Assembly (NCBI RefSeq): GCF_050320075.1
Contig: NZ_CP190018.1
Direction: 5' to 3' (one strand)
Source: Escherichia coli
GTDB lineage: Bacteria > Pseudomonadota > Gammaproteobacteria > Enterobacterales > Enterobacteriaceae
Length of the DNA stretch: 64,000 bases
Shown here: positions 1 through 64,000 of the stretch, piece by piece
How positions within the stretch are numbered: the stretch's first letter is position 1
Layout of the letters: each line of letters opens with the position of its first letter
Program-made: the position numbers and the translations under genes
The notes under the pieces: generated by a model
Told to the model about the DNA's origin: nothing
The model's input: only the letters and a program-made list of their open reading frames with translations
Databases searched by the model: none

Positions 1-1553
1 AACGCAACAACAGCCCCTGTTTGCCTGTCAACAACCTGTGCGCTCAGGACAGCGATATCATCACTTCCATCTTCGTTAACGATGCGCACTTCACGTTCTG
101 AACCGTACACTTCACGCGCCATTGACAGCCATACTTCACCAGCGCGTTTAAGACTTTTCGCCATATTGTCCAGATAGATAAACGAAGCCATATCTGCTCT
201 GTTCATCAAGTTGTTAACCGTTTCCTGAGCAATATTACTTGGCATCTGCTGCATGGCCTGACTGCCGCCTGTAACCTCCTGAATATCTGCACTGGTTTGC
301 TGTAGTAATGCAGCCAATGCCTGATTCATAACCGCAGGCTGTGTATATCCTGCCGGGGTAGCTCCAGCGATAATGTTGCCAGATTTATCTCTCACTTCGC
401 GCAACGGCAAGAACGCTGGGCGTTTCTTGTTGCGAGCCTCCCAGTGCTTCTCAAGTCCACGAATTTGCTCCATGCCAACTATAGGGATCTGACCGGGGTC
501 TTGCGCTGCAGTATCAGCCAGCATTGAAACCTGAAGGTTGTACAAACGCTGTGGATCCATTGCTTTTGCAATGTGCCCTTCGACACGCTCAATGTCATCA
601 ATGAACCAGCGTTTTCCATAAACCGGGATGAGGGGGATATGCTCACCAGGAATACGTCGAGGTTTCTCAAGGAAACCATCACCATCCACTACGGATACAT
701 ACACACGACGGCGCTTCACTGAGCGCCTTGCCACTTCCTGAAATCCAGATATTGCCAGTTCATCTTCAATATCTTCAACCTGATCACTGTCGTATGTTGC
801 AATCTCTCCAGTGATTGGATGTCGATAACTGATGACGTCAACAGACTCTTTACGAACTTCGTAATACTTCGCTATGTAAATAACATCTGCATCAAACCAG
901 TCATATTCCCAACTGGTCATAGACGTTACATCCAGAGAAGCAGGAGGTTTCTTTCCGTATTCAGCCTCATATTTTTCAGGTGACAACGAATACATGCAGA
1001 ACGCCCACAACGCGTCAGATTTGTCGTACTTCTTAGCGTCAGGGTCAAACCACACAGAGCGCGACGGGTCGTATATTGGTTCAATAGCAATGCGCTGACG
1101 ATCGTCCATGGGGTCGTATTCATTGACCAGCATCGACGTCAAACGGAAGCAACCGAAACCACCAGTAGCAGCGTCGTCAAATGCATTATCGCAAGCCTCA
1201 CCGCCATCAGTTTCTTCGTAGTCAGCACGGAACAGACCATTTAATTTATTGGCTAACTCTTCGCTTGCCTCTCTGTCACCAGGACGAAACTTAACGGTGA
1301 TTCTATTATTGCGGTATTCTGCAATGATGCGGTTAAGTTCAGTTGCTACCTTATTGATTTCAAACTTAGGATACTTCTCGAACTGCTCATCAAGCTTAGT
1401 TCCAGCCGCCGTTGCTCCTTCCCATTGACCTCCGGGGACACGAGCAAACCTCGTAGCTTCAATGCACTTTTCGCGCACTTCCTTCTGTGGAGAATAGGCG
1501 CGGTCAAACCTGAGCATGATCCGCTCATGTTTTTTCTCTAATGTCTCTGCCAT
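1..1553 (-). CDS. Phage portal protein, P22/Sf6-type (partial; C-terminus lies beyond the left edge)
   Basis: Open frame from ATG at 1553 to the window edge with no stop (absent from ORF track because it has no in-window stop); translation begins MAETLEKKHERIMLRFD and continues with portal-like sequence; start is 2 nt after the terL stop. Confidence 0.8.
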   Translation of the reverse strand, partial: MAETLEKKHERIMLRFDRAYSPQKEVREKCIEATRFARVPGGQWEGATAAGTKLDEQFEKYPKFEINKVATELNRIIAEYRNNRITVKFRPGDREASEELANKLNGLFRADYEETDGGEACDNAFDDAATGGFGCFRLTSMLVNEYDPMDDRQRIAIEPIYDPSRSVWFDPDAKKYDKSDALWAFCMYSLSPEKYEAEYGKKPPASLDVTSMTSWEYDWFDADVIYIAKYYEVRKESVDVISYRHPITGEIATYDSDQVEDIEDELAISGFQEVARRSVKRRRVYVSVVDGDGFLEKPRRIPGEHIPLIPVYGKRWFIDDIERVEGHIAKAMDPQRLYNLQVSMLADTAAQDPGQIPIVGMEQIRGLEKHWEARNKKRPAFLPLREVRDKSGNIIAGATPAGYTQPAVMNQALAALLQQTSADIQEVTGGSQAMQQMPSNIAQETVNNLMNRADMASFIYLDNMAKSLKRAGEVWLSMAREVYGSEREVRIVNEDGSDDIAVLSAQVVDRQTGAVVA

Positions 1554-1555
1554 GT

Positions 1556-2968
1556 TTACCAACCGGAGGATGAGGGAACGTATATTTCTGTTTCTTCGCG
1601 GACCAATGCCGGGCAATGCATACACATCATCAGCGCATCAGCCAGGTTAGGAGATGGAATACCGAGCTTCTGCTTCATTTCGACCTTAGTCATTAGCTCA
1701 AGCTTCCCGTTGTTATTGAATTTGCGCTGAATCTGCGTCAGTTCTGCAAACAGCTTCTCCAGCATCTTCTCGCCTATCGCTTCTTTGTCGAAGCTCAGCA
1801 TGTCGTCGGGGTCTGCATACTCACCGTGGACAACCGCCCGATATGTCAGATACAGCCTGTCAGCCAGCGCGTAATAGAATTGCGCTCGCTTATTGCGGAA
1901 TACATCGCCAATAGTGCGAACGTTGTCGCCCTGTACGACTTCATCAGCCCATGCTCCGGCCTGATAAGGCCCATCTTCATCGAATGGCGATTCGCTGCCC
2001 TTGAACATCGTGGCGGTAATTTTCTTGCCGGAGAATGCTTCCGTTGTCTGTCTGCGTAGCCCTGCACCGACACCATCGCCATCCCACAGGTAATGGTCAG
2101 CGCCGTCTTCAATCGCCAGCGAAGTAGCCCAGTCAGCACCCTCGTTGATGTCCATCAGCAGACCTTCGGCAATGCGCTTAACCACCGAACCGTGACGCGA
2201 TGCGTAACCTTTAGCATCTGGCCCTGTATCTGATGGATCATGTGCAGAGACAACAGCGCCTTTCGCTTTCCATCCGAGTTTCTTGTGCGCATCGGTTGCG
2301 GCTTCAAGCCATTCACGTTTGATGATTGCCATATCACTTGCGCTTACTGGCTCACCAAGCCAGATGTGACGATACAGTGTCGGGTTTCTGCGTTTACACT
2401 CTTCCATCTCCAGACGGAGAACTTCAGGAAAGTGCGGGTTGTCGGTGTAGTTCACCGTCAGCAGGCAAATATCATCTGGAGGATTTATGACGAATCGCTG
2501 ATAGGTATCGTCGAGAATGTTTTTCGGGTTAAAGCTCACCCATATTTCGGAAAACGGCTTGCGGATGGTTGGTATCAGGATATCCCATGATTCCTTCGTT
2601 ACCGCTTCCGCTTCCTCCACCCAGCAAATATCAATACCTTCTAGCGATTTAATCTTCGTCGGGTTGTTTTTGATGCCGTAGAACATGAATTCAGCATTCG
2701 TTCCGAGATGACGAATCATGGAACGCTGAATTTCAAACTCAGCCGAATAGCCTTCCCGCTCTATGGTGTCTTCAAGCAACCGGATTACCGAATCGCTGAT
2801 ACTGTTTTGCAGTTCACGAGCGCAGAGAATACGCACTGGCTGCCGACGCGCCGCTTCAACAAGCAGCCTCGCAATTGCCCATGACTTACCGCTACCTCGA
2901 CCGCCTTTGGCGACTTTGTAGCGATGCGCCTCAATGAACGGTTCAAAGATAGGATTAATCGAGGTCAT
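1556..2968 (-). CDS. Terminase large subunit (headful/pac type)
   Basis: 470 aa ORF with Walker A KGGRGSGKS near the N-terminus; matches Sf6/P22-family TerL from memory; sits between terS and portal. Confidence 0.9.
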   Translation of the reverse strand: MTSINPIFEPFIEAHRYKVAKGGRGSGKSWAIARLLVEAARRQPVRILCARELQNSISDSVIRLLEDTIEREGYSAEFEIQRSMIRHLGTNAEFMFYGIKNNPTKIKSLEGIDICWVEEAEAVTKESWDILIPTIRKPFSEIWVSFNPKNILDDTYQRFVINPPDDICLLTVNYTDNPHFPEVLRLEMEECKRRNPTLYRHIWLGEPVSASDMAIIKREWLEAATDAHKKLGWKAKGAVVSAHDPSDTGPDAKGYASRHGSVVKRIAEGLLMDINEGADWATSLAIEDGADHYLWDGDGVGAGLRRQTTEAFSGKKITATMFKGSESPFDEDGPYQAGAWADEVVQGDNVRTIGDVFRNKRAQFYYALADRLYLTYRAVVHGEYADPDDMLSFDKEAIGEKMLEKLFAELTQIQRKFNNNGKLELMTKVEMKQKLGIPSPNLADALMMCMHCPALVREETEIYVPSSSGW

Positions 2969-3405
2969 TTTCCGAATAGAGTGCTCATCGGTGATGTTTC
3001 AATCTGAATTGCGCCGCCGTCTTTGCCTGTTAGCTCGTGATCAACCTTGTCGCGCCATTTATCCTTCTGTCGGTTCTTAAGCCAGAAAATGGCAGCGGTT
3101 GTATCAGGCGGGTAATACTTCTCAAGCGGAGTTTCGACAATTCTGTTTTCAATAACACGAATATCGATATCTGGAGCCACGAAGCCCATAGCGCGTTGAT
3201 AAAGACGATCACTAACTTCTGCATCAGCGACGGCCTTACCCTTTTTTATGGACTCCGAAAACTTAGGATAATCAAGCTTCCACTTGTTAATAGTTGACTC
3301 ACTGACTTCAAAGAAATCAGCAAGTTCTGCATCGGTGTAGCCCAGCAAGCACAGTTTGCGTGCCTGTTCGGCATACGCCTCTTGATACTTTGTTGGGCGC
3401 GCCAT
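2965..3405 (-). CDS. Terminase small subunit
   Basis: 146 aa ORF overlapping the terL start by 4 nt; HTH-like N-terminus; position immediately upstream of terL. Confidence 0.7.
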   Translation of the reverse strand: MARPTKYQEAYAEQARKLCLLGYTDAELADFFEVSESTINKWKLDYPKFSESIKKGKAVADAEVSDRLYQRAMGFVAPDIDIRVIENRIVETPLEKYYPPDTTAAIFWLKNRQKDKWRDKVDHELTGKDGGAIQIETSPMSTLFGK

Positions 3406-3407
3406 GT

Positions 3408-3650
3408 TTATGCTCCGGTGGTGAACAGGTCTAACGCTTCCTTCGATTTACGCACCGCTTCGATAGTGCGGGTCGTGATATCCGAATTAGCGCCGCCTGA
3501 CTGGAAGTGAATTTTGAATAGCTCAAGCTTCAGCTCGTCAGTGCCAATGAACTGAAATGCTTCTTCTGCGGCTGCGTTCTGGTTCATGACCAGCTTGTAA
3601 ATCTCTAACTGGAATTTCTGTTCTTCAGTCATGGGAATAATCTCTGCCAT
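3408..3650 (-). CDS. Hypothetical phage protein upstream of terS
   Basis: 80 aa ORF, same strand, ends 3 nt before the terS start; no recognisable motif. Confidence 0.4.
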   Translation of the reverse strand: MAEIIPMTEEQKFQLEIYKLVMNQNAAAEEAFQFIGTDELKLELFKIHFQSGGANSDITTRTIEAVRKSKEALDLFTTGA

Positions 3651-3754
3651 TATTGGCTCCGTTTATCCGTTAAAAGGGATATCAGTTAAGTTATCCCGTG
3701 CAGGGTATAAGCCATTATCAAAGCCACTCTGTAGGGAATGGATTTTGTGATGGC

Positions 3755-3779
3755 AATAAAAAACCGCCCGTAGGCGGCA
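3755..3779 (-). terminator. Intrinsic terminator-like hairpin (GCCGCC-TACG-GGCGG followed by a U-run on the minus strand)
   Basis: Perfect GC-rich stem at 3764-3778 with an A-run on the plus strand (T-run on minus) at 3755-3762. Confidence 0.4.
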
Positions 3780-3890
3780 AAATTAATGTTTCGTAATTGC
3801 GTCAGATCATTAACCATAGTTATTGTGTAGCTGCTTTGTGTCGTTGGGGTGAACGACGAAAAAGCGAACAACATAATTAATGAGGTGACT

Positions 3891-4421
3891 ATGGAAGTCG
3901 AAAAAATGCTGGTCAAGGACCGGAAGTGTGGCTCTTGCTCAGTTTGCTGTGTTTCTTTGGCAATAGATGAGCCCGAATTGAAAAAAAAGCATGCGGTACC
4001 GTGTACCTATCTCAGGCCTCAGGGTGGTTGCTCGATCTATGCTGATCGACCGTCATTGTGCAAAACATGGCACTGCGGATGGCGGATGATGCCTTTCATG
4101 GGGCCTGCGTTAAGACCAGATCGGTCCAATCTCCTAGTGCGCTTCACGGGAGAATGTTGGATTTTCGGTGATGCTGACGACCAAAGGGAATCTGCATTAA
4201 TGAATAATGATACTTTAAACGCAATGAGCGCTCTGGTCTCGCGTAATATGAAAGTTTCAGTATCAGTTCCAACTAAGCCGGGTTATTGCGACGCTGAACA
4301 TGTCATCAATGATGATATTATGGAGGCGGTAAAAGAACGGTCTTTGTCAAAAGTTAAAGAAATAATTTGGACAGTAATTTGCCGGTGCAAAGTCTCCGCG
4401 ACCAACCCGCGAAAGCAATAA
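3891..4421 (+). CDS. YkgJ-like CxxCxxCC cysteine-cluster protein (putative Zn/Fe-binding), moron on the strand opposite the late genes
   Basis: ORF 3849-4421; preferred start is ATG 3891 preceded by GAGGTG; motif CGSCSVCC plus further Cys residues; opposite orientation to the flanking late operon. Confidence 0.6.
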   Translation: MEVEKMLVKDRKCGSCSVCCVSLAIDEPELKKKHAVPCTYLRPQGGCSIYADRPSLCKTWHCGWRMMPFMGPALRPDRSNLLVRFTGECWIFGDADDQRESALMNNDTLNAMSALVSRNMKVSVSVPTKPGYCDAEHVINDDIMEAVKERSLSKVKEIIWTVICRCKVSATNPRKQ

Positions 4422-4430
4422 ATTAAGCTG

Positions 4431-4460
4431 AACGCCAAATTTATCCGAAATTTGGCGTTA
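4431..4460. terminator. Bidirectional terminator-like hairpin between convergent genes
   Basis: Perfect 12-bp inverted repeat AACGCCAAATTT / AAATTTGGCGTT directly after the stop of 3891-4421 (+) and the stop of 4458-4646 (-). Confidence 0.4.
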
Positions 4461-4646
4461 CATTAATTCAAATGTCGGCATAGCCAACCAATCATCTGGT
4501 AAGCATGTGTTTTCGACAGACTGCATTAACCGCTCATCACTTCGACATGTGAAAGTTTCTTTGTGACCGAGCGAGCCCTGTGAAGAATTAGGGCAATCCA
4601 TATCTTCACCTGTTTTTTTCACTAGAGCGTTATTAATCTCAATCAT
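4458..4646 (-). CDS. Hypothetical small Cys-containing protein (62 aa)
   Basis: ORF ends at the convergent hairpin; no recognisable family. Confidence 0.3.
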   Translation of the reverse strand: MIEINNALVKKTGEDMDCPNSSQGSLGHKETFTCRSDERLMQSVENTCLPDDWLAMPTFELM

Positions 4647-4871
4647 TGTGAGTTCCAGACCTCAGACTAATTAATTTCAACCCCACTATTGCGAGGCTAA
4701 ATCCTGGTATTTGTAATGACTGGCTCTTATCTCAACGCAGCCCCTTACCGCGCGCAAGATGCTCAATATCAAGCATCAGCAATGAGATGTTTAATCTGGA
4801 TTCACTCCAGAAGTGATCACCACCCTGTCTACAGAGCCAGATGTGAAGGATGATGAGTAAAATTATCGCTA

Positions 4872-5309
4872 TCATCGAAGGCATTGCGTCCTGATGTACT
4901 CCTGCAGGTAGTTAACCTGCGCGGTTATCCTGTCGATTCCACTTCGGAGACGGTAATAATTGAGTTCAGCATCTGCTGTAAGTCTTGGGCTTTCTCCATC
5001 GCCCATGCTGCTGGCTCCGGTCGTTGACTTTGCACAGGTGGCGGCGACTTGCAGGCGTTTACGACCAGCAGAAACATCAGCACGGAGACTTTCGATAGTC
5101 GCGTTAGCATCAGCAAGCTCCTTTGTGTATCTGGCGTCGAGTTCTGCTACATCATGTTGCCGCTTCTGCATATCAGCGATAATAGATGTGGCTTTATCGC
5201 GCTGTTCTTTATAGGTAATGGCGTTATCACGGTAATGATTAACAGCCCATGACAGGCAGACGATGATGCAGATAACCAGAGCGGAGATAATCGCGGTTAC
5301 TCTGCTCAT
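4872..5309 (-). CDS. Rz: Rz i-spanin (lysis)
   Basis: 145 aa with N-terminal TM segment; lambda Rz-like; overlaps the R stop. Confidence 0.9.
4925..5116 (-). CDS. Rz1: Rz1 o-spanin lipoprotein embedded in the +1 frame of Rz
   Basis: 63 aa ORF nested inside Rz; lipobox-like VVNAC followed by a Pro-rich stretch, as in lambda Rz1. Confidence 0.7.
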
Positions 5310-5782
5310 ACCTCAATCTCTCTGACCGTTCCGCCAGCCTCTTTGAATTTTGCAATCAGGCTGTCAGCCTTATGCTCGAACTGACCATAACCAGCCCCCG
5401 GCAGTGAAGCCCAGATATTGCTGCAACGGTCGATAGCCTGACGGATATCACCGCGATCAATCATCGGCAAAGCGCCACGCTCCTTAATCTGCTGCAGCGC
5501 AACAGCGTCCTGGCTTTTGGGAGAGAAGTCTTTCAGTCCAAGCTGCTTGCGGTAAGCATCCCACCAACGGGAAAGAAGCTGGTAACGTCCGGCTGCTGTT
5601 GATTTGAGTTTTGGGTTTAGCGTGACAAGTTTGCGAGGGTGATCGGAGTAATCAGTGAATAGCTCTCCTCCTACAATGACGTCATAACCATGATTTCTGG
5701 TTTTCTGACGTCCGTTATCAGTTCCCTCTGACCACGCCAGCATATCGAGGAACGCCTTACGTTGATTATTGATTTCCACCAT
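5306..5782 (-). CDS. R: Endolysin, lambda R-type lytic transglycosylase
   Basis: 158 aa, [26 protein letters not shown]..., near-identical to lambda R from memory. Confidence 0.95.
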
Positions 5783-6089
5783 CTTCTACTCCGGCTTTTT
5801 TAGCAGCGAAGCGTTTGAGAAGCGAACCAATCGAGTCAGTACCGATGTAGCCGATGAACACGCTCGTTATATAAGCGAGATTGCTACTTAGTCCGGCGAA
5901 GTCGAGAAGGTCACGAATGAACCAGGCGATAATGGCGCACATCGTTGCGTCGATTACTGTTTTTGTAAACGCACCGCCATTATATCTGCCGCGAAGGTAC
6001 GCCATTGCAAACGCAAGGATTGCCCCGATGCCTTGTTCCTTTGCCGCGAGAATGGCGGCTAACAGGTCATGTTTTTCTGGCATCTTCAT
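5766..6089 (-). CDS. S: Holin, lambda S-type (dual-start MKMPEK)
   Basis: 107 aa, [35 protein letters not shown]..., lambda S-like. Confidence 0.95.
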
Positions 6090-6482
6090 GTCTTACCCCC
6101 AATAAGGGGATTTGCTCTATTTAATTAGGAATAAGGTCGATTACTGATAGAACAAATCCAGGCTACTGTGTTTAGTAATCAGATTTGTTCGTGACCGATA
6201 TGCACGGGCAAAACGGCAGGAGGTTGTTAGCGCGACCTCCTGCCACCCGCTTTCACGAAGATCATGTGTAGAAGGCCGCAGCGTAACTATCACTGATGAA
6301 TTCAGGATAGCCAGTGGCTACGGCTCAGTTTTGGTTGTGCTGTTGCTGGGCGGCGATGACGCCTGTACGCATTTGGTGATCCGGTTCTGCTTCCGGCATT
6401 CGCTTAATTCAGCACAACGATAAGAGCACTCGGTGCATTTAAGCCAAGCCCCATAAGGGAGAATGCTCTTACCTGTTGCACA

Positions 6483-6550
6483 GGTATAAAAAATCCCGAA
6501 ACCGTTATGCAGGCTCTAACTATTACCTGCGAACTGTTTCGGGATTGCAT
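6483..6550 (-). terminator. tR' late terminator (lambda-type)
   Basis: Minus-strand hairpin ATCCCGAAAC...GGTTTCGGGAT followed by TTTTTTATA; matches remembered lambda tR' sequence. Confidence 0.7.
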
Positions 6551-6679
6551 TTTGCAGACCTCTCAGCCTGCGATGGTTGGAGTTCCAGACGATACGTCGA
6601 AGTGACCAACTAGGCGGAATCGGTAGTAAGCGCCGCCTCTTTTTATCTCACTACCACAACGAGCGAATTAACCCATCGT
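6487..6679 (-). ncRNA. Lambda 6S-like short late transcript (pR' to tR')
   Basis: Interval between the pR' start region and tR'; ends are approximate. Confidence 0.45.
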
Positions 6680-6686
6680 TGGGTCA

Positions 6687-6715
6687 AATTTACCCAAGTT
6701 TATTCAAAAAGTCAA
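6687..6715 (-). promoter_or_regulatory. pR' late promoter (-35 TTGACT, 17-bp spacer, -10 TAAATT) with adjacent qut region
   Basis: Minus-strand TTGACT at 6715-6710 and TAAATT at 6692-6687; sequence tracks the lambda pR'/qut region. Confidence 0.65.
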
Positions 6716-6757
6716 TATTATGCCGTTAATATGTTGCCATCCGTGGCAATCATGCTG

Positions 6758-7381
6758 CTAACGTGTGACCGTATTCAAAATGTTGTCTGCGATTGACTCT
6801 TCTTTGTGGCATTGCACCACCAGAGCGTCATACAGCGGCTTAACAGTGCGTGACCAGGTGGGTTGAGTAAGGTTTGGGATTAGCATCGTTACAGCGCGAT
6901 ATGCGGCGCTTGCTGGCATTCTTGAATAGCCGACACCTTTGCATCTTCCGCATTCTTTCTCAACAACTATCCCCCACAGCTCTGTTTTTGATATATCAAC
7001 CGCACGGCCTGTACCGTGGCAATCTCTGCATCTTGCGCCCGGCGTCGCGGCACTACGGCAATAATCCGCATAAGCGAATGTTGCGAGCACTTGCAGTACC
7101 TTTGCCTTAGTATTTCCTTCAAGCTTTGCAACGCCACGGTATTTCCCCGATACCTTGTGTGCAAACTGCATCAGATAGTTGATAGCCTTTTGTTTGTCGT
7201 TCTGGCTGAGTTCGTGCTTACCGCAAAATGCAGCCATTCCGAATCCGGCTTGTGATTGCGCCATCCCCATAGCAGCCATCACATCAGTACCGGAAAGAGA
7301 GTCAGAAGCCGTAGCCCGTGGTGAGTCACTCATCATCGGGCTTTTTGGCGAATGAAATTTAGCTACGCTTTCGAGTCTCAT
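6758..7381 (-). CDS. Q: Late antiterminator Q (lambda type)
   Basis: 207 aa, MRLESVAKFHSPKSPMMSDSPRATASDSLSGTDVMAAMGMAQSQAGFG..., lambda Q-like including zinc-finger Cys residues. Confidence 0.95.
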   Translation of the reverse strand: MRLESVAKFHSPKSPMMSDSPRATASDSLSGTDVMAAMGMAQSQAGFGMAAFCGKHELSQNDKQKAINYLMQFAHKVSGKYRGVAKLEGNTKAKVLQVLATFAYADYCRSAATPGARCRDCHGTGRAVDISKTELWGIVVEKECGRCKGVGYSRMPASAAYRAVTMLIPNLTQPTWSRTVKPLYDALVVQCHKEESIADNILNTVTR

Positions 7382-7566
7382 GGCCTTCCCCTTTTGCCCT
7401 GCTTGACCATCAGGACGCCGTTAACTATTACGTGACGCTCGCCTTTGCTGTCTCGGTTGTACTTGAGCACTGTTCCTCTTGCGCAGGAAAGCATCCTTGC
7501 CACTTCGGTCTGATTGCCTCGTGTCTGGATAAGAAGCTCTGGTATCGTTTGAATTGTGGCGTTCAT
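7378..7566 (-). CDS. ninH: NinH-like small DNA-binding protein
   Basis: 62 aa; GNQTEVARMLSCARGTVLKY resembles lambda NinH; overlaps the Q start. Confidence 0.7.
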   Translation of the reverse strand: MNATIQTIPELLIQTRGNQTEVARMLSCARGTVLKYNRDSKGERHVIVNGVLMVKQGKRGRP

Positions 7567-7925
7567 GCGTTCTCCAGTTCGGTGATTTTTATTCCAAGCC
7601 TTCCGCCTGGTACTTTCACGCCACGAATTACGCGAATGTCATCGAATTGCTCGTCGTCTTCCGCAAATCCGGCGTGGATAAGGGAGTCGAGTAAACCTTT
7701 CAGGATGTTGTCGAGGTCGCGACGGCGGGAGTCCGGAACATCTACGATGACTTTGATGCGGAGTCGTGATTTGGTGAAAATGTCTAACTTAAGTTGGCGG
7801 ATGATTTGCTGAACGTCTTTTCGGTATTTCTGGCCTTTATCGCTGATGTAGTATTGGCTTCCCCGTCTTCGCCAGTAGGTGTTCAGCGACGGCGGGTATG
7901 GAAGCACAAACTGATATTCGTTCAT
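7563..7925 (-). CDS. rusA: Holliday junction resolvase RusA
   Basis: 120 aa; MNEYQFVLPYPPSLNTYW... with acidic catalytic residues; RusA family. Confidence 0.9.
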   Translation of the reverse strand: MNEYQFVLPYPPSLNTYWRRRGSQYYISDKGQKYRKDVQQIIRQLKLDIFTKSRLRIKVIVDVPDSRRRDLDNILKGLLDSLIHAGFAEDDEQFDDIRVIRGVKVPGGRLGIKITELENA

Positions 7926-8212
7926 GACTTAATCTTCCCCTCCTTCAGCAGTATCGCCTGCGTCCTGATAACGCCTTCGAGGTGGTAAAGTCTGGTGTCT
8001 TTGTTGTCGAGGTTATGGGTGCGTCGGTCGATTTCATCGTGACACGCGCTACAAGCCCATGCGCCGATCAGGTCGTCAGGCTTCATTCCCGTTCCGCAAA
8101 TTCCAGCCATCCGGTAATGTGCCAGAACTGTAGTTTCAGGATTGCCATTGCATATGCCGTAAATACGTACCTGGCATTCTCTGCCGCGCGCTTCTTTGCG
8201 TAGATTAGCCAT
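7922..8212 (-). CDS. YbcO-like DUF1364 protein (Cys-rich, putative nuclease)
   Basis: 96 aa; ARGRECQVRIYGICNGNPETTVLAHYR...CSACHDEIDRRTH resembles DLP12 YbcO. Confidence 0.7.
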   Translation of the reverse strand: MANLRKEARGRECQVRIYGICNGNPETTVLAHYRMAGICGTGMKPDDLIGAWACSACHDEIDRRTHNLDNKDTRLYHLEGVIRTQAILLKEGKIKS

Positions 8213-8934
8213 TAAGCAGCCTCACCTGTTACTTTCAGCATTCCGTTATCGAGCAGCTTTCTGGTCAGCCACTGTTGACCACGCCCGGTGATTTTTGTGG
8301 TGAACGATATCTGTATTCCGTGATTTGTGTTGACCGCTGTTTCTTTCACTGTGAAATAGCCGCGATCCATATATTCCTGCATTGGCACATTGCGCCGGGA
8401 ACCTGAAGCAATAAGGATTTTGTGATCGCGCATCCACGCAAACAGTTTGTTTGGACCAATACCGACAACTTTTGCAAAGTTTCCAATCAAAATTCCGCTG
8501 GCCTCGCCAACGCGATCGGCAAACTCAACTTTAGGTGCGGCAATTGCGAGCTGGTTTTCCAGTTGCATTTTCTGCTCAGCAAGATCAGCAGCAAGGCGCA
8601 ACGCTTCTGGTAGCGTTTTGGGGATATTAACCGCAGCTTCTTCAAGCTCTCGCCAACGGTCAACAAGGCGAGCGGTGAACTCTGGCGACAACTGGGCAAC
8701 AACGACAATACTATCTCGCTTACCTTGTTCGCCTTCGAAGACGTAATGCTCGTACTGAACATTGAACCCTAAGTTATTGATTCTTTCGAAAACCTCAATT
8801 TGAGGAAGCCGGATAACACCATTTTTAGCCAGCGTTTCGATGGTACGCTTCACATTGTCATGACGCTTACCAACCAACTCAGCGATTTCAATGCTTGTCA
8901 TTTTGATGGCATTGCCATTTATTAACTCATTCAT
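8212..8934 (-). CDS. Phage regulatory protein Rha / antirepressor-like (KilA-C type C-terminus)
   Basis: 240 aa; N-terminal Rha-like region and C-terminal antirepressor-like domain by motif recall. Confidence 0.65.
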   Translation of the reverse strand: MNELINGNAIKMTSIEIAELVGKRHDNVKRTIETLAKNGVIRLPQIEVFERINNLGFNVQYEHYVFEGEQGKRDSIVVVAQLSPEFTARLVDRWRELEEAAVNIPKTLPEALRLAADLAEQKMQLENQLAIAAPKVEFADRVGEASGILIGNFAKVVGIGPNKLFAWMRDHKILIASGSRRNVPMQEYMDRGYFTVKETAVNTNHGIQISFTTKITGRGQQWLTRKLLDNGMLKVTGEAA

Positions 8935-9097
8935 CGTCTTCTTCCTCGTACATTGAACTATTCGGATCGCTCATCAGTTCTGCGCAGCAATCGGAGCACA
9001 CGTGAACTTCCAGCACATGCAGCTTCTGACCGCAGTTAGCGCACGTTAAAGCCCGCTCGACGCTTTCTTGTTCGTAACTTCGATTTGGGTCAATCAC
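8927..9097 (-). CDS. ninF: NinF-like small Cys-rich protein (GTG start)
   Basis: 56 aa read from the sequence ([56 protein letters not shown]); GTG overlaps the ninE stop, stop overlaps the Rha start; not in ORF track. Confidence 0.6.
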
Positions 9098-9276
9098 CTT
9101 GTTTTCCTCGCACGTTCTCTAAGCCACCGGATATCCCACAGGTGAGCCGTGTAGTTGAAGGTTTTTACGTCAGATTCTTTTGGGATTGGCTTGCGTTTAT
9201 TTCTGGAGCGTTTCGTTGGAAGGTATTTGCAGTTTTCGCAGATTATGTCGGTGATGCTTCGTCGCTGTCGTCTCAT
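9094..9276 (-). CDS. ninE: NinE-like protein
   Basis: 60 aa [23 protein letters not shown]... resembling lambda NinE. Confidence 0.7.
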
Positions 9277-9683
9277 TCGTACCTCCTGTCGGTAAATCTG
9301 ACACCCTTACCAATAGCCCATGCTGTCGTGTACTCAATCAGACTTGCCATACGCTTCACGCTCATCTGTGCGCTGCTCTCACGAATGTTGACGTATTCGC
9401 CTTCAAGCCCGGGCAAAACATCAGCTTCCTGCTTTGTCGCCACTGCATGACCGCTTATCAACAAAACCTTCCATTGTTCTGGTTTTAACCATTTATCGCA
9501 CCATTGAACCTGACGTGCGATATCCGCCAGCATCGCGTGAAATTTTGCGTTCTGGTCAAGGTTGCGCTTGTAGTCAGTAATGCGGATGGTGACTGGCTTG
9601 TCTTTATCGAGTGGTGTTGCGAGGATGGCATTTATTGCAGCTTGCTGTTGTTGCTTAGTTCGGAGGAAGATTGTTTGCTTCAC
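9273..9683 (-). CDS. ninB: NinB recombination protein (lambda Orf family)
   Basis: 136 aa; lambda NinB-like including the [22 protein letters not shown] stretch. Confidence 0.85.
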
Positions 9684-9694
9684 TGAATACTCCT

Positions 9695-9886
9695 TTATTT
9701 TTTATGCCTGTAACCCCATTCTTCCAGCAACCTTGCGGCGTACCACCCAAGAAACAAAGGAAAGAACATTACAATGAGATATTCCCCGCCACGGTCAATG
9801 TTCGAAATTGACCAGATTACGATGTAACCAGTGCAGGACAGGAATATTACAAACCCCAAAAAGCTACTTCGTCGACTCATGCTCAC
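9695..9886 (-). CDS. Hypothetical small membrane protein
   Basis: 63 aa, hydrophobic core, in-operon position. Confidence 0.4.
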   Translation of the reverse strand: MSMSRRSSFLGFVIFLSCTGYIVIWSISNIDRGGEYLIVMFFPLFLGWYAARLLEEWGYRHKK

Positions 9887-10158
9887 TCCTTCACTTTTAT
9901 TCCAGCAGCGCGGATGTTTTCCTCATAAGCATCCATTGCATCACCGAAGCCATTGGAATAATCAACAGTAAACCCTTTGGCTAATGCTTCTCTGCTGTCG
10001 ATAAACTTTGGCGCGGTTATTTCAATAGCTGCGCGAGATGCCTGCCATGCCCTCCATGCCATTTCCGTGGATGAATAAACATACCCGCAATCACCATATG
10101 CAAGGCTTAAATTTTGCTTTTTCGCGAACTCCAAAAACTGCTTTCTTGATTCGTCCAT
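9883..10158 (-). CDS. Hypothetical phage protein
   Basis: 91 aa, 4-nt overlap with the downstream gene. Confidence 0.45.
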   Translation of the reverse strand: MDESRKQFLEFAKKQNLSLAYGDCGYVYSSTEMAWRAWQASRAAIEITAPKFIDSREALAKGFTVDYSNGFGDAMDAYEENIRAAGIKVKE

Positions 10159-10175
10159 CGATACTTACCCTCAGT

Positions 10176-10382
10176 TCAACTAACAAAACGCCACGCCATT
10201 TTTGCTACGACAACAGGCATAACACCGATAATCACCCAGACAAATGCAGCGCCAAACAACGTATACCATGGGTCTTTACCGTCATTCACAAGACGAATGT
10301 AGCTATGCAGAACAATAAAAAACGTCAGAAGAATCCATCCAACGCCAACGCATTTGCATGCGACGAGCATAAACTCAGCCAC
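10176..10382 (-). CDS. Hypothetical small membrane protein
   Basis: 68 aa with two hydrophobic segments. Confidence 0.4.
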   Translation of the reverse strand: MAEFMLVACKCVGVGWILLTFFIVLHSYIRLVNDGKDPWYTLFGAAFVWVIIGVMPVVVAKMAWRFVS

Positions 10383-10458
10383 GATTTACTCTCCCCCAAA
10401 TAAAAAGGCCTGCGATTACCAGCAGGCCTGTTATTAGCTCAGTGATGTAGATGGTCAT

Positions 10459-12339
10459 TTAATACTCCGTCACGTTTTCCTGTCGCCACGCCTCGTCATA
10501 TTCCGATTTCGGCATATTGGCGATGTAGCTATATGGCGATCCTGATTCAAGTTGCAGGAACTGGTGCGATTGCTCGTCAAGGAACAACGGGACACCACCT
10601 TCCCAACCTTCGCCGTTACGTTGCTTTTCAAGCATCAAAACAGATGCCGGAGATGCCAGTAGCTGTTCGTCCTTCTCTGACATCCTTTCACCACTCTGAA
10701 CTCTCTGTAACGCTCTCTCGCGAGCCTTGTTACGCCAGATGATGAAAAGGTTGTCTGTCAGGTCTGTTATCGCTCCAGAGCCTTTTACGTCCATTTTCCC
10801 GGTTGGTTTTTCTTCGCTGTCACCTTTTCGCGAGTGAGTAACGAGAATGACGTGGGAGTTTGTTTTGTTTTTGAAATCGCAAATCGAGTCAACAAACGCC
10901 TTCTGCCCGTTATAGTCATCGTCGCCTATGCCACATTTCATCAGGCTGTCGATGATGAATAACTGGATGCCGTATCGGCGGCGAGCGTAGTCGAATATTT
11001 CGATCAGCCTGTCGGCTTTCGCCGTTCCGGTCAGACCAAACACCCAAAGTCTTTCGTCATAAAATTTAAATGCAGAGTCAATTTCCAGCACTGGCGGCAT
11101 CTTGCAGCACGTCGCCTGACGGGTAAGTCGTTTAAGGAGAATGCCTGGCTTCAGCTCAAGTGACGCGATGCACGTCTTCACACCCTGACGCATTGCCTCA
11201 AGTGCCATATGCCCGACAACCTCCGTTTTTCCGTGACCGTTCACACCATTGACCAGCGTCAACTCGGCCTCACGGAACTGGAATTTATCTGCCAGAGATT
11301 CCCACGGTGGATTAAACAGATACTGCTGCTTGCCGTAGAAAGCGTTGATAGTGTCCTGGTAAAACTCTCGCGCGCTGTAGAGTTCTTCAGGATCGAAGTA
11401 GGATGCCGTGCCGATGTACTGCCAGATTTCATCCTCGGTAACACCGTTCATCAGGCATTCGTTGATGTCTTTGTACGGCAGAGTAACAAGACGGCAACGA
11501 TGTTCACCGAGTCGGCTTGCGATTTCCCTTGCGGCTTCACGACCAACATCATCAACGTCCATCGAGATGAATATTTCCTCAAACCTGTCGAGGTTGTGAT
11601 ACTCAAACTCAATCCACTGTTGCTTAGCGCCTTTCCCGCCACCAAACGGCACGGATAACGCCGAGATGCCGTATTGCGCATAGCTCATACAATCAATTTC
11701 GCCTTCGCAAAGTACAACCGCCCTCACGCCAGCGTCCAGAGCCTGCCATCCGAACAGACAAGGTTCGCAATCACCCTCTGCCATAATGACTTTCTTCCCG
11801 TCCGGGCGCTCAGTGCTGATTCGCTTGACCTGCAACAACTCACCATCGCGTTTGTACGGAAGCACCAGTGCATCAAGTTCTCGTTCTCCATTCCACACCT
11901 TGCCGCTGACAACCTCGTAGCGCTTTACGACTTCTGGCGATATGCCACGCGATTGCAGGTACTCAAGATGGGATTCTGTTCTGGTAACGTAGCGGGCGAT
12001 TTTCTTGCGGTCAGGTCTGGAGAATTTCTTCTCACGTTTGGCATCGAAATGGTGATCGTCATCCTTGATTCCGAGAAAGGCTTTCGCTTCCTGCATAGCC
12101 TGATGCAGGTTAATTCCACGACATGCCATCCACAAATCAAGCATGTCACCGCCGTCTCCCTCAGCGAAATCAGCCCATTTTTTCTTGCCGCTAAGGTTGA
12201 CCTTAAGGCTGTTTCCCTTGTCACCGTTGACGTTACCGGCAACCCACTCATGCCCCTCTTTCTTGCCGTTTGGCAACAGGTGCGGAGCCACCCTGTCAAC
12301 CTGCGCCCAAAGCAGGTCGCTAAGTTCACTTGGCGTCAT
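10459..12339 (-). CDS. Bifunctional DNA primase-helicase (Toprim primase + DnaB-family helicase)
   Basis: 626 aa; Toprim-like CEGEIDCMS, Walker A GVNGHGKTE, Walker B LFIIDSL. Confidence 0.8.
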   Translation of the reverse strand: MTPSELSDLLWAQVDRVAPHLLPNGKKEGHEWVAGNVNGDKGNSLKVNLSGKKKWADFAEGDGGDMLDLWMACRGINLHQAMQEAKAFLGIKDDDHHFDAKREKKFSRPDRKKIARYVTRTESHLEYLQSRGISPEVVKRYEVVSGKVWNGERELDALVLPYKRDGELLQVKRISTERPDGKKVIMAEGDCEPCLFGWQALDAGVRAVVLCEGEIDCMSYAQYGISALSVPFGGGKGAKQQWIEFEYHNLDRFEEIFISMDVDDVGREAAREIASRLGEHRCRLVTLPYKDINECLMNGVTEDEIWQYIGTASYFDPEELYSAREFYQDTINAFYGKQQYLFNPPWESLADKFQFREAELTLVNGVNGHGKTEVVGHMALEAMRQGVKTCIASLELKPGILLKRLTRQATCCKMPPVLEIDSAFKFYDERLWVFGLTGTAKADRLIEIFDYARRRYGIQLFIIDSLMKCGIGDDDYNGQKAFVDSICDFKNKTNSHVILVTHSRKGDSEEKPTGKMDVKGSGAITDLTDNLFIIWRNKARERALQRVQSGERMSEKDEQLLASPASVLMLEKQRNGEGWEGGVPLFLDEQSHQFLQLESGSPYSYIANMPKSEYDEAWRQENVTEY

Positions 12340-12446
12340 GATTCCCTCAGATTGAGATTTTTAAACCAGAAATCGACAAACGAAATACTTAACCAGCCGT
12401 GGTTATAACCAGCGACCAGTAGCGATTTGATTTTTGATTTCATGGT

Positions 12447-13307
12447 TCACCTGTCGAAAAACACGTAGCCAGTTTTCGATACGGTGATTGCGGATGGTGG
12501 TTTGGATTGTGGTTGAATGGTTTCTGGCTTTTCGTCGTTCCAGCGCTGACCGTTCAGGTAGCTCGATGGTAACAACCTGTCGAATCCGAACTGCTTACCA
12601 TTCCTGCATGCGATGTCTTCTGCCAGCATCGTGGCAAACTCGCTTGCCGTACCCCTTGTAGTTTTACGCCATTCCCTGAACTGTGTTCTGAATGCCGAAG
12701 CCGCGTTTTTCTTCCCGGCTTTCCGCATGCCTGCACACCAGAATATTTCCTCGAATGCCTTGTCGGTTTCTTCGTGACGGTCAGGTGATTTTTCACACTC
12801 CGTCCGAACACTTTCGGACATAGTGTTTTTATTATTTCTTTTTTCTTTTGTAATAGTTTCTTTTGTGTGTCCCTGTTTTGGTGACAGCGCTGTCACCGTT
12901 TTGGTGACACTTTTTGTCACCAATGCAGTGACATTATCACCAGAGTAGTGACACCCTTCGATTTGCCATTCCTCGATGTTCTTGTTAGGCCCGATTTGCT
13001 GGCCTTCGCGAAGGATTACCTTCATCGCGATAAGCTCATTCTTGGCCTTGTTTACCTTCTGTCTTGGCAGCCTGGTAATTTGAGCTAACTGACTATCAGA
13101 GATGCGATCCATCTTTTTACCGTAGCCGTATGTTTTACGGCATATGGCGTGGGCAACCTTGCTCTGATTTTTCGTTAAATCTGCGCCGATAAGCTCTTCA
13201 TACAGGGCATTTGCAAGACGGGTATAACCATCTTCAACTTCTGCCACACGACGCTCCACAGGCCGTTGTGAAGACCTTAAATGTGTTACGGTTGCAAGAT
13301 TACTCAT
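12447..13307 (-). CDS. Replication initiator with lambda O-like N-terminal DNA-binding domain
   Basis: 286 aa; position after cII; iteron-like repeats inside its coding region. Confidence 0.7.
12850..12960. repeat. Candidate replication origin: iteron cluster with flanking A+T-rich tract inside the O-like gene
   Basis: Repeated GGTGACAGCGCTGTCACC, GGTGACACTTTTTGTCACC, GTGACATTATCACC, GTGACACCC units; adjacent tract ttattatttcttttttcttttgtaatagtttcttttgtgtg. Confidence 0.5.
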
Positions 13308-13439
13308 GACCTTTCTCCTTCTGCATCAGCTTCACTTTTTCCAACTCAGCCCGGAATCGACCAGGCTGCTTGAAGCTGGACAGGAAGCGATCACGTAGTA
13401 TGTGTTTGTGAATTTTGTCCTGGTAAGGACTGAGTTGTT

Positions 13440-13521
13440 TTGTCATAATTACTTCTGTGGATTGATCCAGTCTTTCTACATCAGGCCTCGAAGAATTCGC
13501 CGTTCTTCGGGGCTTTTTCTT
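13440..13521 (+). ncRNA. OOP-like antisense RNA candidate overlapping the 3' end of cII
   Basis: Plus-strand hairpin CGAAGAA-TTCGCCG-TTCTTCG followed by GGGCTTTTTCTTTT inside the last codons of minus-strand cII; promoter not confidently placed. Confidence 0.3.
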
Positions 13522-13762
13522 TTGTCAGGTAATCGGCAAGCCGCTTAGTCAATTCAGCCATTTCATCGTCTTCGATTCCGTATTCCAGAACAGCAAGCAT
13601 CATGCTTACCTGCGAGAAGAAACCATTCTTCCATCGGCTTACCTGATATTCAGGAACCCCCATTGCTCGAGCGAATGTCTTCTGCCCCATCAGTGCCAGT
13701 TTGTTCAGCAAGGCTGACTCGATGCGAGCCGCTTTCTTGCTTTTAGTTGCAATAGTACCCAT
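13481..13762 (-). CDS. cII: CII transcriptional activator
   Basis: 93 aa; [14 protein letters not shown]...SRWK...FSMLLAVLEYG matches lambda CII from memory. Confidence 0.85.
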
Positions 13763-13839
13763 AGATAATTTCCTTAATGATTAGATAGAGTTGGCTTCGC
13801 AAAGAAACGCAAAACCATAGAGATTTGTTTCTGGTAATG

Positions 13840-13871
13840 CCCTTTTTCAGGGCTGTGATGTGTAAGAGCTA
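13840..13871 (-). promoter_or_regulatory. nutR (boxA GCTCTTACACA, boxB GCCCTGAAAAAGGGC)
   Basis: Minus-strand boxA/boxB downstream of cro. Confidence 0.7.
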
Positions 13872-13878
13872 GAATGTC

Positions 13879-14094
13879 TTAAGCGGCTTTGCGTTCCGGC
13901 GGGAACACGTCATCAAGACTGACTTTTGCGCCTAACTTGTTTAGGCACTCAACAAGAGCACGGCATGTTTTAAGGTCTGGGAAGCGACGACCAGATTCCC
14001 AATGTCCGATAGCTCCCTGTGTGCATCCAACTGCCTTAGCAAGTGTTGTTTGAGAGATATTCAGTGACTCTCGATATTTTCGTAGGTTGCTCAT
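13879..14094 (-). CDS. cro: Cro-like HTH repressor
   Basis: 71 aa from ATG 14094 (MSNLRKYRESLNISQTTLAKAVGCTQGAIGHWESG...); ORF track extends further upstream to 14265. Confidence 0.8.
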   Translation of the reverse strand: MSNLRKYRESLNISQTTLAKAVGCTQGAIGHWESGRRFPDLKTCRALVECLNKLGAKVSLDDVFPPERKAA

Positions 14095-14205
14095 ATGCCC
14101 TCCATAGTAACCATGAAACAATAATACGATATGTACTTTTAGAATGCAAACAAAAAATACATCTTGTGCGTGGATGATTTTAGTACAGAGCGTAATAATA
14201 AGGGT

Positions 14206-14865
14206 ATGAAAATGAAATGGTATGAACTGGCTAGATCCAGAATGAAAGAGCTCGGCATAACTCAAGAGAAGTTAGCTGAAGAGCTTGGTATGACGCAGGG
14301 TGGAATTGGTCACTGGTTGCGCGGATCTCGTCATCCATCTCTTGACGAGATTGGTGTGGTGTTTAAATACCTTGGTATTGATAACGTCTCATTCAACCAC
14401 GACGGTACATTTTCACCTGTTGGCGAATACTCATCTGCCCCCGTTAAAAAACAATATGAGTACCCTGTTTTTTCTCATGTTCAGGCCGGGATGTTCTCGC
14501 CTGAGCTTAGAACCTTTACCAAAGGTGATGCGGAGAGATGGGTCAGCACAACCAAAAAAGCCAGTGATTGTGCGTTCTGGCTTGAAGTTGAAGGTAATTC
14601 CATGACCGCGCCAACAGGATCCAAGCCAAGCTTTCCTGACGGGATGTTAATTCTCGTTGACCCTGAGCAGGCTGTTGAGCCAGGTGATTTCTGCATAGCC
14701 AGACTTGGTGGTGACGAGTTTACCTTCAAGAAGCTGATCAGGGATAGCGGGCAGGTGTTCCTACAGCCACTAAACCCGCAATATCCAATGATTCCATGCA
14801 ATGATAGCTGTTCCGTAGTAGGGAAAGTTATCGCCAGCCAGTGGCCTGAAGAGACATTTAGTTAA
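14206..14865 (+). CDS. cI: CI repressor (LexA-like S24 autocleaving); lambda-type C-terminal domain with a different N-terminal DNA-binding domain
   Basis: C-terminal [26 protein letters not shown]...[17 protein letters not shown]... near-identical to lambda CI; N-terminal HTH differs; divergent from cro. Confidence 0.9.
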
Positions 14866-14888
14866 CAGCCTCACAACTCTAAAACACA

Positions 14889-14920
14889 CATCAATAACCC
14901 GACCTTAGCGTCGGGTTTTC
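14889..14920 (+). terminator. Terminator-like hairpin after cI
   Basis: CCCGAC-CTTAGC-GTCGGG followed by TTTTCTTTTT. Confidence 0.5.
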
Positions 14921-14990
14921 TTTTTCCAAAATATAAACCCATTAAATACAAAGCGTTATAAAAAACTAATTATATTTAGAACATTTTGTA

Positions 14991-15019
14991 TTGACTCGAT
15001 AAAGTACAAATCGTACTAT
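14991..15019 (+). promoter_or_regulatory. pL-like promoter (-35 TTGACT, 17 bp, -10 TACTAT) overlapping a palindromic operator candidate AGTACAAATCGTACT
   Basis: Hexamers at 14991-14996 and 15014-15019; palindrome 15003-15017; upstream of nutL and N. Confidence 0.45.
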
Positions 15020-15058
15020 TTAGCCATCAGCAGGACGCACTAACCACCATGAAGGTGA

Positions 15059-15089
15059 TGCTCTTAAAAATTTAGCCCTGAAGAAGGGC
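15059..15089 (+). promoter_or_regulatory. nutL (boxA-like GCTCTTAAAAATT, boxB GCCCTGAAGAAGGGC)
   Basis: boxB at 15075-15089 is identical to the remembered lambda nutL boxB. Confidence 0.7.
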
Positions 15090-15199
15090 AGCATTCAAAG
15101 CAGAAAGCTTTGAGTAGCGCGAAATGCAGCTGCAAGACAGCAACCGTGGAGATAAGCATCACGGCGCGTTACTCAAAGCTAACTGACAGGAGAATCCAG

Positions 15200-15526
15200 A
15201 TGAATGCACAAACACGCCGCCGCGAACGTCGCGCAGAGAAACAGGCTCAATGGAAAGCAGCAAATCCCCTGTTGGTTGGGGTAAGCGCAAAACCAGTTAA
15301 CCGCCCAATTCTCTCGCTGAATCGCAAACCGAAATCACGAGTAGAAAGCGCACTGAATCCGATAGACCTTACGGTGCTGGCTGAATACCACGAACAGATT
15401 GAAAGCAACCTGCAACGTATTGAGCGCAAGAATCAGCGCACATGGTACAGCAAGCCACGCAGTGAAATGGGTGTGACTTGTGTTGGTCGCCAGAAAATGA
15501 AATTAGGCAGCAAACCACTTATTTGA
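15200..15526 (+). CDS. N: Antiterminator N (lambda type)
   Basis: From ATG 15200 preceded by AGGAG; arginine-rich motif MNAQTRRRERRAEKQAQWKAAN; ORF track start 15110 is upstream. Confidence 0.9.
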   Translation: MNAQTRRRERRAEKQAQWKAANPLLVGVSAKPVNRPILSLNRKPKSRVESALNPIDLTVLAEYHEQIESNLQRIERKNQRTWYSKPRSEMGVTCVGRQKMKLGSKPLI

Positions 15527-15534
15527 GGTGAGAT

Positions 15535-15786
15535 ATGGAGTTTCATGAAAGTGCGATTTGTGATTTTCGCGCTAACGCAAATTCAGTAAAACCACAGCCA
15601 ATTGCAGTTCTTTTTAAAACAATGGGGGCGTGGGCTGTTTTATGCTTCGCCGCTGACGACACTGACGCAAGAATGGCAATAGGCCAAGAGATGGAGATGG
15701 ACCCGACAAACGATGAATTCATAATTTATGGCGCTCCATCTAATTACTTACTTGATACCTGCAACATTTACAACAAGGCTGCCTGA
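15535..15786 (+). CDS. Small early protein, possibly Ral-like
   Basis: 83 aa with a good RBS (GAGGTGAG); C-terminal NKAA as in lambda Ral; weak similarity only. Confidence 0.4.
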   Translation: MEFHESAICDFRANANSVKPQPIAVLFKTMGAWAVLCFAADDTDARMAIGQEMEMDPTNDEFIIYGAPSNYLLDTCNIYNKAA

Positions 15787-16012
15787 TGGTGGCCTTTATT
15801 TTTGGCATAAACAACAGAATAAACACTGCACTGTGTATTCATTCCAACGAGTGAATACACGGAGCAATGTCGCTCGTAACTAAACAGGAGCCGACTTGTT
15901 CTGATTATTGGAAATCTTCTTTGCCCTCCAGTGTGGGGGCTTTTTTATATGCATACCAATAACGCTTCACTCGAGGCGTTTTCGTTATGCAATCAAACAG
16001 AAGGAGCATCCT

Positions 16013-16183
16013 ATGCAACAGTTCGCTATTGCAGGGGCGGCATCGGTTCGCCCTTTCAACCCGATTTTATCGGTACAGCATTCACGAAAAAATATTTTAA
16101 CCGGAGCAGACTTTAAACAACCAAGAATGAAAAGTTTGCTCGAAAAGCTTTGGGATATTTTGAAACAACAAGGCCGTCCATGA
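16013..16183 (+). CDS. cIII: CIII-like protein
   Basis: 56 aa from ATG 16013 after GGAG; AIAG...SLLEKLWDILKQQGRP resembles lambda CIII. Confidence 0.7.
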   Translation: MQQFAIAGAASVRPFNPILSVQHSRKNILTGADFKQPRMKSLLEKLWDILKQQGRP

Positions 16184-16338
16184 GTTTTACGGATAACTGG
16201 TCAGACGAAGAATTCATTCGTCAGATGAAAGAATTAATCGGTAACGAAGGAGATATTCATGTCACTTGCAACCACAGTGAAGGAGAGCAAGTTACAGAGA
16301 CGCATGTACACGCAGAAAGCTCTCTGGTATCGCCATAA
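16180..16338 (+). CDS. Hypothetical small protein, translationally coupled (ATGA overlap) to cIII
   Basis: 52 aa from the internal Met of ORF 16150-16338. Confidence 0.35.
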   Translation: MSFTDNWSDEEFIRQMKELIGNEGDIHVTCNHSEGEQVTETHVHAESSLVSP

Positions 16339-16439
16339 TGGCGACCGCGAAGGAATGCGGGTATGCCTTAATTTGTCCCGAGTCGAAGTATTAAATCAGC
16401 GTTATTTCCTTGGGCCATGTCCATTCTGAGAACAATCAT

Positions 16440-17045
16440 ATGAGCAAAGAATTTTACGCAAGACTGGCAGCTATTCAGGAGAATCTGAACGCGCCAAAGA
16501 ATCAGTACAACTCATTCGGTAAATATAAATACAGAAGCTGCGAAGACATTCTTGAAGGCGTTAAGCCGTTACTGAATGGCCTGTTTTTATCAATCAGCGA
16601 TGAAGTTGTGTTGATTGGTGATCGGTATTATGTGAAAGCCACGGCAACTATTACCGATGGCGAAAACAGTCATACGGCAACCGCACTAGCACGAGAGGAA
16701 GAAAGCAAGAAAGGAATGGATTCTGCACAAGTTACGGGGGCTACAAGCTCTTATGCACGCAAGTATTGCCTCAATGGTTTGTTCGGCATTGATGATGCGA
16801 AAGATGCAGATACCGACGAGCATAAACATCAGCAGAACGCAGCAGCAAAGCAATCAAAACCATCACCTACACCTGAACAGGTTCTAAAAGCATTCACTGA
16901 CGCAGCAATGCAGAAAAACACCGTAGAAGAGCTTAAACAGGCGTTCGCCAAAGCGTGGAAGATGCTCGAAGGGACGCCGGAGCAGCACAAAGCGCAGGAC
17001 GTTTACAACATCAGACGAGGCGAATTAGAAGGGGCAACTGCTTAA
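16440..17045 (+). CDS. erf: Erf single-strand annealing protein (P22 Erf family)
   Basis: MSKEFYARLAAIQENLNAPKNQYNSFGKYKYRSCEDILEGVKPLL... matches P22 Erf from memory. Confidence 0.9.
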   Translation: MSKEFYARLAAIQENLNAPKNQYNSFGKYKYRSCEDILEGVKPLLNGLFLSISDEVVLIGDRYYVKATATITDGENSHTATALAREEESKKGMDSAQVTGATSSYARKYCLNGLFGIDDAKDADTDEHKHQQNAAAKQSKPSPTPEQVLKAFTDAAMQKNTVEELKQAFAKAWKMLEGTPEQHKAQDVYNIRRGELEGATA

Positions 17046-17428
17046 TGGCACATTCGATTACAGTAAGACTAAACAAGCCCGCAAGAGAGTTTCAGGCCGG
17101 GGAAAATATCGGATTCAACATCCGTGCTGGCGTTCAGTATTACGATCGCCAGACAAAAAAGAAAGAATGGACAAACTACAGCGCCGTTGTATTTGCCAAG
17201 CCGGGGGCGCAAGCGGATTACTACCGTAGTGTTCTTGTTGAAGGTGGCATTGTTGAAGTTACCGGAGAAAACATCAGGGTTGATGTTTATCAGGGGCAAA
17301 ATGGTCAATCAATCACTCTTGAATTACTGAATGCAAAGATTGGATTTGCAGCTTCAGGAAACAGCCAACAGCAGCAAAGTAGCAATCATCAAAATAATCC
17401 TGAATACGACGATTCAATTCCCTTCTAA
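17045..17428 (+). CDS. SSB-like single-stranded DNA-binding protein
   Basis: 127 aa from ATG 17045 (TAATG overlap with erf stop); ends with the SSB-type acidic tail ...EYDDSIPF. Confidence 0.75.
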   Translation: MAHSITVRLNKPAREFQAGENIGFNIRAGVQYYDRQTKKKEWTNYSAVVFAKPGAQADYYRSVLVEGGIVEVTGENIRVDVYQGQNGQSITLELLNAKIGFAASGNSQQQQSSNHQNNPEYDDSIPF

Positions 17429-17451
17429 ATTAGCAAAATAAGGATTCCATT

Positions 17452-17748
17452 ATGCCAGCGCCTCTGTATGGTGCGGATGACCCGCGCCGCTGTTCCGGCA
17501 ATTCCGTATCGGAGGTGCTGGATAAATTCAGAAAAAACTACGATCGGATAATGTCGCTACCGCAGGAAACGAAAAAGGAAAAGGAATTTCGCCACTGTAT
17601 ATGGCTTGCAGAGAAAGAAGAACGCGAGCTAATTTACCAGACATCAATCCGACCATTCCGCAAAGCCACATATACCCACTTCCCTGAATATATCGACCCG
17701 CGCCTGCGTAATTACCGCTCACGCTATGGCGCTATCAGTAATGACTGA
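17452..17748 (+). CDS. Hypothetical early accessory protein
   Basis: 98 aa ORF in the early-left operon. Confidence 0.5.
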   Translation: MPAPLYGADDPRRCSGNSVSEVLDKFRKNYDRIMSLPQETKKEKEFRHCIWLAEKEERELIYQTSIRPFRKATYTHFPEYIDPRLRNYRSRYGAISND

Positions 17749-17758
17749 GGAATTAACA

Positions 17759-18049
17759 ATGAAAACAATGAAGATAAACATCGACCTCGGAAAATACGTT
17801 ATTACCGGAACCAAACACGATCTGATTCTTAGTGAAAGAGGAATTATCAAAGAAGGCGAGAATGCAGGGAAAGAAACACTAAGCCGTATCGGTTATTACA
17901 GCAAGTTTGAGCATCTGGTTAAAGAATTATGCAACCGTGAAATCCTGTTATCTCAGGCGCAGACGCTACAGGATATTCAGCAACATATCGAGAATTTAGG
18001 TGTGTCACTTAGCATGGCTATTGACCAGTTCGTGGAGAGTAAATCATGA
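17759..18049 (+). CDS. Hypothetical early accessory protein (start uncertain)
   Basis: Internal Met of ORF 17726-18049. Confidence 0.4.
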
Positions 18050-18206
18050 GAGGACTTGCATACAATCCCGGCATTCTTCCGGCAGAAATGATTATTCGCC
18101 AACGCGTAAAGCCAATGCCATCGAGAGAGGAATTGCTCAAGAGAAATTCTTTTCCGTCAGTAAATCAAAACAAATATCTGAATGCGATGTGGCGGAGTGG
18201 GAAGAA

Positions 18207-18647
18207 ATGAAACAAATGTCACTAATTGAGATGGATGGTTTTCTGAAAGGTAAATGCATCCCAAGTGATTTAAAGGTTAACGAAACAAACGCTGAATATC
18301 TTGTCCGTAAGTTCGGTGAACTTGAATCAAAACTCAACGAGCAGCGTGAGTATTACGAAGGTGTTATCTCGGATGGGAGTAAGCGTATTGCAGAACTGGA
18401 AAGCAACGAAGTCCATGAAGACGGAAATCAGTTTCTTGTTGTTCGCCACCCCGGGAAATCTCCGGTAATCAAGCACTGCACTGGTGACCTGGAAGAGTTT
18501 CTGCGGAAGTTAATCGAACAAGACCCGTTAGTAACTATCGACATCATTACGCATCGCTATTACGGGATTGGCGGTCAATGGGTTCAGGATGCAGTTGAGT
18601 ATCTGCATATGATGTCTGAAGCTGGCATTCGCATCAAAGGAGAGTGA
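18207..18647 (+). CDS. Hypothetical early accessory protein (start uncertain; ORF track gives 18000)
   Basis: In-frame Met after GGAG; shares a ...SPVI... stretch with the next gene. Confidence 0.4.
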
Positions 18648-18648
18648 T

Positions 18649-19728
18649 ATGAGCACTATCACTAAAGAACGTATCGAATTGTTCATTAAATCCCCGCTTG
18701 AAAACGGGCTTACCCGTGGCGAACAAATGGAACTGGCACGAATTGCACTGGCATCACTGGAACGCGAACAGATTCGCCACGAGCATGCCAAATGGTCTGA
18801 CTCCACATTTGGCTGCGTTGGCCCCATTGGTCCACTGAAACACCTCTCAAAAGAGGCACTGGAAGCCGCAGCCGAACCAGACGATCTTAGCGAGTGGGCT
18901 GATATGCAGTTTCTGTTGTGGGATGCACAGCGCCGTGCTGGCATCAGCGATGCTGAAATTACCGCTGCTATGGAAGATAAATTGAAGATCAACATGGAGC
19001 GCCAGTGGCCTGAACCAAAAGATGGTGAGCCTCGCTTGCACATTAAAGAACCCGGCAACTCTCCGGTAATTCCGGATGGTTTATCCACGGTATGCGCTGA
19101 GGCTTATCAGGTTGTAGGAGTTATGGCAGATGCGCTTGGTGTATTCGGTGATGCAGCAGTACAGAAAGTTCTGGATAACCTGTCACAGCAAAAACTTGTT
19201 CACAGAGATGTGCTGCCGTTCTCGCTTCCGGTGACTCCGGATGGTTGGATAAGCTGTAGTGAGCGAATGCCTGTAATTGGCGAGCTAAATTGGAGAACTA
19301 GTTTTCCTTTACTGGTTACGTGTGAGATCGGCGTTATACCTGCTTATTACGGCTTTGTGAGCGTTAATGGTGATAGGCATTATGGCTTTATGGAGAGTCT
19401 TAAATACGGAGACGATAACGGCAACCATCCTCAAACTAATGAATATGGTCTGATTAGCAATGTCACACACTGGATGCCACTACCAGAACGCCGCAGGAGT
19501 CGAACAGTGAATAATGCAGAGTTATTTCAGAAAATTTCGGCTCTCGCGACTGAATGCCACGCTATAGCATCTGAGCTTGATGTTGGCGATGAACGAACCG
19601 AGATGTTCGAAATATACAGTGTGCTGCGCAATCTCTGTCGGCGTGGCTACGCCACTCAAGTAGGGCGAATGACTAACCCACTACTCTCATTCTGTGATGA
19701 GGATGACTCGGATGAGGATGACGAATGA
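18649..19728 (+). CDS. Two-domain early accessory protein with DUF551-like C-terminal region
   Basis: 359 aa; W-x-S-x-S-E-R-x-P motif (WISCSERMP); acidic C-terminus. Confidence 0.55.
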   Translation: MSTITKERIELFIKSPLENGLTRGEQMELARIALASLEREQIRHEHAKWSDSTFGCVGPIGPLKHLSKEALEAAAEPDDLSEWADMQFLLWDAQRRAGISDAEITAAMEDKLKINMERQWPEPKDGEPRLHIKEPGNSPVIPDGLSTVCAEAYQVVGVMADALGVFGDAAVQKVLDNLSQQKLVHRDVLPFSLPVTPDGWISCSERMPVIGELNWRTSFPLLVTCEIGVIPAYYGFVSVNGDRHYGFMESLKYGDDNGNHPQTNEYGLISNVTHWMPLPERRRSRTVNNAELFQKISALATECHAIASELDVGDERTEMFEIYSVLRNLCRRGYATQVGRMTNPLLSFCDEDDSDEDDE

Positions 19729-20108
19729 TGCATAAATCAGTAGCCGGTGAGTTTCAGAAGGAAGTCGATAATACCACTGATCTATTGGACGATATTTTAA
19801 GCATTCTCGCGCTGCTTGAGGCTGGCGATTGGTCAGAACATTGCACTAAAACAGAGCTAGGCGGTCGGCTTGAAAGAGAGATTACACGACTGATTAGCGA
19901 TGCCCAAAATGATTTGTCACCTGAGCATCTCCCCTGCGATGTAGTTCTTGTGCCAGGGATGAGGATACACGAAGGCGTCAGAACGAAAACATTATTAACC
20001 GCATTACAGAGGAGAGCCGAACTAAGCTCGCGGATAAAGTTGATGCCATCCAAAATATTTGATGTCGTCAAATTTACGCCATCGCAACATACTGAGAGAG
20101 ATAAATGA
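19725..20108 (+). CDS. Hypothetical early accessory protein
   Basis: 127 aa; 4-nt overlaps with neighbours. Confidence 0.5.
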   Translation: MMHKSVAGEFQKEVDNTTDLLDDILSILALLEAGDWSEHCTKTELGGRLEREITRLISDAQNDLSPEHLPCDVVLVPGMRIHEGVRTKTLLTALQRRAELSSRIKLMPSKIFDVVKFTPSQHTERDK

Positions 20109-20731
20109 GCACGGTAGCGAACGATCTCACAGAAGATATTCTCAATGAAATTATTGCTGGTGCAAATACCTCGCTTGAGCAACTTCTTGCGTTAGCACTG
20201 AGAGCCGAACGTCGAGACAGAAATCGTTTTTATGAGCGATTACCAGGGAAGCGACCAGATAGATCGGATGAAGAAGGTTGCGATATAGACTACATGGAGC
20301 CTTCAGAGATTTATCAACTTGGTAAAGATGACGGCTGGAACGCTTATCACGATGCTGTGATGAAGTTGGATGAAAAAGTTAAACCTCTTTCTCGACCGGT
20401 AGATCACGGTTTCCGCGATAACTGCGAATGCTCTAGTTGCCAGACCACGACCCGTATTTGTTCCGAATTGACAGATAAGTCCAGCCTAATCTACGAAGTT
20501 AATGTAGGCGGTAATACATGGGTCGAATGCACAAGAGCTGCATACGTAAGAGCAAAAGACAAGGGTGAATTAACCAGAGTTGTTACCAATCACCCAAATA
20601 ATGAGCTTAAAGATCACCAGATTCGAGAACTGGTGAACGAGTTGAGAGATATTGCGGTTCAGTACCACGGAACGCAGCAATTGCGGGAGAAGATTGCCAG
20701 AGCAGTGAACAACTCAGTCCGTAAAAAATAA
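20105..20731 (+). CDS. Hypothetical early accessory protein (Cys cluster CECSSCQ)
   Basis: 208 aa ORF; last gene before the ORF-free gap. Confidence 0.55.
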   Translation: MSTVANDLTEDILNEIIAGANTSLEQLLALALRAERRDRNRFYERLPGKRPDRSDEEGCDIDYMEPSEIYQLGKDDGWNAYHDAVMKLDEKVKPLSRPVDHGFRDNCECSSCQTTTRICSELTDKSSLIYEVNVGGNTWVECTRAAYVRAKDKGELTRVVTNHPNNELKDHQIRELVNELRDIAVQYHGTQQLREKIARAVNNSVRKK

Positions 20732-20748
20732 GCAATAGTACGATAAAG

Positions 20749-20773
20749 AGGCCCCATGCTCTTGATGGGGCCT
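20749..20773 (-). terminator. Intrinsic terminator for the small peptide gene
   Basis: 9-bp stem AGGCCCCAT/ATGGGGCCT with 7-nt loop, 14 nt after the peptide stop; on the minus strand followed by CTCTTTATCG...TTATTTTTTAC. Confidence 0.45.
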
Positions 20774-20786
20774 GTAGCAACTAGCG

Positions 20787-20870
20787 TTATGGACGCTGGT
20801 TTACGTACTCAATGATCGCTTTGATAATCGCGAACATCGGCGGCACGATTTTGAACAGTAAGTTAACCAT
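20787..20870 (-). CDS. Candidate type I toxin: 27-aa hydrophobic peptide MVNLLFKIVPPMFAIIKAIIEYVNQRP
   Basis: ATG 20870 preceded by GAGG at -8; stop 20787-20789; terminator follows; not in ORF track (below size cutoff). Confidence 0.4.
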   Translation of the reverse strand: MVNLLFKIVPPMFAIIKAIIEYVNQRP

Positions 20871-21117
20871 AACAGGCCTCACTTAGTTTTATCGCGCCTA
20901 GCTGCAAATACCTTTGGGCTTGCCTTTGCAGTTGCAATATCTGTAGTCGCCAGATACTTACGGCACGATTTCGAGTTAAGGTAAGGTTTTAGAGTCACCA
21001 AAAACCTGGACTTAAATCTTCTTTGAGAACAACGATGTTTAGTAAATGGTCATTATTACCTGGTATGACCACTCAACGTTTCTTGATGAATCCAGTACAT
21101 TCGGTTAATCTTAATTC

Positions 21118-21201
21118 AGTCGCCAGATACTTATGGCTCAGGAACAGAGCCGCAAACTCTGTTTCCTTTTAAAAAGCCCAGCCTAGTCAACTGGGCTTTT
21201 T
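21118..21201 (+). ncRNA. Candidate antitoxin sRNA with 5' seed complementary to the peptide mRNA leader
   Basis: Promoter-like TTGATG (21083-21088), 17 bp, TAATCT (21106-21111); 5' AGUCGCCAGAUACUUAUGG pairs with the leader copy at 20945-20963; internal hairpin; intrinsic terminator AGCCCAG...CTGGGCT + T-run at 21171-21201. Confidence 0.4.
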
Positions 21202-21496
21202 AATGTCTATTTTTAACCCAATGAACCTTCAATACCGTAACATCAGTGTCTTGCGAATTAAGATAGTGTGTATAGGTTATGCATGCAAGTACATAACTCT
21301 GTGGATAACTCAGGAAGGAAAAAGTAGCTCCCGCGCAATTTAGGCCAGACAAGGCTTTCGCAAAAGTCAACAGAGAGAAAAAATTTGTTAAAAATAACGT
21401 TTGTTGGAATTGTATATATTTATGCCTTTCAATAGTTAGCATCTTATTAACATCTTTTTTAAGAGATAGAGTTCAAAAATATATAGCTTCAACATA

Positions 21497-21516
21497 TACT
21501 GTATGTGTATACAGTA
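21497..21516 (+). promoter_or_regulatory. LexA (SOS) box TACTGTATGTGTATACAGTA upstream of the humD-like gene
   Basis: Perfect CTGT-N8-ACAG palindrome about 17 bp upstream of ATG 21533. Confidence 0.75.
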
Positions 21517-21532
21517 TTAAGAGGCGAGTATT

Positions 21533-21922
21533 ATGGGCTTCCCTTCTCCTGCGGCGGATTATGCTGAGAGCCGTATTTCTCTTGATCAGCAGATAATTAG
21601 ACATCCTTCAGCGACCTACTTCATGAGGGCAGCTGATAGTCATCATCGTGAGGGAATATTACAGGGTGCATTGCTGGTGGTCGATTCCTCACTTACCCCG
21701 GTTGATGGTTCTCTGCTTGTATGCGCTCTGGATGGGGAATATCGCGTAAAAAGATACCGGAAGTATCCACGTCAGCATCTGGAGGATTTAAGAACCGGTA
21801 AGAAGGAAGCATTGCCAAAGGATGACGATGGATGCACGGGCAGCAATGCCGTGTTTGGTGTGATCACTCACATTATCAACGACGCAAGAAGTGGCGAGTT
21901 TGATGATTGTCCCGTGATGTAG
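21533..21922 (+). CDS. UmuD/HumD-like S24 peptidase (translesion synthesis accessory)
   Basis: 129 aa; UmuD-like sequence; SOS box upstream; no umuC partner in the window. Confidence 0.75.
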   Translation: MGFPSPAADYAESRISLDQQIIRHPSATYFMRAADSHHREGILQGALLVVDSSLTPVDGSLLVCALDGEYRVKRYRKYPRQHLEDLRTGKKEALPKDDDGCTGSNAVFGVITHIINDARSGEFDDCPVM

Positions 21923-22227
21923 GAGAACTGATTAGGCGGTGCAATGCACCGCCTTTTTATCACACTGCGCGGAATGCGATTTCGCCAGGTATTACTTCAC
22001 CTTGCCAATACATTTGGACAGCAGACTTTCGGCGATGCGTTGCACTTGTTGAGCAGATTCCAGAAATCAGAGATTCATTCGACAAGGTTGCAAAGCGCGT
22101 TCCGGCATTCAAAGGAATCCTCAACGAATGGGATTCCCTCGTTGATCTGTTGAAGTCTGAAATGAAGATACACGGAAACAAAGCACCAGAGACTTACAGA
22201 AGAATTAGCGAGTTACGCAAGGACTAA
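21907..22227 (+). CDS. Hypothetical protein downstream of the humD-like gene
   Basis: 106 aa ORF overlapping the humD end; no recognisable motif. Confidence 0.35.
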   Translation: MSRDVGELIRRCNAPPFYHTARNAISPGITSPCQYIWTADFRRCVALVEQIPEIRDSFDKVAKRVPAFKGILNEWDSLVDLLKSEMKIHGNKAPETYRRISELRKD

Positions 22228-22317
22228 CCACAGCCTCATACTCGATGAGGCCTGTTCATTGCTCAATGATATCCAGACCTACCGCAATAATACCAATCCA
22301 ATAAATGGAGATTCCAG

Positions 22318-22665
22318 GTGGAAGAAGAAATCTTCACTCGTGAAGAGGCAGCGTCGTATCTGAAGGTAGACAAAGGCACTATCACGCAGTGGATACGAAG
22401 TGGACGACTTCAGGCCGCAAAGATAAATCCAGATAAACCTAAAAGCCCATATCGCATTTGCAAGTCAGACTGCATTGCGGCGCTTAAGTCTGTGAGACAC
22501 AATAGCGCGGTGAATGCGGTTGATGTGCAGGAGGTTAAAGCATGTCAATCAAACTACGCGGTGGCACGTGGCACTGCGATTTCGTCGCGCCAGATGGATC
22601 AAGAGTTAGACGCTCTCTTGAAACATCGGACAAAAGGCAAGCGCAAGAACTTCACGATCGTCTGA
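22318..22665 (+). CDS. xis: Excisionase (Xis), P22-like; 3' end uncertain
   Basis: Immediately upstream of int; ORF overlaps the int start by about 120 nt. Confidence 0.55.
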   Translation: MEEEIFTREEAASYLKVDKGTITQWIRSGRLQAAKINPDKPKSPYRICKSDCIAALKSVRHNSAVNAVDVQEVKACQSNYAVARGTAISSRQMDQELDALLKHRTKGKRKNFTIV

Positions 22666-23702
22666 AAGCAGAAGCGTGGAGAGTAAAAAATCTCGGGGAA
22701 TCACCGAAAAAGCTATTCAAGGAAGCCTGCATACGGTGGCTGCGTGAGAAATCGGATAAGAAGTCCATTGATGATGACAAGAGCATTATATCGTTCTGGA
22801 TGTTGCACTTCAGAGAAGCCATTCTCTCTGACATAACAACAGAAAAAATAATGGAGGCGGTAGATGGGATGGAAAACCGCCGCCATCGCCTGAACTGGGA
22901 GATGAGCCGGGACAGGTGTTTGCGACTTGGCAATCCGGTGCCGGAGTATAAACCAAAGCTTGCAAGCAAAGGAACGAAGACGAGGCATCTGGCAATACTT
23001 CGCGCCATTCTCAATATGGCTGTTGAATGGGGATGGCTTGACAGGGCACCCAAAATATCAACACCACGCGTTAAGAATGGACGCATCAGATGGCTTACAG
23101 AGGAGGAATCGAAGCGCCTGTTTGCAGAAATTGCTCCTCACTTCTTCCCTGTGGTCATGTTTGCAATCACGACAGGCCTTCGCCGTTCCAACGTTACAGA
23201 CCTTGAGTGGTCACAGGTCGATCTGGATAAGAAAATGGCATGGATACACCCTGATGAAACAAAAGCTGGCAATGCGATCGGAGTTCCTCTTAACGAAACC
23301 GCATGCCAGATATTAAGAAAACAGCAGGGGCTCCATAAGAGATGGGTATTTGTCCACACCAAACCTGCCTACCGAAGCGACGGAACAAAAACAGCAGCGG
23401 TAAGGAAGATGAGAACCGACAGCAACAAGGCATGGAAGGGAGCGTTAAAGCGGGCAGGCATTAGTAACTTCCGCTTCCATGATCTGAGGCATACCTGGGC
23501 AAGCTGGCTGGTTCAGTCCGGTGTCTCTCTTCTTGCACTTAAAGAGATGGGAGGATGGGAAACTCTCGAAATGGTTCAAAGATACGCCCACCTTTCAGCC
23601 GGGCATCTCACCGAGCACGCAAGCAAAATCGATGCGATTATAAGTCGCAATGGCACAAATACGGCACAAGAGGAGAACGTGGTGTATTTAAATATGGGGT
23701 AA
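22542..23702 (+). CDS. int: Tyrosine integrase, P22-type, thrW-specific
   Basis: 386 aa; aligns from the N-terminus with remembered P22 Int; catalytic HDLRHTWASWLVQ...YAHL motif; adjacent to tRNA-Thr. Confidence 0.9.
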   Translation: MSIKLRGGTWHCDFVAPDGSRVRRSLETSDKRQAQELHDRLKAEAWRVKNLGESPKKLFKEACIRWLREKSDKKSIDDDKSIISFWMLHFREAILSDITTEKIMEAVDGMENRRHRLNWEMSRDRCLRLGNPVPEYKPKLASKGTKTRHLAILRAILNMAVEWGWLDRAPKISTPRVKNGRIRWLTEEESKRLFAEIAPHFFPVVMFAITTGLRRSNVTDLEWSQVDLDKKMAWIHPDETKAGNAIGVPLNETACQILRKQQGLHKRWVFVHTKPAYRSDGTKTAAVRKMRTDSNKAWKGALKRAGISNFRFHDLRHTWASWLVQSGVSLLALKEMGGWETLEMVQRYAHLSAGHLTEHASKIDAIISRNGTNTAQEENVVYLNMG

Positions 23703-23716
23703 CTACTTGATTTAAA

Positions 23717-23792
23717 TGGTGCCGATAATAGGAGTCGAACCTACGACCTTCGCATTACGAATGCGCTGCTCTACCAACTGAGCTATATCGGC
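23717..23792 (-). tRNA. thrW: tRNA-Thr (anticodon CGU)
   Basis: 76-nt minus-strand sequence GCCGATATAGCTCAGTTGGTAGAGCAGCGCATTCGTAATGCG...CGGCACCA with cloverleaf. Confidence 0.95.
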
Positions 23793-23906
23793 CCTGAAAG
23801 GACATGTTCACGAACGTGAATCACGGTGGACAAGGTTAAAACTAACCGGGCGATGCGTCAATGGCCTTGTGAATCAAATGGCTACTTTTGCATCACCCGG
23901 TTTTAT

Positions 23907-25160
23907 TTACGCACGAATGGTGTAATCACCAATGCCGATCCACTTGTAAGTGGTCAGTGCTTCCAGCCCCATTGGGCCACGCGCGTGGAGTTTTTGTGTG
24001 CTTACCGCCACTTCCGCACCCAGACCAAACTGGCCGCCATCGGTAAAACGCGTAGAGGCGTTAACGTAAACAGCGGACGAATCCACTTCGTTAACAAAAC
24101 GCTGGGCGTTGCGCATATCGCGGGTCAGGATCGCATCGGAGTGTTGTGTGCCGTGTTCACGAATATGGGCGATGGCATCGTCAAGATCGCTGACGATTTT
24201 AACGTTCAAATCTAATGACAGAAACTCATCGTCATACTCTTCGGCTTTAACAGCCACCACCTTCGCGGGGCCTGCCTGCAACTGCGCCAGCGCAGCTACA
24301 TCTGCGTGTAATGCCACGCTGCTTTCCGCCATTTGCTTGCTTAATGCGGGCAGGAAGCTATCGGCGATGTTTTTATTTACCAGCAACGTTTCTACCGTAT
24401 TACATGTGCTCGGACGCTGAGTTTTTGCGTTGACGATTACTTTCAGGGCTTCAGCGATCTCTGCACTTTCATCAACGTAAATATGGCATACGCCTATACC
24501 GCCTGTGATCACCGGGATTGTCGACTGTTCGCGGCACAGCTTATGCAGGCCAGCGCCTCCACGCGGGATCAGCATGTCGATGTATTTATCCATACGCAGC
24601 ATTTCACTGACCAGCGCACGGTCAGGATTATCAATCGCCTGCACGGCACCCGCCGGTAAGCCGCAGGATTTCAGGGCGTCCTGAATCACCGCTACCGTTG
24701 CAGCGTTAGTGCGACAGGTTTCTTTGCCACCACGCAGGATCACCGCGTTACCGGTTTTCAGGCACAGCGAAGCGACATCAACCGTCACGTTCGGGCGCGC
24801 TTCATAAATCACGCCAATAACCCCCAGCGGTACGCGACGACGCTCAAGACGCAGGCCGCTGTCCAGTACGCCGCCATCGATTACCTGCCCCACCGGATCG
24901 GCGAGATTACACACCTGACGCACATCGTCGGCGATGCCTTTCAGCCGTGCGGGCGTCAGTGCCAGACGGTCAAGCATCGCTTCGCTAAGGCCATTGGCAC
25001 GCGCGTCAGCAACATCCTGGGCGTTAGCGTTGAGGATGATTTCGCTTTGTGCTTCCAGTTCATCGGCGATTTTTTCCAGCACGCGATTTTTTTCGCGGCT
25101 GGAGAGTTGCGCTAATTTATACGAGGCTTGCTTCGCGGCAATGCCCATTTGTTCCAGCAT
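23907..25160 (-). CDS. proA: Gamma-glutamyl phosphate reductase
   Basis: 417 aa; [19 protein letters not shown]... Confidence 0.95.
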
Positions 25161-25171
25161 CAGCCTGCTCC

Positions 25172-26275
25172 TTAACGGGTAATCATGTCATCACGGTGAA
25201 CGGCAACCGGGCCATATTCATATCCCAGTATTGCATCAATTTCTTGCGAGTGGTGTCCGGCAATGCGGCGTAATGCATCGCTGTTGTAACGACTGACGCC
25301 GTGAGCGATATCGCGACCTTCGAGGTTGCAAATGCGGATGACTTCACCACGCGAGAAATTGCCAGTCACGCTTTTAATGCCTTTCGGCAACAGGGAACTG
25401 CCGCGTTCAAGAATGGCGGCAGTTGCCCCTTCATCTACCGTGATTTCACCCGCCGGCGGCGCACCGAAAATCCAGCGTTTACGGTTTTCAAGCGGAGTCG
25501 CCTGGGCATGGAACAGCGTACCGACGGAAATGCCTTCCATCACATCACCAATAACGCCCGGCTTGCTGCCCGCGGCAATAATGGTGTCGATACCCGCACG
25601 GCAAGCCACGTCCGCGGCCTGCAATTTGGTACTCATGCCGCCAGTTCCGAGGCCTGAAACGCTGTCACCGGCAATCGCGCGCAGTGCGTCATCAATGCCG
25701 TAAACATCTTTAATCAGTTCTGCCTGCGGATTGCTGCGCGGGTCAGCGGTATACAAACCTTTTTGATCGGTCAGCAGCAACAGTTTATCGGCACCCGCCA
25801 GAATCGCCGCCAGCGCAGAAAGGTTATCGTTATCGCCGACCTTAATCTCTGCCGTAGCGACAGCATCGTTCTCATTGATTACCGGAACGATATTGTTATC
25901 GAGCAACGCACGCAGGGTGTCGCGGGCGTTCAGGAAGCGTTCACGGTCTTCCATATCAGCACGAGTCAGCAGCATTTGCCCGACGTGAATGCCATAAATC
26001 GAAAACAGCTGTTCCCACAGTTGAATCAGTCGACTCTGCCCTACCGCCGCCAGCAGTTGTTTCGAGGCGATAGTCGCTGGCAGTTCCGGGTAACCCAGGT
26101 GCTCACGTCCGGCGGCGATCGCGCCCGACGTCACAATAACAATCCGATGCCCGGCGGCATGTAACTGCGCGCACTGGCGAACAAGTTCAACGATATGGGC
26201 ACGGTTCAGGCGGCGCGATCCGCCTGTTAGCACACTGGTGCCGAGTTTTACCACCAGCGTCTGGCTGTCACTCAT
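25172..26275 (-). CDS. proB: Glutamate 5-kinase
   Basis: 367 aa from ATG 26275 ([19 protein letters not shown]...); ORF track start 26362 is an upstream extension. Confidence 0.95.
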
Positions 26276-26463
26276 GATTCTCTGCCATTCAATTTTAGGA
26301 AAAATGATATCAAACGAACGTTTTAGCAGGACTGTCGTCGGTTGCCAACCATCTGCGAGCAAAGCATGGCGTTTTGTTGCGCGGGATCAGCAAGCGTAGC
26401 GGCAGTTGTTTACGCTTTTATTACAGATTTAATAAATTACCACATTTTAAGAATATTATTAAT

Positions 26464-26483
26464 CTGTAATATATCTTTAACAA
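26464..26483 (+). promoter_or_regulatory. Pho box (PhoB site) of the phoE promoter
   Basis: CTGTAATATATCTTTAACAA about 80 bp upstream of phoE. Confidence 0.65.
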
Positions 26484-26562
26484 TCTCAGGTTAAAAACTT
26501 TCCTGTTTTCAACGGGACTCTCCCGCTGAATATTCGCGCGTTAATTAAAATCAGGAATGAAA

Positions 26563-27618
26563 ATGAAAAAGAGCACTCTGGCATTAGTGGTGATGGGCAT
26601 TGTGGCATCTGCATCCGTACAGGCCGCAGAAATATATAACAAAGACGGTAATAAACTGGATGTCTATGGCAAAGTTAAAGCCATGCATTATATGAGTGAT
26701 AACGACAGTAAAGATGGCGACCAGAGTTATATCCGTTTTGGTTTTAAAGGCGAAACACAAATTAACGATCAACTGACGGGTTATGGTCGTTGGGAAGCAG
26801 AGTTTGCCGGTAATAAAGCGGAGAGTGATACTGCACAGCAAAAAACGCGTCTCGCTTTTGCCGGGTTGAAATATAAAGATTTGGGTTCTTTCGATTATGG
26901 TCGTAACCTGGGCGCGCTGTATGACGTGGAAGCCTGGACCGATATGTTCCCGGAATTTGGTGGCGACTCCTCGGCGCAGACCGACAACTTTATGACCAAA
27001 CGCGCCAGCGGTCTGGCGACGTATCGGAACACCGACTTCTTCGGCGTTATCGATGGCCTGAACTTAACCCTGCAATATCAAGGGAAAAACGAAAACCGCG
27101 ACGTTAAAAAGCAAAACGGCGATGGCTTCGGTACGTCATTGACATATGACTTTGGTGGCAGCGATTTCGCCATCAGTGGGGCCTATACCAACTCCGATCG
27201 CACTAACGAGCAGAACCTGCAAAGCCGTGGCACAGGCAAGCGTGCAGAAGCATGGGCAACAGGTCTGAAATACGATGCCAATAATATTTATCTGGCAACT
27301 TTCTATTCTGAAACACGCAAAATGACGCCAATAACTGGCGGCTTTGCCAATAAGACACAGAACTTTGAAGCGGTCGCCCAATACCAGTTTGACTTTGGTC
27401 TGCGTCCGTCGCTGGGTTATGTCTTATCGAAAGGGAAAGATATTGAAGGCATCGGTGATGAAGATCTGGTCAATTATATCGACGTCGGTGCTACATATTA
27501 TTTCAACAAAAATATGTCAGCGTTTGTTGATTATAAAATCAACCAACTGGATAGCGATAATAAGCTGAACATCAATAATGATGATATTGTCGCGGTTGGC
27601 ATGACCTATCAGTTTTAA
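26563..27618 (+). CDS. phoE: Outer membrane phosphoporin PhoE
   Basis: 351 aa from [21 protein letters not shown]; porin sequence ending ...VAVGMTYQF. Confidence 0.95.
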
Positions 27619-27656
27619 TGGATATTGCCGGATGTGATGCATCCGGCACATTTCAC

Positions 27657-28115
<459 letters not shown>

Positions 28116-29360
28116 TTAACACAATCGTTTTTCAATCCAGTCTGTTATTTCCTGAAGACCTTTGTCAAAATTCCGATACACCGGGTTAAATGGGATCTCT
28201 AACAATTTACCGTCAGCAGATGATGAGGTGATTAAGCGTGAGTCCTCTTCCGGGCTGAACGGATCGTTCTTCCAGTAGCCTGATAACATTGGCGTTGGGC
28301 AGCGACGTCCCAGCAATCCTTGCACTTTTAATGAATAGCGATTCAGCTCCACGCGCAACGCTTCGTCGGAAGCATCATGCATCCCCAAACGGCTCGCCAG
28401 AACGTCAAGATACATTTCCGGCACCTGTTGCTGGCACTTAAAATCACTCAACAGGGTATGAACTACCGGACCAAGACAGGCAACCGCTTTCAGACGCGGC
28501 GATTCAAGGTATGCCAGACGCACGGCAACGTTAGCGCCGAAACGGAAACCAAAGGCCGCGACGCGAGTGTGATCTACCCACGGTACGTTAGGCAGCGCCT
28601 TTAAGACGTGCTGATGCAACAGGCTGGAGTCCTGGGTGAGCTTCCATTTTGAAGAAAAGCCCACCGACGGCATATCAATAGTCAGCATCGCAATGCCGCG
28701 CGGCGCAAAATAACGTTCATACAGGCTGTAATAGTCCGTCTGCATCGCATCCAGACCACCACACATTAATACTGTCGGGAACGGGCCATCGCCTTTCGGC
28801 ATATGCAAAAAGCCGGTGATGGGCGCACCGCCGGGTACGGTAAACTCCATCTGCCGCATGGTGCCCGGCAGACGCTGAGCGGCCTCTTCATAGGCGCGGT
28901 TTGACAAAGCCTGCGCTTGCTCGGCCAGGTCATCTCCTTTCAGATGAGGATAGGCGGCAATGTTGTACAACGTAGCCGCATGCAGCCAGTGACGACCACT
29001 GAGTTGCGGATCTTCTTCCGCACAGGCTTTTTGTTGCCACACCATCGCCTGGGTGGCCCACTCATAAATCCAGTTGCCACCACGGTAGCCAATCACCGTA
29101 TCGTATAAATCATCGTCGGTACGTTCGGCATCGCTCATCACAATACGTGCCTGGACGTCGAGGATTTCACGTGGGTCAATGCCGCGCCAGATCCACATCA
29201 GACGGTTAATCATGCGATACCAGTGAGGGATGGTTTTACCATCAAGGGCCGACTGCACAGGCGGTTGTGCGCCGTGATTAAAGCGGCGGACTAGCGTCGA
29301 GGTTTCAGGATGTTTAAAGCGGGGTTTGAACAGGGTTTCGCTCAGGTTTGCCTGTGTCAT
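28116..29360 (-). CDS. frsA: Esterase FrsA
   Basis: 414 aa; alpha/beta hydrolase. Confidence 0.95.
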
Positions 29361-29451
29361 GGATGCAGCCTCCAGAATACTTACTGGAAACTATTGTAAC
29401 CCGCCTGAAGTTAAAAAGAACAACGCCCGGCAGTGCCAGGCGTTGAAAAGA

Positions 29452-29910
29452 TTAGCGACCGGAGATTGGCGGGACGAATACGACGCCCATATCCCACGGT
29501 TGTTCGATCCAGGTATCTTGCGGGATATCAACAACATAGTCATCAACCAGCGGACGACCAGCCGGTTTTGCGAAGATGGTGACAAAGTGCGCTTTTGGAT
29601 ACATTTCACGAATCGCAACCGCAGTGCCACCGGTATCCACCAGGTCATCAATAACGATGAAGCCTTCGCCATCGCCTTCTGCGCGTTTCAGCACTTTAAG
29701 CTCGCGCTGGTTGTCGTGATCGTAGCTGGAAATACAAACGGTATCGACATGACGAATACCCAGTTCACGCGCCAGTAACGCACCCGGTACCAGACCGCCA
29801 CGGCTTACGGCAATAATGCCTTTCCATTGTTCAGAAGGCATCAGTCGGCTTGCGAGTTTACGTGCATGGATCTGCAACATGTCCCAGGTGACGATGTATT
29901 TTTCGCTCAT
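29452..29910 (-). CDS. gpt: Xanthine-guanine phosphoribosyltransferase
   Basis: 152 aa; [23 protein letters not shown]... Confidence 0.95.
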
Positions 29911-30170
29911 GTGAAGTGTCCCAGCCTGTTTATCTACGGCTTAAAAAGTGTTCGAGGGGAAAATAGGTTGCGCGAGATTATAGAGATCTGGCGCACTAAA
30001 AACCAGTATTTCACATGAGTCCGCGTCTTTTTACGCACTGCCTCTCCCTGACGCGGGATAAAGTGGTATTCTCAAACATATCTCGCAAGCCTGTCTTGTG
30101 TTGACAACATTTTCTGCTAACCCTGTGACCTGCAATACTGTTTTGCGGGTGATCGACAAGGAGACTTAAC

Positions 30171-31628
30171 GTGTCTGAACTGTCTCAATTATCTCCACAG
30201 CCGCTGTGGGATATTTTTGCCAAAATCTGTTCTATTCCTCACCCGTCCTATCATGAAGAGCAACTCGCTGAATACATTGTTGGTTGGGCAAAAGAGAAAG
30301 GTTTCCATGTCGAACGCGATCAGGTAGGTAATATCCTGATTCGTAAACCTGCTACCGCAGGTATGGAAAATCGTAAACCGGTCGTCTTGCAGGCCCACCT
30401 CGATATGGTGCCACAGAAAAATAACGACACCGTGCATGACTTCACTAAAGATCCTATCCAGCCTTATATTGATGGCGAATGGGTTAAAGCGCGCGGCACC
30501 ACGCTGGGTGCGGATAACGGCATTGGTATGGCGTCTGCGCTGGCGGTTCTGGCTGACGAAAACGTGGTTCACGGCCCGCTGGAAGTGCTGCTGACCATGA
30601 CCGAAGAAGCCGGTATGGATGGTGCTTTTGGCTTACAGAGCAACTGGTTGCAGGCTGATATTCTGATTAACACCGACTCCGAAGAGGAAGGTGAAATCTA
30701 CATGGGTTGCGCGGGGGGTATCGACTTCACCTCCAACCTGCATTTAGATCGTGAAGCAGTTCCAGCTGGTTTTGAAACCTTCAAGTTAACCTTAAAAGGT
30801 CTAAAAGGCGGTCACTCCGGCGGTGAAATCCACGTTGGCCTGGGTAATGCCAACAAACTGCTGGTGCGCTTCCTGGCGGGTCATGCAGAAGAGCTGGACC
30901 TGCGCCTTATCGATTTCAACGGTGGCACACTGCGTAACGCCATCCCGCGTGAAGCCTTTGCGACCATTGCTGTCGCAGCTGATAAAGTCGACGCCCTGAA
31001 ATCTCTGGTGAATACCTATCAGGAAATCCTGAAAAACGAGCTGGCAGAGAAAGAGAAAAATCTGGCATTGCTGCTGGACTCTGTTGCGAACGATAAAGCT
31101 GCCCTGATTGCGAAATCTCGCGATACCTTTATTCGTCTGCTGAACGCCACCCCGAACGGTGTGATCCGCAACTCCGACGTGGCAAAAGGTGTGGTCGAAA
31201 CCTCCCTGAACGTCGGTGTGGTGACCATGACTGACAATAACGTAGAAATTCACTGCCTGATCCGTTCTCTGATCGACAGCGGTAAAGACTACGTGGTGAG
31301 CATGCTGGATTCGCTGGGTAAACTGGCTGGCGCGAAAACCGAAGCGAAAGGCGCATATCCTGGCTGGCAGCCGGACGCTAATTCTCCGGTGATGCATCTG
31401 GTACGTGAAACCTATCAGCGACTGTTCAACAAGACGCCGAACATCCAGATTATTCACGCGGGCCTGGAATGTGGTCTGTTTAAAAAACCGTATCCGGAAA
31501 TGGACATGGTTTCTATCGGGCCAACAATCACCGGTCCACACTCTCCGGATGAGCAAGTTCACATCGAAAGCGTAGGTCATTACTGGACACTGCTGACTGA
31601 ACTGCTGAAAGAAATTCCGGCGAAGTAA
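30171..31628 (+). CDS. pepD: Cytosol non-specific dipeptidase PepD
   Basis: 485 aa; M20 peptidase. Confidence 0.95.
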   Translation: MSELSQLSPQPLWDIFAKICSIPHPSYHEEQLAEYIVGWAKEKGFHVERDQVGNILIRKPATAGMENRKPVVLQAHLDMVPQKNNDTVHDFTKDPIQPYIDGEWVKARGTTLGADNGIGMASALAVLADENVVHGPLEVLLTMTEEAGMDGAFGLQSNWLQADILINTDSEEEGEIYMGCAGGIDFTSNLHLDREAVPAGFETFKLTLKGLKGGHSGGEIHVGLGNANKLLVRFLAGHAEELDLRLIDFNGGTLRNAIPREAFATIAVAADKVDALKSLVNTYQEILKNELAEKEKNLALLLDSVANDKAALIAKSRDTFIRLLNATPNGVIRNSDVAKGVVETSLNVGVVTMTDNNVEIHCLIRSLIDSGKDYVVSMLDSLGKLAGAKTEAKGAYPGWQPDANSPVMHLVRETYQRLFNKTPNIQIIHAGLECGLFKKPYPEMDMVSIGPTITGPHSPDEQVHIESVGHYWTLLTELLKEIPAK

Positions 31629-31684
31629 TTATTTGATTTGCTGCCGGATGGCGTTTAATCGCCTTCCGGCAGTTTCATCCTTCA

Positions 31685-32240
31685 TTATCCTTCGATAAAA
31701 GCCATCCCTGTAAATGTCCGTCTCGGGTTGCCACGTTCAATCTGGTGATGGAACATTCGCCGCTGCGATTTCAGCACCGCGCTATTTTCCTGTTGCTGTT
31801 GTTCCAGCTTCCAGGCAATCAGCAATCGCGCCAGCCGCTTGTTAGCATGCCCAGAAACAAGTTTTTGCGCCCATGATGAGGCCGATACGGACTCGGACAA
31901 ATCCACTGAATAGTGCCGCACCAACTTTCGCTTAATGCCCATGCGTTATCGCCATCCAGAGAAATCAGCGCCGAACGCAGCGTGTCAGAGCAGCGGCCCG
32001 TTTCTGTTTCCAGCACCGTTACCGCGACGTCTTGCCGGGTAAAAACGACCAACAGAGAATAACGCTGCGCCAATCGGGTAGCCGCGTCCGGGGTGTAAAT
32101 CTGGCATCCCTACTACGCGCTGCATGTTGGGTAAATTTGCCGTGGTGTGTAATTGTTGGATCGCTAAACTCTCGATCCACAGGTCATCAGATGCGATGGT
32201 AAATACCGCATCGGATAAGGGACGAATATATTTGCCCATG
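31685..32240 (-). pseudogene. prfH: Remnants of an rtcB-like / prfH ribosome-rescue pair (fragmented)
   Basis: Three overlapping ORF fragments in different frames: RtcB-like N-terminal fragment, PrfH-like middle and PrfH C-terminus. Confidence 0.7.
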
Positions 32241-32484
32241 TATCATTCCATTTATACTCGTCATACTTCAAGTTGCATGTACTGCGACTCGAATTATTTA
32301 GAGTATATAAATATAAAAATCAGGAAATGGCAGACGAATCCAGGGCAAGAAAAAAAGAATTAATCCTGGAAAGGTCTGCAAAGAGTCATTGATAAAGGAT
32401 TTGTCATGATTTACCTCCTTGCAGTTTGTGGAATAAGAAAACGCGCACATACTAGGCGGGCGTTATTTTCATTGCAAGCTGGAT

Positions 32485-32937
32485 TTAATGTTGCGGTTTA
32501 TATCGTATATAAAAATTAGTAAACCACGCTCCCCGGCATTCAACGCGCTGCTGCTTAACTGTCTGAAAACCATAACGTTCAAAAAAGGGTTTTGCGGTTA
32601 TGCTGGCATCTACCGTTAGTTCGGATTCAGACTTAATCAAAGGTTTTAACAAAGCGCTGGCAACCCCACGGCGGGTGTATTCAGGGTCAACAAATAACAT
32701 ATCGATATAATGTTCAACGCAGGTAATAAAGCCGACCAGTTTTGCATTAATGACTGCAACCCGCACTTGTGATTTCGCGAGTTTCTCCTTCCAGCGAGAT
32801 TCGTCAATCTGCGCCCAGGCGGCAATTTGTTGTGGTGAATAATGCTGACTGGCGGTCATCGTAACCGCTCTAATGAAAATAGCGCATAGTTGCTGAAAAT
32901 CGCCAGGCTGATAATCTCTTATTTGTATGTTATTCAT
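32485..32937 (-). CDS. yafP: GNAT acetyltransferase YafP
   Basis: 150 aa; last gene of the dinB operon. Confidence 0.9.
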   Translation of the reverse strand: MNNIQIRDYQPGDFQQLCAIFIRAVTMTASQHYSPQQIAAWAQIDESRWKEKLAKSQVRVAVINAKLVGFITCVEHYIDMLFVDPEYTRRGVASALLKPLIKSESELTVDASITAKPFFERYGFQTVKQQRVECRGAWFTNFYIRYKPQH

Positions 32938-32946
32938 AATATAAAT

Positions 32947-33345
32947 TCAAAAACGCATGCGAAACGCTTCTGCCATTTTTCCAATTTTATGCATTTGGTT
33001 GTTATCTCGAGCCAGTTTATGAGGTTCAGGCTTCAGAATGGCAATGAGCAACCATGCTTGCTCATCAAACGCACCCTGACAATATACCAAATGCGCTTCG
33101 TCATTCGTTCTGCTGAATTGGCGCAACTGTGGCGGAAATGGATTATTCACATTTGCCAGATGAATATGAGCAACTCGCTCAAATTTGATTAATGGCCAGG
33201 TAAACGAGTCGTCGTAGAGTGCATCGCGACCAAATATATCTGGCAAAACACCGTCACGCTTATAGGAAATAAAATCCGCCGTTAACGCATCAAGTTCCTC
33301 TGCTGTAAGTTGCAGGCGAATAAGTTTTGTTTTGAATACCCGCAT
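32947..33345 (-). CDS. yafO: YafO ribosome-dependent mRNA interferase toxin
   Basis: 132 aa; follows yafN. Confidence 0.9.
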   Translation of the reverse strand: MRVFKTKLIRLQLTAEELDALTADFISYKRDGVLPDIFGRDALYDDSFTWPLIKFERVAHIHLANVNNPFPPQLRQFSRTNDEAHLVYCQGAFDEQAWLLIAILKPEPHKLARDNNQMHKIGKMAEAFRMRF

Positions 33346-33347
33346 CC

Positions 33348-33641
33348 TTATTCCTTAAAGTCATTGAAATCATCATCCGTCATATCATTAAGATATTGTT
33401 CAGCGCGGCGTGTAATTTCCTCTAATCTTGCGGCACTCGGACGGAAGCGCGCCTTCACCAGTTTTTTCTCCTCTTGTTCTGCAAGCATGTCCATTAACGC
33501 TTCGAATGCGCTGGCACTTAAGAGATATCCTGCGGGGCGATTATTAGAAAGAACCGCAACCGGTTGATCAATAAAGTATTTTGCTGGATTTTTACGTAAC
33601 TCAGTGATATTGACCGATTTTTCAGCGAGAATTCGATGCAT
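33348..33641 (-). CDS. yafN: YafN antitoxin
   Basis: 97 aa; Phd/YefM-like. Confidence 0.9.
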   Translation of the reverse strand: MHRILAEKSVNITELRKNPAKYFIDQPVAVLSNNRPAGYLLSASAFEALMDMLAEQEEKKLVKARFRPSAARLEEITRRAEQYLNDMTDDDFNDFKE

Positions 33642-33692
33642 ACAGTGATACCCTCATAATAATGCACACCAGAATATACATAATAGTATACA

Positions 33693-34748
33693 TCATAATC
33701 CCAGCACCAGTTGTCTTTCCATTTGCGGGTCAAGCAACGTCACATGCAGCCCCACCAGCCGCACACCGCGCCCGCCGCGACGTTCATCCCAGGTTTTACG
33801 CGCGGTGGCAATTAAGTCAGCTTTATTCAGCCGCGGCCAGACGTGCTCCTGAGTGGTTTGCTGAAAATCATCAAACTTTAATTTCACCCCCTGGCGAGCA
33901 ATCAGTAAATCAGGTTTTACTTTTGCCAGACGGCGTTCAAGTTCCGGGTACAGCCGCTCGATAATCGCTTCACATTCAGACCAGTGATGAATATCTTCCG
34001 CCATCGTGCGTTCCACGCCGACGGATTTTCGCAACCGTTCGCTGTTAACGTCGCGCTCGTCAATCCCCTGACTACGCTCCCACAAAATGCGGCCAAATTT
34101 GCCAAAACGTTTGAGCAGAGTCACCAGATCACACTTTTGCACATCACCGCAGGTCCGCAGCCCCATCGCTTCCAGTTTTGCCGCCGAGACTTTGCCGACG
34201 CCGGGGATTTTTGCCAGCGGTAAGGTTTGTAAAAATGTCGGAACTTCTGCCGGCGTAATCACAAACTGGCCGTTGGGTTTATTCATGTCGGAGGCGATTT
34301 TGGCGAGAAACTTTACTGGTGCCACGCCCGCAGACGCCGTCAGTTGCAGCTCGCTGAAAATCGTCTGGCGGATTTCCTGGGCGATGAGGGTCGCAGAACC
34401 GTGGCAATGGACGCTATCGGTGACATCGAGATAGGCCTCATCCAGTGACAACGGTTCAATGCGCGAGGTGTAGCGCGAGAAGATTTCACGGATATGATTT
34501 GAGGCTTCTTTGTAGGCGTCAAAGCGCCCCGGAAGCAAGGTGAGATGTGGGCATAATTTGAGCGCCATCCCAGTAGGCATAGCGCTACGTACGCCAAATT
34601 TACGCGCGGGATAATTGGCGGTGCTGATCACCCCCCGACGTTCGCGGCTGCCGCCAATAGCAATAGGGATATCGCGCAGGGCGGGATTGTCGCGCATCTC
34701 CACTGCGGCGAAAAAGCAGTCCATATCCACATGAATGATTTTACGCAT
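33693..34748 (-). CDS. dinB: DNA polymerase IV
   Basis: 351 aa; [33 protein letters not shown]... Confidence 0.95.
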
Positions 34749-34762
34749 TGCTCACCTCTCAA

Positions 34763-34782
34763 CACTGGTAAAGTATACAGTG
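34763..34782 (-). promoter_or_regulatory. LexA box of dinB (CACTGTATACTTTACCAGTG)
   Basis: Minus-strand SOS box about 15 bp upstream of the dinB ATG. Confidence 0.85.
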
Positions 34783-34818
34783 ATTTCAGGGTTTGAGAAA
34801 TGCGTAAAGATTCAGCAT

Positions 34819-35515
34819 CTAGCGCGTTCGCTGCGAAAGCACCTGCTGCTTATCCAGCTTTTGCACCAGCGGCTGCACCACTTTATCCCCATGCTGACCA
34901 AAGTATTGATACAGCGTATCGGACGCACTTTTGGTCAGCACCATAATCTCAATGCGTCGGTTGCCCGCGCTTTGCGGATTTTTCGCGTCCAGCAGCATCT
35001 GGTCCGCCATCGCGCTCACCTGCATCACTTTATCTTCCGGCATTCCGGCCTCTTCCAGCACCCGACGAGCCGAAAGCGCGCGATCGCCCGAAAGGTTCCA
35101 GTTGTTGTAGATATTGTTTTTGTAGGCCATCGCATCGGTATGCCCGGTAATAATAATTTTGTTATCGAGCGAGTCGAACACTGGCGCGAGCTCCACCAGC
35201 AAAGTTTTAAAGAACGGCATAATCTGTGCGCTGCCGCGTTCAAACATATTGCGGTTCTGGTCATCTTTAATCAGCACGCGCAGTCCCTGGGGAACAATCT
35301 CCATCTCCAGATTCGCTTCCATATGTGCATCACGGGCAATGGTGTTGATACTGGTCGCCAGCTCGCCAAGCTCAGTAGCGGATTTCTTCTTCAGCAGCGC
35401 CGTTTTCTCATTGACGTCACGCGCTTTTTTCTCCGTCTCTTCCGGCACCGCCACGGTGGCAGGTTTTGGCGGATGAGACAGGCTGATTTTATTTAACGGC
35501 GACAACCCGCCGCCA
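34819..35515 (-). pseudogene. lafU: lafU (mbhA) remnant, MotB-like, N-terminally truncated (Flag-2 remnant)
   Basis: OmpA-like peptidoglycan-binding C-terminal region; upstream part of the ORF is not protein-like and overlaps lfhA. Confidence 0.7.
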
Positions 35516-37288
35516 TTGAAAATCGACTGCCCGTGCAGCGCGGCGATAATGCTTTCACGCTCGGATTTACTGACGCTGTTGACAATCAACTTTATCGTCG
35601 TCACCAAAGGGGCCGAGCGTATTTCCGAGGTTTCTGCCCGCTTTACCCTGGACGCGATGCCCGGCAAACAGATGGCGATTGACGCCGATCTTAACGCCGG
35701 GTTGATCAACCAGGCGCAGGCGCAAACCCGGCGTAAAGATGTTGCCAGCGAGGCCGATTTCTACGGCGCAATGGACGGGGCATCGAAGTTTGTGCGCGGG
35801 GATGCCATCGCCGGGATGATGATTCTGGCGATCAACCTGATCGGCGGCGTCTGTATCGGGATCTTCAAATACAACCTGAGCGCCGATGCCGCCTTCCAGC
35901 AATATGTGCTGATGACCATCGGCGACGGCCTGGTGGCGCAGATCCCGTCCCTGCTGCTTTCCACCGCGGCGGCGATTATCGTCACCCGCGTCAGCGACAA
36001 CGGCGATATTGCCCATGACGTGCGTAACCAGTTGCTGGCAAGCCCGTCGGTGCTCTACACCGCCACCGGGATCATGTTTGTGCTGGCGGTTGTGCCGGGG
36101 ATGCCGCATCTGCCGTTTTTGCTGTTCAGCGCCCTGCTTGGTTTTACCGGCTGGCGGATGAGCAAACGCCCGCAGGCGGCGGAGGCGGAGGAGAAAAGCC
36201 TCGAAACGCTGACCCGCACCATCACCGAAACCAGCGAGCAACAGGTCAGTTGGGAGACTATTCCGCTGATCGAACCCATCAGTTTAAGCCTCGGTTACAA
36301 ACTGGTGGCGCTGGTCGATAAAGCGCAGGGTAACCCACTCACCCAGCGTATTCGCGGCGTGCGGCAAGTGATATCCGACGGCAACGGCGTGCTGCTGCCG
36401 GAGATCCGTATTCGGGAAAACTTCCGCCTCAAGCCCAGCCAGTACGCCATATTCATCAACGGCATTAAGGCCGATGAAGCGGATATTCCGGCGGATAAAC
36501 TGATGGCCCTGCCCTCCAGCGAAACCTACGGCGAGATTGACGGCGTGCTGGGGAACGACCCGGCGTACGGGATGCCGGTGACCTGGATCCAGCCCGCGCA
36601 GAAAGCGAAAGCGCTGAATATGGGGTATCAGGTGATCGACAGCGCCAGCGTGATCGCTACCCATGTGAACAAGATTGTGCGCAGCTATATTCCTGATTTG
36701 TTTAACTATGATGACATCACGCAGTTGCATAACCGTTTGTCGTCGATGGCACCGCGCCTGGCGGAAGATTTGAGCGCGGCGCTCAATTACAGCCAATTGC
36801 TGAAAGTGTACCGGGCGCTGCTGACCGAAGGCGTTTCCCTGCGCGATATTGTCACCATCGCCACCGTGCTGGTCGCCAGTAGCACAGTGACCAAAGATCA
36901 TATCCTGCTGGCGGCCGATGTGCGCCTGGCATTGCGGCGCAGCATTACCCATCCGTTCGTTCGCAAGCAGGAGCTGACGGTGTATACGCTGAATAATGAG
37001 CTGGAAAATCTGCTCACCAACGTGGTGAATCAGGCGCAACAGGGCGGGAAAGTGATGCTCGACAGCGTGCCGGTCGATCCGAATATGCTCAACCAGTTCC
37101 AGAGTACGATGCCGCAGGTAAAAGAGCAGATGAAAGCGGCGGGGAAAGACCCGGTGCTGCTGGTGCCGCCGCAGTTGCGTCCTTTGCTGGCGCGTTATGC
37201 AAGGTTGTTTGCGCCGGGGCTGCATGTGCTGTCGTATAACGAAGTGCCGGACGAGCTGGAGTTGAAGATTATGGGGGCGTTGAGTTGA
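35516..37288 (+). pseudogene. lfhA: lfhA remnant, FlhA-family export-gate protein lacking its N-terminus (Flag-2 remnant)
   Basis: FHIPEP-family sequence from about residue 45 of the ORF; garbled N-terminal 40 aa. Confidence 0.75.
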
Positions 37289-37371
37289 TTGAGGAATCTT
37301 TTCCATGCTTTGCAGCACCTGACACCATTAATTGACGTCACACTGCAAAGAGACTACGATGACACCATACA

Positions 37372-37671
37372 ATGACGTCATGGATTGATAGTATGATTAA
37401 GGTCAGCGCGCTAGGCTCTCGTCATAGAAAAACATTCGACGATGTAATGACGGAGCCGCCAAAATCTGGAATTAAATGGGATGATGTTGTTGCACTCATT
37501 AAAGCTGTGGGTGGAACAATAAAAAATAACAACGGCTCCAGACGAAAATTTCAGATTGGAACGACCAAATTCAGCACACATGAGCCACATCCAAAGAATG
37601 TGATGGATAAAGGCGCAGTAGCAGGTCTTAAGGAGTGGTTTGTTAACTGTGTAGGGGTAGATTATGAATAA
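37372..37671 (+). CDS. HicA/YcfA-family toxin-like protein (start uncertain)
   Basis: GSRRKFQIG...THEPHPKNVMDKGAVAGLKEW resembles the HicA G-S-H...PHPKKD core; followed by a HicB-like gene. Confidence 0.55.
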   Translation: MTSWIDSMIKVSALGSRHRKTFDDVMTEPPKSGIKWDDVVALIKAVGGTIKNNNGSRRKFQIGTTKFSTHEPHPKNVMDKGAVAGLKEWFVNCVGVDYE

Positions 37672-38020
37672 AGCATCGAACATTATCACAATTAAAGGTC
37701 AACCAGCCGCAGTGACATTTGAAGCCGATATCAACGCATTTCGCGGCAAGTTCCTCAATGTAAACGGTTATTGTGACTTTGTAGCCACAAGTATTGAGGC
37801 ATTATATCGTGAAGGCGAAAGCGCGCTGGATGAGTGGATGGCGGATTGTGAAGAGGACGGTATTGCCCCTTTTCGTGAAGAAGAAGAGCAAAAACGCCTG
37901 ACGCTTCGTGTTCCTCATCACATTGATTCGCGGCTGACCATCGTCGCCAGACAACATTCCATTTCAAAAAACCAGCTCATTGTTGATGTCTTAGAACGTG
38001 AGTTTTCAGCCCAGATGTAA
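37664..38020 (+). CDS. HicB-family antitoxin-like protein with C-terminal RHH-type region
   Basis: 118 aa; ATG after AGGGGTAG; overlaps the upstream stop; C-terminus RLTLRVPHHIDSRLTIVARQHSISKNQLIVDVLEREF. Confidence 0.55.
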   Translation: MNKASNIITIKGQPAAVTFEADINAFRGKFLNVNGYCDFVATSIEALYREGESALDEWMADCEEDGIAPFREEEEQKRLTLRVPHHIDSRLTIVARQHSISKNQLIVDVLEREFSAQM

Positions 38021-38076
38021 ACAGGTCGGATGCCGCGTGGCATCCGACCTTTTGCCAGTTCGTCAATATTACCCAT

Positions 38077-38835
38077 TTACAAAATCGTCTCTTCCGTCAA
38101 AATCCGGCGCGCGCCTAAAAAATGGTCCTGCCAGAAAGGTTCAGCTAACCGACTTACCCGTATGGTTTCCCCGGTGCGCGGCGACTCAATAAACTGTCCA
38201 TCGCCCAGATACACGCCCATATGGTCGGCAATCTCGCGGCTGTGGATATGAAAAAACAGCAAATCTCCCCGGCGCAGGTCGTTATTCGCCACAATGGTTG
38301 CCCGGCGATAGTGATACATCTCATTAGCCGTGCGTGGGAGCTTCGCCTCGAGGATCTTGTTGTAGGCATAAAAAACCAACCCGCTACAGTCGAAGCCTTG
38401 ATCGGGCCGCGTGCCGCCCCAGACGTAAGGCTTGCCAAGCTGCTGCTCCAGGCGGTGAATCGCCACTTCGGTGATGTTGTGTAGATGGTCGCTGCTTAAG
38501 AAATGGTTGTTCTCCGCCAGCGCCTGCCAGCGTCTGTCACTTGCCTTGAGCGGCGCAGGAAACCATTCTGGATGCTGTTTTATCTGTTCGCGGTTGTGCT
38601 GGCGCAGCGCCTTTCTGCTTTCGGCATTGCCTTCCACAATATAGCTGGCCTGTTTTTTCAGATGGGTTTGGTACTGTTTTAATAAACGCGCACGGTTTTG
38701 CATCCGCTGGCGGGCGGCGTAGCTGAAAGAGATATGTGATGTGGTGGCGCTGGCGAGTAAAGGGAGCAAAACGCATAACGAAAACACGCCTGGATGCAGA
38801 AATCTGCCGAGCAAGAACGAAGACATGAAGGACAT
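38077..38835 (-). CDS. yafL: NlpC/P60-family lipoprotein peptidase YafL
   Basis: Signal peptide; catalytic region DCSGLVFYAY. Confidence 0.85.
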   Translation of the reverse strand: MSFMSSFLLGRFLHPGVFSLCVLLPLLASATTSHISFSYAARQRMQNRARLLKQYQTHLKKQASYIVEGNAESRKALRQHNREQIKQHPEWFPAPLKASDRRWQALAENNHFLSSDHLHNITEVAIHRLEQQLGKPYVWGGTRPDQGFDCSGLVFYAYNKILEAKLPRTANEMYHYRRATIVANNDLRRGDLLFFHIHSREIADHMGVYLGDGQFIESPRTGETIRVSRLAEPFWQDHFLGARRILTEETIL

Positions 38836-39126
38836 AAACCGGCTGAATGAAGGTGAGAATTTTAAAAGACCAGAGGAGTAAACGGGATTATTAATTGCTT
38901 ATTTGCATATTACTATTGAGGTTTCATAATCTTAGGAAATAAATGATACATGCGCTTTTCGGACTATTGAAAACTGCCCCTGTGCTAAATTTGTAAACCC
39001 TGCGCCGACAGGCTTGCGTAAAACTCTTTTGGTGATAATGTGAGCCTTCCCAATCCAGACTATTCCGATTTGGGATCCATTTTGCCGTCCTGGCGTGTGT
39101 AACCGTTTTATCAAGGAATAAGCAGT

Positions 39127-39867
39127 ATGCGTAAAATCGCATTAATTCTTGCGATGTTGTTGATCCCGTGCGTTTCGTTTGCCGGTTTGCTGGGCAGCAG
39201 TAGCTCGACCACGCCAGTGAGCAAAGAGTATAAGCAGCAGTTGATGGGATCCCCTGTCTACATCCAGATCTTCAAGGAAGAACGTACACTCGATCTCTAC
39301 GTCAAAATGGGCGAGCAATATCAACTGCTCGACAGCTATAAAATCTGTAAATATTCCGGCGGCTTAGGGCCAAAACAGCGTCAGGGCGATTTCAAAAGCC
39401 CGGAAGGGTTTTATAGCGTCCAGCGTAATCAGTTAAAACCAGACAGCCGTTACTACAAAGCGATTAATATTGGATTCCCCAATGCCTATGACCGTGCGCA
39501 TGGTTATGAAGGGAAATATCTGATGATCCACGGCGATTGTGTTTCCATCGGCTGCTACGCGATGACCAATCAGGGTATTGATGAGATCTTCCAGTTCGTT
39601 ACTGGTGCGCTGGTTTTTGGTCAGCCGAGCGTGCAAGTGAGTATTTACCCGTTCCGCATGACCGACGCCAATATGAAGCGCCATAAATATTCCAACTTTA
39701 AGGACTTCTGGGAGCAACTGAAGCCGGGCTACGACTACTTTGAGCAAACCCGTAAGCCACCGACCGTTTCTGTGGTCAATGGCCGTTACGTGGTCAGCAA
39801 GCCGTTAAGCCACGAAGTTGTGCAACCACAGCTGGCATCAAACTACACGCTCCCCGAGGCAAAATAA
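39127..39867 (+). CDS. yafK: L,D-transpeptidase-domain protein YafK
   Basis: 246 aa with signal peptide and YkuD-like region. Confidence 0.9.
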
Positions 39868-40605
39868 GCGCCATTCGCCTGGCATAATCTTTTGCCAGGT
39901 TTCATTGCCCGTCAGCGGCTGTGTCGCAATCACCGTGACCACATCATTCGGTGTGGTCTGCGAGCTGAAGTCGATTTCCACATCCTGATCCAGCAACGTT
40001 GCCACGCCAAACGGCGCGCGGCGGGTGATCCAGTGTAAATTAGTCGAGCAATACGCCATTACATAGCGCCCGTCAGAAAGCAGCATGTTGAAAACGCCCT
40101 TCTGCCGCAGTTCATCCGCCAGTGAGGCGATATATTTAAACACTGCCGCCATGTTGCCCGGTGTGCGCGGGTAACGCTGCGTTAATTTATGCAGGAGCCA
40201 GCAGAAGGCTTTTTCGCTGTCGGTTTCACCGACCGGGCGGAAGTTGCCGGTTTCCAGTGATTTGTATCCCGTCAGTTGTCCGTTATGGGCATAAGTCCAG
40301 TTACGCCCCCATAACTCGCGGGTAAACGGGTGAGTATTTTCCAGCGCCACCTCGCCCCGATTCGCCTGGCGAATATGAGCCACCACCGAACAGGATTTTA
40401 TCGGGTAGTCCTGGACAAGTTTGGCGATGGGGGAATTAAAGCTGGGTTGCGGATCTTTAAATGTGCGACAGCCTTTACCTTCGTAAAAGGTAATGCCCCA
40501 GCCATCTTTATGTGGCCCGGTTCCACCACCACGCTGTACAAGTCCGGTGAAACTAAAGCAGATATCGGTAGGGACGTTGGCGCTCATCCCGAGCAATTCG
40601 CACAT
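39838..40605 (-). CDS. yafJ: Class II glutamine amidotransferase YafJ
   Basis: Starts [12 protein letters not shown] (N-terminal nucleophile Cys) from ATG 40605. Confidence 0.9.
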
Positions 40606-40709
40606 AGGTAACCCCCACAACAGCGGGAGCGCATGGCCCCCGGCGAAGATTGATTTAAGTATTTTCAGGTCGGATGCGGCGTAAACGCATTATTCGGCCT
40701 ACGCCAGAC

Positions 40710-41288
40710 TTACTTAACCATCTCTTTTTCAATTAACTGGATCAGGATATGGATCACTTTAATGTGGATCTCCTGAATGCGGTCGGCATAACCAAAGTGC
40801 GGTACGCGAATTTCGATATCCGCTGTGCCAGCCATTTTACCGCCGTCTTTACCGGTCAGGGTGATCACTTTCATCCCCTTCTCACGCGCCGCCGCGATCG
40901 CTTTGATCACGTTTGCAGAGTTACCGGAGGTGGAGATCCCCAGTAGTACATCGCCTTCGCGACCTACCGCTTCAACGTAACGGGAGAAAATATCGTTGAA
41001 ACCAAAATCGTTACCGACGCAGGAAATATGACTAACGTCAGAAATGGCAATCGCCGGATAGCCCGGACGGTTTTCACGGTAGCGCCCCGTCAACTCTTCG
41101 GCAAAGTGCATAGCGTCGCAATGGGAGCCGCCGTTGCCACAGGAAAGCACTTTGCCACCAGCTTTAAAACTGTCTGCTAACAGGACCGCCGCGCGCTGAA
41201 TGGCGTGAATATTGGCGTCATCTTTTAAAAAGTTAGCCAGCGTTTCCGCCGCTTCGTTCAGTTCGTTACGAATAAGATCCTGGTACAT
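40710..41288 (-). CDS. gmhA: Phosphoheptose isomerase
   Basis: 192 aa from ATG 41288 ([21 protein letters not shown]...). Confidence 0.95.
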
Positions 41289-41527
41289 GAGGATATCCTT
41301 CAGCATAAATGTAATAGACAAAATGCAGTGTACCGGATACCGCCAAAAGCGAGAAGTACGGGCAGGTGCTATGACCAGGACTTTTTGACCTGAAGTGCGG
41401 ATAAAAACAGCAACAATGTGAGCTTTGTTGTAATTATATTGTAAACACATTGCTAAATATTTTTACATCCACTACAACCATATCATCACAAGTGGTCAGA
41501 CCTCCTACAAGTAAGGGGCTTTTCGTT

Positions 41528-43972
41528 ATGATGATTTTGAGTATTCTCGCTACGGTTGTCCTGCTCGGCGCGTTGTTCTATCACCGCGTGAGCTTATTTA
41601 TCAGCAGTCTGATTTTGCTCGCCTGGACAGCCGCCCTCGGCGTTGCTGGTCTGTGGTCGGCGTGGGTACTGGTGCCGCTGGCCATTATCCTCGTGCCGTT
41701 TAACTTTGCACCTATGCGTAAGTCGATGATTTCCGCGCCGGTATTTCGCGGTTTCCGTAAGGTGATGCCGCCGATGTCGCGCACTGAGAAAGAAGCGATT
41801 GATGCGGGCACCACCTGGTGGGAGGGCGACTTGTTCCAGGGCAAGCCGGACTGGAAAAAGCTGCATAACTATCCGCAGCCGCGCCTGACCGCCGAAGAGC
41901 AAGCGTTTCTCGACGGCCCGGTAGAAGAAGCCTGCCGGATGGCGAATGATTTCCAGATCACCCATGAGCTGGCGGATCTGCCGCCGGAGTTGTGGGCGTA
42001 CCTTAAAGAGCATCGTTTCTTCGCGATGATTATCAAAAAAGAGTACGGCGGGCTGGAGTTCTCGGCTTATGCCCAGTCTCGCGTGCTGCAAAAACTCTCC
42101 GGCGTGAGCGGGATCCTGGCGATTACCGTCGGCGTGCCAAACTCATTAGGCCCGGGCGAGCTGCTGCAACATTACGGCACTGACGAGCAGAAAAATCACT
42201 ATCTGCCGCGTCTGGCGCGTGGTCAGGAGATCCCTTGCTTTGCACTGACAAGCCCCGAAGCGGGTTCCGATGCGGGCGCGATTCCGGACACCGGGATTGT
42301 CTGCATGGGCGAATGGCAGGGCCAGCAGGTGCTGGGCATGCGTCTGACCTGGAACAAGCGTTACATTACGCTGGCACCGATTGCGACTGTGCTTGGCCTG
42401 GCGTTTAAACTCTCCGACCCGGAAAAACTGCTGGGTGGCGCAGAAGATTTAGGTATTACCTGTGCGCTGATCCCGACCACCACGCCGGGCGTGGAAATTG
42501 GTCGTCGCCATTTCCCGCTGAACGTACCGTTCCAGAACGGACCGACGCGCGGTAAAGATGTCTTCGTACCGATCGATTACATTATCGGCGGACCAAAAAT
42601 GGCCGGGCAAGGCTGGCGGATGCTGGTGGAGTGCCTCTCGGTAGGCCGCGGCATCACCCTGCCTTCCAACTCAACCGGCGGTGTGAAATCGGTAGCGCTG
42701 GCAACGGGCGCGTATGCGCACATTCGCCGTCAGTTCAAAATTTCTATTGGTAAGATGGAAGGGATTGAAGAGCCGCTGGCGCGTATTGCCGGTAATGCCT
42801 ATGTGATGGATGCTGCGGCATCGCTGATTACCTACGGCATTATGCTCGGTGAAAAACCTGCCGTGCTGTCGGCTATCGTTAAGTATCACTGTACCCACCG
42901 CGGGCAGCAGTCGATTATTGATGCGATGGATATTACCGGCGGTAAAGGCATTATGCTCGGGCAAAGCAACTTCCTGGCGCGTGCTTACCAGGGCGCACCG
43001 ATTGCCATCACCGTTGAAGGGGCTAACATTCTGACCCGCAGCATGATGATCTTCGGACAAGGAGCGATTCGTTGCCATCCGTACGTGCTGGAAGAGATGG
43101 AAGCGGCGAAGAACAATGACGTTAACGCGTTCGATAAACTGCTGTTCAAACATATCGGTCACGTCGGCAGTAACAAAGTTCGCAGCTTCTGGCTGGGCCT
43201 GACGCGCGGTTTAACCAGCAGCACGCCAACCGGCGATGCCACTAAACGCTACTATCAGCACCTGAACCGCCTGAGCGCCAACCTCGCCCTGCTTTCTGAT
43301 GTCTCGATGGCTGTGCTGGGCGGCAGCCTGAAACGTCGTGAGCGTATCTCGGCCCGCCTGGGGGATATTTTAAGCCAGCTTTACCTCGCCTCTGCCGTTC
43401 TGAAGCGTTATGACGACGAAGGCCGTAATGAAGCCGATCTGCCGCTGGTGCACTGGGGCGTACAGGATGCGCTGTATAAGGCTGAACAGGCGATGGACGA
43501 TTTACTGCAAAACTTCCCGAACCGCGTGGTTGCCGGGCTGCTGAATGTAGTGATCTTCCCGACCGGACGTCATTATCTGGCACCGTCTGACAAGCTGGAT
43601 CATAAAGTGGCGAAGATTTTACAAGTGCCGAACGCCACCCGTTCCCGCATTGGTCGCGGTCAGTACCTGACGCCGAGCGAGCATAATCCGGTTGGCTTGC
43701 TGGAAGAGGCGCTGGTGGATGTGATTGCCGCCGACCCAATTCATCAGCGGATCTGTAAAGAGCTGGGTAAAAACCTGCCGTTTACCCGTCTGGATGAACT
43801 GGCGCATAACGCGCTGGCGAAGGGGCTGATTGATAAAGATGAAGCCGCTATTCTGGTGAAAGCTGAAGAAAGCCGTCTGCGCAGTATTAACGTTGATGAC
43901 TTTGATCCGGAAGAGCTGGCGACGAAGCCGGTAAAGTTGCCGGATAAAGTGCGGAAAGTTGAAGCCGCGTAA
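41528..43972 (+). CDS. fadE: Acyl-CoA dehydrogenase FadE
   Basis: 814 aa from [11 protein letters not shown]; ORF track start 41450 is upstream. Confidence 0.95.
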
Positions 43973-43978
43973 TTGAAT

Positions 43979-44005
43979 AACGGAGCCGAAAGGCTCCGTT
44001 TCTTT
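43979..44005. terminator. Bidirectional terminator between fadE and ivy
   Basis: CGGAGCC-GAAA-GGCTCCG followed by TTTCTTT. Confidence 0.5.
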
Positions 44006-44014
44006 ATCCGCTAA

Positions 44015-44488
44015 TTATTTAAAATTAAAGCCATCCGGATGGTTTTCCAGGCTGCCGGTCAACGCCGCGAACAGCACCGTTTTACCATCAATCGAAAGCG
44101 CATCGTTCACATTCAGCCAGGTGAGTTTCTCTTGCGACGTTTTCTCATCAATAGTCGAGAACAGCCCCGTCATCTGATTAGATTTCTCGGACCACATCAC
44201 AGCGATACGTTGCGAGCCACAGTCATGCGGTTTGCACGCGCTCATCACCTGATACGTCTCATCTCCCAACGTTACGGTTTGTGCGGGAGTATAAGTACCG
44301 CCTTTCATCACCCATGCAGGTAGCTTATGCCCTTGCACCATCTGATTAAACGCAGCTTTGGTGGTTTCGCCCTTTGCAAGGCTGCTAATGGTTAAATCAT
44401 CCTGCGCCATTGCACTGGTGGCGATGACCAGAGCGGCGACTGTCGTTATTGCCTTAAACATCATTCCTCCCGAGCTTATCCTGCCCAT
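44015..44488 (-). CDS. ivy: Inhibitor of vertebrate lysozyme Ivy
   Basis: 157 aa with signal peptide; MKGGTYTPAQT...CKPHDCGSQRIAVMW. Confidence 0.9.
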   Translation of the reverse strand: MGRISSGGMMFKAITTVAALVIATSAMAQDDLTISSLAKGETTKAAFNQMVQGHKLPAWVMKGGTYTPAQTVTLGDETYQVMSACKPHDCGSQRIAVMWSEKSNQMTGLFSTIDEKTSQEKLTWLNVNDALSIDGKTVLFAALTGSLENHPDGFNFK

Positions 44489-44641
44489 GTTATTAACCTC
44501 CTAAAGCCTGGCGATAACACGATAATTTGCAAATCAGATATTTCCAATATCAGCATTTGTTATCAATTTATTCTGCGCTAAGGCAACTGCCTGATAAGGT
44601 GTTAGAGTTATAAAACCCTTCGCATAAAGGAGTTGTACACC

Positions 44642-45412
44642 GTGTCTGGTTTGAAGATTACGCTTTTACAGCAACCACTGGTGTGGATGGATGGTCCTGC
44701 CAACCTGCGTCATTTTGATCGTCAACTGGAAGGTATTACCGGACGCGATGTGATCGTTCTACCGGAGATGTTTACCAGCGGCTTTGCCATGGAAGCGGCA
44801 GCTTCGTCGCTAGCACAAGATGACGTAGTGAACTGGATGACAGCCAAAGCGCAGCAGTGCAATGCGCTGATTGCAGGCAGTGTTGCATTACAAACGGAGT
44901 CTGGTTCGGTTAACCGCTTTTTGCTGGTTGAGCCGGGCGGCACGGTACATTTTTATGATAAGCGTCATCTGTTCCGCATGGCAGATGAGCATCTACATTA
45001 TAAAGCGGGCAATGCGCGAGTGATTGTGGAATGGCGCGGCTGGCGTATTTTGCCGCTGGTGTGCTACGACTTACGTTTTCCTGTGTGGTCGCGCAATCTC
45101 AACGATTATGACCTCGCCCTATACGTCGCCAACTGGCCTGCTCCGCGCTCTCTGCACTGGCAGGCATTGCTGACGGCCCGCGCGATTGAGAATCAGGCGT
45201 ATGTGGCGGGATGCAATCGCGTCGGCAGCGATGGCAACGGCTGCCATTATCGCGGTGACAGCCGGGTGATTAATCCACAGGGCGAGATTATCGCTACTGC
45301 CGACGCGCATCAGGCAACGCGCATTGATGCGGAGCTGTCGATGGTGGCGTTGCGGGAATATAGAGAAAAGTTTCCGGCATGGCGGGATGCGGATGAGTTT
45401 AGGTTGTGGTGA
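44642..45412 (+). CDS. yafV: Carbon-nitrogen hydrolase (omega-amidase) YafV
   Basis: Preferred GTG start 44642 after AGGAG; 256 aa. Confidence 0.9.
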   Translation: MSGLKITLLQQPLVWMDGPANLRHFDRQLEGITGRDVIVLPEMFTSGFAMEAAASSLAQDDVVNWMTAKAQQCNALIAGSVALQTESGSVNRFLLVEPGGTVHFYDKRHLFRMADEHLHYKAGNARVIVEWRGWRILPLVCYDLRFPVWSRNLNDYDLALYVANWPAPRSLHWQALLTARAIENQAYVAGCNRVGSDGNGCHYRGDSRVINPQGEIIATADAHQATRIDAELSMVALREYREKFPAWRDADEFRLW

Positions 45413-45463
45413 GTGGGTGTTGTGTTTAGGGGCGGGGTAAGACTACGGGTCAGGGCAAGATTA

Positions 45464-45831
45464 CGAAAGCCCGGAGCCTGTCCATCATTCTGTGTAAATG
45501 CCTTTCTCAGAAGTGACCGTCAAGGCGGTCACCGAACTCGATAATAAAGCGACTCATCCCTATCCGCCAGTCCTGAAGTGGCATCGTCCATTTTTGCGAC
45601 GCTGACTGGAAAGCCAGCCACACCACTTTTTTCACCGACTCATCTGTCGGGAACACTTTCCGTTTCTTTATCGCATGTGTGATGATGCTATTCAGCGATT
45701 CGATTGCGTTAGTGGTGTAGATAACCTTGCGGATCGCCTCCGGGTACACGAAGAATGTGGCAACATTCGGCCAGTTTGCCCGCCAGCTGCGACTTATCTG
45801 CGGGTACCGTGCATCCCATTCCTTCCCAGGG
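45464..45831 (-). mobile_element. IS256-family transposase remnant (C-terminal fragment only)
   Basis: ORF 45507-45749 resembles the C-terminal end of mutator/IS256-type transposases; bracketed by a 15-bp direct repeat AGATTACGAAAGCCC at 45449-45463 and 45832-45846. Confidence 0.55.
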
Positions 45832-45836
45832 AAAGA

Positions 45837-46958
45837 TTACGAAAGCCCGCTCCCCGCAAGGACTGACGCCAGATAGTTTCTGTCCATGGCTGCTTTTCGC
45901 ATCTTACGTCTTAACCCTGCCTTGAATACCTTATCATTCGTCAAAATATTAATAGCGATGTGCCGTATCCCTGAAAATAATTCTGCTGCGTTTCCTCTTC
46001 TTATTTTGCAGTCGTCTTCATTCATTACCACGTCCAGACGCCAGTGCAGCTTATTCTCCACGTGCCAGTGGTTTCGGATTGCTGTGGCGAACTTCTCTGC
46101 GGTTAAATCAGCAGAACTAATATAATATCTGACCGTCATTTCTGGCTCTTTCTTTTGTTCTGCTATTATTGACCGAAAGGAGACTGCCACGCATAATTTC
46201 TTCAGACCTTTCCATTCAAACGTGAAATCAATAAGTTCATCAGGGACATCGCAAACAATGTGAAGACGGATTTCTTCTCTGCCGTGACTCTTTTCACTCA
46301 TTGCGTAACTGTCATGCTCTGGATTATTTAATTCTTTCAGCGGAAATTTTTCCTCGAAGGCTTTATTTAGCCGCCCCTGGTTTCCTTTTACAGCGAATAA
46401 ATAATCACCTCCCTGTTTTTGTATCTTCTCTGCAATATCTTTCTGGCAACCCATCGCATCAGTTGTGATGATTTTTCCTTTAATATCCAGCATGTTAAGA
46501 AGTTCTGGGATAGCTATAATTTCATTGGATTTCTCATCCGTCCTGATCTGTCCGATGACCAGACTGTGCATTGTTGAGAACGCACTAATGACATGAATCG
46601 CTCCCTTGCGGCGACTCTTGTCATAAGAATGCCGGAGTGTTTTTCCATCAATTGCGATGACGTCTTTATCATCTGAAGTATGGCAATCTCGCATCCAGTT
46701 AATAAAGCACTCGTGAAATTTTGCAGGACTGATACAGGATACAACTCTGGCGATGGTATCGTGAACAGGAATACCATTTTCAAAATCACCGTATTGTTTT
46801 AAAAAATCGAGATGTGTTTCCCCAAAATCCTCTATATCTTCCCAACCTTCCGCACCCGAAATAACGGCACAAATAGTCAACAGTAGAATATCCGATAATT
46901 TATGTTCCACTTTCCAGGCTTGTCTGTAATCGGGGATAATAGAAATATGCCCCATCAA
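45837..46958 (-). CDS. ISAs1-family (H-repeat) transposase
   Basis: 373 aa; H-rpt/ISAs1-type transposase; directly downstream of an Rhs toxin-immunity pair. Confidence 0.85.
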
Positions 46959-47193
46959 TTTTTTAAGTTCTATTTTGTTCTCCTTAATTATGTAAGGAGT
47001 ATTTGATCATGTATAAGCAATAAAAAACAGCTTTAGGTAATGAGGAATATCTCAATTTTTAAACATAAAATGCGAATTATTTAGTACAAAAAAGCAGCGT
47101 TACGTGATCTTTCCCTGCACTTCACCCTAACTTTAATTTAACTTCAAGAAGTATTAAGGCCTCAATAGCGAACTTAATACTTCTTAAAGAATA

Positions 47194-47571
47194 TCACTCC
47201 TGACCAAAATCTTTCCACACTAATGCATGAGACTTTGATTTATCACCCAAAAATTTACTTACATCTTTCCAAAGTAAAGAATTGCTATCGGTCGCAGTGA
47301 CTATTGCCTCTATAAGCCCTGTAGCTACAACTGTGGCCAATTCATCATCAATCGAGACCATACCATCTTCGACATGTTTAAATATTTTTTCTCTTTCAAT
47401 ATCACCCATTTCATAAAAATTTTTTACAATCGTTTTTCCAATCTGAGAGAACAACATAACCACCGGTGGAGTTTCTGGATGCCAGTATTCATTAGCTAAT
47501 GAGACTGTCTCAGACAAAACAGTGGAAAACGATGCCATTTTTTCTATATAATTAGCAATATATTGGTTCAT
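47194..47571 (-). CDS. Putative immunity protein for the Rhs C-terminal toxin
   Basis: 125 aa, low-GC ORF starting at the Rhs stop; position is the only evidence. Confidence 0.5.
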   Translation of the reverse strand: MNQYIANYIEKMASFSTVLSETVSLANEYWHPETPPVVMLFSQIGKTIVKNFYEMGDIEREKIFKHVEDGMVSIDDELATVVATGLIEAIVTATDSNSLLWKDVSKFLGDKSKSHALVWKDFGQE

Positions 47572-50500
47572 TACTTGCCTCCCAAAGCATTCTGTAAATC
47601 CTGAAGAACGTTTTCTGCTGCTGCTCGATCCCCTGGAGATGCTGTTGGATTCTTATCCAACCAATCCTGTAAAGCCCTTGTATAATCCTGTGCTTTCAAT
47701 ACATGTCCTCTACCACCAACTTTTTCACCTGTGGCCAATTCATAACGAACAGCATCTGCTGTGCTTCCACTTCCTACTTTTGCATTTGGCCGATAAAGAT
47801 CGTCTATAATATTTTTCAAATTTGAATCTGTAACGTCAGGTTTTCCCATCTTCTGTCGCAATTCATCTTTATACCGTTCATGCTGCATACGATCTCTTGC
47901 GCTATTCTCATCTTCTGGTCCCCATCCTCCCGGGCTTCCCGTACTGCCACCACCCAGGCAGTTCTTCTCTTCCTCCGTCAAATCCTTCCCGACATTTGGA
48001 TTCTCTTTTGATGAATCATCATTTCCAAACACGCTGGAAAAAGCACCATAGGGATCTCGCCAGAATTCCATTTGACTTTGTGCATTTAATAATTCGGCTT
48101 CACCCTGCATCTCCATACTTTTCTCAATCGCGTCCCCAACAGCCTCGCGATTGTTGTATATTATTATACCACCACCAATAACCACCGTACCGACTGCCGC
48201 ACCGACTAACATCCCCGGAGGGCCTCCTACCGAACCGATCTCTGTACCTACTTCAGAACCAGTTCCCATGGCAGTTAATGCTCCTGCGCCCAACGCCGCA
48301 CTTAATCCCAGCGGATCCAGCCGTTGCACCGGGTTCAGTGGATACGCATACAGGTTCCATCCCCCCTTCAGCCCAATCGGATCCTGGGTGATATACCTCC
48401 CCTGTAGCGGGTCATAGTACCGGTGACGGTTGTAGTACAGCCCCGACTCCTCATCATACTGCTGCCCCGGCAGACGGAGTGACTGTTGAAGGTGCTGCGT
48501 GCTTTCCTCTCCCAGCAGGTTTCCCCACTCGTCATACTCCCCGCGCCACGCCGTTTCCCCTTCCGGGCTGATAAGCGCCTGCGGCAGCCCACGGTGGTCA
48601 CAGTGGTAAAGATGAAGTTTCCTCTCCGGGATGTATTCCGCCTCCAGTTGCGCCGCCATCTGTTCCGCCGTCAACCCACACTGTGCAAGCCACTGCTGGC
48701 TTTCTTCACTCACGCTGCCCTGCCGCAGTTCCCGCTCCAGCCTCCCCAGCATCACCGCCAGCTCCGCCGGTAGCGTCACACCCGTGTCCTCCTGCAACAC
48801 CTCCGCCAGGCTACGGTGCCGCGCCTTCGCCTGTTCGCCATTCTCTGTTTCGATTCTCAGGAGCGGCGTGAAGCTCCCCGGCTGGTATACCGTCTGGATA
48901 CGCGTGGTGTCGGTCTGTACCGTCGTCAGCCTGTCGCCGTCCCACCCGTACCAGGTCACCTCCGGTTTACGCGACAGCGACATCCACCCCGTCAGGTCAC
49001 GCTCCCGCCGCCACACCCGTTTTCCCGTCCGGCGGCCCAGCGGGTCATAGAGGTAGCGGCTCTCCACCTGTGGCTCGCCGTGCTGTATCCGCGTGTAGAA
49101 CACCAGGCGGTGCTGGCTGTCGTAATGGTAGTGGTGCGTCCGCTCGTCGTGCATCCGTATCACCCCTTCCGGGATACGGTCCGTCTTCTCCGCCAGCCTG
49201 CCGTATTCATCGTAGCGGTAGACATAGTGCGCATCTTCCGTGATGCGGTTATCCGGCCATGCCGTGAGGGTGCTGTCCGGGTGCAGTTCCGGGTCCGGCA
49301 GCCGGTTTCCTGCCGGGTCCGTCGCATACGGGATATCAATGTCCAGGTTCGCTGCCGTGGTGTGGACGCCCGTCAGCCTTCCCGTGTCGCTGTAACGGTA
49401 CTCCCGGCTCTCCTGCGGGCCGCTGATGCGAATTAGCTGTCCGTTGTCGTTCCAGTCGTAGTCACGGTCAAGCTGCGGAAGGTTCAGGTGCCTGCTCCGG
49501 AGCTGGCCGCTGGTATTCCAGGCGGTGGCAAGCTCATATGCCTCCCCGCCGAAGCTGCGGGCCGTCTCACGGTGCAGCCGGTCCCGCGTGTACTCGACCA
49601 GTGGCGTACCACCCAGCTTCATTCCCGCAAGATAACCGCTGCCATACGTCAGCCACTCCACCGGCGGCAGACCGTCCGGCTCCTGACGGGTCGCCAGCCC
49701 CTGTTCGCTGTACGCGTGCTTCGTCTCATGCTCCCACAGCATCTCCCCCGTCTCCGGGTTCTCCACCGTCTGCCGTTCGCCCGTCAGGCGGCCTTTATCG
49801 TCGTGGCCGTAGTGGACCGCCACACGGTGGCCTTCGCTGATATGGCTGATTTCTGTCAGCCAGCCGTGCTCATCATACTGCCACTGCTCCGCCGGGTCGC
49901 CGTTCACCGTCCGGTGCGTGATGCGGTCCGACGCATCGTAATGCCAGAGGGTGATAAGTCCCTCGTCTTCACTGTGGACAAGCTGCCCTGTGGCGCTGTA
50001 CCGGTAACGCTGCGTCCTGCCGTCAAAGCCGCGCTGCTCCGTCAGCCTGTCCACCGGGTCATACCGGAACGTGGACTGGCTGCCGTTCTCGTTGGTCAGC
50101 ACGGTGATGCGCCCGGCAGCGTCATACCCCATGCTGCGCGTCAGACCGCCTTCCGTCACACTCACCGGACGCCCGCGTTTATCATATTCGATGGTGCTGC
50201 GTTTACCGTCCGGTGATATCGTTGCTGTCAGGTCGCCTGCGGCGCTGTACTCATAACGGGTTTCACGCCCCTGCGCATCCTTCTGACTGACCAGTTGGCC
50301 TCGCGGGTTATAACTGCTGTAAGTGCTGATGCCTTCCTCCCGGTGAACGGCGATTTGTTGACCGTACCGGTCATACTCATACCGCGTCATGTACCCCGAG
50401 CAGTCCGTGAAGGCCCGAAGCTGACCGTACCGGTTTCGCGTTATTCTCCGCGTCACCCCGATTCCGTCTTCCACCGCGCCGGGCAGGCTACTGCGGGGGG

Positions 50501-50792
50501 AGTCATAAAACCAGCGCGTAATGTTACCGTTGCGCGAGATCTCTTCTGCCAGTCGGCCCTGACGGTCATATTTCCGGCTGCTGCGTAAACCATCCGGATA
50601 TGTCACTGAAGTCAGTTGCAACTGGCTGTTGTAACCATACCGTACCGTCCTGCCGTCCGGCAGTATCACTGAAGTCAGCTTTCCAGACGCCATATGCAGC
50701 CGGTACTCCGTCCGCCGTCCTGCCGCATCCGTCTGCGCCTTCAGCCTCCCCCGCCTCATCATACTCGCTGCGGGTGATGCTCCCGTCGGCAT
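47571..50792 (-). CDS. Rhs polymorphic toxin, core YD-repeat region and variable C-terminal toxin domain (downstream part of a frameshifted gene)
   Basis: 1073 aa; YD repeats; DPxGL boundary (RLDPLGL) then Gly-zipper segment and about 150 aa unassigned C-terminal domain. Confidence 0.85.
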
Positions 50793-52071
50793 GCTCCTTC
50801 TTCACCACACGCTTCAGGCCACCCCCGCCTTCCGTGTACAGCACCTCCCGCCGGTTCAGGCTGTCCGTGATGGTCACACGGTCCTGCCCGTACTCAAAGC
50901 GGTAGTCCAGCCCCTCCGGGTTGACCTGCTCCGTCACCCGCCCGGTATCATCATACCGGTAGCGGCTCTCCGGCCTCCCTGCATAATGGTGCGCCACCAT
51001 CCGCCCGGCGTGCTCCGCATCATAAGTAAACCCGCGCACCTGCGTCCCGCTGCGGTCATACACCGCCCGCAGTTCTCCGCTGGCCGTGTACGTATAGCGC
51101 GCCAGCGGCGCAGTCGGCTGTTCATCCGGGTATGCCGGGTCGTGTGTCAGCCACACCGCCTCCAGCCGGATACCGTTATCGGCACCGTATTCTGTACCGG
51201 CGGGCAGCGTATCGGGGAAAACCTGAGAAGAGGAAACAGAACGGGGACCGGCTGGAGAAGATAAAGAAGAGGCGCGCTGTTTACGGAAGGCTTCCGCCCG
51301 CTGCGCCTGCGTGCTCAGCGCCAGGTGAAAACAGCGGCCCGCGCCGTCCGTCACCCCCGTCACCGCACCCGCCACGTCACCCTCTGCCGCCCGGTGGAAG
51401 GCCAGCGTCCGCCCGAAGCCGTCCACCACGCCCGTCAGCACCCGGTATGCGGGCGGCTCCGGCGGCAGCACCTCGTCCGCCCCCGGCACCCGCTCCGGCC
51501 AGCCGAGCACCAGCCACTGCCCGGTTGTGCTGGCAGCCATCATATAGATGTGTGGACTCAGACGGACCGCTTCCGGCAACGCCCGCCAGAGCCGCGCAAG
51601 CGGGTGGCCTTTGTGCTGTTTCAGCACCCCGCACCGCGCCAGCCAGAACGACTCGCTGCGGCTGTAGCTTATCTCGCCGGGAAACAGGGGTTCAAAGTGA
51701 ATGCTCCTGCCGCCGCTGTCGTTGAGTATCAGGCCTTCATCGCGTATCTGTAAGCGGATATCGAAGGGGGCTTTCCAGCCGGGACCAAACCCCCCCACCG
51801 GCGCGGGCGTCCTGGTCCGGTAGCTGCTGTAGGCGCGGAAAAGAACAAACGGCAGCGGGCCGGACAGTGCCAGGTCGGTTTCAGCAGGCAGCACCTTCGC
51901 TCCCAGCAGCGGGTTTACCGGATTGCCATATTTCGGCGTGGCTTCCCCTGTGGGACACACCGAGCAGGCCACACCGGTTGGCGCACCTATCAGCACCCCT
52001 GCTGAACCCTGCACAATATCCAGTCCCTTGCGGGTCATGTCACCCTGCCGCGCCGCCGGTTTTCCACCCAT
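50566..52071 (-). CDS. PAAR-domain N-terminal part of the Rhs effector (upstream part of the frameshifted gene)
   Basis: 501 aa starting [13 protein letters not shown] (PAAR-like); overlaps the downstream ORF at 50566-50792 in another frame. Confidence 0.8.
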
Positions 52072-52146
52072 GAATCAATTCCTTCTGCTTTTAATATGGT
52101 TTATCTGGTCACTGCACCAGTTCCGTTTTAATTTTTTGCACCTGAC

Positions 52147-54288
52147 TCAAAATTGCCGCATATCCGGCATTCCGGGGGGTAAATCTTTCGGCACAGGCGC
52201 ATCCGGTACAGGTTGTGTGGCACCACAGTTCCAGTTAATCACCGGCGCATCACCGTTCACATCCGACTCTCCTTCCAGATGAATGTGCGTACCATTGAGA
52301 AATATGCTTCCGTCCTTCGTCAGCACCAACCTTGCCTTACCGCAGCAGAGTTCCAGATGCTCACCGGCAGAATAAACTGCTGTTTGTCCGGTGTTTTCCT
52401 TCATCGTCTTGCCCACCGAGAAGGTGACGTTATTCCCTACATTGACGCTGTAGCCCATTCCCACCATCAGTGATTTATGCAGCCCTACCTGTGAGGACTG
52501 CAACAACGCCACCGAGGTATTCATGATGCCGCCTACCGTCGTCTGGTAAGCCACGCCCACCGTCAGCGCACGAATGATCCCCACCTTTTCAACCTGGTTT
52601 GAACCCACTTTGACAATCTGGTTGCTGCCTACCGTTTCCACCTGGTTGACACCAACCGTCTGTATCTGATTAACGCCAATGTTCTGGATCTGGTTATTGG
52701 TAACGGTGATCGCCTGGTTGTTACCTATTTTTTCGGCATGGTTGTTTATCACATCAGTGGTGCGGTTATTCAGCACCTCGGTGTTCATGTTCTTCTGCGC
52801 GTGGATGTAGACCTGTTCTTTCCCTGTCGCATCGTCAAACTTCAGTTCATTAAACCCGCTGCCCTTATAGGTTTTTGAACGAATGGTCATCTGCGTCTTT
52901 GTTCCCGGCAGGCTGCCGGGGGTGCGGTTTTCCTGGTGGTAGGTGCGCCCCATAATAATCGGCTGGTCCGGATCGCCGTTGAGGAAGTCCACAATGACTT
53001 CCTGACCCACACGCGGTATCGCCAGGTTGCCAAAGCCGGTGCCTGCCCACGCCTGTGCCACACGGATCCAGCATGAACTGTCCTGGTTTGACGGGTTATA
53101 GCGGTCCCAGTTAAATTTCACCCGCACGCGGCCATGTTCATCACAGAAGATTTCTTCTCCTGCCGGTCCCGTCACGACGGCGCTCTGCGGGCCGTCCACC
53201 AGCGGTTTCAGCAACGGCTGTGGCCGCCATGTTCTGTCTGCCGGTATTACCGCAAAGTGGTTATTCAGCGTGGTACCTGAACCCCTGCGTCCCGGCACCG
53301 CCTGCGGCTGCTCGCCGTGCAGTTCACTTGCCACCACCTGCCATTCCCGGTTCAGGTTCGCCTGCGGATGCCCCGTCAGCGCAATTCGCCGTCCCGGCCA
53401 TATCTCCGGCGAACGGCTTGTTCCGCGCGCCACTTCTGCGTTGTTTCGCCAGCCATCCATCTGCCAGCAGGCAAAGTTCTGCCCGTGGGCACCCTTGAAA
53501 CGTCCGGGGTAGTCATACACTTCATACTGTGTGCGCTGGTAATCCTGGTGCTGGCCTTCCTGATCAAAACGCCCTGCCCAGCCGGGTCGTTTAAAGGTGT
53601 AGTCTTTGGTCACCACGGAAGATGGGCGGATTTGTGCGCTGTAGAGGAACTGGCTGATGCATAGGGTGCTCACCTCGGTACGGGTGTTCGGATTCCAGGG
53701 GATCTCAAAGGACTCCGGCAGATAACGCACGGTGTCGCACAGGACCAGGCTCTGGTCGGTACTTTTTTGCGCGTGCTCCTCATAAAAGAAGATGCCTTCC
53801 TCCGCCGCCATCCGGCACAGGAAATCGTAATCGGTTTCGCCGTACTGGACACAAAACTCACGGGAAGGATGCGGCTCGCTGAACAGCGGACTCCACTCGG
53901 TCACCCCGTTTTCTTTCAGGATCGTCGCGAGTATGCTTTCGATGTCCTCATTCTGGAAGATACGGAAGTTCTGGCGCAGCCCTGTGCGCCACAGCGGTGG
54001 GCACACCTTCATGCTGTACAGCATCTGGTTTTTGTCGTTCTCCCCCAGTTCAAACCAGGTCACCACACCTTTCACCCGGCGCTGTACGTCATCGCCCTGC
54101 CATACCGTCAGGTAGGCCATTTTGTCCAGCACCTGCGCAAATTCAAGGGAGAGAAACTGCTGGCTGACCAGAGAGAGATCGAGGGAAAAGAGCGAAGAGA
54201 GTGACTGGTTCAGATGAAAGGAGACCACCGCAAACGCGTCCGGTGGCAGGCCGTCCACTTCCAGCGTGAAACGTAATCCGGTTGACAT
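52147..54288 (-). CDS. vgrG: Type VI secretion spike protein VgrG
   Basis: 713 aa; gp27/gp5-like with C-terminal beta-helix repeats. Confidence 0.9.
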   Translation of the reverse strand: MSTGLRFTLEVDGLPPDAFAVVSFHLNQSLSSLFSLDLSLVSQQFLSLEFAQVLDKMAYLTVWQGDDVQRRVKGVVTWFELGENDKNQMLYSMKVCPPLWRTGLRQNFRIFQNEDIESILATILKENGVTEWSPLFSEPHPSREFCVQYGETDYDFLCRMAAEEGIFFYEEHAQKSTDQSLVLCDTVRYLPESFEIPWNPNTRTEVSTLCISQFLYSAQIRPSSVVTKDYTFKRPGWAGRFDQEGQHQDYQRTQYEVYDYPGRFKGAHGQNFACWQMDGWRNNAEVARGTSRSPEIWPGRRIALTGHPQANLNREWQVVASELHGEQPQAVPGRRGSGTTLNNHFAVIPADRTWRPQPLLKPLVDGPQSAVVTGPAGEEIFCDEHGRVRVKFNWDRYNPSNQDSSCWIRVAQAWAGTGFGNLAIPRVGQEVIVDFLNGDPDQPIIMGRTYHQENRTPGSLPGTKTQMTIRSKTYKGSGFNELKFDDATGKEQVYIHAQKNMNTEVLNNRTTDVINNHAEKIGNNQAITVTNNQIQNIGVNQIQTVGVNQVETVGSNQIVKVGSNQVEKVGIIRALTVGVAYQTTVGGIMNTSVALLQSSQVGLHKSLMVGMGYSVNVGNNVTFSVGKTMKENTGQTAVYSAGEHLELCCGKARLVLTKDGSIFLNGTHIHLEGESDVNGDAPVINWNCGATQPVPDAPVPKDLPPGMPDMRQF

Positions 54289-54497
54289 AGCAACCTCCGG
54301 GTTTAAGGAAAAACAGACAGTTCGCTGTTAAAGCGGCTGTAACAGTACAGTGTTACGCTTGCGTTCAGGCACGCTACCGCCGAAGTTTCCGGCATCCGCC
54401 ATCTCCCGTGAACGTAACCCCTTACTGACAACCTTTCTTTTTACGGCGTAATACAAAAACAGCATCCGGCCTAATAGCCGGATGCTGTTGGCTTAAC

Positions 54498-55016
54498 TTA
54501 TGCTTCCAGCGGTGCGCGCCAGTCGTCGGCACCGGAGGTGCCAGACTTGACGTGTTCCCACTCTATTTTGCGGTAGGCCAGTGAAACTTCGAGCAACTGG
54601 GTGAACTCGCGTTTCGCCGGATCCTGGCAATGCGGCATATGCAGTTTCATATCGACAATCGTCGAATCGGTCAGGCGGGTGGTGAAATAATGCTCCTGTT
54701 TGCCTTCCACAGAGGTACGCCACCAGTGAAGTTCAGTGGTTGGCAGCATTTCGCCGGAGGCCAGTGCGTTGTACATCAGCGGAACAGCTTTGTTCAGCGC
54801 CACGGTAAAAATGAACGGCTTGTGAGCACGCTGACCCGCAGGCTGGCCGGACTGAGGATCGGTCGGGACAGTAACGTTATGCAGGAATTCCTGCACCAGC
54901 ATCTCGTCTTCGTGCCCCTGCACATAGATGTTGCCGACAGAATCAGCGGTAAATGCACCTGCAGTAATATTTCCCTGGGTCTGACCAGTGATGGAGATAT
55001 AACACGGTGTTGGCAT
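54498..55016 (-). CDS. hcp: Type VI secretion tube protein Hcp
   Basis: 172 aa; Hcp-family sequence upstream of vgrG. Confidence 0.9.
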   Translation of the reverse strand: MPTPCYISITGQTQGNITAGAFTADSVGNIYVQGHEDEMLVQEFLHNVTVPTDPQSGQPAGQRAHKPFIFTVALNKAVPLMYNALASGEMLPTTELHWWRTSVEGKQEHYFTTRLTDSTIVDMKLHMPHCQDPAKREFTQLLEVSLAYRKIEWEHVKSGTSGADDWRAPLEA

Positions 55017-55712
55017 TTGTAAACTCCTTGTTAACGTGGTTAATTACTACTTACAATGACCTGCCGTTAATCCCAGACAGGCAGATGCAACTCACTTCAC
55101 GGAACCGCATCATTTTTCAGTATTTTTTACATACAAACCGAGCTAGAATTTACGGTTGTCGTAAAAACTATTTTTAAAATCATTAAATCTCTTATTCAGC
55201 AATAAGTTAATAATATATATCTGGATAACCATACCCAACTGTTCAAAGTCCGTATTGCCTCCATAAAATGGCCAAAGCTGAATCATGAATAAATATTGTA
55301 TTTATCCTTTCTGAATTATCATTTTGATAATTTTTGAGATATTCCTTAAAAATACCCACTTAATCAATCACAAAACAAATATATAAACAAGCAATCATCA
55401 GATTAGCTTATGTTTAATGAAATTATTATATAATTCAATAAGTTACATAAAAACTCTATATTTAAATTATTGCCATAATACACCTGACGCGAATTTCGCA
55501 GGTTCACACAATCTATTTAACGCTTGCAGAATACCTCTCTTTACGATCGATAAAAAGTCCTTTTCTTATTTATTTTGAAGCGTAGAATGCGGGGTGATGA
55601 AGGAGTGGTGATTTTATTTTCACCGCCATTAGGGCGGCATTGCCGATATTTTTTTGCGGTACAAATATGCCGTGTTCATGGCCTGTACGAGATAACATGA
55701 CGGATCACTTTT

Positions 55713-56213
55713 ATGAGCAAAAAATTTGAAGGCAGCGTCGCGCCTCGCGAGCGTATAAATATATCCTATGTCCCGAAGACGGACGGCCAGACGGCTGAAG
55801 TGGAGCTTCCGCTTAACATGCTCGTTGTCGGCGATACCGGAAATACGCAGGAGACATCCCCACTGGATGAACGTCAGGCAGTTTCCGTTAACAAGCACAA
55901 TTTCGGTGCGGTGATGGCTGAAGCAGCCATTGGCCTCAATTTTACCGTCCCCGCCACGCTGAAGGGAAGCACAACGGACGATGAACTGAATGTGGCGCTG
56001 AATATCAAGTCACTGGATGATTTTTCACCGGACAGCGTGGCCCGGCAGGTTCCGGAAGTTAATAAATTGCTGGAATTGCGTGAAGCACTGACTGCGCTGA
56101 AGGGGCCGATGGGCAACCTTCCGGCATTCCGTACCCAGCTCCAGGCATTGCTGGAAAATGAGGAGTCCCGCGAGCAGTTGCTCAAAGAAATCGGCCAAGT
56201 GAGTGGGAAATAA
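55713..56213 (+). CDS. tssB: T6SS sheath small subunit TssB (VipA)
   Basis: 166 aa; MSKKFEGSVAPRERINISY... Confidence 0.9.
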   Translation: MSKKFEGSVAPRERINISYVPKTDGQTAEVELPLNMLVVGDTGNTQETSPLDERQAVSVNKHNFGAVMAEAAIGLNFTVPATLKGSTTDDELNVALNIKSLDDFSPDSVARQVPEVNKLLELREALTALKGPMGNLPAFRTQLQALLENEESREQLLKEIGQVSGK

Positions 56214-56247
56214 CCACCACTATTTCATTAAACAGGGTTATCCAGAC

Positions 56248-56472
56248 ATGGCGGCACACAAAAATATCTCCGGGAAACACCCCCTCTCTGACGAAGACAT
56301 TTTGCAGGCGGTTTACCGGGTATGTTTCAGCCCGTCCGGTGAAATCAACCGGGATGGCGTGGATGCGCTGATTACAACACTGGATCGCCGTATCAGTGAT
56401 CTATTGGATGAGATTATCCATCTTTGTGAGTTTCAGCAGAGCGCGCCGTACTGGCGGCGCGTACTTCACTGA
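56248..56472 (+). CDS. Small hypothetical ORF between tssB and tssC
   Basis: 74 aa from the internal ATG of ORF 56203-56472; no recognisable family. Confidence 0.3.
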   Translation: MAAHKNISGKHPLSDEDILQAVYRVCFSPSGEINRDGVDALITTLDRRISDLLDEIIHLCEFQQSAPYWRRVLH

Positions 56473-56522
56473 CGGCGAAAACCCGGTTTCAGAAACACAG
56501 CTAAAACAGAAGGATTTTCAGT

Positions 56523-57998
56523 ATGTCTTTACAGGAAGAGGAACTCGTTTCCAGTCATGCCGGGCAGACTGATCAGGCATCGTCGCTGCTTGATCAAATC
56601 ATGGCTCAGACCCGTATTCAGCCCGGTTCAGAAGGTTATGACGTTGCCCGCCAGGGTGTGACAGCCTTTATTGCCAGCATCCTGCAATCCACTGCATCTG
56701 CCGAACCGGTCAATAAACTGGCCGTGGACAGCATGATTGCAGATATTGATGAACGCATCAGCCGCCAGATGGATGTCATCATCCATGCGCCTGCCTTTCA
56801 GCAGGTCGAGTCGTTCTGGCGCTCACTGAAAACCATGGTGGATCGCGTTGATTTCCGTGAAAACATCAAGGTCAACGTGCTTCATGTCACCAAGCAGGAA
56901 CTTCTGGAAGACTTTGAGTTTGCGCCAGAAATTATTCAGTCCGGATTTTATAAGCACGTTTATTCGTCCGGTTTCGGACAGTTTGGCGGTGAACCCATCG
57001 CTGCCGTGCTGGGCGCTTATGAGTTCAAAAATACCGCGCCTGACATGAAACTGCTGCAATACGTCAGTGCCGTGGGCGCAATGGCGCACGCACCGTTCCT
57101 GTCCTCCGTTTCCCCGGAGTTTATGGGGCTGAACTCGTGGACCGAACTGCCTAATATCAAAGATCTTTATGCCATCTTTGAAGGTCCGGCCTACACCAAA
57201 TGGCGCGCCCTGCGTGACTCGGAAGATTCGCGCTATTTAGGGCTTACGGCACCCCGCTTCCTGCTTCGCCAGCCCTATTCACCAACAGATAACCCTGTTA
57301 AGAACTTTAACTATTACGAAGATGTCAGCCAGAACCACGAAGATTATCTGTGGGGTAATACGGCCTGGATGCTGGCATGCAATATCGCAGACAGTTTTGC
57401 CAAATACCGCTGGTGTCCAAACATTATCGGTCCGCAAAGCGGCGGCGCAGTGAAAGATCTGCCGGTGCATCTGTTCGAAACGATGGGGCAGATTCAGGCC
57501 AAAATCCCAACCGAGGTGCTGGTCACCGATCGCCGCGAATTTGAACTGGCTGAAGAGGGTTTTATCACCCTTACCATGCGTAAAGACTCTGATAATGCAG
57601 CCTTTTTCTCTGCAAACTCGGTACAAAAACCGAAGCACTTTCCGGGAAAAGACGCAGAAACCAACTATAAGCTGGGTACGCAGCTTCCTTATCTCTTCAT
57701 CATCAATCGGTTAGCGCACTACATCAAGGTGTTGCAGCGTGAACAACTGGGGTCATGGAAAGAAAGGAGCGACTTAGAAAGAGAGCTTAATACCTGGATC
57801 CGTCAGTATGTTGCCGACCAGGAAAACCCGCCTGCAGACGTGCGCAGCCGCAAACCTCTGCGCGCTGCCAAAGTTGAGGTTATGGATGTAGAAGGCGAAC
57901 CCGGCTGGTACCAGGTTGCGCTAAGCGTGAGGCCTCATTTTAAATTTATGGGGGCAAATTTTGAGCTTTCCCTGGTTGGCCGGTTAGACAGGGAGTAA
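56523..57998 (+). CDS. tssC: T6SS sheath large subunit TssC (VipB)
   Basis: 491 aa. Confidence 0.95.
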   Translation: MSLQEEELVSSHAGQTDQASSLLDQIMAQTRIQPGSEGYDVARQGVTAFIASILQSTASAEPVNKLAVDSMIADIDERISRQMDVIIHAPAFQQVESFWRSLKTMVDRVDFRENIKVNVLHVTKQELLEDFEFAPEIIQSGFYKHVYSSGFGQFGGEPIAAVLGAYEFKNTAPDMKLLQYVSAVGAMAHAPFLSSVSPEFMGLNSWTELPNIKDLYAIFEGPAYTKWRALRDSEDSRYLGLTAPRFLLRQPYSPTDNPVKNFNYYEDVSQNHEDYLWGNTAWMLACNIADSFAKYRWCPNIIGPQSGGAVKDLPVHLFETMGQIQAKIPTEVLVTDRREFELAEEGFITLTMRKDSDNAAFFSANSVQKPKHFPGKDAETNYKLGTQLPYLFIINRLAHYIKVLQREQLGSWKERSDLERELNTWIRQYVADQENPPADVRSRKPLRAAKVEVMDVEGEPGWYQVALSVRPHFKFMGANFELSLVGRLDRE

Positions 57999-58004
57999 CA
58001 CACC

Positions 58005-58418
58005 ATGATACCGGATCGGGAAAGAACCACAGGTTCTCTTTTTGAGCGTATGGAAGCCTCTTCAGCCAGAAACCGGCAGGGAGGCAGTATTCATTCGCTC
58101 AGGCAATCCATTCGCCAGAACCTACGAAACATTCTTAATACCCGGTCCGGTAGTTGCCGGGGTGCGCCTGAGCTGGGCATTGATGAACCGGAAGGGGCTG
58201 AAAACTTCCGCGAATCAATGAGTCGGGCCATCGCGCAATGTATAGAACGCTATGAACCCCGGATCTCACGCGCTGAAGTGCAGGCAGTGGTTTCATCCGC
58301 CTCCAGCCCGCTGGATATGACGTTTCATATTACAGCCTGGGTGACATTTAACGAAACGCATGAGGTGCTTGAATTTGATATGGCACCGAATGGCAGCCAG
58401 CATTACCGGGTGGACTGA
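58005..58418 (+). CDS. tssE: T6SS baseplate protein TssE (gp25-like)
   Basis: 137 aa. Confidence 0.85.
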   Translation: MIPDRERTTGSLFERMEASSARNRQGGSIHSLRQSIRQNLRNILNTRSGSCRGAPELGIDEPEGAENFRESMSRAIAQCIERYEPRISRAEVQAVVSSASSPLDMTFHITAWVTFNETHEVLEFDMAPNGSQHYRVD

Positions 58419-58421
58419 CAA

Positions 58422-60272
58422 ATGGAATTTGAAGAACGCTATTTCCGGGAAGAACTCGATTACCTGCGCCAGCTTAGCAAGCTGCTGGCAACGGAAAAAC
58501 CCCATCTGGCCCGCTTCCTGGCCGAAAAAGATGCAGATCCGGATATTGAACGCCTGCTGGAAGGGGTGGCTTTTCTTACCGGCAATCTCCGCCAGAAAAT
58601 TGAGGATGAATTCCCAGAACTGACGCACGGGCTTATTAAGATGCTATGGCCTAATTACCTGCGTCCGGTTCCGGCAATGACCCTTATTGAATATACGCCG
58701 GATATGGATAAGTCTTCTGTGCCGGTGTTAATCCCCCGTAATGAGCAGTTTACAACCAACGCCGGGGAAATTAGAGTCGATGAAGTGCTGCCCTCCGATG
58801 CTAAAAAGGAGGAGCCGCCTCCCTGTACCTTCACCCTCTGCCGGGATATCTGGCTGCTGCCCGTTCGCCTGGAGCAGATTGAAAACCGCAGTACGACCCG
58901 TAATGGTGTTATCAACATCACCTTTTCGGTCGCACCGGGAACGGACTTCCGCACGCTGGATCTGAACAAACTTCGCTTCTGGCTCGGCAATGACGACAAC
59001 TATACCCGTGACCAGCTTTATTTATGGTTCTGTGAATACTTGCAGGGTGCCGACCTGACTGTGGGTGAACAGCATATTCGCCTGCCTGAGTTTATGCTGA
59101 AAGCTGTCGGTTTTGAGCCACAGGATGCCATGCTGCCCTGGCCGAAAAACGTCCACAGCGGCTACCGGATCCTTCAGGAGTATTTCTGTTACCCGGATGC
59201 GTTTCTCTTTTTTGATCTTTGTGGTTGTCCGGCGTTGCCTGACGGATTGCAGGCTGAATCCTTTACCCTGCAACTGCGTTTTTCGCGCCCATTGCCCGTG
59301 GACATCCGGTTGCGCCGCGACTCCCTGCGCCTGTATTGCGCACCTGCCATTAATTTATTTATCCACCATGCAGAAGCCATCACGCTGGACAACCGGCGGG
59401 CAGACTATCCGCTGGTTCCCAGCCGCCATTATCCGGAACATTACGATGTCTTTTCCGTTAACGGCGTGATAAGCCAGGTGCAGGATATGTTCAGGAAAAA
59501 AGATCTGGGGCGTCCTGTTTCGACGCAGGCCGCGCGCCAGTGGCCTGCCTTTGAAAGTTTCAGCCATCAGATGGAATACAGCCGGAAGCGGGAAGTGGTG
59601 TACTGGCATCACCGGACCAAAACATCCCTGTTCCATCGCGGCTTTGATCATACCCTTGCTTTTATACATGCTGATGGCAGTTATCCGTCAGACGAATCGC
59701 TGCTCAGTAATGAAGTGGTTTCGGTATCGCTGACCTGTACCAACCGTGAGCTTCCGTCACAAATTCGTTCCGGCGATATCACCGGCACAACCGGTAAAAA
59801 TGCGGCTGTTGCTTCATTTCGCAACATTACCCGCCCGACGCAACCGCTCTGGCCGGTCATTGATGGCAGCCTGCACTGGTCCCTGCTCTCCGCCATGAAC
59901 CTGAATTATCTGTCATTACTGGATACGGACGCGCTGAAGCAGGTCATCGCCAACTTTGATCGCCACGCAATCCATCATCCGCAGACGGCGCGGCTGTCAC
60001 AACAAAAGCTGGATGCCATTGAGCGTCTGGAGACTCGCCCTGTCGACCGCCTGTTTACGGGCATTCCCGTCCGGGGGCTGGCCTCCACGCTGTATCTGCA
60101 CCCGGAGCCGTTTGTCTGTGAAGGGGAAATGTATCTGCTCGGTACGGTGCTTTCGCATTTTCTGTCGCTGTACGCCAGCGTTAACTCATTCCACATGCTG
60201 ACCGTTGTGAACACAGAAAGCCAGGAGACATGGAAATGGACGGAAAGAACCGGGCAGCATCCTCTTATCTGA
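58422..60272 (+). CDS. tssF: T6SS baseplate protein TssF
   Basis: 616 aa. Confidence 0.9.
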   Translation: MEFEERYFREELDYLRQLSKLLATEKPHLARFLAEKDADPDIERLLEGVAFLTGNLRQKIEDEFPELTHGLIKMLWPNYLRPVPAMTLIEYTPDMDKSSVPVLIPRNEQFTTNAGEIRVDEVLPSDAKKEEPPPCTFTLCRDIWLLPVRLEQIENRSTTRNGVINITFSVAPGTDFRTLDLNKLRFWLGNDDNYTRDQLYLWFCEYLQGADLTVGEQHIRLPEFMLKAVGFEPQDAMLPWPKNVHSGYRILQEYFCYPDAFLFFDLCGCPALPDGLQAESFTLQLRFSRPLPVDIRLRRDSLRLYCAPAINLFIHHAEAITLDNRRADYPLVPSRHYPEHYDVFSVNGVISQVQDMFRKKDLGRPVSTQAARQWPAFESFSHQMEYSRKREVVYWHHRTKTSLFHRGFDHTLAFIHADGSYPSDESLLSNEVVSVSLTCTNRELPSQIRSGDITGTTGKNAAVASFRNITRPTQPLWPVIDGSLHWSLLSAMNLNYLSLLDTDALKQVIANFDRHAIHHPQTARLSQQKLDAIERLETRPVDRLFTGIPVRGLASTLYLHPEPFVCEGEMYLLGTVLSHFLSLYASVNSFHMLTVVNTESQETWKWTERTGQHPLI

Positions 60273-61318
60273 GTCCGGGAAATCCCCCGGCAGATAAAGA
60301 GCAGAATGATCCGCTGGCACAGGTTTTTCATAACGCCTGCTCTTACAATTTTTTTGCGATGGCGGAGCTGTTGCACCGCCTGGCACAGGGTGAAAAGGGG
60401 ACGCCGGAATTATCCCTGCGCGACGATCCGGCACAGGAAACCCTGCGTTTCAGCGCCGATGCCAGCCTTGCGTTTCCCCTGAGTGATATCAGTGCGCTGA
60501 AACGGGATACGTCAGGGGCATTCAGGATGACCACTACCTTTATGGGGTTACAGGGGAGCCAGTCGCCTCTCCCCGGTTATTACCTCGATCACCTGGCCTG
60601 GAAAGCGGTACATGAACAAAGTCCGGTAGGTGATTTTCTGGATATGTTCAGCCACCGCCTGACCCAGTTTGTCTGGCATATCTGGCGTAAGTACCGCTAT
60701 CACATCAGTTTTCGTAACGGCGGTGTGGATGCGTTCTCGCAGCGCATGTACTCCCTTGTTGGGCTGGGCCACCGCCAGCTTCGCGATAAGCTGGCGATTA
60801 ATCACAGCAAAATGCTGGCGTATTCCGGGATCCTGGCAAATCCGGGACGATCCCCGGAAATAATCTGCGGTCTGGTGTCCCACTGTTTTGATTTGTCAGA
60901 CGTGACGCTGCAAAACTGGCAACGTCGCAAGGTGGATATTGAACCGGATCAGCAAAATAGCCTGGGGAGTTATTCACTTAAAAATGGCGAAAAACTGGCA
61001 GGAAGATCGGTACTGGGCAACTTTGTTCTGGGTACACGGGTGCCCGATCTCAGCGGAAAATTCCAGCTCAGTATTACCAGCCTGACCCGAAAACAGTTCC
61101 TCTCTTTTCTGCCGTCCGGCGAAAACTTCCTGCCACTGACGATGTTTGTGTCCTTCATCCTGCGCGATCAGCTTGCCTGGGACTTACATCTGGGGCTGGC
61201 GCCGGAGCAGGTGGGCGCAATGCGCCTGGGCGATAACAAAAGTGCGCTGCTGGGCTGGACCAGCTTCCTCGGCACACCGGAAGAACGACCTTCAGTCACC
61301 ATCAGGGTACGGTCGTAA
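60236..61318 (+). CDS. tssG: T6SS baseplate protein TssG
   Basis: Start at second ATG after AGGAG; overlaps the tssF end. Confidence 0.85.
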   Translation: MDGKNRAASSYLSPGNPPADKEQNDPLAQVFHNACSYNFFAMAELLHRLAQGEKGTPELSLRDDPAQETLRFSADASLAFPLSDISALKRDTSGAFRMTTTFMGLQGSQSPLPGYYLDHLAWKAVHEQSPVGDFLDMFSHRLTQFVWHIWRKYRYHISFRNGGVDAFSQRMYSLVGLGHRQLRDKLAINHSKMLAYSGILANPGRSPEIICGLVSHCFDLSDVTLQNWQRRKVDIEPDQQNSLGSYSLKNGEKLAGRSVLGNFVLGTRVPDLSGKFQLSITSLTRKQFLSFLPSGENFLPLTMFVSFILRDQLAWDLHLGLAPEQVGAMRLGDNKSALLGWTSFLGTPEERPSVTIRVRS

Positions 61319-61342
61319 ATTATGATAATCACGGAGCAGAAT

Positions 61343-62623
61343 ATGCCGGAAGAGAAACTACAGACGCTTTCATTGCAGGTCATTAACGGCAGTGAGCTGG
61401 AAAGCGGGCGGGCGGCGCGCTGTCTGTTCACACAGCAGGGAAATGTCGGCCATGGCCCCGAATGCCACTGGTCGGTACAGGATCGTCAGCAGAGCATTCC
61501 GGCTCAGGCTTTTACCGTTATCCTGCACGATGGCACATTTTGTCTGCGCCCGCAGACGGCACAACTGTGGCTGAACCAGGCAAAAGTCACAGCAACATCA
61601 GACCTGATACAGCTGCGCCAGGGCGATGAGATCCAGATAGGGCGTCTGATGGTGAGGGTTCATCTGAACCGGGGAGATATCCCCCATTACGATGAGGAAA
61701 TGGCCACTCCCGAAACCATCGTCACCAATCGCGATATGCTCACGGATACCCTGCTGTCAACGGAGGGTGCGCCACACTATCCGGGAATGACTCACCGGCA
61801 TCAGCTTGCAGACACCGTGGTAAACGGTTTTTCTACCGATCCACTCCAGGCACTTCAGTCCGAAAGCCTGATTACCACGGGCGATCCGCTTTCAGGCATT
61901 GCGGCTGTCCGGCCATCGGCACCGCTGTCCGATCCGGCAAGTAATGGTGGGATCAATACTCCGTTTATGGATCTACCGCCCATTTATGCCAGCCCCGGCG
62001 ATCGTAATGATGACTTCCCTGTGGCAGAAATGGCGCAACGCCACCTTGCGGTCACCCCCTTACTGCGCGGTCTCGGCGGCTCGCTTACCGTGAGCAATTC
62101 TGACGATGCGGATGATTTTCTGGAAGAGGCCGGACGCACGTTACAGGCCGCAATAAAAGGTCTGCTCGATTTGCAGCAACAGCGTAACAGCCTCTCAGAC
62201 AAACATTTGCGCCCGCTGGAAGATAACCCGCTGCGCCTGAACATGGATTACGCCACCGCGCTCGACGTGATGTTTGCCGAAGGTAAAAGTCCGGTACATC
62301 TGGCGGCTCCCGCCGCTGTCAGTGAAAGCCTGCGTAATGTCCGCCACCACGAAGAAGCTAACCGGGCAGCGATTGTGGAGTCACTTCGTGTCCTGCTTGA
62401 CGCTTTCTCACCACAAAATCTGCTGCGCCGCTTTGTGCAGTACCGCCGCAGCCATGAACTGCGCCAGCCGCTGGATGATGCCGGAGCATGGCAAATGTAC
62501 AGCCATTATTACGAAGAACTGGCCTCCGATCGCCAGCAGGGGTTTGAGATGCTGTTTAACGAGGTCTACGCCCAGATCTATGACCGGGTGCTTCGTGAAA
62601 AACAGCGGGAGCCGGAAGCATGA
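61343..62623 (+). CDS. tagH: T6SS FHA-domain protein TagH
   Basis: N-terminal FHA-like region; start at ATG 61343 after GGAG (ORF track 61322). Confidence 0.8.
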   Translation: MPEEKLQTLSLQVINGSELESGRAARCLFTQQGNVGHGPECHWSVQDRQQSIPAQAFTVILHDGTFCLRPQTAQLWLNQAKVTATSDLIQLRQGDEIQIGRLMVRVHLNRGDIPHYDEEMATPETIVTNRDMLTDTLLSTEGAPHYPGMTHRHQLADTVVNGFSTDPLQALQSESLITTGDPLSGIAAVRPSAPLSDPASNGGINTPFMDLPPIYASPGDRNDDFPVAEMAQRHLAVTPLLRGLGGSLTVSNSDDADDFLEEAGRTLQAAIKGLLDLQQQRNSLSDKHLRPLEDNPLRLNMDYATALDVMFAEGKSPVHLAAPAAVSESLRNVRHHEEANRAAIVESLRVLLDAFSPQNLLRRFVQYRRSHELRQPLDDAGAWQMYSHYYEELASDRQQGFEMLFNEVYAQIYDRVLREKQREPEA

Positions 62624-63144
62624 ACAGGAAGGCGTTTCTGGCCTGCGTGCTGATGTGCGTCATATTAACCGGCTGCGAAACGGCGAAAAAAATCAGCGAG
62701 GTGATCAAAAACCCGGATATCCAGGTCGGGAGCCTGAAGGAGCAACCTTCGGAAATAACCGTCACCCTGCTGACCGAACCGGACACCAATACCAATGCGG
62801 AGGGTGAATCAGCCGCCGTGGATGTGCAACTGGTGTACCTGACTGACGACTCAAAATTGCTGGCAGCCGACTATGACCAGATAGCCAGTACGCCGCTACC
62901 GGATGTGTTGGGTAAAAACTATATCGACCACCAGGATTTCAACCTGTTGCCGGACACCATCAAAACCCTGCCGCCGGTAAAGCTGGATGAGAAAACGCAG
63001 TTTATTGGTGTCGTGGCCTATTTCTCCGATGACCAGGCCACTGAATGGAAACAAATCGAGACGGTGGAAGGAACCGGCCACCATTACCGCCTGCTGGTGC
63101 ATGTACGTCAAAGCAGCATCGAAATGAAAAAAGAGGATGAATAA
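62620..63144 (+). CDS. tssJ: T6SS outer-membrane lipoprotein TssJ
   Basis: 174 aa with lipobox LTGC. Confidence 0.8.
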   Translation: MNRKAFLACVLMCVILTGCETAKKISEVIKNPDIQVGSLKEQPSEITVTLLTEPDTNTNAEGESAAVDVQLVYLTDDSKLLAADYDQIASTPLPDVLGKNYIDHQDFNLLPDTIKTLPPVKLDEKTQFIGVVAYFSDDQATEWKQIETVEGTGHHYRLLVHVRQSSIEMKKEDE

Positions 63145-63146
63145 TT

Positions 63147-64000
63147 ATGGCAACCACCCGCAACAAGGTGATGTGGCAGGAAGGGATGCTGATGCGCCCA
63201 CACCATTTCCAGCAACAGCAGCGTTACAACGACTACCTGGATAACCAGCGTTTCCGGGCCATGAATGATTTATCCTGGGGATTTACCGAACTCACCCTCA
63301 ACAATGAACTGCTGGCGCAGGGTAAGATCATGATTGACAGCGCGTCAGGCACACTGCCCGACGGCACCGTCTTTTCTATCCCCGACCAGGACGCACTGCC
63401 CGATCCGCTGCACCCGCAACATTTTCCGGACGAAAGAAGCCGCAATATTTACCTCGCTCTGCCGGTCGCCAGTGATGTGAGAAATGAAATCAGCGACGGG
63501 CGGCGAATCGGGCGTTACCGGCTGAATTATGCCGATGTCCGGGATCTGCATTCAGAAGAAGGTGACGCGCGAACACTGACGCTGGGTCAACTGACGCCGC
63601 GCATTATGAGCGGTGCAGAAGATATGAGCGCCTATATTACGCTCCCGCTTTGCCGTATCAGCGATCGCCATGCCGACGGCTCCCTGACGCTGGATGACGA
63701 TTTTATCCCCTCCTGCCAGAATATTCAGGTCAGTAAGAAACTGCGTGTTTATCTCAAAGAGGTACAGGGGGCCATTGGCGGACGGGCAAGCGATCTGGCA
63801 AACCGCATTGGCTCTCCGGCGCAGAGCGGCATCGCGGATGTGGCGGAATTTATGATGTTGCAGTTACTTAACCGTAACCAGACCCGGTTTACCCATCGCG
63901 CTCGTCGATCCCAGCTCCACCCGGAAGATTTCTACCTTGATCTTGCCGGGTTGCTGGGTGAACTGATGACCTTTACCGAGCCGTCGCGCCTGCCCTGCCC
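63147..64000 (+). CDS. tssK: T6SS baseplate protein TssK (partial; continues past the right edge)
   Basis: ATG 63147; MATTRNKVMWQEGMLMRPHHFQQQQRY...; open to the window end (not in ORF track). Confidence 0.85.
   Translation, partial: MATTRNKVMWQEGMLMRPHHFQQQQRYNDYLDNQRFRAMNDLSWGFTELTLNNELLAQGKIMIDSASGTLPDGTVFSIPDQDALPDPLHPQHFPDERSRNIYLALPVASDVRNEISDGRRIGRYRLNYADVRDLHSEEGDARTLTLGQLTPRIMSGAEDMSAYITLPLCRISDRHADGSLTLDDDFIPSCQNIQVSKKLRVYLKEVQGAIGGRASDLANRIGSPAQSGIADVAEFMMLQLLNRNQTRFTHRARRSQLHPEDFYLDLAGLLGELMTFTEPSRLPC

Follow-up and report, generated by a model that had tools for sequence, protein, structure and literature searches.

An Escherichia coli prophage immunity region of apparent VT2-Sakai type, flanked by lambda-like N and nut sites

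The lambda imm434 laboratory hybrids combine an immunity cassette of one specificity with a lambda N/nut background. Among natural lambdoid phages, the immunity region of the Stx2 phage VT2-Sakai (Sp5; AP000422/NC_000902) has been sequenced and annotated; it is found also in the Stx1 phage and Stx2 phage II of the O157:H7 strain Morioka V526 (AP005153/4), and in Nil2, 2851, 1717, YYZ-2008 and the PA-series phages. Operators OR1-3 and OL1-3 have been predicted in Sakai-type phages (PMC4587872), and the OR1-3 sequences given for VT2-Sakai in Table S1 of PMC10742460 are the reverse complements of the annotated sites. A study of related repressors (PMC2629481) grouped the N-terminal domains of phage L, VT2-Sa and Nil2, noted lambda-like C-terminal domains, proposed WTACRAWWTGTAT as an operator for the related phage epsilon34, and took an identity of at least 92% to predict the same repressor specificity. 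The same study gives the ST64T repressor as 100% identical to that of phage L.

We analysed a 64-kb stretch of E. coli DNA (hereafter the window) in which a sequence-only reading had described a hybrid lambdoid immunity region. All the features that it described were found where it placed them or immediately adjoining. Positions 13879-15526 comprise a complete lambdoid immunity region, in the order cro (minus strand), OR, cI (plus strand), terminator, OL, nutL and N, with three operators in each control region, those of OR between cro and cI and those of OL at pL (Table 1). Very probably the region is the switch between lysis and lysogeny in a P22-like lambdoid prophage with its integration site at the thrW tRNA-Thr gene, and is of the VT2-Sakai (Sp5)/Nil2 immunity type.

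Anatomy of the immunity region

Table 1. Features of the immunity region and its immediate neighbors, in window coordinates.
Feature	Position	Strand	Description
cII-type establishment activator gene	13481-13762	-	93 aa; Pfam Phage_CII E=4e-30
Candidate pRE	13737-13769	+	CII repeats TTGC-N6-TTGC (13737-13750), 13 bp, -10 GATAAT (13764-13769); directed towards cI
nutR	13839-13870	-	boxA AGCTCTTAC (13862-13870), boxB GCCCTGAAAAAGGGC (13839-13853)
cro	13879-14094	-	71 aa; Pfam HTH_3 E=1.4e-12; all-helical
pR	14121-14150	-	-35 TTTGCA (14150-14145), 18-bp spacer, -10 TATTAT (14126-14121); promoter scan
OR1 (putative operator)	14122-14138		TAATACGATATGTACTT; spans pR -10 and spacer; annotated homologue in AP000422 and AP005153
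OR2 (putative operator)	14155-14171		AAATACATCTTGTGCGT; weakest match; centre about -43 from cI ATG; abuts pRM -35
pRM candidate	14171-14199	+	weak -35 TGGATG (14171-76), -10 AATAAT (14194-99)
OR3 (putative operator)	14181-14197		TAGTACAGAGCGTAATA; overlaps pRM -10
cI repressor gene	14206-14865	+	219 aa; 217 aa if start is 14212
Intrinsic terminator 3' of cI	14896-14927	+	8-bp stem, then T-run; terminator scan
OL3 (putative operator)	14944-14960		AAATACAAAGCGTTATA; annotated homologue in AP000422 and AP005153
OL2 (putative operator)	14977-14993		TAGAACATTTTGTATTG; overlaps pL -35
pL	14991-15019	+	-35 TTGACT (14991-96), 17-bp spacer, -10 TACTAT (15014-19); promoter scan
OL1 (putative operator)	15002-15018		AAGTACAAATCGTACTA; perfect AGTAC-N5-GTACT palindrome between pL -35 and -10, overlapping -10
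nutL	15059-15089	+	boxA TGCTCTTAA (15059-67), boxB GCCCTGAAGAAGGGC (15075-89)
N antiterminator	15200-15526	+	108 aa; 90% identity to lambda N; Pfam N36 E=1.7e-25

The repressor is composite, a lambda-like C-terminal domain being joined to a different N-terminal helix-turn-helix, as had been described. Residues 1-83 form an HTH_3 domain of VT2-Sakai type (Pfam match to residues 11-58, E=8e-11) and are 20.5% identical to lambda CI, while residues 84-219 form a lambda-type S24 domain (Peptidase_S24, E=9e-29) with 97.8% identity to lambda CI. Solved lambda CI structures match the protein at E=2e-96, and the DNA from 14455 (codon 84) to 14859 is 93% identical to lambda cI. By these comparisons the protein is a domain hybrid, joined at residue 83/84 within the linker. 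A second possible start codon is the ATG at 14212, and database records give three different starts for cI. In the alignment, the cleavage site A94-G95 and residues Ser132 and Lys175 are invariant and correspond to lambda A111-G112, S149 and K192; the protein thus has both the N-terminal helix-turn-helix and the S24 domain, with Ala-Gly site and Ser/Lys dyad, of the LexA/lambda-CI family of self-cleaving repressors. RecA-stimulated autocleavage upon SOS induction would be expected from the 98% identity of the C-terminal domain to lambda's. Because this domain is lambda's, mixed oligomers with other repressors that bear a lambda-type C-terminal domain are conceivable.

Cro likewise differs from its lambda counterpart, as the sequence-only reading had claimed: BLASTP of the window's Cro at E<=100 gives no alignment to lambda Cro. 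It is instead 35% identical to residues 10-71 of the window's own CI, and the two have the motif TQG-IGHW in common, the recognition helix being TQGGIGHW in CI and TQGAIGHW in Cro. Judging from this resemblance, Cro is a paralogue of the CI N-terminal DNA-binding domain. The Cro of phage phi1720a-02, described in a preprint on a "bully phage", was set aside as a different Cro; a key Arg32 and a 98-bp control region are given for it, where the window has Trp at position 32 and about 111 bp of control region.

Beyond cro lies the cII-type gene, whose product PGAP lists, in an identical genome, among the CII family regulators. The adjoining repeats and -10 element are predicted to act as pRE, and the VT2-Sakai record AP000422 carries a 'CII protein binding site' and promoter within the 5' end of its cII. 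An Rfam scan of the whole window finds no RNA family in the immunity region, its sole match being a tRNA at 23720-23792.

The right-hand flank in window coordinates is lambda-like, again as the sequence-only reading had it. From 15025, approximately pL +1, the DNA is 95.5% identical to lambda. N, whose residues 3-60 are identical to those of lambda N, has the lambda arginine-rich motif. Alignment shows both boxB sequences identical to lambda's and boxA one base away from lambda's in each nut site. The region therefore has the arginine-rich motif and the nutL and nutR boxB sequences that specify lambda N/nut antitermination. Since nutR, nutL and N of lambda type flank the cro-OR-cI-OL cassette, antitermination specificity would be that of lambda and immunity that of VT2-Sakai.

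Operators, promoters and a proposed switch

The sequence-only reading had named some palindromes built on AGTAC/GTACT as operator candidates. They belong to a set of six 17-bp sites, placed on pR, pRM and pL, with the consensus A(A/G)TAC-N5-GTA(C/T)T, and the six are clustered much more tightly than chance would produce. The one that it quoted, AGTACAAATCGTACT, lies at 15003-15017, 6 bp downstream of the pL -35 and overlapping the -10. The promoters coincide with features of AP000422: pR with the 'putative major rightward promoter', pL with the 'putative major leftward promoter', and the pRM candidate with the 'putative maintenance promoter for cI'. At OR2, Dewey, VT2-Sakai and ST64T all keep ATAC-N5-GTG/GTA. 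Between OR1 and OR2, TAGAATGCAAACAAAAA was considered as a fourth site and rejected, since its right half lacks GT.

With at most two mismatches to AGTAC-N5-GTACT, the 64-kb window contains 20 matches, compared with 12.1 +/- 3.2 in shuffled sequence (0 of 100 shuffles reached 20), and four of them fall within the two control regions, each about 100 bp long. When at most one mismatch is permitted, three of the five matches in 64 kb are in OR or OL. We also scored the window with a weight matrix made from the annotated operators of the Morioka V526 Stx1 phage (AP005153), which are the same six sequences as in VT2-Sakai. Its best five matches in 64 kb are OL1, OR1, OL2, OL3 and OR3, with scores from 15.9 to 22.0; the next match, elsewhere, scores 11.7, and OR2 scores 8.9, ranking 15th in the window. 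Three or more loose matches within 95 bp occur at three places in the 64 kb: OR, OL, and a stretch near 54.9 kb. This last cluster, at the end of a coding region and without a palindrome, was treated as chance.

It might be argued that GTAC palindromes are incidental to AT-rich promoter DNA and that the true operators are other sequences. The control regions are indeed 67-68% A+T, and at three mismatches the window as a whole shows no enrichment of the motif (154 matches, compared with 135 +/- 12). Yet the window's best matches crowd into two stretches, each about 100 bp long, where they occupy matching positions on three promoters, and the half-sites are kept in ST64T while their surroundings diverge. 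Furthermore, OR and OL have no other repeated motif in common, and lambda operators are absent from both, the best match (10/17) equalling that in shuffled sequence. It is extremely unlikely, in our view, that the operators lie elsewhere. The six palindromes are preferred as the operators, and the search for a repeated operator motif that had been suggested as a check led to sites clustered at OR and OL that coincide with the annotated operators of AP000422 and AP005153. We found no experiment on binding of the cognate CI or Cro to the six sites in the accessible literature, and the database features are labelled 'putative'; in the gel-shift data that we located the protein was lambda CI, and its binding was weak, in the micromolar range.

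The analysis establishes the anatomy, the homologies, and the clustering and conservation of the six sites; for binding, filling order, cooperativity, looping, promoter start points and the cI leader, lambda biology offers a model. CI dimers would bind the six pseudo-palindromes through the HTH_3 domain, with TQGGIGHW as the recognition motif. Because OR1 and OL1/OL2 cover core elements of pR and pL, their occupation would shut off lytic transcription. OR2, the weakest site, would probably be filled cooperatively. It lies at about -43 relative to the cI start, and lambda CI activates its pRM when bound at that position; the distance of OR2 from OR1 is 33 bp, compared with 24 bp in lambda, so lambda-style cooperativity between OR1 and OR2 is not guaranteed. 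OR3, over the pRM -10, would provide for negative autoregulation and for shut-off of cI by Cro, which has almost the same recognition helix as CI and would bind the same sites. Transcription from pRM is predicted to start at or near the ATG at 14206, making the cI mRNA leaderless as in lambda. Since the C-terminal domain is essentially lambda's, it would be expected to support dimerisation, pairwise cooperativity and RecA-stimulated self-cleavage at Ala94-Gly95 by Ser132/Lys175, and possibly looping between OL and OR, which are 880 bp apart.

Immunity type and distribution

The CI protein is 96-97% identical to those of VT2-Sakai and the Morioka Stx1/Stx2 phages, with the lambda-type C-terminal domain in common. 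Alignment of the DNA-binding proteins against immunity types, the other check that had been proposed, points to VT2-Sakai: identity is 96.4% over CI residues 1-83 and complete, at 24 of 24 positions, over the helix-turn-helix (residues 17-40), while Cro is 97% identical and has an identical recognition helix. The DNA from 13879 to 14865 is 92.5% identical. Site by site, the six operators are the annotated putative operators of AP000422/AP005153, with the same half-sites at the same positions on pR, pRM and pL, and they differ from those of VT2-Sakai almost entirely in the 5-bp spacer or the outermost bases. Any novelty of the immunity type therefore falls away, the CI N-terminal domain and operators matching those of VT2-Sakai. 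On sequence grounds, this is an immunity type already sequenced and annotated in an Stx2 phage, and so a known and ordinary one.

The DNA-binding domain of CI surpasses the 92% identity taken to predict specificity (PMC2629481), and the same specificity as VT2-Sakai is therefore expected. Several differences could nonetheless be read as marks of a distinct specificity, related but heteroimmune to VT2-Sakai. The control regions have about 93% identity, with changes at several operator bases, for example ...GTGCGT in OR2 here for ...GTGCAT in Sakai, and GTTAT in OL3 for GTTGT; the CI N-terminal domain has three substitutions (D47S, E48D, V61I); and DNA identity is 92.5-93.6% to VT2-Sakai, compared with 99% to the Dewey/Louie/683R2 group. 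But nearly all the operator differences lie outside the (A/G)TAC and GTA cores, and neither the helix-turn-helix (17-40) nor the Cro recognition helix differs at all. We judge a separate specificity to be quite improbable, and assign the region to the VT2-Sakai/Nil2 type.

The two regions differ in other respects. In the window, cI and OL have only the terminator between them; VT2-Sakai carries additional ORFs there, about 1.5 kb in all. Its nut sites, nutR included, are different, and its N is not of lambda type (933W/H-19B-like according to AP000422, HK97-like in the AP005153 record), whereas nutL, nutR and N of the window are. The window's own prophage is P22-like, and no stx is present in as much of it as the window covers.

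The module was found in 203 of 5426 complete E. coli genomes (~4%), and three genomes are 100% identical over 13879-15200. The same cro-OR-cI-OL-nutL-N composite, at 98-100% identity, is present in these 203 genomes and in Dewey (PQ850600), Louie (PQ850616), vB_EcoP-683R2 and vB_EcoP-720R6. There are a few point differences from the window, such as the right half GTACAT of OR2 in Dewey, and the neighboring cII and replication modules differ. That four phages isolated as such carry a 99% identical module is hard to reconcile with a non-functional remnant in a decaying prophage. Nothing specific suggests decay, beyond two small pseudogene fragments that the annotation of the identical genome places elsewhere in the early-left region. 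The genes cro, cI, cII and N and every regulatory site are intact, and replication, nin, Q, lysis, terminase, portal and integrase genes are present in order. A remnant is thus very unlikely, and we regard the module as an intact switch.

Full homoimmunity between this prophage and Stx2a phages of Sp5/VT2-Sakai type is a real possibility that we hold tentatively, leaning slightly towards doubt. If it obtains, the ~4% of E. coli genomes with the module could be protected against lysogenic conversion by those toxin phages, and co-lysogens could receive repressor in trans, damping Stx2 induction. For epidemiology, prophages without stx in the part sequenced here share their immunity type with a major Stx2a phage, and the spread of this type through ~4% of complete genomes could affect the ease of toxin-phage conversion. 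As a discovery the region carries little weight; its analysis fixes the immunity specificity of the prophage (VT2-Sakai, with lambda N/nut) and the exact coordinates of operators, promoters and nut sites.

Comparison with lambda, L/ST64T and 434

In common with lambda, the region has its architecture, the CI C-terminal domain (98%), N (90%), boxB (identical) and a cII/pRE-type establishment circuit. Unlike lambda, it has a CI N-terminal domain with 20% identity, a Cro of the HTH_3 type unrelated in sequence, different operators and no rexAB. OL and OR lie 880 bp apart (about 2.4 kb in lambda), and the OR sites are spaced by 33/26 bp rather than 24/23 bp. Lambda operators have half-sites of the TATCACCGC type; their absence, with the differing Cro and CI N-terminal domain, sets the region outside the lambda immunity type. 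Because Cro and operators are not lambda's, the prophage is predicted to be heteroimmune to lambda; these comparisons support that part of the sequence-only reading, which had also foreseen non-lambda operators.

The Salmonella phages L/ST64T (c2/cro) and epsilon34 have a repressor DNA-binding domain and Cro of the same family, with a TQGAIGHW/Y helix. [quoted passage not shown] DNA identity to ST64T over the region is 64%, and ATAC/GTAC-N5-GTA is kept at the same six positions while spacers and flanks have diverged. Identity to their proteins is 48% for the CI N-terminal domain, 75% for its helix-turn-helix region and 70% for Cro; the C-terminal domain is 45% identical, theirs not being of lambda type. 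The 48% and 70% values lie below the 92% required for one immunity type, placing the region outside that of L/ST64T. Given the likeness of the half-sites, partial cross-recognition between the two types is possible.

Like 434, the region has a Cro that is a paralogue of the repressor DNA-binding domain; 434 Cro has been described as a gene displacement by part of cI (PMC6649833). The region is a clean case of lambdoid mosaicism, whose joints are the CI domain linker and pL +1. Unlike lambda imm434, it is a natural hybrid with a different specificity, and its joint falls inside cI, at the domain linker.

Hybrid repressor and joints with lambda

The sequence-only reading described a hybrid immunity region, with a lambda-type CI C-terminal domain joined to a different DNA-binding domain, and alignment supports this. 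The predicted CI, an HTH_3 domain followed by a Peptidase_S24 domain with its catalytic residues, is 97.8% identical to lambda CI over residues 84-219 (three substitutions), against 20.5% over residues 1-83. Cro, an HTH_3 domain alone, gives no alignment to lambda Cro. The lambda-like character of N and the nut sites was likewise borne out: N is 90% identical to lambda N and contains the lambda N36 motif, and the boxB hairpins of nutL and nutR are identical to those of lambda but unlike those of VT2-Sakai (Sp5), an Stx2 phage (GenBank AP000422). DNA homology to lambda starts at codon 84 of cI (14455), in the linker between the two CI domains, and restarts at 15025, about the start of pL (~+1), to span nutL and N; both positions are sharp mosaic joints. 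The sequence CATCAGCAGGACGC, directly past the pL -10, is common to lambda, VT2-Sakai, and Salmonella phage ST64T, and may be a conserved recombination linker.

Within this prophage, Cro is a paralogue of the CI N-terminal domain (35% identity over 62 residues, E=4e-13), and their recognition helices nearly match, TQGGIGHW in CI and TQGAIGHW in Cro; the two proteins should therefore read the same sites. The nearest solved structures to Cro are the P22 C2 N-terminal domain and PDB 28tn, an 82-residue "lambda repressor-like protein" (E=1e-16 over 70 residues, matching 13882-14094) that may be the structure of a closely related Cro-type protein. Cro is therefore predicted to be all-helical, of the 434/P22-repressor kind rather than of the lambda-Cro fold. 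Two start codons are candidates for cI, at 14206 or 14212; the second ATG is the start chosen by PGAP and AP000422, an upstream GTG that in AP005153, the Stx1 phage of O157:H7 strain Morioka V526.

Features of the immunity region, with the six operator candidates
Feature	Position	Strand	Sequence
cII	13481-13762	-	
nutR	13839-13870	-	
cro	13879-14094	-	
cro-cI intergenic control region (111 bp)	14095-14205		
OR1 candidate operator	14122-14138		TAATACGATATGTACTT
OR2 candidate operator	14155-14171		AAATACATCTTGTGCGT
OR3 candidate operator	14181-14197		TAGTACAGAGCGTAATA
cI	14206-14865	+	
Intrinsic terminator	14896-14927		
pL and its operators	14944-15019		
OL3 candidate operator	14944-14960		AAATACAAAGCGTTATA
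OL2 candidate operator	14977-14993		TAGAACATTTTGTATTG
OL1 candidate operator	15002-15018		AAGTACAAATCGTACTA
nutL	15059-15089		
N	15200-15526		

Operator candidates and promoters

Palindromes built on AGTAC/GTACT had been suggested as operators, among them AGTACAAATCGTACT, which is found at 15003-15017 between the pL -35 (TTGACT) and -10 (TACTAT), overlapping the latter. Six 17-bp sites of the common form A(A/G)TAC-N5-GTA(C/T)T cluster on pR, pRM, and pL, and lambda operators are absent. The pattern AGTAC-N5-GTACT with up to two mismatches has 20 matches in the window, against 12.1 +/- 3.2 expected, a number reached in none of 100 shuffles; the two control regions account for four of these matches. 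Tightening the limit to one mismatch leaves five matches in the 64 kb, three of them in OR or OL. Groups of at least three loose-pattern matches within 95 bp occur in three places only, namely OR, OL, and a cluster in coding sequence near 54.9 kb, apparently due to chance. A weight matrix built solely from the operators annotated in the Morioka Stx1 phage, the same six sequences as in VT2-Sakai, ranks OL1, OR1, OL2, OL3, and OR3 as the top five in the whole window; OR2 scores weakly and comes 15th.

The more distant phage ST64T has the same repressor as phage L, and its cro-OR-c2 DNA matches that of the window at only 64% identity. Even so, all three OR and all three OL positions are occupied there by ATAC/GTAC-N5-GTA sites, similarly spaced, although their spacers and flanks have diverged. 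Retention of half-sites amid such divergence is good comparative evidence that the six sites are functional operators.

OR1 lies over the -10 and spacer of pR (TTTGCA-18-TATTAT). OR2 adjoins the weak -35 of the pRM candidate; its centre precedes the cI ATG by about 43 bp, which matches the placement of OR2 in lambda, where bound CI activates pRM. OR3 overlaps the candidate pRM -10 (AATAAT, 14194-14199), which would place the start at the cI ATG and yield a leaderless cI mRNA, as in lambda. OL1 covers the pL -10 and OL2 the -35. Measured between centres, OR1 and OR2 are 33 bp apart and OR2 and OR3 26 bp; in OL the distances are 25 and 33 bp, and OL1 is 880 bp from OR1. A TTGC-N6-TTGC repeat with GATAAT after it, pointing to cI from within the 5' end of cII, fits a candidate pRE; VT2-Sakai has a CII-binding site and promoter annotated within the 5' end of its cII.

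By analogy with lambda biology, and from the 98% identical C-terminal domain, each 17-mer would bind one CI dimer, occupancy of OR1, OL1, and OL2 would repress pR and pL, and cooperative filling of weak OR2 would activate pRM. OR3 would serve for cI autorepression and for shut-off by Cro, OL-OR looping would be possible, and RecA-stimulated cleavage of CI would occur at A94-G95. Because OR1 and OR2 are farther apart than the 24 bp of lambda, cooperativity there is not assured. In the accessible literature we found no report of cognate CI or Cro binding to the predicted sites; the sole gel shifts found used lambda CI, with weak binding at micromolar concentrations.

Prophage setting

The region belongs to a P22-like lambdoid prophage inserted in the E. 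coli chromosome at tRNA-Thr (thrW), beside proA. The plus strand of the window corresponds to the leftward direction of lambda. Its segment 13879-15200 occurs at 100% identity in three RefSeq genomes, in one of which the PGAP gene order is portal, terminase, lysis genes, Q, nin region, toprim primase/helicase, O-like initiator, cII, HTH regulator (cro), LexA-family protein (cI), N, erf, abc, integrase, and tRNA-Thr. The thrW tRNA (23720-23792, minus strand), directly past the integrase and followed by proA/proB, is the attachment site, shared with P22-like phages. At this prophage end, a UmuD-like S24 peptidase ORF of 129 aa (21533-21922, plus strand; "S24 family peptidase" in PGAP) lacks an HTH domain, has ADSH rather than GDSM around the expected catalytic Ser, and is followed closely by a small HTH ORF (22318-22665) and the integrase (22542-23702). 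A KilAC-domain antirepressor gene in the nin region (about 8212-8934, minus strand) could provide a second way to inactivate the repressor. The replication module (10459-13307, minus strand) encodes a lambda-O-like initiator (286 aa, Pfam Phage_rep_O) and, in place of the P-type loader of lambda, a 626-aa toprim primase/helicase fusion. Immediately 3' of N, an 83-aa ORF (15535-15786, plus strand) has no Pfam match; homologous DNA also follows N in the Morioka Stx1 phage (98% identity over 15474-15948).

Relation to known immunity types

The cro-OR-cI DNA (13879-14865) is 92.5% identical to the Morioka Stx1 phage and 93-94% identical to VT2-Sakai, Stx2 phage II, Nil2, 2851, 1717, YYZ-2008, and the PA-series Stx2a phages. 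In these phages, CI is 96-97% and Cro 97% identical to the window's proteins, and the CI helix-turn-helix region (residues 17-40) is identical. The six sites and the promoters pR, pRM, and pL have one-for-one counterparts in the annotation of AP000422 and AP005153, where the operators, three each in OR and OL, are labelled putative; mismatches to the VT2-Sakai operators fall almost entirely in the 5-bp spacer or the outermost bases. The hybrid is therefore of the VT2-Sakai type, and on the sequence-only reading's own terms any novelty falls away, since sequences and annotations of this immunity type date from 1999-2003 and databases contain many examples; the original observation is confirmed and its interpretation supported.

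Published work deals with the same sites and domains. Both PMC9803871 and PMC10742460 take the annotated sequences as the operators of VT2-Sakai, with the OR sites appearing as reverse complements in Table S1 of PMC10742460, and OR1-3 and OL1-3 were predicted in Sakai-type phages in PMC4587872. PMC2629481 places L, VT2-Sa, and Nil2 together by their repressor N-terminal domains, describes lambda-like C-terminal protease domains on different N-terminal domains, and proposes WTACRAWWTGTAT as an operator of the related phage epsilon34.

The 78-bp interval between cI and OL (14866-14943) holds only the intrinsic terminator, with no rex-like or other genes; the corresponding interval contains rexAB in lambda and about 1.5 kb of ORFs in VT2-Sakai. 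The composite of VT2-Sakai immunity, lambda nutL/N, and a gene-free cI-OL interval is itself already known: it is present at 98-99% identity in the sequenced Escherichia phages Dewey, Louie, vB_EcoP-683R2, and vB_EcoP-720R6, and 203 of 5426 complete E. coli genomes carry it over at least 80% of the query. Dewey combines the same immunity module with another replication set, an initiator and a DnaC-like loader.

What the first reader, a model, noticed from the sequence alone, without database searches (positions are those of the whole stretch)
17452..20731. Early accessory block of six unassigned genes between the recombination module and the gap
Six consecutive ORFs (98 to 359 aa) in the position of the lambda b/ea region have no function I can assign, including one with a DUF551-like W-x-S-x-S-E-R-x-P motif and one with a CECSSCQ cysteine cluster. 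Such blocks in lambdoid phages often carry anti-defence or host-takeover functions. Two adjacent genes share a short ...SPVI... stretch.
Basis: inference. Interest (0 to 1): 0.45.

Follow-up and report, generated by a model that had tools for sequence, protein, structure and literature searches.

The report
Ordinary lambdoid prophage early accessory genes
This stretch is the usual variable "ea / exo-xis" accessory region of a lambdoid E. coli prophage; two of its genes (the RecBCD inhibitor Abc2 and a lambda Ea22 homologue) are already characterised, so it is ordinary rather than a block of six unknowns.

Summary
The six ORFs exist mechanically, but the gene model and the claim that none can be assigned are wrong in part. 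The block holds seven translationally coupled genes, eight ancestrally.

- **Abc2** anti-RecBCD: 88% identical to the P22 protein solved on RecBCD.
- **DUF5405.**
- **DUF2737:**
- **Ea22 homologue:** its C-terminal domain matches the solved lambda Ea22 structure.
- **359-aa protein:** head, MazZ-like dATP/dGTP pyrophosphohydrolase domain, DUF551, plus a 73-aa neighbouring gene that appears to be fused on by a 1-nt frameshift.
- **Two mosaic proteins** built from short modules shared with many enterobacterial prophage proteins.

The DUF551 motif and CECSSCQ are real. The SPVI match alone is chance-level, but in the 359-aa protein it is part of a recurrent inter-module linker.

The whole block is 100% identical in three RefSeq E. 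coli genomes. Its right half recurs at about 99% in roughly 110-kb phage-plasmids.

The most interesting detail is a conserved junction at the start of DUF551 (a 60-nt stretch whose core is an identical 29-mer). It sits at 4,400 sites in 2,397 of 5,426 E. coli genomes, joined to many unrelated cassettes. That fits recombinational cassette shuffling.

Verdict: a known kind of region, low interest.

The parts
17452..17748 (+). abc2, anti-RecBCD protein 2 (98 aa); belongs functionally to the erf/ssb recombination module upstream
   Evidence: Pfam PF11043 1-98/97, E=2.3e-60. phrog_656. PDB 8B1T/8B1U Anti-RecBCD protein 2, E=4.7e-55, about 88% identical over the full length. PGAP names it 'phage anti-RecBCD protein'.
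17759..18049 (+).
   Evidence: Pfam PF17399, 25.5 bits against a cut-off of 21.6. phrog_154 alignment starts at residue 12 of the 107-aa ORF. GAGGA lies 7 nt before ATG 17759. No PDB relative.
18046..18210 (+).
   Evidence: Pfam PF10930 1-52/53, E=2.6e-31. phrog_1117, E=4e-38. PGAP CDS. Homologue of HK620 hkaI.
18207..18647 (+). Ea22-like gene (146 aa): variant N-terminus, short coiled coil, and a lambda-type Ea22 C-terminal domain (aa 66-146)
   Evidence: PDB 8DSX 'Protein ea22', E=3.7e-48, aa 66-146. Lambda DNA is 95.1% identical to window 18325-18650. Pfam Ead_Ea22 scores 23.2 bits, below its cut-off of 27.
18649..19728 (+). 359-aa composite ORF: MSTITKE...LARIALASLE head (aa 1-41), DUF550/MazZ-like NTP pyrophosphohydrolase (aa 42-137), GNSPVIPDG linker, helical spacer, DUF551 (aa 199-280), then read-through into a formerly separate 73-aa gene
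   Evidence: PF04447 E=9.8e-42 and PF04448 E=2.2e-9. AAGGAG Shine-Dalgarno sequence before ATG 18649. The exact 359-aa protein P0323 occurs on 31 contigs. PGAP splits it into a pseudogene plus an ATT-start CDS.
19222..19281 (+). Conserved linker/joint island coding ...SLPVTPDGWISCSERMPV... at the 5' edge of the DUF551 cassette
   Evidence: The 60-nt island has 4,400 places in 2,397 of 5,426 E. coli genomes. The adjacent 189-nt interior has 151 places in 145 genomes. An identical 29-mer is joined to 17 of 24 unrelated interiors in viral contigs.
19507..19728 (+). Ancestral stand-alone gene 'B' (73 aa from GTG 19507, AGGAG upstream), now in frame with the DUF551 gene
   Evidence: phrog_4220 2-73/79, E=4.9e-40. 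Annotated as a separate 73-aa CDS (WP_001718095.1) on plasmid pAVS0223-B. The other frame at 19470 reads ...TPQESNSE*, which is the canonical family terminus. Only 2 of 79 DUF551 genes read through like this.
19725..20108 (+). ORF5 (127 aa): portable N-terminal head (aa 1-63) plus a rarer C-terminal half; function unknown
   Evidence: phrog_19524 full length. Elsewhere the same head is fused to DUF551, a PF16473 exoribonuclease, an ArsR-type HTH, or the Cys module. No Pfam, NCBIfam, PDB or PADLOC match.
20105..20731 (+). ORF6 (208 aa): chain of mini-modules: head (aa 1-45), DIDYMEP..GWNA (aa 58-87), H-x7-CxCxxC-x8-C module (aa 96-123, contains CECSSCQ), EVNVGGNTW beta unit (aa 127-162), KDHQIRELVNELRD helix pair (aa 168-203); truncated relative to longer homologues
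   Evidence: phrog_21749. Module-wise homologues. Invariant H101, C107, C109, C112 and C119 in alignment A2. AlphaFold mean pLDDT 49.8, with only aa 127-162 above 80. Homologues continue about 65 aa beyond ...NNS.
20749..20773 (.). G+C-rich hairpin 18 nt after the ORF6 stop; it has a T-tract only on the minus strand
   Evidence: Terminator scan. The stem is conserved and the loop changed in phage-plasmid CMS-2020a.

Best explanation
**What it is.** The block is the promoter-distal accessory part of the early-left (PL) operon of a lambdoid prophage integrated at the Thr tRNA gene (annotated tRNA-Thr) next to proA. It is the same kind of region as P22/HK620 ea (hka) and lambda exo-xis.

**How it is expressed (inferred).** After induction or infection, N-antiterminated PL transcription runs through erf, an SSB-like gene and abc2, then continues through seven genes. 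These genes are coupled by ATGA or near-abutting stop/start junctions (shown in sequence).

**Gene products.**
- **Abc2** binds RecBCD and redirects it for Erf-dependent recombination, which also neutralises it as a defence. This is inferred from 88% identity to the solved P22 protein.
- **The Ea22 homologue** probably biases the lysis/lysogeny decision as lambda Ea22 does. This is inferred from the 93%-identical C-terminal domain.
- **The DUF550 domain of the 359-aa protein** is predicted to hydrolyse purine (d)NTPs or a related nucleotide to the monophosphate plus pyrophosphate. Its acidic ExxE...ExxD metal-binding motif is retained (E69, E72, E82, D85).
- **DUF5405, DUF2737, gene B, ORF5 and ORF6** have no known activity. 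ORF5 and ORF6 are beads-on-a-string assemblies of portable 30-60-aa modules and are most likely protein-binding accessory factors (inference).

**How it evolves.** The block evolves by homologous recombination at short conserved linker or joint sequences. This swaps modules between prophages and phage-plasmids and produces fusions, fissions and truncations.
For: **Context.** A cI-like repressor, N, Erf and an SSB-like gene lie upstream. humD, xis, int, tRNA-Thr and proA lie downstream. The gene order matches HK620 hkaJ-hkaE.

**Family assignments.**

**Coupling.** Stop/start overlaps are present at 18046, 18207, 19725 and 20105, and a strong Shine-Dalgarno sequence precedes 18649. No consensus promoter and no strong terminator lies inside the block.

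**Variability.**
- 3,207 of 5,426 E. coli genomes match part of the block, but only 3 match at least 80% of it.
- Megablast breakpoints recur at gene and module edges: query positions 303, 592, 874, 1199, 1310, 1630, 1776-1834 and 3265.
- The joint island is about 29 times more widespread than the cassette it borders.
- The joint keeps rare synonymous codons across 17 unrelated cassettes.

**Sharing with phage-plasmids.** Gene B, ORF5, ORF6, the gap and humD recur at about 99% identity on roughly 110-kb phage-plasmids.

**MazZ/DUF550 activity.** Reported in PMC12884076.
Against: - No experiment bears on this particular prophage.
- The Ea22 homologue has a different N-terminus and a shorter coiled coil than lambda Ea22. 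The lambda C-terminal domain alone is reported to be inactive (PMC10834534), so the phenotype may differ.
- The residue-level alignment of the DUF550 domain to solved MazZ is weak (E=0.88). The substrate in a phage with ordinary DNA is unknown.
- The PL promoter and nutL were not mapped here.
- The frameshift fusion and the truncated ORF6 could mean that part of the block is decaying.
Confidence: 0.85

Rival explanations
1. Beyond Abc2, one or more of the unassigned products (the DUF550-DUF551 protein, gene B, ORF5, ORF6, DUF5405, DUF2737) is a dedicated inhibitor of a host defence system. For example, the MazG-type domain might deplete (p)ppGpp or a nucleotide immune signal, and the variable DUF551 or mini-module proteins might bind defence proteins.
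For: - Abc2 sits in the same block.
- Accessory regions next to abc2 are documented sources of counter-defence genes.
- A phage MazG-like enzyme, Atd1, blunts TIR-based defence by degrading (p)ppGpp.
- The hypervariable cassette between conserved ends, with up to 8 copies of the joint per genome, is the pattern expected of arms-race proteins.
Against: - A DUF551 fragment appears in the gene list held in the supplement of the published accessory-gene screen. Whether it gave any phenotype there was not established.
- The DUF550 family is biochemically linked to dATP/dGTP hydrolysis, not to alarmones.
Confidence: 0.35
2. The unassigned genes act like the lambda exo-xis genes. They would be small modulators of the lysis-lysogeny decision, host replication or the stress response, rather than of immunity.
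For: - The position and operon are the same as lambda orf60a, orf61, orf63 and ea22.
- An Ea22 homologue lies inside the block.
- The exo-xis literature reports such phenotypes, and links the DUF551 protein YfdS to oxidative-stress tolerance.
Against: - None of lambda orf60a, orf61, orf63 or ea8.5 was detected here.
- The phenotypes reported for the lambda genes are mild and their mechanisms are unknown.
- Homology is limited to the Ea22 C-terminal part.
Confidence: 0.3
3. Much of the right half (the tail of the 359-aa ORF, ORF5 and ORF6) is selectively neutral mosaic debris. On this view these are gene fragments stitched together by illegitimate and homologous recombination, kept open by chance and hitch-hiking with useful neighbours.
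For: - The 1-nt frameshift fusion is seen in only 2 of 79 family members.
- ORF6 lacks the roughly 65-aa C-terminal domain of its longer homologues.
- PGAP flags pseudogenes here and on the plasmid copy.
- AlphaFold confidence for ORF6 is low.
- Fusion and fission variants are frequent.
Against: - All frames are intact, with preserved ATGA coupling.
- The same arrangement is kept at about 99% identity in both chromosomal prophages and phage-plasmids.
- Individual modules are conserved across many genera, with invariant Cys and His residues.
Confidence: 0.2

Closest known systems
P22 / HK620 'ea' (hka) region and lambda exo-xis region (non-essential distal PL-operon genes between the recombination genes and xis-int)
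   Same: Same position, orientation and operon. The gene order abc2 - DUF2737 - Ead/Ea22-like - DUF551 protein - xis - int matches HK620. The block is hypermosaic and most products lack a known function.
   Different: - This mosaic adds DUF5405, a lambda-type Ea22 C-terminal domain, a DUF550-DUF551 protein fused to a phrog_4220 gene, and two module-chain proteins otherwise found mostly on roughly 110-kb phage-plasmids.
- An SOS-controlled humD moron follows the block.
- The lambda genes orf60a, orf61, orf63 and ea8.5 are absent.
P22 Abc2 (anti-RecBCD protein 2; PDB 8B1T/8B1U)
   Same: Full-length match at about 88% identity. Same length (98 against 97 aa). Same location next to an Erf-family recombinase module.
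   Different: An SSB-like 127-aa gene, rather than abc1, lies between erf and abc2. Binding to RecBCD was not tested here.
Lambda Ea22 (pro-lysogenic exo-xis protein; C-terminal-domain NMR structure 8DSX)
   Same: The C-terminal 81 residues are about 93% identical, and the DNA is 95% identical to lambda over 326 nt. The end of the coiled coil ([20 protein letters not shown]) is shared.
   Different: The protein has 146 aa rather than 182. The N-terminal 39 aa belong to other families (phrog_614/583). The Pfam Ead_Ea22 match is below threshold.
MazZ / DUF550 dATP-dGTP pyrophosphohydrolases of Z-genome phages, and the MazG-like anti-defence enzyme Atd1
   Same: The match covers the whole PF04447 profile (E=1e-41). 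Four of the five acidic motif residues align with solved MazZ 7ODY.
   Different: - There is no purZ/datZ context, and the phage has ordinary DNA.
- The domain is embedded between an N-terminal head and DUF551. This fusion is itself very common: at least 7,992 proteins matched the 359-aa query, and both Pfam domains are on record for nearly all of the 120 best hits listed.
- The substrate is unknown.
- Relatedness to Atd1 was not tested.
DUF551 family (for example CPS-53 YfdS, P22 EaA, HK620 HkaE, Ea22 variant V2)
   Same: The N-terminal GWISCSERMP and C-terminal THWMPLP motifs are present, and the Pfam match is above threshold.
   Different: The interior is longer than usual (about 70 aa against a median of 46). 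The protein does not stop at the canonical EPPQE.. terminus.

Membership tests
Abc2 (P22 anti-RecBCD protein 2) | Full-length sequence match to the family model and to the structurally characterised protein | tested here: met
   PF11043 1-97/97, 201 bits. 8B1T chain, E=4.7e-55, about 88% identity, 1-98 against 1-97.
Abc2 (P22 anti-RecBCD protein 2) | Encoded next to the phage recombination genes in the PL operon | tested here: met
   Erf (PF04404, E=2.5e-44) and an SSB-like gene lie immediately upstream.
Abc2 (P22 anti-RecBCD protein 2) | Binds RecBCD and alters its activity | not testable with these tools
   Requires biochemistry or genetics.
Lambda Ea22 | Lambda-type C-terminal dimeric alpha/beta domain | tested here: met
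   8DSX, E=3.7e-48 over aa 66-146.
Lambda Ea22 | Central Ead_Ea22 coiled-coil signature (PF13935 / IPR025153) | tested here: inconclusive
   Only profile positions 113-139 match, at 23.2 bits against a cut-off of 27.
Lambda Ea22 | Lambda-type N-terminal segment | tested here: not met
   Nucleotide similarity to lambda starts only at window 18325. The N-terminus matches phrog_614/583/14548 instead.
Lambda Ea22 | Pro-lysogenic phenotype and tetrameric state | not testable with these tools
   Phenotypes are known only for lambda and Stx-phage Ea22 (PMC7093339, PMC10834534).
MazZ/DUF550 dATP-dGTP pyrophosphohydrolase (all-alpha NTP-PPase) | Full-length match to PF04447 | tested here: met
   aa 42-137 against profile positions 1-96/97, 141.6 bits, E=9.8e-42.
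MazZ/DUF550 dATP-dGTP pyrophosphohydrolase (all-alpha NTP-PPase) | Acidic metal-binding motif ExxE ... ExxD | tested here: met
   E69, E72, E82 and D85 align with the EEIGE and EVAD motifs of MazZ 7ODY. The pairwise alignment itself is weak (E=0.88).
MazZ/DUF550 dATP-dGTP pyrophosphohydrolase (all-alpha NTP-PPase) | Z-genome gene context (purZ, datZ, dpoZ) | tested here: not met
   No such genes appear in the annotated 19 kb around the block. The neighbours are ordinary lambdoid genes.
MazZ/DUF550 dATP-dGTP pyrophosphohydrolase (all-alpha NTP-PPase) | dATP/dGTP to dNMP + PPi activity | not testable with these tools
   Activity has been shown for other family members only (PMC12884076).
DUF551 | Pfam PF04448 match with the conserved W-x-S-x-x-E-R-x-P start and HWMPLP end | tested here: met
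   38.5 bits against a cut-off of 22. W15, S19, E20, R21, P23, W90, L93 and P94 are invariant in alignment A3.
DUF551 | A known fold or activity | tested here: not met
Phage accessory region / counter-defence hotspot | Variable gene content between conserved flanks, containing at least one known counter-defence gene | tested here: met
   Only 3 of 3,207 matching genomes carry at least 80% of the block. Abc2 is present. The concept is described.
Phage accessory region / counter-defence hotspot | Demonstrated anti-defence activity of the other genes | not testable with these tools
   No homology to characterised anti-defence proteins was found.
Anti-phage defence system carried by the prophage | Match to a known defence protein family | tested here: not met
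   No PADLOC hit for any of the seven products.

The most novel reading that the evidence does not exclude
The DUF551 proteins and mini-module proteins of this block may belong to a combinatorial cassette system. In this reading, a roughly 50-nt conserved joint (GNSPV(T/I)PDGWISCSERMP, kept even at synonymous sites with rare ATA and CGA codons) acts as a portable homologous-recombination site. It would be spread over thousands of sites in E. coli prophages and phage-plasmids, and through it hypervariable 36-65-aa binding cassettes and upstream modules would be reshuffled. The result would be a diversified repertoire of early proteins aimed at variable host targets such as defence systems.
Probability: 0.25. 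Interest if true: 0.55.

Novelty: already known. Interest (0 to 1): 0.2.

Why it matters
As it stands the finding matters little. It is a textbook variable early region, and its best-understood genes (abc2 and the ea22 homologue) were simply not recognised by eye. The work gives three useful outcomes.

1. **A corrected gene model.** There are seven genes. One gene was missed, one start codon was wrong, and one apparent frameshift fusion is also handled inconsistently by the public annotation.

2. **A testable enzyme prediction.** A very common but unstudied architecture joins a MazZ-like pyrophosphohydrolase to DUF551. What this does in phages with ordinary DNA is open. Candidates are pool sanitation, purine dNTP control, and alarmone or immune-signal removal.

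3. **A quantified example of gene shuffling in temperate phages.** Accessory proteins here appear to be assembled from portable modules at conserved joints. If these joints prove to be preferred recombination sites for a hypervariable binding domain, that would bear on how temperate phages diversify host-interaction proteins.

Tried and rejected
- **Structure of ORF6.** The AlphaFold run used a module-wise composite alignment, with rows concatenated from different proteins. This was needed because MAFFT misaligned the short fragments in A1. Mean pLDDT was 49.8 and only aa 127-162 were confident. No fold search was attempted on it.
- **PDB sequence searches.** ORF5, ORF6 and DUF5405 gave no meaningful hits.
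- **NCBIfam.** Nothing for any gene of the block.
- **PADLOC.** Nothing.
- **A shared N-terminal head in ORF4, ORF5 and ORF6.** I suspected this, but hhalign of the ORF5 and ORF6 heads against a 47-member alignment of the MSTITKE...LARIALASLE head family gave probabilities of 0.5-1.4%. Rejected.
- **Exhaustive HMMER search with the Cys-module region.** It found only about 100 short module-level relatives and no annotated domain.
- **SPVI as meaningful similarity between the two adjacent genes.** The 4-mer is chance-level. In Ea22 it lies inside the folded C-terminal domain (beta2 strand, PMC10834534), whereas in ORF4 it is a linker. Common origin remains unproven, although 18 of 21 nt are shared.
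- **Minus-strand ORFs inside the block** (186, 142, 66 and 64 aa). No family hits, so I treated them as shadows of the plus-strand genes.
- **DNA of an unfused close relative.** A look-up via P0341 found nothing on record. L005 (P0377) turned out to have yet another C-terminus.
- **The published accessory-gene screen.** A search of its supplement for these proteins found only an unrelated DUF551 fragment.
- **Rfam.** No family above threshold in 14.8-23.9 kb except the tRNA.


Full report
**Setting.** The window is E. coli chromosome. A lambdoid prophage ends at int (22542-23702), a Thr tRNA gene (23720-23792) and proA. The stretch 17452-20731 is 100% identical to three RefSeq E. coli chromosomes.

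Upstream on the same strand lie:
- a LexA-family (cI-type) repressor;
- a lambda-type N gene (PF11438);
- a few small ORFs with tL-like hairpins;
- an Erf-family recombinase (PF04404, E=2.5e-44);
- a 127-aa SSB-like gene (phrog_44).

Downstream lie an 800-bp stretch without annotated genes, humD, a gene fragment, xis and int. The block is therefore the promoter-distal part of the early-left operon. It corresponds to the lambda exo-xis region and the P22/HK620 ea (hka) region. HK620 shows the same order: abc2 (hkaJ), DUF2737 (hkaI), hkaH, Ead/Ea22-like (hkaG), hkaF, DUF551 (hkaE), eaG, xis, int.

**Checking the observation.** The six mechanical ORFs are present at the stated coordinates, and the three quoted motifs are real. 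The gene model needs correction in four places.

1. The 215-aa GTG ORF is an artefact of extending the Ea22-like gene upstream.
   - The real gene starts at ATG 18207 and encodes 146 aa.
   - The extension runs across a genuine 54-aa gene in another frame: DUF2737 at 18046-18210 (Pfam E=2.6e-31, phrog_1117 E=4e-38).
2. The DUF5405 gene probably starts at 17759. GAGGA lies 7 nt upstream, and the PHROG alignment begins at residue 12 of the 107-aa ORF. The 17726 start would overlap abc2.
3. Junctions are ATGA overlaps at 18046, 18207, 19725 and 20105. An AAGGAG Shine-Dalgarno sequence precedes ATG 18649. This supports translational coupling.
4. No consensus promoter and no convincing terminator lies inside the block. 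Minus-strand ORFs inside it have no family matches.

**Gene 1 is Abc2.** The 98-aa product matches PF11043 end to end (E=2.3e-60). It is about 88% identical over its full length to the P22 Anti-RecBCD protein 2 chain of PDB 8B1T/8B1U (E=4.7e-55). It belongs with the Erf recombination module and is a bona fide counter-defence and host-takeover protein.

**Gene 4 is an Ea22 homologue.** Residues 66-146 match the solved lambda Ea22 C-terminal domain (8DSX, E=3.7e-48, about 93% identity). Lambda DNA is 95.1% identical to window 18325-18650. The N-terminal 39 residues belong to other families, and the Pfam Ead_Ea22 coiled-coil match is below threshold.

Lambda and Stx-phage Ea22 are described as tetrameric, pro-lysogenic proteins with mosaic, swappable C-terminal domains. 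The C-terminal domain alone is reported to be inactive (PMC10834534 and PMC7093339). A similar role here is plausible but not certain.

**Gene 5 is the 359-aa ORF.** It has five parts.
- **Head (aa 1-41).** It belongs to a large MSTITKE...ELARIALASLE family, with 47 diverse variants among the fetched relatives.
- **DUF550 domain (aa 42-137).** It matches the full PF04447 dATP/dGTP pyrophosphohydrolase profile (E=9.8e-42).
  - In the weak pairwise alignment to solved MazZ (7ODY), E69, E72, E82 and D85 align with the acidic motif residues.
  - DUF550 proteins of Z-genome phages hydrolyse dGTP and dATP to the monophosphates (PMC12884076).
  - No Z-genome genes are nearby, so the physiological substrate is unknown.
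  - A different phage MazG-like enzyme, Atd1, degrades (p)ppGpp and blunts TIR-based defence.
- **Linker and spacer.** A GNSPVIPDG linker is followed by a helical spacer.
- **DUF551 (aa 199-280).** Pfam gives 38.5 bits against a cut-off of 22.
- **Fused tail (last 73 residues).**

The DUF550+DUF551 fusion is very common. At least 7,992 proteins matched the 359-aa query, and both Pfam domains are on record for nearly all of the 120 best hits listed. The exact 359-aa protein occurs on 31 contigs.

The last 73 residues are a separate gene family (phrog_4220, 2-73 of 79, E=4.9e-40).
- On phage-plasmid pAVS0223-B the identical DNA is annotated as a stand-alone 73-aa CDS.
- At 19470-19510 the other reading frame gives ...TPQESNSE*, which is the canonical terminus of DUF551 proteins. 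A GTG with AGGAG upstream begins MNNAELFQK....
- Among 79 DUF551 genes from viral contigs, all but about three stop 4-10 codons after HWMPLP, and only 2 read through as here.

I infer that a 1-nt deletion fused two genes. The downstream gene may still be translated on its own. PGAP's split of this ORF into a pseudogene plus an ATT-start CDS is another symptom of the odd junction.

At the DNA level the 5' end is remarkable.
- The 60-nt stretch 19222-19281 matches 4,400 places in 2,397 of 5,426 complete E. coli genomes, with up to 8 per genome and mostly at 95-99% identity.
- The adjacent 189-nt interior matches only 151 places in 145 genomes, and 97 of those places are on plasmids.
- Of these, 94 carry the identical 29-mer GGTTGGATAAGCTGTAGTGAGCGAATGCC, including the rare ATA and CGA codons.
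- This 29-mer is joined to 17 of 24 mutually unrelated interior cassettes. There are 26 upstream sequence clusters and 84 distinct upstream/interior combinations.
- The preceding linker GGCAACTCTCCGGTAACTCCGGAT is similarly conserved. The 3' HWMPLP motif, by contrast, varies freely at synonymous sites.

Conservation at synonymous sites across unrelated cassettes is not explained by protein-level selection. It fits a joint kept uniform by, and used for, homologous recombination.

Megablast breakpoints against phage genomes fall at gene and module edges, including this island: query positions 303, 592, 874, 1199, 1310, 1630, 1776-1834 and 3265. The principle of mosaic joints is old, and the Ea22 literature already calls DUF551 a portable domain. 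This is therefore a quantified instance, not a new kind of thing.

**ORF5 and ORF6.** Neither has a Pfam, NCBIfam, PDB or PADLOC match.

*ORF5.* It consists of a 63-aa head plus a rarer C-terminal half. In other Escherichia and Shigella prophages and phage-plasmids, the same head is fused to DUF551, to a PF16473 exoribonuclease, to an ArsR-type HTH, or to the Cys module of ORF6.

*ORF6.* It is a chain of mini-modules, each found in many other contexts:
- a head (aa 1-45);
- a DIDYMEP...GWNA helix unit;
H101, C107, C109, C112 and C119 are invariant in my composite alignment. A small metal-binding knuckle is a reasonable guess, but AlphaFold confidence there is low;
- an EVNVGGNTW...GELTRV beta-beta-alpha-beta unit, the only confidently modelled part (pLDDT 82-87);
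- the widespread helix pair KDHQIRELVNELRDIAxxYHGTQQLRExIA.

Longer homologues continue for about 65 aa after ...NNS. ORF6 is therefore truncated exactly where similarity to some phage-plasmids ends, at about 20716. The same 208-aa form occurs on pAVS0223-B. A PHROG family (phrog_20174) joins the ORF5 head directly to the ORF6 modules, as do P0005 and P0013. Fusion and fission are clearly frequent and tolerated.

**SPVI.**
- An exact shared tetrapeptide is expected by chance (48% of shuffles). PGxSPVI occurs in 2.3% of shuffles, and 18 of 21 nt are shared.
- In ORF4 the motif is one copy of the recurrent linker GNSPV(I/T)PDG(W/L/H/Y). This linker is present in 263 of 442 fetched relatives, after at least 15 different upstream modules.
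- In Ea22 the motif lies in strand beta2 of the folded domain (P122 and I124 in lambda).

**Conclusion.** This is an ordinary lambdoid early accessory region.
- Two products are well characterised.
- One is an enzyme of predictable chemistry.
- Four or five remain unknown.

It is literally true for Abc2 and untested for the rest. Interest is low. The conserved-joint, variable-cassette architecture of DUF551 is the one lead worth following.

Noticed in passing
window 21472-21954: humD (a UmuD'-like gene; NCBIfam HumD equivalog, E=8e-66) appears to be a self-contained SOS moron. It has a promoter-like site at 21472-21500 and a near-consensus LexA box, TACTGTATGTGTATACAGTA, at 21497-21516. A Shine-Dalgarno sequence and ATG 21533 follow, and a strong intrinsic terminator sits at 21934-21954. 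No humC/umuC-like partner was noticed in the ORF list or the PGAP annotation of the surrounding 19 kb.
   Followed up: partly
window 20880-21225: The centre of the 'gap' is almost invariant between this prophage and phage-plasmid CMS-2020a, with about 4 differences in 340 nt. Its flanks are about 10% diverged.
- It holds a 20-nt direct repeat, AGTCGCCAGATACTTA(C/T)GGC, at 20945 and 21118.
- It holds a perfect bidirectional terminator at 21169-21203.
- The segment 21100-21206 folds with z=-4.6.
- Rfam gives only sub-threshold AgrB and RNAI-like hits (27.6 and 23.1 bits).

This may be an unannotated small RNA or regulatory element.
   Followed up: partly
window 20787-20882 (minus strand): A 31-codon hydrophobic ORF (VRPVMVNLLFKIVPPMFAIIKAIIEYVNQRP, GTG start) converges on ORF6 and is followed on its own strand by the hairpin and T-tract at 20773-20749. 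Against CMS-2020a it shows 11 nt differences. Seven are at third codon positions and there are only four conservative amino-acid changes, which suggests a real small membrane-type peptide. It has no PHROG match.
   Followed up: partly
window 19239-21922; L003 (plasmid pAVS0223-B), phages Cyrano and CMS-2020a: The segment comprising the DUF551 cassette, gene B, ORF5, ORF6, the gap and humD is 93-99.7% identical on roughly 107-112-kb E. coli phage-plasmids. The DUF551 interior is found more often on plasmids (97 places) than on chromosomes (54 places). This indicates recent exchange between an integrated lambdoid prophage and phage-plasmids. Part of the humD upstream region (21284-21470) is 86% identical to P1 and P7.
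   Followed up: partly
window 18649-18826 and L001/L003 annotations: RefSeq PGAP annotates the intact 359-aa ORF as a 42-codon pseudogene plus a CDS with an ATT start. On the plasmid copy it calls the DUF551 part a pseudogene. Other submitters call the full 359-aa protein (P0323). The public annotation of this gene is inconsistent.
   Followed up: yes
window 21200-21442 (minus strand): An 80-aa ORF matches phrog_28987 over its full length (E=1e-55) and ends at the bidirectional terminator. In CMS-2020a, however, it is interrupted by a stop, and its 27 differences are spread evenly over codon positions. It is probably not a conserved protein-coding gene.
   Followed up: partly
window 22021-22227: A gene fragment lies between humD and xis. 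PGAP marks it as a pseudogene lacking its N-terminus, and it matches phrog_1229 at positions 46-113 of 116. This is another remnant of recombination in this region.
   Followed up: no
window 16410-17428: The recombination module is Erf plus a 127-aa SSB-like protein (phrog_44; no Pfam match), followed directly by abc2. No abc1 is present. A small ORF at 16150-16338 matches phrog_2123, which is annotated 'recombinase'.
   Followed up: no

Follow-up and report, generated by a model that had tools for sequence, protein, structure and literature searches.

A candidate mobile type I toxin–antitoxin-like cassette in an unannotated prophage gap of Escherichia coli

The gap upstream of humD and its two predicted transcription units

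The DNA analysed here (the window, a stretch of 64,000 nt from Escherichia coli) is 100% identical to the chromosome of E. coli SB0258h1 and represents part of a lambdoid prophage that is integrated beside tRNA-Thr and proA. In SB0258h1 the 800 bp leading from a hypothetical gene to the S24-peptidase/HumD gene carry zero annotation, the gap holding the cassette described below has no feature in the RefSeq or GenBank records, and annotation pipelines overlook the cassette entirely. The first-pass annotation had maintained that this gap is not empty, and the sequence features that it listed are all present where it placed them. The features are given below together with the evidence on which each of them is based.

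20740–20773, minus strand: terminator-like hairpin (20773–20749) and U-rich tail, 3' end of the peptide mRNA (terminator scan, fold)
20787–20870, stop included, minus strand: peptide ORF (type A), MVNLLFKIVPPMFAIIKAIIEYVNQRP, 27 codons with an ATG start, putative toxin (ORF list)
20877–20880, minus strand: Shine-Dalgarno (SD) sequence GAGG, 6 nt 5' of the ATG (sequence)
20892–20898, minus strand: leader element GGCGCGA, with UCGUGCC at about 20961–20967 or the ORF copy at 20841–20851 as partner (RNAalifold, MFE folds, repeat)
20945–20964, minus strand: sRNA target in the leader, 75–94 nt 5' of the ATG (repeat, alignment, consensus fold)
20974–21006, minus strand: promoter candidate of the first-pass annotation, TTGGTG (21001–20996), N16, TTAACT (20979–20974), overlapping the invariant block GGTTTTTGGTGA (21006–20995)
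21083–21111, plus strand: sRNA promoter, TTGATG (21083–21088), 17-nt spacer, TAATCT (21106–21111) (hexamers conserved)
21118–21201, plus strand: putative antitoxin sRNA of about 84 nt (fold, consensus fold, five compensatory pairs, repeat, terminator scan)

The minus-strand ORF of 27 codons and its GAGG ribosome-binding site are borne out by both the sequence and the ORF list; an in-frame GTG lies upstream of the ATG (20870), at position 20882. The encoded peptide is hydrophobic (GRAVY 0.86) with a net charge of +2, contains internal K and E residues as well as a PP motif, and its length suits a single helix. The stem-loop and U-run terminator that had been described shortly after the stop codon was found at 20773–20749: a GC-rich hairpin of 9 bp that begins 13 nt past the stop and is flagged as terminator-like by the scan. 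The predicted fold of the peptide mRNA has a z-score of -4.7.

On the plus strand the promoter, the hairpin and the intrinsic terminator proposed for an RNA of about 85 nt are all in place, and both hexamers and fold are conserved. The -10 element TAATCT is followed by 6 nt and then by an A at 21118, the predicted +1, which opens AGTCGCCAGATACTTATGGC. Across clades the hexamers read TTGA(A/T)G and TAA(G/T)CT and the spacer has diverged; the distance from the promoter to the A of AGTCGCC is conserved. The sRNA consists of a 5' seed (nt 1–20), a stem-loop (21140–21167), an A/U spacer and an intrinsic bidirectional terminator (21169–21203), and the stretch 21118–21201 has a predicted folding energy of -34 kcal/mol (z = -5.6). 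Twenty distinct sRNA variants share a consensus fold with a free 5' seed, the stem-loop and the terminator, in which five base pairs show compensatory double changes.

The leader of the peptide mRNA is likewise predicted to be structured. The centre of the sRNA target lies within a first hairpin whose stem, GUAUC/GAUAC, displays the loop UGGCGACUA; this loop is the exact complement of sRNA nt 1–8, which fits a first contact between the loop and the sRNA tail. The fold is conserved in the RNAalifold consensus, where GGCGCGA forms a helix with UCGUGCC at the 5' edge of the target and so closes two hairpins. A second copy of AAAUCGUGCC resides inside the ORF at codons K-I-V-P (20841–20851), and in the MFE folds GGCGCGA prefers this ORF-internal copy, thereby enclosing and pairing the SD sequence. 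In the predicted full-length mRNA the GAGG is mostly paired, with a probability of being unpaired of 0.13. Folding of the partition function with the target blocked in silico left the accessibility of SD and AUG unchanged in 11 of 11 variants; refolding of the leader by the sRNA so as to close the SD was dropped as the main mechanism for this reason, and we do not propose it.

The promoter suggested for this mRNA in the first-pass annotation, TTGGTG-N16-TTAACT, is present as sequence; its -10 element, however, fails the -10 criterion of the scan. The -35-like block is invariant, whereas the -10 position is occupied by CAAACA or AACCCA in other clades, and a -10 that is neither conserved nor called makes the proposed toxin promoter doubtful. 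The invariant block around 21006–20995 could alternatively form a hairpin at the mRNA 5' end. A weak alternative to the proposed promoter, conserved in position and located some 45 nt 5' of the target, would let the RNA begin with the invariant block GGUUUUUGGUGA, folded into a hairpin. Two forms of control were considered for the toxin promoter and rejected. Inspection of the sequence argues against sigma-54, the GC at -12 being unconserved, and LexA was set aside because the cassette lacks a LexA box. A sequence scan found no such box within 20740–21205, the sole nearby copy of the LexA-type site CTGT-N8-ACAG being located at 21499–21514, in front of humD.

Distribution, coding conservation and RNA pairing

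Among 5426 complete E. coli genomes, 114 contain the same 480 bp (106 plasmid and nine chromosomal places). These 480 bp also occur in about 100 PLSDB plasmids and in phage Cyrano, an SSU5-like phage-plasmid, and the cassette is unannotated in all of these occurrences. Distant relatives detected by blastn, in Citrobacter freundii, Enterobacter hormaechei and E. coli plasmids, match over the leader and sRNA part only. Searching for the paired seed copies as a pattern yielded 42 genuine viral contigs; four viral-contig matches proved to be an unrelated tandem repeat and were discarded. The corresponding scan of genome contigs gave 28 matches, five of them real and the rest, mostly outside Enterobacteriaceae, due to chance, and added Enterobacter sp., Citrobacter spp. 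and Kluyvera georgiana. Pooling the relatives resulted in 38 distinct cassettes in prophages and phage-plasmids of Escherichia, Citrobacter, Enterobacter, Klebsiella, Kluyvera and Kosakonia.

The surroundings of these cassettes are unrelated to one another and include chromosomal lambdoid prophages, SSU5-like phage-plasmids of about 110 kb, and Citrobacter and Enterobacter plasmids where the cassette lies by phd and rep genes. Adjacency to humD at high identity is confined to the clade of the window; the other clades occupy lambdoid nin regions, where DinI-like and diverged UmuD'-like genes are their neighbours, or sit next to phd/rep of Citrobacter plasmids. The peptide gene or genes and the sRNA move together as a mobile unit.

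In each of the 38 distinct cassettes one or more peptide ORFs of the family are present. The peptides fall into two paralogous types that often occur in tandem, type A with the consensus MVNLLFKIVPP...EYVNQRP and type B with the consensus M(A/Q)(L/M)LLLFLKLAHPV.AII.ALLGY(F/W)KDR (GRAVY 1.0–1.3). When the two are aligned, L4, P11 and I15 are invariant and K7 and R26 nearly so. Three architectures are observed: type A by itself, as in this window; type B with type A after it on the same strand; and type B by itself. Tandem pairs of peptide genes are present in many relatives. In some variants the SD is weak or the start codon is not ATG. The ratio pN/pS is 0.25 for type A (pS 0.40) and 0.22–0.36 for type B (pS up to 0.68), a substitution pattern that marks the peptide ORFs as genuine coding genes under purifying selection and not as relics of a longer gene. 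The first-pass annotation had allowed that the region might be a decayed fragment of a longer known gene; the conserved ORF, with pN/pS of 0.22–0.36, shows that it is not.

The sRNA and the leader are connected by a direct repeat, AGTCGCCAGATACTTA(C/T)GGC, at 20945–20964 and 21118–21137. The two copies are identical in 19 of 20 positions with a spacing of 173, and their single difference, C versus T, is accommodated in the RNA duplex as G·U. By our own estimate a repeat of this kind is expected by chance within 1 kb with a frequency of about 1e-4, and exact occurrences of the seed 13-mer in the 64 kb are restricted to these two sites. Since nt 1–20 of the sRNA are a direct repeat of 20945–20964, the sRNA is complementary to the leader of the minus-strand mRNA, as the earlier reading of the locus had it. 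That reading counted 19 pairs including one G·U; here the duplex comprises 20 bp with one G·U, and in most relatives it extends to 24 bp and covers an AUG that is missing in the window clade.

The pairing was examined in an alignment of seed and cognate target from 18 distinct pairs. In the 24-bp intermolecular helix 97.7% of cells are paired, compared to about 30–35% when the partners are slid by one to three columns, and five duplex positions are altered on both partners, a number reached in none of 500 shuffles. Three independent seed variants are matched in both copies: CTTA (the window clade) versus CATT; GCTGCC, in three Citrobacter loci; and CCGG, in L007. Every one-sided difference is a C-to-T or an A-to-G change in the sRNA copy and preserves a G·U pair. 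Such wobble-only asymmetry is expected under RNA pairing and not for a DNA-binding site, and it favours an RNA duplex. The joint conservation of ORF and seed across prophages, proposed in the first-pass annotation as a check, thus held across the 38 cassettes, with compensatory changes on both partners.

Co-variation of direct repeats could in principle also arise from gene conversion at the DNA level; the wobble-only asymmetry would then be left unexplained by conversion alone.

One might alternatively regard the repeats as protein-binding sites in the DNA (operator- or iteron-like) or as the relic of a duplication, with the ORF and the hairpins being incidental. In some plasmids the direct repeats do lie 150–180 bp apart by replication and maintenance genes, and repeats can co-vary through gene conversion. 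We nevertheless consider this explanation highly improbable given that all differences between the copies run in the direction that keeps G·U, that the downstream copy begins at the predicted +1 of a conserved promoter and is followed by a covarying stem-loop and a terminator, and that the ORF is under purifying selection and the cassette also resides in integrated prophages.

In the clades other than that of the window the target contains an AUG (GAAUGUAUCUGG), which is replaced by AAG in the window clade. The frame opened by this AUG stops 5–16 nt from the toxin's own ATG or continues into the toxin as an in-frame fusion, and it is open in 35 of 36 variants. Translational coupling of such a leader uORF to the toxin, reminiscent of mok/hok, is suggestive at the sequence level and goes no further, because 31 of the 36 variants have a second open frame and the AUG is missing from the window clade.

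Relationship to known type I toxin–antitoxin systems

The first-pass annotation did not recognise the peptide as a named toxin, and neither does any model in Pfam, NCBIfam, PHROGs or PADLOC. Pfam returned no match for the 31-aa and 57-aa forms of the peptide even at E <= 10, NCBIfam, PHROGs and PADLOC gave no meaningful match, and none of the Pfam and NCBIfam toxin models for Hok/Sok, Ldr/Rdl, Fst, TisB, ShoB and Ibs was matched. A profile search of 1.84 billion representative proteins retrieved ten clusters, all of them family members, including some proteins that had been called with leader sequence attached; an exact look-up of the peptide produced only the names 'hypothetical' and 'uncharacterized'. 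Literature searches by topic and by the literal peptide and seed strings found no description of the cassette.

At the gathering threshold a tRNA is the one Rfam match in the window, and the RNAs of the cassette have none. Below threshold, the window sRNA scores 27.6 bits over the full AgrB model (RF02891, gathering score 40). The sRNAs of relatives reach 33–34 bits on OrzO-P (RF02083, gathering score 60), a model that matches in relatives only and not in the window, and RNAI is among their other weak near-matches. The scores for AgrB, OrzO-P and RNAI are weak and inconsistent between relatives and hence do not indicate membership of a family; these sub-threshold matches reflect a generic likeness among short RNAs built from seed, hairpin and terminator.

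All sequence-level hallmarks of type I systems with a trans-encoded antitoxin sRNA are present: a small (<60 aa), hydrophobic and conserved peptide ORF is accompanied by a dedicated antisense RNA with extended complementarity (a duplex of 20–24 bp). The nearest validated analogue is dqlB/agrB of pOXA-48, a type I addiction module for which toxicity, rescue, compensatory mutations and post-segregational killing have all been demonstrated (PMC12365149). For comparison we retrieved the pOXA-48 locus and five homologues; read from this locus, DqlB has 31 aa and its divergent sRNA gene lies about 180 bp upstream. The two systems resemble each other in the short, helical and hydrophobic peptide (31 aa, and 27 aa in the cassette), in the divergent sRNA of about 80–85 nt some 150–200 bp upstream, in the repetition of the 5' part of the sRNA within the toxin 5' UTR (35 nt versus 20–24 nt in the cassette), in the spacing of the two copies (about 183 bp in pOXA-48, about 173 bp in the cassette) and in their location in an unannotated gap near the maintenance and replication genes of a mobile element. 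They differ in the sequences of leader and sRNA, which are unrelated and in the case of the leaders unalignable, and in their carriers: dqlB/agrB is found on pOXA-48 and many IncL/M, IncI1, IncX and IncB/O/K/Z plasmids, the cassette in prophages and phage-plasmids instead of conjugative plasmids. The cassette, moreover, has two paralogous peptide types, often in tandem.

These parallels raise the question of whether the cassette is a very diverged branch of the DinQ/DqlB-AgrB family. In addition to the shared architecture, copy spacing and similar peptide lengths, the N-terminal MVNLL resembles the MINLL of DqlB, with seven of 20 identities by BLASTP and similarity confined to the N-terminus, and the 27.6 bits of the window sRNA on Rfam AgrB exceed the 18.8 bits of the validated agrB of pOXA-48. 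The AgrB model is therefore narrow, and since the pOXA-48 RNA scores below that of the window, the RNA score provides no argument against a remote relationship. On the protein side, however, the NCBIfam models for DinQ (NF041472) and DqlB (NF041473) fail to match the cassette peptide at E <= 10, even though they detect each other's proteins (DinQ control, 54 bits); hhalign against the DqlB profile gives a probability of 6.6%, and DqlB is not among the matches of the 1.84-billion-protein search. A tblastn search with DqlB as query found no match, for which low-complexity masking is probably responsible. The leaders cannot be aligned, the cassette has no LexA box, and for the sRNAs of other relatives the top-scoring model is OrzO-P or RNAI, which shows the weak matches to be generic. 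Common descent with this family thus appears distinctly unlikely.

The chromosomal dinQ/agrA-agrB locus of E. coli likewise encodes a 27-aa peptide and divergent trans-acting sRNAs with a copy of leader sequence; AgrB is the best Rfam near-match of the window sRNA and has a similar hairpin loop (AGAGCCnCnAACUC). The cassette differs from it by having one sRNA gene instead of two and by being mobile and not a fixed chromosomal locus. The tisB/istR-1, zorO/orzO and shoB/ohsC systems employ divergent trans-encoded sRNAs that pair far upstream of the ribosome-binding site. The features in common are predicted pairing of the sRNA with about 18–24 nt of the 5' UTR at a site far 5' of the SD, a leader that is both long and structured, sequestration of the SD, and the divergent position of the sRNA; there is no homology between the peptides, and the cassette is not SOS-controlled. 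The absence of a LexA box at its toxin promoter, which sets it apart from both dinQ/agrB and tisB/istR-1, makes tisB and dinQ analogues in layout only. The organisation that the first-pass annotation compared with these three systems is accordingly shared as far as layout is concerned, while the closest validated counterpart is dqlB/agrB.

With hok/sok the cassette shares its setting in plasmids and prophages, typical of addiction modules, and possibly an upstream frame that starts within the antisense target, as in mok, and ends at the toxin SD. Unlike in hok/sok the antisense RNA is trans-encoded and non-overlapping, the peptide is half the size and no Hok (no match in Pfam), and the leader ORF lacks statistical support as well as, in the window clade, an AUG. 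Taken together, the sequences characterise the cassette as an analogue of dinQ/dqlB-agrB, tisB-istR-1 and zorO-orzO; membership of one of these families is not demonstrable from them.

Proposed mode of action and biological role

Selection on the ORF, the covarying sRNA and the compensatory changes in the duplex support the proposal of the first-pass annotation that the locus is a candidate type I module with a trans-pairing sRNA. We consider it very probable that the cassette is a functional pair of peptide and antisense sRNA. That it represents a self-contained, horizontally mobile module of the type I toxin–antitoxin kind is, judging from its sequence, quite likely, and by analogy with the systems above it is probably a true toxin–antitoxin. 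It would then probably constitute a new, as yet unnamed family of a known kind, type I systems with a trans-acting sRNA. The principle is not new, the layout being that of dinQ/agrB, dqlB/agrB, tisB/istR-1 and zorO/orzO.

The following mode of action may be envisaged. The minus strand would give rise to a structured mRNA of about 230–270 nt whose only conserved coding unit is the hydrophobic, cationic single-helix peptide of 27 aa, and in relatives the mRNA would carry the paralogous type B gene, either by itself or in a tandem pair with type A. Some 150 bp away the divergent plus strand would be transcribed from the conserved sigma-70-type promoter into the sRNA (about 84 nt), whose single-stranded 5' end would touch the loop of the leader hairpin and zip up to the full duplex (20 bp here, 24 bp in most relatives) at a site that precedes the start codon by 75–95 nt. 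The analogy with istR-1/tisB, agrB/dinQ, agrB/dqlB and orzO/zorO makes cleavage of this duplex by RNase III and/or a block of ribosome entry at an upstream site the most likely result; in most relatives the duplex would in addition mask the AUG that opens the leader frame leading to the toxin SD. As long as the sRNA is supplied the peptide would not be made. Once the element is lost, or synthesis of the sRNA is halted, the more stable and probably long-lived mRNA would be translated, and the peptide would insert into the inner membrane and cause the arrest or death of the cell. The outcome would be post-segregational killing or addiction, possibly also abortive infection. The hydrophobicity, net charge and length of the peptide are in keeping with this scheme, although with a GRAVY of 0.86 it falls short of the hydrophobicity of DinQ and DqlB (1.6–1.8), which counts against the toxin reading. 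The occurrence of the cassette in plasmid maintenance regions and on phage-plasmids, which need stable inheritance, fits with such an addiction role.

The comparative evidence demonstrates function and not toxicity, and the regulatory pair could be real with a peptide that is not toxic: a small membrane protein, such as a modulator of host membrane proteins or an exclusion or lysis-timing factor, whose expression is tuned by the sRNA. This reading, which we deem unlikely, draws on the lack of any match to a toxin family model, on the moderate hydrophobicity, the internal K and E and the PP motif of the peptide, and on the weak SDs or non-ATG starts of some variants. Weak translation signals are, however, typical of toxins. 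Furthermore, the peptide of 26–28 aa, the long structured leader, the sequestered SD, the divergent sRNA and the complementarity of 20–24 nt make up the hallmark layout of type I systems, and the cassette is located in plasmid maintenance regions by phd and rep. The same layout has been validated for dqlB/agrB (PMC12365149).

If the toxin–antitoxin reading is confirmed, an unnamed type I family would be present in complete E. coli genomes at a rate of about 2%, for the most part on SSU5-like phage-plasmids of about 110 kb, with lambdoid prophages and elements of Citrobacter, Enterobacter, Klebsiella and Kluyvera as further carriers. Modules of this type stabilise mobile elements, including phage-plasmids that bear resistance genes, and can influence persistence and phage exclusion.

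The variation within the family tentatively suggests a hybrid form of control, an idea that we regard as possible yet doubtful. A single trans-acting sRNA would govern one or two paralogous toxins and mask a start codon in the leader, combining a mok/hok-like coupling with an sRNA of the istR/agrB kind; the window clade would have lost the AUG and would depend on cleavage alone, and the seed variants CTTA, CATT, GCTGCC and CCGG would define semi-orthogonal groups among co-resident prophages and phage-plasmids. The natural seed and target variants, along with the one- and two-toxin forms, offer a ready series for the study of sRNA specificity and of the function of toxin paralogues.

Signs of exchange of the cassette and its neighbour

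The segment spanning the putative toxin-antitoxin cassette and the adjoining humD-like gene, which encodes an S24 peptidase (20105-21922), was compared with L002 (phage Cyrano) and with E. coli plasmids of about 110 kb. Identity between the chromosomal lambdoid prophage of the window and these SSU5-like phage-plasmids is 99-100%, which indicates that temperate phages of the integrated and the plasmid-borne kind recently exchanged this segment. L071, a contig from a metagenome-assembled genome labelled 'Bacillota bacterium', also has seed and target sequences of the E. coli type, together with humD (96% identity); it is most likely a mis-binned contig of an enterobacterial phage-plasmid.

Candidate regulatory sequences beyond the sRNA gene

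The following features lie between the sRNA gene and the humD-like gene.

21255-21420, minus strand: segment sharing about 85% identity with the regulatory region that lies upstream of nrdA on the E. coli chromosome
21300-21308, within this segment: DnaA box TTATCCACA (plus-strand reading TGTGGATAA)
21496-21515: perfect LexA box TACTGTATGTGTATACAGTA, 18 nt upstream of the humD-like start

The position of the LexA box puts the humD-like gene under SOS control; a LexA box within the cassette itself was looked for and not found. The nrdA-like segment, whose chromosomal counterpart bears the annotation pseudo-ORF ypaB, includes the nrdA-like -35 (TTGCAT) and -10 (TATCTT) elements. Since it is oriented leftwards, toward the bidirectional sRNA terminator, it could give rise to a minus-strand RNA of about 75 nt; alternatively, it could be regulatory DNA that has been captured. 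In P1, P7 and SJ46, too, this segment is found upstream of humD.

In the clades outside E. coli, the sRNA gene is invariably followed, whichever gene comes next, by another conserved stretch of non-coding DNA, about 220 nt long, that differs from this segment and lies about 40-300 nt past the sRNA terminator (loci L004-L007, L013, L017, L022-L025 and L045). It too includes one or two DnaA boxes (CTGTGGATAA), and it may belong to the cassette as a third component or represent a regulatory region that is shared.

Elements within the peptide mRNA and its start codon

The peptide ORF and its leader harbour further elements.

20800-20828, plus strand: promoter-like site TTTACG-N17-GATAAT, located in the peptide ORF and antisense to it
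20841-20854 and 20961-20974: copies of a 14-nt repeat, CGGCACGATTT(T/C)GA
20892-20898: leader element GGCGCGA

The promoter-like site would generate a predicted cis-antisense transcript spanning the toxin start, or may be a mere by-product of the conserved codons YVN and IIK. By virtue of the repeat, the sequence adjoining the sRNA target recurs in the ORF at codons F-K-I-V-P (20841-20854), and the ability of GGCGCGA to pair with either copy suggests alternative conformations of the peptide mRNA.

The start codon varies between loci while the ORF remains intact: the ATG of the type A peptide is replaced by GTG in the L003 clade, and that of its type B paralogue by ATA in L010 and L041. In the latter two loci the predicted B peptide would still be produced: translation from the leader AUG, which lies inside the sRNA target of clades other than that of the window, would yield it as part of an in-frame fusion.

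What the first reader, a model, noticed from the sequence alone, without database searches (positions are those of the whole stretch)
21497..22227. SOS-box-controlled stand-alone UmuD/HumD-like gene in the prophage next to int-xis
A perfect LexA box (TACTGTATGTGTATACAGTA) lies about 17 bp upstream of a 129-aa UmuD-like ORF with no umuC partner, followed by an unassigned 106-aa ORF. A prophage-borne, LexA-regulated UmuD' analogue could modulate host translesion synthesis during induction, as described for P1 HumD. It lies about 300 bp from the candidate type I TA module.
Basis: partly seen in the sequence, partly recalled or inferred. Interest (0 to 1): 0.45.

Follow-up and report, generated by a model that had tools for sequence, protein, structure and literature searches.

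The report
SOS-controlled phage humD (UmuD′-like) gene
This is an ordinary, already-catalogued phage gene (humD, a ready-made version of the bacterial mutagenesis protein UmuD′) with its own DNA-damage switch, copied from a phage-plasmid into a chromosomal prophage; the "second ORF" behind it is only debris from that insertion.

Summary
A LexA operator (21497-21516) lies 16 nt upstream of a 129-aa ORF (21533-21922). That ORF is a full-length member of the curated HumD family and 91.5-92% identical to phage P1 HumD. It starts Met-Gly at the position of UmuD Gly25, so it is a pre-cleaved UmuD′ analogue. No umuC is present in the 64-kb window.

The operator overlaps a −10-like hexamer, and a strong terminator follows the gene, so humD is a self-contained SOS-inducible moron. 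Boxes of the same type precede all 13 other stand-alone humD-like phage genes examined. The P1 and phiKO2 GenBank records already annotate theirs.

The encoded protein is identical to that of the SSU5-like phage-plasmid pECOH89. About 1.6 kb of DNA is near-identical to phage-plasmid Cyrano, ending 64 bp inside that element's apbC gene. The insertion cut an HK022-p30-like phage gene.

The "106-aa ORF" is therefore a chimera of the humD 3′ end, the terminator, antisense apbC sequence and a gene remnant. It is not a gene.

The catalytic-dyad refutation criterion is misconceived. One unremarked feature is a conserved EFDDCPVM C-terminal tail.

The parts
21472..21500 (+). sigma-70-like promoter of humD: −35 TTCAAA (21472-21477), 17-nt spacer, −10 TATACT (21495-21500)
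   Evidence: Consensus scan, 9 of 12 matches. The −10 overlaps the LexA box by 4 nt. The same TATACT is present in D6 and SJC33; P1 has the weaker TGTACT.
21497..21516 (.). LexA operator (SOS box) TACTGTATGTGTATACAGTA
   Evidence: Unique in the window, 0 of 100 shuffles. The half-site TACTGTAT is invariant in 9 aligned humD upstream regions whose flanks are otherwise dissimilar. A CTG-N10-CAG lies 16-46 nt upstream of 12 of the 13 other stand-alone humD-like genes examined; in HK140 it lies upstream of gp27-humD. The equivalent sites are annotated as LexA sites in P1 and phiKO2.
21519..21524 (+). Shine-Dalgarno AAGAGG, 8 nt before the ATG
   Evidence: Read directly from the sequence.
21533..21922 (+). 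humD: 129-aa pre-cleaved UmuD′ analogue (WP_000506720.1)
   Evidence: NCBIfam HumD equivalog 219.8 bits, full length. Pfam Peptidase_S24. PDB UmuD′ 1umu E=7e-23, Gly2 = UmuD Gly25. 91.5-92% aa identity to P1 HumD. dN/dS versus P1 = 0.055. AF2 model best matches UmuD′.
21934..21960 (+). intrinsic terminator of humD (9-bp G+C-rich stem, 3-nt loop, T-run)
   Evidence: Terminator scan. RNA fold −18.6 kcal/mol, z = −6.1. It lies inside the mechanical 106-aa ORF.
21960..22023 (-). remnant of the last ~20 codons of the phage-plasmid apbC (mrp/MinD-like) gene
   Evidence: The minus-strand translation ...AVQMYWQGEVIPGEIAFRAV* matches the C-terminus of Cyrano ApbC ...AAQMYWQGEVIPGEIAFRAV*. Near-identity to Cyrano stops at about 22024.
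22021..22227 (+). 3′ remnant (69 codons) of an HK022-p30 / mEp213-gp26-like phage gene, truncated by the humD insertion
   Evidence: 97% identity to residues 46-114 of mEp213 gp26. PGAP: pseudogene, missing N-terminus.
   Evidence: It has a TTG start inside humD and runs through the humD terminator and antisense apbC remnant into the truncated p30-like frame. No Pfam or NCBIfam hit.
20395..22024 (+). block ~99.5% identical to SSU5-like phage-plasmids (Cyrano/pECOH89 group): 3′ end of an ea-region gene, 800-bp non-coding region, humD, terminator, apbC remnant
   Evidence: Pairwise alignments. pECOH89 encodes the identical HumD protein.

Best explanation
What it is: humD, a phage gene for a ready-made UmuD′ analogue, carried as a self-contained SOS-inducible moron (promoter, LexA operator, gene, terminator). 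It lies at the distal end of the early-left (pL) region of a P22-like/lambdoid prophage integrated at thrW.

How it most likely works, in order:
- In an undamaged lysogen, host LexA sits on the operator. The operator overlaps the −10 hexamer and the predicted transcription start, and keeps humD off (inferred from anatomy and comparative conservation).
- DNA damage activates RecA*, LexA cleaves itself, and humD is transcribed.
- During lytic growth, N-antiterminated pL transcription in the same orientation should also read through humD (inferred).
- HumD starts at the residue equivalent to UmuD Gly25, so it needs no slow RecA*-mediated self-cleavage.
- It is expected to dimerise and join host UmuC and RecA to form a Pol V-like translesion polymerase. 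This gives earlier or extra lesion bypass, and mutagenesis, on damaged host and phage DNA. This step is taken from experiments on P1 HumD, which is 92% identical; it was not tested here.

How it got here: it moved from an SSU5-like phage-plasmid. There was homologous exchange on the left, in shared ea-type genes, and an illegitimate junction on the right. The right junction left 64 bp of the plasmid's apbC gene and truncated a resident HK022-p30-like gene.
For: Family membership:
- HumD equivalog 219.8 bits against a cutoff of 120, full length.
- 91.5-92% aa identity to P1 HumD.
- UmuD′ alignment from Gly25, and the UmuD′ fold as best PDB match.

Selection: dN/dS 0.055 versus P1 and 0.076 versus D6.

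Regulation:
- The box is unique in the window.
- The −35/−10 overlaps the box.
- The same box type is found upstream of all 13 other stand-alone homologues examined, from Escherichia, Klebsiella, Salmonella, Aeromonas, Hafnia and Pantoea phages, although the flanking sequence is unrelated.
- It is annotated as a LexA site in P1 and phiKO2.
- The box-to-ATG geometry resembles umuDC.

Moron structure: terminators upstream (21180-21197) and downstream (21934-21954).

Partner availability: umuC is present in 5422 of 5426 complete E. coli genomes and absent from the window.

Origin:
- About 99.5% identity to Cyrano up to 22024.
- apbC remnant.
- Identical protein in pECOH89, an SSU5-related phage-like plasmid (PMC3999498).
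- Truncated p30-like gene.

Function of P1 HumD (complements UmuD′, dimerises, binds UmuC and RecA filaments): McLenigan et al. 1999, J Bacteriol 181:7005. It is cited in PMC7092418 and PMC4713147. I could not open the paper itself, so the details are from my own knowledge.
Against: - No experiment here shows LexA binding, SOS induction or an effect on mutagenesis for this allele or this prophage.
- As I recall, P1 HumD was reported to be poorly expressed and to complement well only from a high-copy plasmid. The physiological contribution may therefore be small.
- The presence of umuC in this particular host genome was inferred from its near-universality, not checked directly.
- The −35 hexamer is weak (TTCAAA).
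- The family has a strongly conserved C-terminal tail that UmuD′ lacks. This hints at an activity beyond simple UmuD′ replacement.
Confidence: 0.8

Rival explanations
1. HumD's main role is not translesion synthesis. Instead it modulates RecA* filaments or the SOS/induction decision. Examples: competing with the prophage's own S24-type CI repressor or with LexA/UmuD for the RecA* groove, inhibiting recombination as UmuD′2C does, or titrating host UmuD into heterodimers. This would tune when the prophage induces.
For: - The prophage repressor is itself a LexA-family S24 protein (14212-14865).
- humD-like genes sit next to dinI, a RecA-filament binder, in HK140 and phiKO2 and share the LexA site with it.
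- UmuD binds in the RecA filament groove (PDB 8gmt, among the best structural matches).
- The family-specific conserved tail is unexplained by a pure UmuD′ role.
Against: - P1 HumD (92% identical) functionally replaces UmuD′ in mutagenesis (literature, my knowledge).
- Nothing in the sequence distinguishes a RecA-modulating role from a Pol V role.
- No experimental support exists for any phage.
Confidence: 0.12
2. In this prophage the gene is a passenger. It arrived by a recent recombination with a phage-plasmid, is intact only because the event is recent, and contributes nothing measurable to phage or host.
For: - The junction is rare: 4 of 5426 genomes.
- The DNA is about 99.5% identical to the plasmid copy, so there has been little time for decay.
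- humD-like genes in other lambdoid or P22-like phages have decayed: BTP1 and Huey carry in-frame stops, and mEp234 and Stx2 phages keep only fragments.
Against: - Family-wide purifying selection (dN/dS about 0.05).
- Conserved LexA control in every lineage examined.
- Promoter, SD, ORF and terminator are all intact here.
Confidence: 0.08
3. The LexA box chiefly serves a divergent (minus-strand) transcript. This is how the P1 annotation reads: the site is assigned to lxr as well as humD, and a PhumD promoter is predicted far upstream. On this view, repression of humD is incidental.
For: - The P1 record reads 'LexA binding site in the regulatory region of lxr and humD', with the predicted PhumD about 440 bp upstream of the box.
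- phiKO2 and HK140 have a divergent dinI at the same site.
- The upstream 800 bp of the window is non-coding but highly conserved and holds small-RNA-like elements.
Against: - No minus-strand promoter-like site was found near the box.
- The only minus-strand ORF there (80 aa, 21442..21200) has no similarity to Lxr or to any Pfam/NCBIfam family, and PGAP does not call it.
- A plus-strand −10 overlaps the box.
Confidence: 0.07
4. The 106-aa ORF is a real second gene, co-transcribed with humD.
For: An open frame of 106 codons overlaps the end of humD by 16 nt.
Against: - It has a TTG start with no Shine-Dalgarno sequence.
- It must be read through a −18.6 kcal/mol terminator.
- Its first 37 codons are the humD 3′ end, the terminator and antisense apbC sequence.
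- The rest is 97% identical to the C-terminal 69 residues of a 114-aa phage protein.
- PGAP flags it as a truncated pseudogene.
- No family hit.
Confidence: 0.02

Closest known systems
Bacteriophage P1 HumD (AAQ14073; McLenigan et al. 1999; Lobocka et al. 2004 annotation AF234172)
   Same: - 129 aa, 91.5-92% identical.
- Starts MGFPSPAADY at UmuD Gly25.
- No umuC partner.
- LexA box 19 nt upstream in P1, 16 nt here.
- Same C-terminal tail GEFDDCPV(I/M).
   Different: - P1 humD lies in a plasmid prophage between lxr/hot and phd-doc. Here it lies in an integrated P22-like/lambdoid prophage between ea-type genes and xis-int.
- The upstream DNA is unrelated apart from the box.
- The −10-like hexamer is closer to consensus here (TATACT versus TGTACT).
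- There is no lxr or hot neighbour.
humD of SSU5-like phage-plasmids (pECOH89, phage Cyrano)
   Same: - Identical protein, WP_000506720.1.
- About 99.5% identical DNA from about 20395 to 22024, including the promoter, LexA box, terminator and the upstream 800-bp non-coding region.
   Different: In the phage-plasmids humD is convergent with a complete apbC followed by metG. Here only the last 64 bp of apbC remain, fused to a truncated lambdoid gene.
Stand-alone UmuD′-like genes of N15 (gp26), phiKO2 (gp23), HK140, HK639
   Same: - Same family: 64-73% identity, MGFPSP start, EFDD tail.
- LexA box upstream.
- In the integrating phages (HK140, HK639) they lie at a prophage end near int/attP.
   Different: - In HK140 and HK639 they lie on the tail-fibre side of attP/int; in the linear plasmid prophages N15 and phiKO2 they lie between tail genes and sopB/parB, sometimes paired with dinI. 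They are not in the early-left operon next to xis.
- The Ser60 equivalent is replaced by Thr in all four, and the Lys97 equivalent by Met in HK639.
E. coli UmuD/UmuD′ (Pol V accessory subunit; PDB 1umu, 1ay9, 8gmt)
   Same: - S24 fold; 44% identity over the UmuD′ part.
- Ser60/Lys97 equivalents present (Ser36, Lys73).
- LexA operator of equal consensus match at similar distance from the ATG.
   Different: - No 24-residue N-terminal arm and no Cys-Gly cleavage site.
- No downstream umuC.
- The GDSM motif is degraded to A-DSH.
- A longer loop at about residues 86-105 and a 10-residue (about 11 aa) C-terminal extension absent from UmuD.

Membership tests
HumD family (NCBIfam NF051876, 'HumD family translesion DNA polymerase') | Scores above the curated equivalog cutoff over the full length | tested here: met
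   219.8 bits versus cutoff 120, residues 1-129 on profile positions 1-129.
HumD family | Protein begins at the residue equivalent to UmuD Gly25 (UmuD′ size; no N-terminal arm or Cys-Gly site) | tested here: met
   Met1-Gly2; Gly2 aligns with UmuD Gly25 / UmuD′ residue 1. 105 of 120 family representatives start the same way.
HumD family | Not in an operon with a umuC-type polymerase gene | tested here: met
   A terminator follows the gene. No umuC is annotated anywhere in the 64-kb window.
HumD family | LexA operator in the upstream regulatory region | tested here: met
   Box at 21497-21516. The equivalent site is annotated in P1 and phiKO2. A box is present in all 13 other homologous loci examined. 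Actual LexA binding was not tested.
HumD family | Functionally replaces UmuD′ (dimerises, binds UmuC and RecA*, restores SOS mutagenesis) | not testable with these tools
   Known only for P1 HumD (McLenigan 1999, cited). Inferred here from 92% identity.
Peptidase S24 / UmuD-LexA superfamily | S24 β-barrel fold | tested here: met
   Pfam PF00717 E=1.6e-9. AF2 model (pLDDT 73, core 83-89) has UmuD′ and LexA C-terminal domains as best PDB matches.
Peptidase S24 / UmuD-LexA superfamily | Ser/Lys catalytic dyad within GDSM...K motifs | tested here: inconclusive
   Ser36 and Lys73 align with UmuD Ser60 and Lys97, but GDSM is A-DSH with a one-residue deletion. The dyad is lost in several family members, so it is probably vestigial. 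Activity cannot be judged from sequence.
dinQ-agrAB type I toxin-antitoxin (considered for the neighbouring 20787-21204 region) | Sequence or structure homology to AgrA/AgrB RNAs; LexA box before the toxin gene | tested here: not met
   The Rfam AgrB hit is only 27.6 bits (gathering score 40, E=0.12). No alignment to K-12 agrA/agrB. No second LexA box in the region.

The most novel reading that the evidence does not exclude
HumD may be more than a pre-cleaved UmuD′. The whole family carries a nearly invariant, flexible C-terminal tail, (S/N)-(G/A)-E-F-D-D-C-P-V-(M/I/L). UmuD, UmuD′ and a phage umuD that has a umuC partner all lack it.

The tail resembles the acidic C-terminal tip of SSB (…D-F-D-D-D-I-P-F). 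It might act as an SSB-tail mimic, or as another docking peptide, and connect the phage protein to host replisome or repair factors.

On this reading, SOS-induced HumD would redirect or compete for SSB-interacting proteins in addition to, or instead of, arming UmuC.
Probability: 0.1. Interest if true: 0.55.

Novelty: already known. Interest (0 to 1): 0.15.

Why it matters
The main result is a clean negative for novelty. The gene, its pre-cleaved design and its LexA control are textbook features of P1 and N15-type phages, and current pipelines already name the family.

Three smaller points remain:
- Transfer between element types. The locus documents gene flow from an SSU5-like phage-plasmid into an integrated P22-like/lambdoid prophage. 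The direction can be read from a 64-bp apbC scar. The P1/SSU5-type humD allele found by DNA search is in 14% of complete E. coli genomes, almost always on phage-plasmids.
- Lysogenic conversion. An SOS-inducible, cleavage-independent UmuD′ could raise damage-induced mutagenesis in lysogens, which bears on stress-induced evolution and antibiotic resistance. That remains to be measured at native expression.
- The tail. The conserved EFDDCPVM tail is an untested handle on what HumD does beyond mimicking UmuD′.

Tried and rejected
- Rfam, permissive scan of 19500-24000. Only tRNA-Thr passed. AgrB (27.6 bits, E 0.12) and RNAI (E 0.38) were below threshold.
- dinQ/agrAB homology for the upstream small-RNA/small-ORF region. 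No alignment to K-12 agrA/agrB. Rejected as a family member.
- P1 lxr homologue on the minus strand upstream of the box. None found.
- Pfam and NCBIfam on the four small ORFs of 20787-21442. No hits.
- The 106-aa ORF as a gene. Rejected.
- Other LexA boxes in the window. None within 3 mismatches. One CTGT-N8-ACAG at 61420, in the T6SS region, is within chance expectation.
- Primary papers. McLenigan 1999 (PMC94175) and Lobocka 2004 (PMC523184) are not held. An unfiltered 'HumD' text search was swamped by unrelated words.
- Local BLAST of the loci. It failed because most locus files were not yet present in the sandbox. Replaced by MAFFT alignments.
- Lewis-type heterology index for the box. Not computed, because I do not hold the reference matrix. 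Mismatch counts and the umuDC operator were used instead.
- umuC in this exact host genome. Not located. I relied on 5422 of 5426 genomes having it.
Full report
**Context**

The window is E. coli chromosome, 100% identical over the 1-kb query to strain SB0258h1. Positions 1 to about 23800 are the right part of a P22-like/lambdoid prophage. From left to right it carries:
- portal, terminase and lysis genes;
- Q, the nin region and replication genes;
- cII, cro and an S24-type CI;
- N, erf, abc and ea-type genes;
- xis and int.

The prophage is integrated at tRNA-Thr thrW, next to proA and proB. The early-left operon, humD, xis and int are all on the + strand.

Yes.
- TACTGTATGTGTATACAGTA occurs once, at 21497-21516, with none in 100 shuffles. 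It is the only site in 64 kb within three mismatches of TACTG(TA)5CAGTA.
- It differs from that consensus at two central positions, so "perfect" overstates it. Its two 8-bp arms and the CTGT-N8-ACAG core are perfect. The host umuDC operator TACTGTATATAAAAACAGTA, read from MG1655, also has two mismatches.
- Sixteen nucleotides downstream, after an AAGAGG ribosome-binding site, starts a 129-codon ORF at 21533-21922.
- A promoter-like TTCAAA-17-TATACT ends at 21500, so the box covers the −10 hexamer and the predicted start site.
- A 9-bp G+C-rich hairpin with a T-run follows the stop codon (21934-21954; −18.6 kcal/mol, z = −6.1).
- Another terminator (21180-21197) lies upstream.

The unit is therefore promoter, operator, gene and terminator: a classic moron.

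**What the protein is**

- Against NCBIfam it matches the HumD equivalog NF051876 end to end, at 219.8 bits against a cutoff of 120. The UmuD subfamily model stays below its cutoff.
- Pfam gives Peptidase_S24.
- Against PDB sequences the best hits are UmuD′ and UmuD (1umu, E = 7e-23). Query Gly2 aligns to the first residue of UmuD′, which is UmuD Gly25.
- An AlphaFold2 model built on 40 homologues has mean pLDDT 73, with the core at 83-89. Its top PDB matches are UmuD′ and UmuD, followed by LexA and λ CI C-terminal domains.
- tblastn against phage genomes gives 91.5-92% identity to HumD of P1 and P7, 93% to RCS47, 91% to D6, 71% to phiKO2 gp23, 68% to N15 gp26 and 64-66% to HK639 and HK140.
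- Ser36 and Lys73 align with the UmuD catalytic Ser60 and Lys97. The GDSM motif is degraded to A-DSH.
- In N15, phiKO2, HK140 and HK639 the Ser is replaced (Thr); in the Aeromonas, Hafnia and Pantoea homologues both it and the Lys are replaced; in HK639 the Lys is Met. That is the pattern expected for a protein that no longer has to cleave itself.
- Nei-Gojobori dN/dS is 0.055 against P1 and 0.076 against D6, so the gene is under strong purifying selection.

**Is LexA control more than a chance motif?**

I collected 13 other loci with stand-alone humD-like genes:
- Cyrano and the SJC33 prophage;
- P1 and D6;
- BTP1;
- phiKO2 and N15;
- HK639, HK140 and Huey;
- Aeromonas pAEv1818, Hafnia yong1 and Pantoea G19.

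Every one has a CTG-N10-CAG. In 12 of them it lies 16-46 nt upstream of the start codon. In HK140 it lies upstream of a small gene that precedes humD.

In an alignment of nine upstream regions, TACTGTAT is the only invariant block outside the coding sequence. The flanks are unrelated.

A given 60-bp stretch should hold such a motif with probability of roughly 1-2%. The sites in P1 ("LexA binding site in the regulatory region of lxr and humD") and phiKO2 are already annotated in GenBank. LexA regulation is therefore well supported comparatively, although binding was not tested for this allele.

**Partner**

No umuC is annotated anywhere in the window. The only Y-family polymerase gene is host dinB, about 8.6 kb to the right of humD. 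umuC itself is present in 5422 of 5426 complete E. coli genomes, so a host partner is almost certainly available.

**Origin and the "106-aa ORF"**

- The encoded protein, WP_000506720.1, is the same accession as in pECOH89. pECOH89 is a phage-like plasmid related to Salmonella phage SSU5 (PMC3999498).
- Window 20395-22024 is about 99.5% identical to phage-plasmid Cyrano. There are further mosaic identity patches back to about 19240, in ea-type genes.
- In the phage-plasmids humD is convergent with a complete apbC, followed by metG.
- In the window, identity stops 64 bp into the 3′ end of apbC. The minus strand still encodes …AVQMYWQGEVIPGEIAFRAV*, against Cyrano ApbC …AAQMYWQGEVIPGEIAFRAV*.
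- From 22019 onward the DNA is ordinary lambdoid sequence, 95-97% identical to mEp213, mEp043 and HK022.
- Residues 38-106 of the "106-aa ORF" are 97% identical to residues 46-114 of mEp213 gp26, an HK022 p30-like protein.

The ORF is therefore a fortuitous open frame. It starts at a TTG inside humD and runs through the terminator and the antisense apbC scar into a decapitated phage gene. PGAP flags only 22021-22227, as a pseudogene.

The apbC scar gives the direction of the right-hand junction: phage-plasmid to prophage. The left side could have been resolved by homologous exchange in shared ea genes.

This exact junction is present in only 4 of 5426 genomes. In one of them, SJC33, the cassette sits behind a phage θ (hot) gene and in front of torI, that is, in a different lambdoid prophage.

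The P1/SSU5-type humD allele detected by DNA search occurs in 764 of 5426 genomes. Of the 802 places, 690 are on plasmids and 112 on chromosomes, and several of the chromosomal places are partial. In PLSDB, 657 plasmids match, most of them non-mobilizable.

The wider protein family has at least 561 clusters at 90% identity across Escherichia, Citrobacter, Klebsiella, Salmonella, Enterobacter, Kluyvera and Trabulsiella. Many of them are already named "HumD family translesion DNA polymerase".

**Mechanism**

Shown here:
- family membership;
- the pre-cleaved N-terminus;
- stand-alone status;
- the operator-over-promoter architecture;
- comparative conservation of the operator;
- purifying selection;
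- the origin of the cassette.

Inferred:
- LexA represses the gene in the lysogen.
- SOS induction derepresses it, and pL read-through expresses it during lytic growth.
- HumD dimers join host UmuC and RecA to give Pol V-like translesion synthesis, without the delay imposed by UmuD cleavage.

The last step rests on the P1 HumD experiments (McLenigan et al. 1999). I could only cite these second-hand and from memory.

**Rivals**

- A RecA*/induction-modulating role.
- A functionless recent passenger. This is supported by decayed copies in BTP1, Huey, mEp234 and Stx2 phages.
- A box that mainly serves a divergent transcript, as the P1 annotation suggests for lxr. No minus-strand promoter or Lxr homologue was found.

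**Unremarked feature**

All stand-alone family members end in a conserved tail, …ARSGEFDDCPVM.
- The [ED][FWY]DD motif near the C-terminus is present in 109 of 120 representatives.
- It is conserved even at 45-49% identity in Aeromonas and Hafnia phages.
- It is absent from UmuD, from a phage umuD that has a umuC partner (vB_SosS_Oslo), and from the Pantoea G19 homologue.
- AlphaFold gives it low confidence, consistent with a flexible peptide.
- It resembles the acidic tip of SSB (DFDDDIPF, from memory).

This is a lead, not a result.

**Verdict**

However, the gene, its design and its regulation are already known and already annotated. The novelty is limited to a rare insertion context, the direction-revealing apbC scar and the debunking of the second ORF. 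Interest is low.

Noticed in passing
window 20787-21204: Candidate small toxin / antisense-RNA module upstream of humD.
- A 31-aa hydrophobic ORF lies on the minus strand (20882..20787, MRPVMVNLLFKIVPPMFAIIKAIIEYVNQRP) with its own terminator (20773-20749).
- On the plus strand there are two 20-nt direct repeats AGTCGCCAGATACTTAYGGC (20945, 21118).
- A 14-nt repeat is shared between the ORF (20841) and repeat unit 1 (20961). A plus-strand RNA from unit 1 would therefore pair in trans with the ORF mRNA.
- 21105-21206 folds at −34 kcal/mol (z −5.1) and ends in a terminator.
- There is no Rfam, Pfam or NCBIfam membership, no homology to dinQ-agrAB and no LexA box.
- The region is 99.6% conserved in the SSU5-like phage-plasmid Cyrano.
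   Followed up: partly
window 21881-21919 (HumD residues 117-129): A family-specific C-terminal tail …DARSGEFDDCPVM is nearly invariant across HumD-like proteins (109 of 120 representatives, plus Aeromonas and Hafnia phages). It is absent from UmuD/UmuD′ and has low pLDDT in the model. It resembles the SSB C-terminal tip DFDDDIPF. Its function is unknown.
   Followed up: partly
window 21960-22023 (minus strand): A 64-bp scar of the phage-plasmid apbC (mrp) gene. The SSU5-like phage-plasmids (Cyrano, pECOH89) carry a complete apbC-metG pair; these two genes are neighbours on the E. coli chromosome, so the pair may represent an earlier capture of host DNA by the phage-plasmid.
   Followed up: partly
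L008 (Lederbergvirus BTP1) 1501-1873; L013 (phage Huey) 1201-1590: The humD-like genes of BTP1 and Huey carry in-frame stop codons (BTP1 at codon 29; Huey at two positions). mEp234, Sf101 and Stx2 phages keep only C-terminal fragments. humD therefore decays repeatedly in lambdoid and P22-like phages.
   Followed up: partly
L004 (E. coli SJC33 prophage) 3652-4696: A second lambdoid prophage carries hot (Pol III θ homologue) directly upstream of humD, as in P1 and D6, followed by the same apbC/p30 junction and then torI. Its humD allele is P1-like for the first ~135 nt and identical to the window allele afterwards, so it is an intragenic recombinant.
   Followed up: partly
window 18649-19728: A 359-aa ORF combines a dATP/dGTP pyrophosphohydrolase domain (PF04447) with DUF551. 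PGAP splits it into a short pseudogene and a shorter CDS, with different start choices in two identical genomes.
   Followed up: no
window ~28950-31220: The host dinB-yafN-yafO-yafP operon (Pol IV plus a toxin-antitoxin pair) lies about 8.6 kb to the right of humD, so two SOS-controlled translesion functions are close on the chromosome. This is probably coincidental, since thrW is a common integration site.
   Followed up: no
window ~43660-64000: A type VI secretion cluster (hcp, vgrG, tssB-K, tagH) with a frameshifted RHS core protein gene and an ISEc1 copy beside it.
   Followed up: no
window 8212-8934 (minus strand): A KilAC-domain antirepressor gene lies inside the nin region of the prophage. 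No LexA box is associated with it; humD has the only SOS box in the window.
   Followed up: no
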